From: Promethearchaeati archaeon
GTDB lineage: Archaea > Asgardarchaeota > Heimdallarchaeia > JABLTI01
DNA length: 12,066 nucleotides
NCBI GenBank assembly: GCA_013166835.1
Contig: JABLTI010000080.1
Coordinates: forward strand, 1-12,066
Direction: 5' to 3'
Shown: positions 1 to 12,066 of the stretch, piece by piece
Layout: each line of letters begins with the position of its first letter
Position numbering within the stretch: position 1 is the first letter of the stretch
Made by a program: the position numbers and the translations under genes
The notes under the pieces: generated by a model
What the model was told of the DNA's origin: nothing
The model's database searches: none
What the model saw: the letters and a program-made list of their open reading frames with translations, nothing else

Positions 1-70
1 GCGGGATAAATCCTATTAATATTGCTAAAATAGATATTGTTAATAATTTTGCATTTAATTTCAATAACAT
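1..70 (-). CDS. 5' end of a probable secreted or membrane protein, truncated by the window edge (MLLKLNAKLLTISILAILIGFIP...)
   Basis: Manual translation of the minus strand from ATG at 70 (or TTG at 64, with GAGAGG just upstream) is open to base 1. A basic then hydrophobic N-terminus looks like a signal peptide. Only 23 codons are visible. Confidence 0.4.
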   Translation of the reverse strand, partial: MLLKLNAKLLTISILAILIGFIP

Positions 71-374
71 CCTCTCATTTTTTGTTGAAAATTAATTAAT
101 ACCTACCTTATATTTTCGGTTTATTGTTTTTATTATTTATGCTTACAATAATTCTTGTTTAGAATTTAATGATTTCAAAATATCTTACTGAAAATCCAGA
201 ATAATCGTCTAAAGAAGTATCTATATTGATTTAATCTTGTGGTTTAGTCCATTTTAATTGAAAAGTATCAAATTGAGGAATCAACACATAATTAACAACT
301 CACACATTCAGTTATAACCAATTTGCCTTCATGAACTATTTTAGAAATATTATGTAACATCTTTCTCTTCAGAT

Positions 375-465
375 GAGATGTTCGGTTTGCAGATACTTCC
401 CACTTTAGCGTGTCCTTCCCGAACCGGACTGCTTGTCCTGCAAGAAGAAGTATGAGTCCTGAGCA
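375..465 (+). repeat. Intergenic structured repeat, copy 1
   Basis: GAGATGTTCGGTTTGCAGATACTTCCCACTTTAGCGTGTCCTTCCCGAACCGGACTGCTTGTCCTGCAAGAAGAAGTATGAGTCCTGAGCA aligns by eye with six other copies and is followed by a T-rich tract (about 476-486). Confidence 0.93.
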
Positions 466-536
466 CCATTATCTGTTCTTTTTTTTGTCACAATCCTTAT
501 TATTTGATGAACAGAAGTTATTCTCTAGTGAAAAAA

Positions 537-2225
537 ATGAAAGCTTCAGATCTTTTCGTAAAGGCTTTAGAAAATGAAGGGGTGGAATATATTTTTGGCA
601 TTCCTGGAGAAGAGAATCTAGATTTACTTGAATCAATCAGAAAATCTTCCATTAAATTGATTCTCACTAGACACGAACAAGCAGCTGGTTTTATAGCAGC
701 TACTTATGGAAGGTTTACAGGTAAAGCTGGAGTCTGTTTATCAACTCTAGGTCCAGGAGCAACAAATCTTGTAACAGCTGCTGCATATGCTCAATTGGGA
801 GGTATGCCTTTAGTTATGATTACAGGACAGAAACCAATAAAAAAAAGCAAACAAGGCAGATTTCAAATCGTTGATATTGTCAATATGATGAAACCCCTAA
901 CCTATTTCACTAAACAAATAGTCAATGGCAATGCAATCCCTTCTATAGTCAGAGAAGCATTCCGATTAGCAGAAGAAGAGAGACCTGGAGCAGTTCATAT
1001 AGAATTACCTGAAGATATAGCTAGGGAAGAAACCACTGCTACTATTTTTGAAAAACATGATATTAGACGACCATCTGCTGATGAAAAGGCTATTGATTCT
1101 GCTATAAAAATAATTGAATTAGCTAAACACCCCTTATTACTCATCGGTGCAGGAGCAAATAGGAAAAGAATACAGAACGCTTTAGAGGAGTTCATTAATA
1201 AAACGGGAATACCATTTTTCAATACTCAAATGGCTAAAGGGGCTGTAGATGAAAGGCACCCTCTTTTTTTGGGTACAGCAGCTTTGTCAGATAATGATTA
1301 TCTTCATTGTGCAATTCGTAAAGCTGATTTAATTATCAATGTTGGTCATGATATTATTGAAAAACCTCCTTTCTTCATGCGTCATGGTGAGACAAGAGTT
1401 ATTCACTTAAATTTCTTCAAAGCTCACATAGATGATGTTTATTTTCCTCAAATTGAAGTTATTGGAGATATAGCTAATTCCGTTTCTAAAATAACTGAAA
1501 ATATCGATGTAAGTCAAAAGTGGGATTTTAAATATTTCAAAAAAGTAAAGAAAGAAGTCGATAACCACACCCAACAAGGATCAGACTGTAATGATTTTCC
1601 TGTTAAACCACAGAGATTAGTAGCAGATGTTAGAAAAGCTGTTCCTGAAGATGGAATTATTACACTAGATAACGGAATATACAAGATATGGTTTTCTAGA
1701 AGTTATTATGCTTATGAACCAAATTCTATTATCTTGGATAATGCTTTAGCAACTATGGGTGCAGGTTTACCATCAGCTATAGCAGCAAAGATTGTTTATC
1801 CAAAGAAGAAAGTTCTAGCTATTTGTGGCGATGGAGGATTTCTTATGAATTCACAAGAATTAGAAACAGCCATTCGATTAAATCTTGATTTTACCGTTTT
1901 AATTATTAATGATAGTGGTTATGGTATGATAAAATGGAAGCAAAAAATCATGAAATTTGAGGATTGGGGATTAGATTTCTCAAATCCAGATTTCGTAAAA
2001 TATGCAGAAAGTTATGGAGCAAAAGGATATAGACTTTCTAAGACTGAAGATTTATTGCCACTTTTACAAAATTGTTTGAACTCAAAAGGAGTACATGTTA
2101 TTGATCTACCTATAGACTATTCTGAAAATGTTAAAGTCCTTATTGATGAGTTACTTAAATTGGTTTGTATCTTAGATCCATCAACAGAGCCACTAAAAGA
2201 AATGAAATTAGAGTTTCATTCATGA
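537..2225 (+). CDS. ThDP-dependent enzyme, acetolactate synthase large subunit-like (possibly a 2-oxoacid or 2-oxoglutarate decarboxylase)
   Basis: N-terminal FGIPGEENL, RHEQAAGF (catalytic Glu), STLGPGATN, and the ThDP-binding GDGGFLMN...NDSGYG motif. The start is more likely ATG 537 (MKASDLFVKALENEG, a typical family N-terminus) than 504. No small regulatory subunit or other ilv genes are nearby. Confidence 0.9.
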   Translation: MKASDLFVKALENEGVEYIFGIPGEENLDLLESIRKSSIKLILTRHEQAAGFIAATYGRFTGKAGVCLSTLGPGATNLVTAAAYAQLGGMPLVMITGQKPIKKSKQGRFQIVDIVNMMKPLTYFTKQIVNGNAIPSIVREAFRLAEEERPGAVHIELPEDIAREETTATIFEKHDIRRPSADEKAIDSAIKIIELAKHPLLLIGAGANRKRIQNALEEFINKTGIPFFNTQMAKGAVDERHPLFLGTAALSDNDYLHCAIRKADLIINVGHDIIEKPPFFMRHGETRVIHLNFFKAHIDDVYFPQIEVIGDIANSVSKITENIDVSQKWDFKYFKKVKKEVDNHTQQGSDCNDFPVKPQRLVADVRKAVPEDGIITLDNGIYKIWFSRSYYAYEPNSIILDNALATMGAGLPSAIAAKIVYPKKKVLAICGDGGFLMNSQELETAIRLNLDFTVLIINDSGYGMIKWKQKIMKFEDWGLDFSNPDFVKYAESYGAKGYRLSKTEDLLPLLQNCLNSKGVHVIDLPIDYSENVKVLIDELLKLVCILDPSTEPLKEMKLEFHS

Positions 2226-2298
2226 AAATATAATTTTGTAAAACCGTACAATTATATAGACCTACATTCAAAGTTCTTACTGTATTGCAAAGGTGAAG

Positions 2299-3669
2299 AT
2301 GTTGACATTAGTTTCAATAAATCCTACTACTGGTGAGAAAATTAAAGAATATCAAGAAATGACACCAGAAGATGTTTCAGAAATATTACAAAAATCTAAT
2401 GAAGAATTTAAGAAATGGAGACGAGTTGCTTTTAGTGAAAGAAAGAAATTAATGTTAAAAGCTGCCAAAATCTTACGAGACAACAAAAATTCCTATGCAA
2501 AAATGTTGACTTTAGAGATGGGGAAAATCTTTAAGGATGCTATTGCTGAAGTAGAGAAATGTGCTTGGGTTTGTGAATATTATGCTGAAAATGCTGAAAC
2601 AATTCTAAAACCTGAGTTAGTTGAAACAGAAGCAACAAAAAGTTTTGTAGCTTTTCAACCATTAGGAGTAATTCTTGCAGTTATGCCATGGAATTTTCCA
2701 TATTATCAAGTATTCAGATTTGCTGCACCAGCTCTCATGGCTGGGAATGTCGGTGTTTTAAAACATGCTTCTAATGTTCCCGGTTCTGCTTTAATAATTG
2801 AAGAAGTTTTTAGAAAAGCTGGTTTTCCTGAATATGCATTCAAAACATTACTTATTGGTAGCAAACAAGTTGCAGCAGTAATAGAAAATGACATAGTAAA
2901 GGCTGTTACTTTAACTGGAAGCACTCCAGCAGGCAGAGCAGTAGCTTCTAAAGCCGGTGAAATGCTCAAGAAAACTGTTTTGGAATTAGGTGGTAGTGAT
3001 CCGTATATTATTCTTGAAGATGCAGATAATGAAGGAGCTGTAATGACTTGTGCCTATAGCAGATTAATTAATGCTGGACAAAGTTGTATAGCCGCTAAAA
3101 GATTTGTTATAGTGGAATCAAAGAAAGATGATTTTGTAGAAAGATTTGTAGAATCCATGAAATTAATGGAAATGGGTGACCCACTCAAACCTTCAACAAA
3201 TGTAGGTCCTTTGGCTAGATATGATTTAAGGGATGAGCTTCATCAACAGGTTCAAAAAAGTATAGAAATGGGCGCTGAGCTGCTTCTGGGTGGGTACATT
3301 CCTGAAGGTCCTGGAGCTTTTTATCCTCCAACAATCCTTACTAATGTAAAGAAGGGCATGCCAGCATATGATGAAGAACTTTTTGGACCAGTTGCCAGTA
3401 TCATTATAGCAAAAGATGAGAAGGAAGCAATCTCCATTGCAAATGATTCAATTTTTGGTTTAGGAAGTGCTGTTTTTACCAAAGATATTGCTAGAGGAGA
3501 AAGAATTGCTGTTGAGGAAATTGAAGCAGGAAGTTGTTTCATTAATACGTTTGTAAGATCTGATCCTAGATTACCTTTTGGTGGAACTAAACTAAGTGGA
3601 TATGGTAGAGAATTGTCTCATTATGGTATCAAGGAATTTGTTAATATCAAGACCATCTATATAAAATAA
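2299..3669 (+). CDS. NAD(P)-dependent aldehyde dehydrogenase, succinate-semialdehyde dehydrogenase (Sad/GabD1-like)
   Basis: Motifs MPWNFP, LKHASNVP, TLTGS, LELGGSDP (catalytic Glu), NAGQSC (catalytic Cys), EELFGPV and PFGGTKLSGYGRELS. GGTGA at 2292-2296 is probably the RBS, so the start is ATG 2299 or TTG 2302 rather than GTG 2293. Confidence 0.92.
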   Translation: MLTLVSINPTTGEKIKEYQEMTPEDVSEILQKSNEEFKKWRRVAFSERKKLMLKAAKILRDNKNSYAKMLTLEMGKIFKDAIAEVEKCAWVCEYYAENAETILKPELVETEATKSFVAFQPLGVILAVMPWNFPYYQVFRFAAPALMAGNVGVLKHASNVPGSALIIEEVFRKAGFPEYAFKTLLIGSKQVAAVIENDIVKAVTLTGSTPAGRAVASKAGEMLKKTVLELGGSDPYIILEDADNEGAVMTCAYSRLINAGQSCIAAKRFVIVESKKDDFVERFVESMKLMEMGDPLKPSTNVGPLARYDLRDELHQQVQKSIEMGAELLLGGYIPEGPGAFYPPTILTNVKKGMPAYDEELFGPVASIIIAKDEKEAISIANDSIFGLGSAVFTKDIARGERIAVEEIEAGSCFINTFVRSDPRLPFGGTKLSGYGRELSHYGIKEFVNIKTIYIK

Positions 3670-3731
3670 CCAAGCTACAATAAAACAATAAGTTTTAATC
3701 TAAAATTTTTTTACAATTACTTCTAATCATC

Positions 3732-3792
3732 TTAGCGTGTCCTTCCCGAACCGGACTTCTAGCCCTTAAAGAAGAAGTGTGAGTCCTGAGCA
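3732..3792 (+). repeat. Intergenic structured repeat, copy 2 (5'-truncated)
   Basis: TTAGCGTGTCCTTCCCGAACCGGACTTCTAGCCCTTAAAGAAGAAGTGTGAGTCCTGAGCA, followed by a T-rich tract. Confidence 0.93.
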
Positions 3793-4004
3793 TCGATTAT
3801 TTTTTCTTCTTTCTTTGAACTGCTTCCAATCTATCAAGAGATGATGTTTTTTTAAATTTGGAGTTTTATCTAGAATTAGACAAAAGAAACATAATTTCTA
3901 TAGAGGATATTTATTACAAGCTTCAGTTATTGTAATATTAATAGTTTTAAAACGCTAGAAGAGACTATGCAAGGAGATATTGATTAATAAAGTAGGTTGC
4001 ACCT

Positions 4005-4436
4005 ATGACTGAGAGTCCTTTCACTGATCCCACTCACCAACCAACCTTGGAGGAAATCAGATCAGCTCTAGGTTCTTGCTTCCCTCTCTGGGAACGCTTA
4101 ACCACTTTTATCGAGGAAACCTATAAGATAGAAGGAACTTGGAGCACTTGGGGTCCAGCAAAAACTGGTTGGAATCTCCGTTACCGACGAAAGGGTAAAT
4201 CACTGACTGCTTTACATCCTCAACAAAATCGGATTCTTGTACAAATCGTACTCGGTAAGGTTCAAGCTGAACGTGCTCTACAGCTTGAGCTTGGAGAGAA
4301 GGTCTCACGAATGTTGCAGGAGTCCCCGCAGTTGCGAGACGGACGTTGGCTGCACATTCCAGTGACCAGTGAATCCAATGCAAATGATGTGGAAAGTCTT
4401 TTACTGGCAAAGATACGACCACCTCGAAAGTTTTGA
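4005..4436 (+). CDS. DUF3788-like hypothetical protein
   Basis: 143-aa ORF with the pattern PTLEEI...W..L...IEETY...G.K.GW...Y.RKGK.L..L.P...V.IVLG...DGRWL.I.V...DV..LL..K, recalled as typical of DUF3788. No HMM was run. Confidence 0.72.
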   Translation: MTESPFTDPTHQPTLEEIRSALGSCFPLWERLTTFIEETYKIEGTWSTWGPAKTGWNLRYRRKGKSLTALHPQQNRILVQIVLGKVQAERALQLELGEKVSRMLQESPQLRDGRWLHIPVTSESNANDVESLLLAKIRPPRKF

Positions 4437-4529
4437 GGTTTTGGTTGTAGAAAATCAAGAAATCAATTCTCTTATTCATTCGACCGATATCGCTAATTAT
4501 CCTTTTCTCTTTCTTTTACATAATACAAT

Positions 4530-4590
4530 CGAGTTGCTCAGCCAGCAGGTACTTCCCACTTTAGCGTGTCATTCCCGCACCGGACTGCTA
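4530..4590 (+). repeat. Intergenic structured repeat, copy 3 (3'-truncated)
   Basis: CGAGTTGCTCAGCCAGCAGGTACTTCCCACTTTAGCGTGTCATTCCCGCACCGGACTGCTA. Its first about 30 nt are identical to the corresponding part of copy 4. Confidence 0.92.
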
Positions 4591-4609
4591 ACTTTTCAAA
4601 GAGTGAATG

Positions 4610-4619
4610 TTTTTATAAG
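4610..4619 (+). promoter_or_regulatory. Candidate archaeal TATA box for TA module 1
   Basis: TTTTTATAAG lies about 35-45 nt upstream of ATG 4654, and an AGTGAT RBS-like motif sits just before the start. The AT-rich background lowers specificity. Confidence 0.4.
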
Positions 4620-4653
4620 CGAGAAGAAGCTATAGTTAAGTAAGTGATTAGTA

Positions 4654-4893
4654 ATGGCTGATGATTGGAAAGCACACATAAGCTCGAAAGTAACCATTTG
4701 CCATGGAAGAGTGTGTATAAAGGATACTAGAGTGATGATTTCTGTCATCCTTGATTGCCTAGCTGAAGGTATGTCTGAGGAAGATATTCTTAAGGAGTAC
4801 CCTTCATTGAAGAAGGGTGATGTGAATATCGCAATCCAATATGCTGCTTCTCTTGCTCGTGGTGAAACTATCCCTTTACGAGCTGAAAGTTGA
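4654..4893 (+). CDS. DUF433-family protein (putative antitoxin, HTH-like)
   Basis: ICHGRVCIKDTRVMISVILDCLAEGMSEEDILKEYPSLKKGDVNIAIQYA matches the DUF433 pattern G.P.I.GTR+.V..IL..LA.G.S.EEIL..YP.L...DI.AAL.YA. Confidence 0.9.
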   Translation: MADDWKAHISSKVTICHGRVCIKDTRVMISVILDCLAEGMSEEDILKEYPSLKKGDVNIAIQYAASLARGETIPLRAES

Positions 4894-4903
4894 AGGTGTT
4901 GCC

Positions 4904-5269
4904 ATGAAATTCAAGCTCGATGAGAACGTTCCGTTTTCTTTGAAGAAACTTATCGAATCAAGAGGCGATCACCAAGTTGAGAGTGTTTTTCATGAGAAAA
5001 AAATCGGGATAGATGATCACACTTTGCTTGAATTATGCCTTCAGGAACAAAGAATTCTCATAACTCTTGATACTGATTTCAATAATCCAGTTATGCATCC
5101 TAAGGATTCGTTATATGGGATAATCATTCTTCGACCTTCTACTCAAGGGAAAAAGGCTGTTACTTCCTTACTCTCTCATTTCATGAGCAGTTATGAGTTT
5201 GAAAAAACCATAAAGAAAGTTCTTCTCGTTGAGTCTGAAAATATTTCTATTCGATGGGATTGTATTTAG
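4904..5269 (+). CDS. DUF5615-family PIN-like protein (putative toxin)
   Basis: MKFKLDENVP...GIDDHTLL...EQRILITLDTDF...GIIILR carries the acidic PIN-like residues. The true start is ATG 4904 (after GAAGGTG), not 4841. It lies directly downstream of the DUF433 gene. Confidence 0.88.
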   Translation: MKFKLDENVPFSLKKLIESRGDHQVESVFHEKKIGIDDHTLLELCLQEQRILITLDTDFNNPVMHPKDSLYGIIILRPSTQGKKAVTSLLSHFMSSYEFEKTIKKVLLVESENISIRWDCI

Positions 5270-5278
5270 TAAAATTAA

Positions 5279-5393
5279 GTGTTGTTCCCGTCTAGTTTTC
5301 GGGCGAGTTGCTCAGCCAGCAGGTACTTCCCACTTCAGCGTGTCCTTCCCGAAACGGACTGCTAGCCCTGCAAGAAGTAGTGAGTGTTAAGTA
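5279..5393 (+). repeat. Intergenic structured repeat, copy 4 (near full length)
   Basis: GTGTTGTTCCCGTCTAGTTTTCGGGCGAGTTGCTCAGCCAGCAGGTACTTCCCACTTCAGCGTGTCCTTCCCGAAACGGACTGCTAGCCCTGCAAGAAGTAGTGAGTGTTAAGTA is colinear with copy 5 over about 115 nt. It fills almost the whole gap between two convergent stop codons. Confidence 0.93.
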
Positions 5394-5405
5394 ATTGCTC
5401 TTTAA

Positions 5406-5765
5406 TCAAGGTAGTTCTACAATTCTCATGTGCTTCTCGTGAATAACAACAAATTTCTCAAAAGGATTGAATTCTTTATCTTCTAGTATTCTCTTAATAA
5501 TTGATTTTATTTTGTCAGGAGAAGTTGGTGGAAATCTAAGTAAGATTATCCCCTTTGATTTCACCTTTTCCTTAAAAATTAGTTGACCAAAGTCTTTGTC
5601 AAAGCTTATTATCACTAGCTCATTAACAAACGCAAATTTCATTATATCTTTATCATTCATCCCTCTCTTACTCGAAGCAATACTTTCAATTGGAAATCCT
5701 TTCTCACTTAACTCCTTAATTACCACTAGAGGTATATTCTCATCTGCAAGGTACTTGATTTTCAT
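5406..5765 (-). CDS. DUF5615-family PIN-like protein (putative toxin)
   Basis: MKIKYLADENIP...GMNDKDIM...VIISFDKDFGQLIF...GIILLR. Its start overlaps the DUF433 stop codon (ATGA, 5762-5765), which suggests translational coupling. Confidence 0.9.
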   Translation of the reverse strand: MKIKYLADENIPLVVIKELSEKGFPIESIASSKRGMNDKDIMKFAFVNELVIISFDKDFGQLIFKEKVKSKGIILLRFPPTSPDKIKSIIKRILEDKEFNPFEKFVVIHEKHMRIVELP

Positions 5766-6007
5766 TCTTCAACCTTCACTGGTCGCAATTGTTCCTCTTT
5801 TATAATGATTCTTGCATAATCTATTGCAGCGAGAATATCTGCTTTCTTTAGTTGAGGATAATTTTCCAAGATAGTTTCATATGCCCAATCATTTGCTAGC
5901 AACTCTAAAATAAACTCAACTGCTATTCTTGTTCCTTTTATGATTGCTTTACCTGTCAGTACCTTTGGATTTACCTCTATTCTTTCGTTTATTAAAGGAG
6001 TTGTCAT
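5762..6007 (-). CDS. DUF433-family protein (putative antitoxin)
   Basis: RIEVNPKVLTGKAIIKGTRIAVEFILELLANDWAYETILENYPQLKKADILAAIDYA is a canonical DUF433 pattern. Confidence 0.92.
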   Translation of the reverse strand: MTTPLINERIEVNPKVLTGKAIIKGTRIAVEFILELLANDWAYETILENYPQLKKADILAAIDYARIIIKEEQLRPVKVEE

Positions 6008-6039
6008 ACATTCATCACTAGATATCTTATTCCTATTTT

Positions 6040-6056
6040 CTTATATTAACTCTTTT
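6040..6056 (-). promoter_or_regulatory. Candidate BRE/TATA promoter for TA module 2
   Basis: The minus strand reads AAAAGAG-TTAATATAAG about 35-45 nt upstream of ATG 6007, with an AGTGAT RBS-like motif before the start. The layout matches module 1. Confidence 0.35.
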
Positions 6057-6084
6057 ACACATTATTTATTCTGACAAAAAACCT

Positions 6085-6200
6085 GTGGTGTACGCGTCGA
6101 GTCTTCGAGCGAGATGTCAGCCAGCAGGTTCTTCCCACTTTAGCGTGTCCTTCCCGAAACGGACTTCTAGACCTTCAAGAAGAAGTATGAGTCTTGAGCA
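6085..6200 (+). repeat. Intergenic structured repeat, copy 5 (longest, about 116 nt)
   Basis: GTGGTGTACGCGTCGAGTCTTCGAGCGAGATGTCAGCCAGCAGGTTCTTCCCACTTTAGCGTGTCCTTCCCGAAACGGACTTCTAGACCTTCAAGAAGAAGTATGAGTCTTGAGCA, followed by TCTTTTTTT. Confidence 0.94.
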
Positions 6201-6463
6201 TCTTTTTTTCCGAAAAGTAAATGAATTTATTAATTAATGTTTGCTAAATAAAAGAATGAGATGAATTTCATTTTTTCTTTAATAATTTACATATAACCTC
6301 TCATAATTTTAGAATAATTTCCAAATCTATGAGAATTTTTTTAACTCTAATATTTTATAAAAATCTAATACACTCTCTTATGAAGGTCTTCTGGCTATAT
6401 CAAGGGATTATACAATTGCTGAAGGATTTTTGTGATGATGTATAACTAAAAAGGAGGAAAAAT

Positions 6464-6775
6464 ATCTCATATAAAATAAAAATAACTTTTGTGAAAGTTT
6501 TTGGACCAAAAGAAATAATTGGTAAAGATTTCATCCTACTTTCTGGAAAACCAATACAAAAATGTGGTTTTTTTGATGAAGGGGATAAATTCATAGTACC
6601 AAAAACAGGAATAATGTCTGAAGGTTTTTGCCAACATGCTTATTACGCAATTTACAGGAGCTTAGATTTCATTAGATTGAGTGGAGGATACAAGGATTGG
6701 ACTGGTGAAGATGTTATCTACAGTGCTTGTTCTGATGGCATTCGACCTGTTTGTTTTAAATTAGAAAGAATATGA
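6464..6775 (+). CDS. TIGR04076-like small Cys-containing protein
   Basis: C.FF.EGD.F...GFC..AY..IY...L.GG...W...ACSDGIRPV.FKLERI matches the family as recalled. The frame is open upstream of GTG 6491 and encodes (I)SYKIKITF from ATC 6464, just after AGGAGG. Confidence 0.75.
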   Translation: MSYKIKITFVKVFGPKEIIGKDFILLSGKPIQKCGFFDEGDKFIVPKTGIMSEGFCQHAYYAIYRSLDFIRLSGGYKDWTGEDVIYSACSDGIRPVCFKLERI

Positions 6776-6824
6776 GTTTCTCTTTGAAGCTCATTAAAAA
6801 GATTGTAAATAGGATGTTATTTGT

Positions 6825-8669
6825 TTGGGTGTTATTACTAGAACATTTGATTACATGAATACTAAAACTTGGTGGATACTATTTTGGGGGATAGTAACCT
6901 CTATCCTACAAGCAGTTTTTGCTCTAGCAGCACCAAAAGTTGTGGAGAACATTGTAAACCGAGTATTCTATGGTGAAGATTTTAACATTATGATTTCTCT
7001 ATTAGCTATTTATATTGCGGTTTATTTTTGTATGTCTACTTGTAGATTTCTACAACAATACTTGAATACTTACATTTCCCAGACAATCATTTATGGACTT
7101 CGAAGCGAGTTGTATCGTACCATCCAGAAACAATCAATTGATTTTTTTGATCGAGTAGAGACTGGCCAACTAATCTCTAGAGGTACAAGTGATATCCGTG
7201 CAGTTAATGGTTTAATGAGAGAAAGTCTTCGCTTATTTATTCGAGCTATTGTTTCTTATATTGGGATTTTTGTTTTGATTGGTATAGTCGATTGGACTTT
7301 AATGCTTGTTGTGCTTTTGATAGCTTTAATTTTATTTGCAGTTATGTTTTATTACCTTAAACGTGTAAATCCCTTATTTCGCGTTATTCGCGAGAAATAT
7401 GGTGATCTGAACTCAGTCCTCTCTGAGAATATATATGGAGCACCTGTGGTTCGTGCATTTAATGCAGAAAAAATAGAAATGGACAAATTCCATAAAAATA
7501 ATCTTGATTACTATATTCTCAATAAAGAATTAACCAGATTGCAAGCCATTTTTACTGCTCTTTTTCCATTTCTTCTTGGTATTGGTTCATTTTTTCTTTT
7601 ATTTTTAGGAGGAAGAATGGTTATTAATGGTGAGATATTAGTGGGAACCTTAATTGCAGTTAATATTTATCTTCTTTTTTTAGGTGTTCCTACAAGGTTC
7701 TTATCTTTGGCAATCTTACAGTATCAAGAAGGTTTTGCTTCCTTAAAGCGACTATATGAAATCTATGATATGGAAAAGTGCATTGTTGAAAAGCAAGAAG
7801 CAATTGATTTACCAGCTGTTAAAGGAGAGATTGTTTTTGATAATGTAAAATTTGCTTATGTTGAAGGTGAACAACTTGTTCTTGATAATGTGTCCTTGCA
7901 AATTAATCCTGGTGAAACAATCGCTTTCTTAGGCACTACAGGTTCAGGGAAAAGCACTCTTGTAAGTTTAGTTCCACGGTTTTATGATCCACAAGAAGGA
8001 GCTGTTTTAATTGATGGATTCAATATCCAGGATGTTACCTTATCTTCACTTAGAAAACAGATTGCTGTAGTTCAGCAAGAAGCTTTTCTTTTCGCGAAAA
8101 GTATACGTGAAAATATTGCTTTTGGAAAACCAGATAGTACTAATGAAGAAATTATTCGTGTTGCAAAAATAGCTCAAGCTCATGAATTTATTATGAATTT
8201 ACCAGATGATTATGAAACAATACTTGCTGAGCGAGGAACAAACCTTTCAGGAGGACAAAGACAACGTTTAACTATTGCCCGTGCTCTTCTGCTTAACAAT
8301 CCTATATTAATTATGGATGATTCATCAAGTGCACTTGATTTTGAAACAGAGCATCAATTCCAAAAAGCTGTTTGTGAACTTATTAAAAATAAAACTACTC
8401 TTATCGTTACTCAAAGACTTTCGACGATTAAATTTGCTACAAAAATTGTTGTTATGGACAAAGGTAAGACTGTTGAGTTAGGAGCTCATGACGAGCTGAT
8501 AGCTAAAAGCGGATTATACAAACGTCTTTATGAGACTCAACTTGTTAATCATAACCAAATTTCTGTTGGCAATGAGGTAGAAGAAAAAGTAGCTGTATTA
8601 CCAATAGAATCAACTCTTATAGAAAAGCAAGCAAGGAAAAAAACGGAAAAAAAGAGGAATGAAGGATAA
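6825..8669 (+). CDS. ABC exporter half-transporter (TMD+NBD), TM287-like subunit with degenerate catalytic residues
   Basis: N-terminal hydrophobic helices, Walker A GTTGSGKS and signature LSGGQ. Walker B reads ILIMDD (Asp in place of the catalytic Glu) and the switch reads VTQR (Gln in place of His). Confidence 0.93.
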   Translation: MGVITRTFDYMNTKTWWILFWGIVTSILQAVFALAAPKVVENIVNRVFYGEDFNIMISLLAIYIAVYFCMSTCRFLQQYLNTYISQTIIYGLRSELYRTIQKQSIDFFDRVETGQLISRGTSDIRAVNGLMRESLRLFIRAIVSYIGIFVLIGIVDWTLMLVVLLIALILFAVMFYYLKRVNPLFRVIREKYGDLNSVLSENIYGAPVVRAFNAEKIEMDKFHKNNLDYYILNKELTRLQAIFTALFPFLLGIGSFFLLFLGGRMVINGEILVGTLIAVNIYLLFLGVPTRFLSLAILQYQEGFASLKRLYEIYDMEKCIVEKQEAIDLPAVKGEIVFDNVKFAYVEGEQLVLDNVSLQINPGETIAFLGTTGSGKSTLVSLVPRFYDPQEGAVLIDGFNIQDVTLSSLRKQIAVVQQEAFLFAKSIRENIAFGKPDSTNEEIIRVAKIAQAHEFIMNLPDDYETILAERGTNLSGGQRQRLTIARALLLNNPILIMDDSSSALDFETEHQFQKAVCELIKNKTTLIVTQRLSTIKFATKIVVMDKGKTVELGAHDELIAKSGLYKRLYETQLVNHNQISVGNEVEEKVAVLPIESTLIEKQARKKTEKKRNEG

Positions 8670-8690
8670 GCTTTCTTTGAGGTGAAAACT

Positions 8691-10532
8691 TTGGCTTTAA
8701 CAGGTTTACCAAATAGTTTCTTTGATGCAGTTGCTGAGGAGAAGGATAAAAAGGAAAAAGTTTCAGATCTCAAATTAATCCGATGGTCCTTTAGTTATCT
8801 AAAGGAACATAAATTGCTTGTCTTTGTTACTATTTTATTTATAATTACAAGCTCTGTAGTTGCTCTTGCTTCACCACAATTAATACGCTATATTATAGAT
8901 GATGCTTTTGGTGTTAATCCTACTTCTGTAGGTGATTCAACTCTTTTACTTTACTTAACCTTAGGATTGCTTAGTGTAACTATATTAACAGCAGTTATCC
9001 AAATTTTCAAAACAATCGGTTTAAATAATCTTGGATTAAGAGCAATTAGGGATATTCGTGATGATGCTTTTGGGAAACTGCAAAGTTTTTCCCTTGATTT
9101 CTTTGATAATAATGAAGCCGGTCGTATTATCTCTAAAGTAACAAATGATTGTGATCGCATTAATGAATTAATCAGTGGAGGATTTGTTGCAGCATTTACT
9201 GATTTCCTAACATTAGTTGGAATTGTTATCATGATGTTGTTTATGAATTGGCAGCTAGCCTTAATATCTTTGGGATTAGCAATTCCACTTGTTTTGATCT
9301 TTATTTTTGTTATTCGATCTAGAGCACGAAAAATCTACCGAAAAACTCGCCAAACTATTGCTATTCTTACTGCTAATCTTACAGAAAGCATTTCTGGTGT
9401 TCGAATTTCCAAATCTTTCAGTCGGGAAGGGAAAAATATTGAAGAATTTACCAATTTGTTAGACCAAGATAAAGCTGCTAATCTAAAAGCCGAACTTATC
9501 TTCGCATTGATGTTTCCAATAATCAATTTTATTAGTAGTGTGGTTATGGCTTTCATTTACTTCTTCTCTGGTTGGATTATAAATAATCCTTCATCAGCGA
9601 TTTTCTCTGGTTTACTAATAGGTACTGCGATTGCATTCACTCAATATATTGCAAACTTTTTCCAACCTTTTCTAAATCTAACTTTATTTTATAACACTTT
9701 TCAATCGACTATGGCTGCTACTGAGAGAATCTATGATCTAATGCATATAAAACCCCAAGTTATAGAGAAAGAGGATGCGTATGTTTTACGAGAAATTTTA
9801 GGTTTAGTTAGATTTGAGAAGGTTACTTTTGGTTATAATGATGAAGAATTAATTCTAGATGACTTTAATCTTGATGTAAAACCTGGAGAAAGAATTGCTA
9901 TTGTGGGACCTACAGGTGCCGGAAAAACAACTATAATTAATCTTCTCTCAAGATTTTATGAAATTCAGGAAGGAGCGATTTATATTGATGATCATAACAT
10001 ACAAGATATAACTCTTCATTCACTCCATTCTCAGATGGGTATTGTTTTGCAAGATCCCTATCTGTTTTCAGGGTCAATTAGAAAGAACATTTGTTATGGA
10101 AAAGAAAGTGTATCTGAAGATGAATTAATAGCTGTAGCAAAAACAGTGAATGCTTATGATTTTATACAAGAACTTCCTCAAGGGTTTGAAACTCAGGTAG
10201 GAGAACGAGGTTCTCGTCTTTCGTTTGGTCAAAGACAACTCATTTCCTTTGCACGAGCTTTGTTGGATAATCCTAAGATTCTCATTTTGGATGAAGCAAC
10301 AAGCTCTGTTGACCCCCATACAGAGCTTTTGATCAAGAGTACACTAGATAATTTATTGGTAGATAAGACCTCGATTATTATTGCTCACCGATTATCCACT
10401 GTTCAAAATGCTGATAGAATTATTGTTCTGAAAGATGGAAGAATCGTTGAAGAAGGCACTAATAATGAACTTCTGCAAAAGAAAGGAGAGTATTTTCATT
10501 TATATCAATTGCAATTTAAGGAACAAGAATAG
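8691..10532 (+). CDS. ABC exporter half-transporter (TMD+NBD), TM288-like subunit
   Basis: Walker A GPTGAGKT, Walker B LILDE, H-switch IAHR and a deviant signature LSFGQ. GAGGTGA at 8679-8685 is probably the RBS, so TTG 8691 is a better start than GTG 8682. Confidence 0.93.
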   Translation: MALTGLPNSFFDAVAEEKDKKEKVSDLKLIRWSFSYLKEHKLLVFVTILFIITSSVVALASPQLIRYIIDDAFGVNPTSVGDSTLLLYLTLGLLSVTILTAVIQIFKTIGLNNLGLRAIRDIRDDAFGKLQSFSLDFFDNNEAGRIISKVTNDCDRINELISGGFVAAFTDFLTLVGIVIMMLFMNWQLALISLGLAIPLVLIFIFVIRSRARKIYRKTRQTIAILTANLTESISGVRISKSFSREGKNIEEFTNLLDQDKAANLKAELIFALMFPIINFISSVVMAFIYFFSGWIINNPSSAIFSGLLIGTAIAFTQYIANFFQPFLNLTLFYNTFQSTMAATERIYDLMHIKPQVIEKEDAYVLREILGLVRFEKVTFGYNDEELILDDFNLDVKPGERIAIVGPTGAGKTTIINLLSRFYEIQEGAIYIDDHNIQDITLHSLHSQMGIVLQDPYLFSGSIRKNICYGKESVSEDELIAVAKTVNAYDFIQELPQGFETQVGERGSRLSFGQRQLISFARALLDNPKILILDEATSSVDPHTELLIKSTLDNLLVDKTSIIIAHRLSTVQNADRIIVLKDGRIVEEGTNNELLQKKGEYFHLYQLQFKEQE

Positions 10533-10559
10533 TTTTTTAGTTGTTTTTTGTGAGTAAGA

Positions 10560-10895
10560 CTAGATTTGCTTTATAATCGAAGAATTAAAACTCTTTATCA
10601 ACTGTAATAAAAGGAATACTTGGAAAGGGCTGCTTAGGAAAAATAAAAGAGAATAACCATCTTTATCAACATATAAATTACCATGTGAACCCACAAGAAT
10701 TTCGAGAGTTCCATCATCGACAAGATCTGCTACCGAAGCTGTAGAAATTATAATATCACTTGTAAAGTTCCGCTTACTATATACTCCTATTGTTTGAAGT
10801 TGTATTAATGTATCATTTAATGGTTCTTCTTTTTTCGCTTCAATATTGATTGGTTTAATAAAAATAATTATCAATAATAAAAAAATAATCATCAA
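10560..10895 (-). pseudogene. Probable remnant of a secreted FG-GAP/beta-propeller-like protein
   Basis: A signal-peptide-like N-terminus, one degenerate FG-GAP-like motif (STASVADLVDDGTLEILVGSHGNLYV), then a low-information Phe/Leu/Ser tail and a stop. Confidence 0.5.
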
Positions 10896-10986
10896 ATTCA
10901 GCCTTGCTTTTTTCGACTTAACCCACCCCGAAAGTTATATAAAATAAGCTCTAAAAATTCTTCTACTTTTCGATTAAAAGAATCAC

Positions 10987-11047
10987 TACTTACCACTTCA
11001 GCGTGTCCTTCCCGAAACGGACTGCTAGACCTTAAAGAAGAAGTGTG
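10987..11047 (+). repeat. Intergenic structured repeat, copy 6
   Basis: TACTTACCACTTCAGCGTGTCCTTCCCGAAACGGACTGCTAGACCTTAAAGAAGAAGTGTG. Confidence 0.92.
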
Positions 11048-11183
11048 TGCTGTTGAATTAAATAATTGTTATAATTATATACGCAGAATGTTCCTGTTAA
11101 AAAAATCATCTAGATTAAAAAATCAAAGAATGCTGGAATTTTATTTATCCAACATCTTTCAAACAATTCCTATTACATTACAA

Positions 11184-11630
11184 TTATTTCTTTATTGACA
11201 TAGTAATGCTCTCTTCTTCTGTCTTCACAGAATATTGCAGCTTTTGTTTTTCTATAATTGGTTGCCAAACATTGTAAATGCGTTCAAAATCATCCCGAGT
11301 AATTTGAGCAGCTTTTAGCAATTCTATATTAGGATAGTCCTTTATTACAATAGTTCCTTCATCTTTTTTGATATCCACCGATTCGACTTTTGCACCAAAA
11401 TTGGTCATGATTCTTTCCACATTTTTTACCACTTGCTCTAATGTCATATCTTCTTCCCAAGTTTTGGCTCCAAGTTCTCCATATAAAAGACCAAATTCTT
11501 CTATAGGTTGATTAATTTTTTTCAAATGTGCAACCGCAGCTATTGTCGCCATGTTTAAATTCGTTTGCAAACTAGCAATAATTTCTTTTAGTACAGAAAT
11601 TTCTTCTTCTTTTTTTTCTGTCATTTTCAT
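11184..11630 (-). CDS. Hypothetical protein (about 146-148 aa)
   Basis: Protein-like composition with an amphipathic alpha/beta pattern. The start is more plausibly ATG 11630 or 11624 (MKMTEKKEEE) than 11684. Family not recognised. Confidence 0.75.
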   Translation of the reverse strand: MKMTEKKEEEISVLKEIIASLQTNLNMATIAAVAHLKKINQPIEEFGLLYGELGAKTWEEDMTLEQVVKNVERIMTNFGAKVESVDIKKDEGTIVIKDYPNIELLKAAQITRDDFERIYNVWQPIIEKQKLQYSVKTEEESITMSIKK

Positions 11631-12028
11631 TTCACATACATTCGTTAGTGTTTTAAAATCTTGAAATCGATTACTTTCAAGCATTGTATCTAAGAAATTT
11701 TATTTAAAATTTTGAAGGTAGAGCTATTTGATTAGTCAGAGTCTAATAATAGAATATAACGAAAACTACCCTCATGTTAAGCTAATGTTAACTGCTTAAT
11801 ATTTCTTCTGGGTTTAATCATTGTTTTTTATGTAATTTAAGAGATTAAATGAAAAGGTAGTTCTAAAAAAAATATTTTCTAGTTACATTTAGCTTTAGAA
11901 TTTTGATAAAAACTATTAAATAAATTATTTTTTGTCGCTAACTTTGGAAGTCTAATCTAGTTATTTAACGCTTATTTCAAGGTTTTCTTTGATGTTTAAA
12001 TCTACCATAAAGCATTCAATTATGATGA

Positions 12029-12066
12029 AGTGTGTCATTACCGAAACGGACTTCTAGACCTTAAAG
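12029..12066 (+). repeat. Intergenic structured repeat, copy 7 (5'-truncated, runs off the window end)
   Basis: AGTGTGTCATTACCGAAACGGACTTCTAGACCTTAAAG matches the core of copies 5 and 6 with few substitutions. Confidence 0.85.

Follow-up and report, generated by a model that had tools for sequence, protein, structure and literature searches.

Copies of the 23S rRNA 3′ end and trailer separate gene cassettes in a genus of Heimdallarchaeota

The window analyzed here, 12,066 nucleotides in length, is the entire contig C217 of a Heimdallarchaeota metagenome-assembled genome (MAG; G000, 260 contigs). Its genes fall into six cassettes. Cassette 1 (504–3669, + strand) encodes a ThDP (TPP) enzyme (504–2225) and an aldehyde dehydrogenase (2293–3669), cassette 2 (4005–4436, +) a DUF3788 protein, and cassette 3 (4654–5269, +) a DUF433 and DUF5615 (PIN-like) pair, a putative toxin-antitoxin system. 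On the opposite strand, cassette 4 (5406–6007, −) contains a DUF5615 and DUF433 pair. The largest, cassette 5 (6491–10895, genes on both strands), combines a TIGR04076 protein (6491–6775, +), two genes for MsbA-like ABC permease/ATPase half-transporters (6825–8669 and 8682–10532, +), and a 111-aa ORF without a family (10560–10895, −). Cassette 6 (11184–11684, −) consists of a 166-aa ORF without a family. This content matches the modules listed in an initial annotation of the same DNA.

The cassettes are delimited by seven copies of a repeat, all on the + strand and all between ORFs (7/7). A search with a 30-nt core pattern (≤3 mismatches) yielded six + strand matches (406–435, 3733–3762, 4562–4591, 5336–5365, 6141–6170, and 10999–11028), and the pattern was matched in 0 of 200 dinucleotide-preserving shuffles of the window. 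A repeat family search added the seventh copy at 12029–12066, within which the contig terminates. Start-to-start spacings of 3327, 829, 774, 805, 4858, and 1029 bp reproduce those given in the initial annotation, as do the co-orientation and intergenic placement of the copies. The full repeat measures ~95–105 nt and thus exceeds the core described there.

The repeat, initially reported as unrecognised, is a pseudo-copy of the 23S rRNA gene terminus and the 3′ trailer behind it. The left part corresponds to the 23S rRNA 3′ end; the centre and the right part correspond to the trailer. On L028, the match to the Rfam model LSU_rRNA_archaea (14489–18770; 2340 bits, model 1–2987) terminates within the first repeat copy (18727–18827). 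Three window copies correspond to the terminal 72, 69, and 44 nt of the 23S rRNA of a sister genome, G005: copy 5 (6082–6209; 91.7 bits) over 6082–6152 at 88.9% with full core and right arm, copy 4 (5279–5397) over 5279–5347 at 84% with a replaced right arm, and copy 3 (4530–4611) over 4530–4573 at 88.6% with a decayed right part. Copy 1 (376–476; 90.6 bits, model 2–102) has a diverged left arm resembling the 23S 3′ end, a trailer-like core containing the purine box AAGAAGAAG, and a right arm. In copy 2 (3704–3805) the 23S-derived left arm is nearly absent and core and right arm are full, while copy 6 (10977–11069) combines a short left arm (~25 nt 23S-like) with a full core and a divergent right arm. 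The truncated copy 7 (12028–12066) displays the core type of genuine 23S trailers. Across the family, the 23S-derived part varies widely in length, from 8 to ~170 nt (one G000 copy contains ~130–170 nt of the 23S end). Many copies are right halves only, with ~40–50 nt retained (hmm starts 41–69), and T-runs follow many copies on the + strand.

The 23S trailer pairs with the conserved 23S leader in the pre-23S processing stem, where it is the 3′ strand, and the most conserved block of the repeat is exactly the strand engaged in this pairing. Conservation peaks sharply, centrally and not terminally, at the 13-nt purine box, which is the best-conserved block in 124 copies (0.92–0.98). Five genuine trailers are identical as far as this box and diverge afterwards, all at the same base. 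The dyad symmetry of the conserved site is weak (6/9 positions, 6-bp spacer), which is untypical of a tyrosine-recombinase core.

The array begins at the 23S gene itself. An assembled 23S gene is available in five genomes of the genus, single-copy in each, and in all five its 3′ end coincides with a same-strand repeat match (“copy zero”). The right arm of this first copy pairs with the leader of its own species. Synteny between species holds upstream of the gene; downstream, homology is lost within ~30–170 nt after the 23S end in 6/6 species pairs. Directly after the single 23S gene, the array extends over ≥54 kb in G000 and ~100 kb in G005, with one repeat copy between each pair of neighbouring cassettes, oriented as the rRNA gene. 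Since 23S is not assembled in G000, the link between the window and the 23S gene rests on homology with sister genomes. We regard this architecture, a 23S-anchored array of cassettes split by copies of the 23S end and trailer, as highly probable irrespective of how it arose. As a separate observation, a LAGLIDADG gene in G005 sits within a 23S intron that is absent from sister species.

The repeat occurs in all 11 genomes of the source genus and in none of the 30 other Heimdall genomes searched. G000 contains 41 matches on 7 of its 260 contigs, 38 of them on four contigs. In the three genomes mapped, every copy is co-oriented with the others on its contig (125/125 copies, 14 contigs), and the arrays contain no leader-like, opposite-strand copies; each genome has a single leader. 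The partition into a cassette-like array proposed initially is thereby upheld, with clustered, strictly co-oriented copies throughout the genus. We reject the alternative that the repeat is a dispersed MITE, REP, or ncRNA element, given this clustering, the lack of Rfam hits and of covariation, and the lack of a frame open in all copies.

Intervals between copies have a median length of 1260 bp (up to 12.5 kb), and 77 of 111 contain one or two ORFs according to greedy ORF calls, which do not derive from a gene caller. Single-gene cassettes show a weak orientation bias (27 vs 19). The cargo is diverse, with metabolic genes, many toxin-antitoxin pairs, and defence-type domains among the top Pfam families. 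Among 45 between-genome cassette pairs with a common homologue, the upstream neighbour is common in one and the downstream neighbour in one, while orientation relative to the repeat is kept in all 32 pairs with at least 57% amino acid identity. The same small cassettes reappear as units in new contexts. Logan contigs break at the repeats and revealed no excised circle or alternative junction. The window offers examples: homologues of cassette 3 stand in a different order in other genomes, and on G010:C33 a homologue of cassette 4 precedes that of cassette 3 (it follows in the window), with the orientation of both relative to the repeat preserved. Matches to cassette 1 in G009 and G011 (89% and 83% nt, respectively) are limited to 531–3690. 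The G011 match has no flanking repeat; the gene pair is an ordinary, repeat-free operon in another genus.

For some cassettes, similarity between species far exceeds that of core genes: five G000–G005 cassette pairs are 90–96% identical at the amino acid level (up to 96.4% nt over 994 nt) compared with 46–89% for twelve core genes at the recombinase locus described below, and mis-binning could be partly behind the high identity between these MAGs, both with ~7% estimated contamination. The downstream end of each cassette carries a 23S-like arm and core belonging to that cassette. In 28 non-independent pairs, the left arm (identity 0.47 vs 0.23 background) and the core (0.69 vs 0.50) of the downstream repeat co-vary with the cassette, and the remaining repeat segments show no co-variation. 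The initial annotation had suggested comparing strains for module reordering with breakpoints in the repeat. Cassette order is scrambled between species at fixed orientation. The breakpoints between homologous cassettes are non-uniform, with the right arm moving with the downstream cassette in some pairs and not in others.

We found no recombinase on the array contigs or at the four annotated array edges, in agreement with the earlier suggestion that any such enzyme lies elsewhere. The array contigs of the six genomes searched are free of PF00589 matches, and none of the 11 genus genomes has a match to the integron integrase model TIGR02249 above the cut-off. Serine recombinases are present in one of ten genus genomes, and no reverse transcriptase accompanies the array. 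The sole tyrosine recombinase conserved in the genus is a XerA-like protein of 352 aa. Its orthologues (64–91% identity) were found only within the source genus, where a canonical XerA was not found. The catalytic Arg, His-x-x-Arg, and Tyr align to Pyrococcus abyssi XerA, and the gene neighbourhood is conserved and repeat-free. This protein is only a candidate for the enzyme of the array, tied to it by co-distribution, as any genus-specific gene would be.

Taken together, our preferred explanation, to which we assign a probability of roughly 0.5, is that a site-specific enzyme recombines cassettes lacking an integrase into the 23S trailer, one after another. Circular cassettes would recombine repeatedly into this single chromosomal site, with the crossover presumably at or adjoining the invariant purine box, and every integration event would leave a duplicated site behind, in the manner of integron cassettes at attI, Xer-exploiting elements at dif, or elements in tRNA genes. 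The enzyme would act in trans, the XerA-like recombinase being a candidate.

The same architecture could arise without a dedicated enzyme, if circular or linear DNA with homology to the 23S end or trailer entered and left by homologous (Campbell-type) recombination, duplicating the homologous stretch, and gene conversion homogenised the copies. We consider this possible, though rather unlikely. The right-arm types are species-specific, as expected from within-genome homogenisation, and both the variable breakpoints and the missing linked recombinase are compatible with it; the broad length range of the 23S-derived arm and the many right halves can be reconciled with homologous recombination or decay as readily as with a precise enzyme. 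However, the ~40–50 nt kept by many copies are short for efficient homologous recombination, and both the sharp focus of conservation on the purine box, instead of an even level along the repeat, and the divergence of all five genuine trailers at one base speak against such a process, which also leaves the first acquisition of the site by unrelated genes unexplained.

Integrative elements are known to leave a duplicated site where they have entered the 3′ end of a stable RNA gene. The array might be a graveyard of complete proviruses or plasmids, comparable to archaeal elements in tRNA genes, each integrated into the 23S 3′ end by its own integrase and then decayed to a small remnant. Some intervals are indeed large, and in a Ca. 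Heimdallarchaeum the element HeimM2 has been described as lying precisely where a tRNA gene adjoins the sole 16S rRNA gene (Wu et al. 2022, PMC8813620). We judge this improbable given the recombinase searches above, the short intervals of one or two genes, a cargo other than viral or plasmid core genes among the top Pfam families, and the reappearance of intact small cassettes.

It is more doubtful still that the copies are kept for a role in RNA or transcription, whether as alternative 3′ strands in that stem or as terminators or promoters of cassette transcripts, in an array formed otherwise. The leader-pairing block, the T-runs, and a 3-bp hairpin with two G-U-compatible changes and one compensatory change would suit such a role. 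Against it stand the single leader per genome with no leader-like copies in the arrays, cassette genes in both directions, and the lack of significant folding or covariation: as single strands, the copies do not fold better than shuffled sequences (DNA z +0.9 and +1.6; RNA z −1.65 to +1.39) and RNAalifold yields nothing beyond this hairpin. Scrambled order and 23S-derived arms would also remain unexplained.

Integrons or CALINs, mostly without IntI, are reported for almost 8% of Asgard genomes, with up to 107 attCs in one MAG (Ghaly et al. 2022, PMC9668308). Despite the similar layout and toxin-antitoxin-rich cargo, it is scarcely credible that the array is a classical integron or CALIN with divergent attC sites, because the R″/R′ pair (RYYYAAC ... 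GTTRRRY) is found at 0 of 7 copies (its one match in the window is intragenic), the repeat is homologous to 23S rRNA, conserved centrally and not significantly folded, and IntI was not found in the 11 genomes, all of which bears out the non-attC system envisaged initially.

Serial recombination of cassettes into the 23S trailer nonetheless invites comparison with known systems. As in sedentary chromosomal integrons and CALINs, a single entry point in the chromosome leads into a long run of small cassettes, mostly of one or two genes, each with its own co-oriented site copy at one end; accessory cargo rich in toxin-antitoxin pairs, scrambled order among relatives, and cassettes common to several species are further parallels. 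In contrast to a folded attC, the site is homologous to the 23S end and trailer, the entry point belongs to a working rRNA processing stem and has neither IntI nor another recombinase beside it, and gene orientation is only weakly biased. In tandem elements at tRNA/tmRNA 3′ ends, which use tyrosine integrases (SSV/pTN3-type in archaea), entry likewise creates partial direct copies co-oriented with the gene, and incoming DNA restores a functional end, as the leader-pairing right arm of the first copy would here. The target here is instead a 23S trailer, the elements have no integrase, and the duplication is not confined to the downstream side of the crossover but also takes in part of the RNA gene upstream. 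Eukaryotic R1/R2 and Pokey, like HeimM2, also aim at a fixed site in or adjoining an rRNA gene, but each is a solitary, autonomous element that encodes an endonuclease or reverse transcriptase of its own, unlike this array of non-autonomous cassettes.

Integrative mobile elements exploiting Xer (IMEX) at dif, such as the CTX/RS1/TLC arrays in Vibrio, share elements without their own recombinase, a single chromosomal site, an unlinked host recombinase (here the XerA-like candidate), and tandem co-oriented arrays with hybrid sites between elements. Archaeal dif is described as not adjacent to xerA, and XerA as working without a partner in vitro (PMC2958812). The present site differs in its weak 11-6-11-type dyad, and dozens of small cassettes replace a few phage-like elements. 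On the preferred reading, the cassette array of this genus resembles an integron or Xer-exploiting elements, and subsequent recombination between its copies would shuffle, delete, and export cassettes, also across species.

The repeat recurs as the initial annotation had described it. In the window, which is an entire 12,066-bp contig (C217) of a 3.56-Mb assembly (G000; 260 contigs, ~85% complete, ~33% G+C), the 30-nt core has six + strand matches with no more than three mismatches and none in 200 shuffles, and the seventh co-oriented copy is real and truncated by the window end. The spacings of the copies, their intergenic placement and the gene content between them likewise hold. Alignment delimits a unit of ~95–105 nt with a well-conserved centre and more variable flanks. 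At E up to 1, a profile search of the G000 contigs returned 41 matches, which lie on 7 of the 260 contigs (26 matches on 6 contigs with a weaker profile). Four contigs hold 38 of the 41: C141 (14, all +), C133 (14, all −), C217 (seven, all +) and C215 (three, all −); three further contigs have one match each, one of them doubtful (E 0.065). Strand is uniform on each contig, with 125 of 125 copies co-oriented on 14 contigs of G000 and two mapped sister genomes (G005 and G010). This clustering on few contigs and uniform strand speak against the dispersed MITE/REP-RAYT-like element that had been considered at the outset. Exact core matches in public genomes are confined to Candidatus Heimdallarchaeota MAG contigs, and with a sequence-only covariance model every one of the 11 genus genomes gave matches (1 to 61 copies per genome) and 30 genomes from nine other Heimdall genera gave none.

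We identified the repeat as the end of the 23S rRNA plus its trailer, and the array as anchored at the 23S gene. In G005 one array begins inside a 130-kb contig, and the 19 kb to the left of its start are syntenic with G008, G009, G010, G007 and G000. The last 4.7 kb of this stretch, conspicuous at 83–93% nucleotide identity, are the 23S rRNA gene, which matches Rfam RF02540 over the full model at 2340 bits. In the alignment, the final positions of the model fall on the left arm of the first G005 repeat copy, and the 23S ends within this copy zero, the repeat match formed by the gene's own 3' end. Five of the 11 genus genomes have a single 23S gene, and in the others, among them G000, the gene is unassembled; in all five, the 3' end of the gene coincides with a same-strand repeat match, and the array starts there. 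Only repeat copies match the 23S end in G000, over 72 nt at window positions 6082-6152 (89% identity), 69 nt at 5279-5347, 44 nt at 4530-4573 and 131 nt on C141; across copies, the 23S-derived part ranges from ~8 to ~170 nt. The five genuine 23S ends and trailers are identical up to the purine box AAGAAGAAG and diverge directly after it. The 23S 3' trailer accounts for the remainder of the repeat, and the conserved 23S leader is complementary to this trailer: leader and trailer co-fold into an extended processing stem (three species, −41 to −46 kcal/mol), where the species-specific right arm is predicted to pair with the leader of its own species. This architecture is near-certain in the sister genomes and very likely in G000. 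Downstream of the 23S gene in three genomes of other genera (G016, G012 and G022), no copy of the 23S end or of the trailer was found within 20 kb.

Several further observations concern the rRNA locus itself. At the G005 locus with the 23S gene and array start (L028; G005:C98:84000-103999), the 23S gene (14489-18770) contains an insertion at ~16524-17373 that encodes a 185-aa LAGLIDADG endonuclease (16718-17275); it is missing from G008, G009 and G010, as shown by alignments interrupted from 16524 to 17373. The length of the 23S span also differs among genomes (3259 to 4282 nt), an indication of further introns. Isolated repeat-like matches lie outside the arrays, upstream of the 23S gene and on the opposite strand: a strong one at G008:C95:20598-20665 (−; E 1.8e-14) and two weaker ones at G005:C98:55145-55195 and 56127-56172 (−; E 2.5e-7 and 0.011).

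Between the first and last copies on 12 contigs lie 111 intervals with a median of 1260 bp (71–12,541 bp), of which 46 hold one ORF and 31 hold two, as counted from greedy calls of at least 60 aa rather than with a gene-calling program. Single-ORF cassettes run along the repeat direction in 27 cases and against it in 19. A Pfam tally of 248 array ORFs gave more than 100 families in each half. The families listed, the 25 commonest per half, include DUF433 (8), DUF5615 (6), HicA (3) and HEPN, nucleotidyltransferase, PIN and ThsB-TIR (2 each); transporters, dehydrogenases, lactamase-fold and repeat proteins are also encoded. Pairs of DUF433 and the PIN-like DUF5615 are the commonest cassette type (8 and 6 matches among the 248 ORFs; window 4654-5269 and 5406-6007); they occur in both orientations, with paralogues 35–45% identical within one array. 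The ThDP-enzyme/aldehyde-dehydrogenase pair of cassette 1 (window 504-3669) has homologues at 69–83% nucleotide identity in repeat-free Heimdall genera (G011:C113, G030:C43, G029:C11, G019:C19 and G017:C111), and in G009 it lies just upstream, in repeat orientation, of the three copies detected on C18; it resembles a native operon that was captured by the array or borders on it.

The order of cassettes is scrambled between species and the cassettes move as units, in support of the cassette-array reading of the initial annotation. Among between-genome cassette pairs with a common homologue, the neighbour was kept in only 1 of 45 cases upstream and 1 of 45 downstream, and orientation relative to the repeat was kept in all 32 pairs with at least 57% amino acid identity. 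The sister-genome contig G010:C33 has the two DUF433/DUF5615 cassettes of the window in reversed order, each with its own orientation. In contrast, the genes at the tyrosine recombinase locus are collinear across seven genomes. Five cassette pairs shared by G000 and G005 reach 90–96% protein identity (DNA up to 96.4% over 994 nt), compared with 46–89% for twelve core genes of the same two genomes, which points to recent interspecies exchange, although mis-binning may account for part of it. Directly downstream of the trailer, all six species pairs are without homology past 30–170 nt, which implies turnover of the first cassette after the species separated.

To delimit the cassette, we compared the flanking copies of 28 homologous cassette pairs (at least 70% amino acid identity). 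In the downstream copy, identity exceeded the random-pair background in the left arm (0.47 vs 0.23; p 3.5e-6) and in the core (0.69 vs 0.50; p 1.6e-4) and did not differ significantly in the right arm (0.39 vs 0.37); in the upstream copy it was raised in no segment (right arm p 0.28), all of these p-values being overstated by the non-independence of the pairs. Single alignments are consistent with these statistics for the left arm but differ for the right arm, which at times goes with the downstream cassette. The purine box is the best-conserved block in 124 copies (0.92–0.98), conservation drops directly after it, and the repeat ends are least conserved. From this co-variation and conservation it follows that a cassette consists of a variable start, the gene or genes, a 23S-like arm and the core. 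We infer an exchange point in or close to the purine box, where genuine trailers diverge as well. A gradient with the youngest cassettes proximal was not seen in G005:C98, where proximal copies are partial and distal copies full. The distal end of the array was not found; to the right of the last detected copy, G010:C33 is non-syntenic and maps to scattered contigs, some of them repeat-bearing.

The array combines five traits: one point of entry, at the 3' end of a stable-RNA gene; partial copies of the 23S end that lie between the inserts in one orientation; inserts that each carry a site copy of their own; a proximal insert that restores the functional processing stem; and shuffling of cassettes as units. 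Such a pattern would be expected if circular cassettes had recombined serially into one site. Entry of this kind would parallel that of integron cassettes at attI, of Xer-exploiting elements at dif and of tRNA-targeting elements.

The enzyme would have to be encoded elsewhere, as the initial annotation had supposed. No PF00589 match was found on the array contigs of G000, G005, G007, G008, G009 and G010, and no recombinase at four annotated array edges, whose genes encode a sulfotransferase, an alkaline phosphatase, S8 and C11 peptidases and FtsX-type proteins. A LAGLIDADG match at an array edge was discarded, as it lies within the 23S intron. Serine recombinases (PF00239) occur in one of ten sister genomes, outside the array contigs, compared with 18 of 29 in other Heimdall genera. 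Across the genus, one tyrosine recombinase alone is conserved, a 352-aa XerA-like protein (G000:C61:14199-15257), which scores 117 bits against NF040815 (cut-off 220), is ~90 residues longer than the model and aligns with Pyrococcus abyssi XerA at the catalytic Arg, the H-x-x-R motif and the Tyr. Orthologues, at 64–91% identity, are confined to this genus; other Heimdall genera encode a canonical XerA or none, and canonical XerA was found in none of the 11 genus genomes. The gene sits in a conserved locus without repeats. According to the available text of PMC2958812, archaeal dif and xerA are not adjacent, and XerA works in vitro without a partner. This precedent and the genus-only orthologues make the XerA-like protein a plausible candidate for the array enzyme, with co-distribution as the single basis. 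The best dyad in the site (consensus positions 54-77) pairs 6 of 9 positions around a 6-bp spacer, a weak symmetry compared with the two ~11-bp inverted arms around a 6-bp spacer of IMEX/Xer-dif sites. Orthologues of the recombinase gene lie at G005:C55, G010:C8, G007:C37, G003:C158 and G002:C96, where the contig starts at the gene; contigs of G008 and G009 end inside it. In G000 (L007; G000:C61:15705-16400), an Nmad2 (nucleotide-modification-associated) protein and a methyltransferase adjoin the recombinase and a small winged-helix-like ORF, an order conserved in several genus genomes.

We tentatively read the array, with a probability of roughly one in three, as an rRNA-anchored analogue of an integron. 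The 3' strand of the pre-23S stem would serve as the attI-equivalent capture site, at which a XerA-derived host recombinase with ~90 extra residues would insert and excise integrase-less cassettes. Incoming cassettes would have to restore pairing with the leader, and the array (1.5–2.5% of the genome) would form an accessory pool exchanged between species of the genus and possibly expressed by read-through from the rRNA promoter. A serious rival is that homologous recombination alone drives the array: breakpoints between homologous cassettes vary, as do the lengths of the 23S-derived arms, and right arms are homogenised within species. We infer both the enzyme and the way in which cassettes recombine.

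A canonical attC/IntI integron is very unlikely. A scan of both strands for the R''(RYYYAAC)/R'(GTTRRRY) pattern found no pair at the seven copies, and the sole pair in the window (9676-9813) lies inside a gene. Folds of copy 5 as single-stranded DNA (z +1.60 and +0.86) and of four copies as RNA on both strands (z −1.65 to +1.39) were no better than those of shuffles. IntI (TIGR02249) was above cut-off in none of the 11 genus genomes (assemblies 64–92% complete), the best score being 48 bits vs 265. Functionally, the array is integron-like, in that co-oriented sites lie at one locus and cassettes move with their site. The absence of PF00589 matches on the array contigs of six genomes speaks against integrative elements of the tRNA type with their own integrase; tRNA genes were found in none of 11 array or flank loci. 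A coding repeat (no frame open in all copies; best 15 of 27 over six frames), an Rfam family of its own (no window match at E up to 1) and a structured RNA or ssDNA element (folds not above shuffles; RNAalifold consensus of 27 copies with only three pairs) were rejected.

We found no description of arrays at the 23S 3' end in searches of the open full-text literature. The available text of Wu et al. 2022 (PMC8813620) describes other Heimdallarchaeum elements, one of them adjoining the sole 16S rRNA gene, and that of Ghaly et al. 2022 (PMC9668308) reports attC-type integrons and CALINs as enriched in Asgard genomes. Because the copies are without canonical attC features, attC-based genome surveys would probably miss arrays of this kind. 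Short-read assemblies also break at the rRNA locus because of the repeats: the 23S gene is absent from most MAGs of this genus, and arrays were found on small contigs. Logan contigs from four public runs all stop at repeats, the joints listed have sides of 25–40 nt that lie within repeats, and every loose end can be another repeat copy.

No closer relatives of eukaryotes are known than the Asgard archaea, and the finding bears on how these archaea acquire genes. The anchoring at the 23S gene recalls the targeting of rDNA by eukaryotic mobile elements. A whole genus keeps 50–100 kb of exchangeable accessory genes at one site, the end of its only 23S gene. Should a recombinase act at this site, gene capture would have a second, independent solution alongside the integron, one whose recombination site descends from a functional element of RNA processing.
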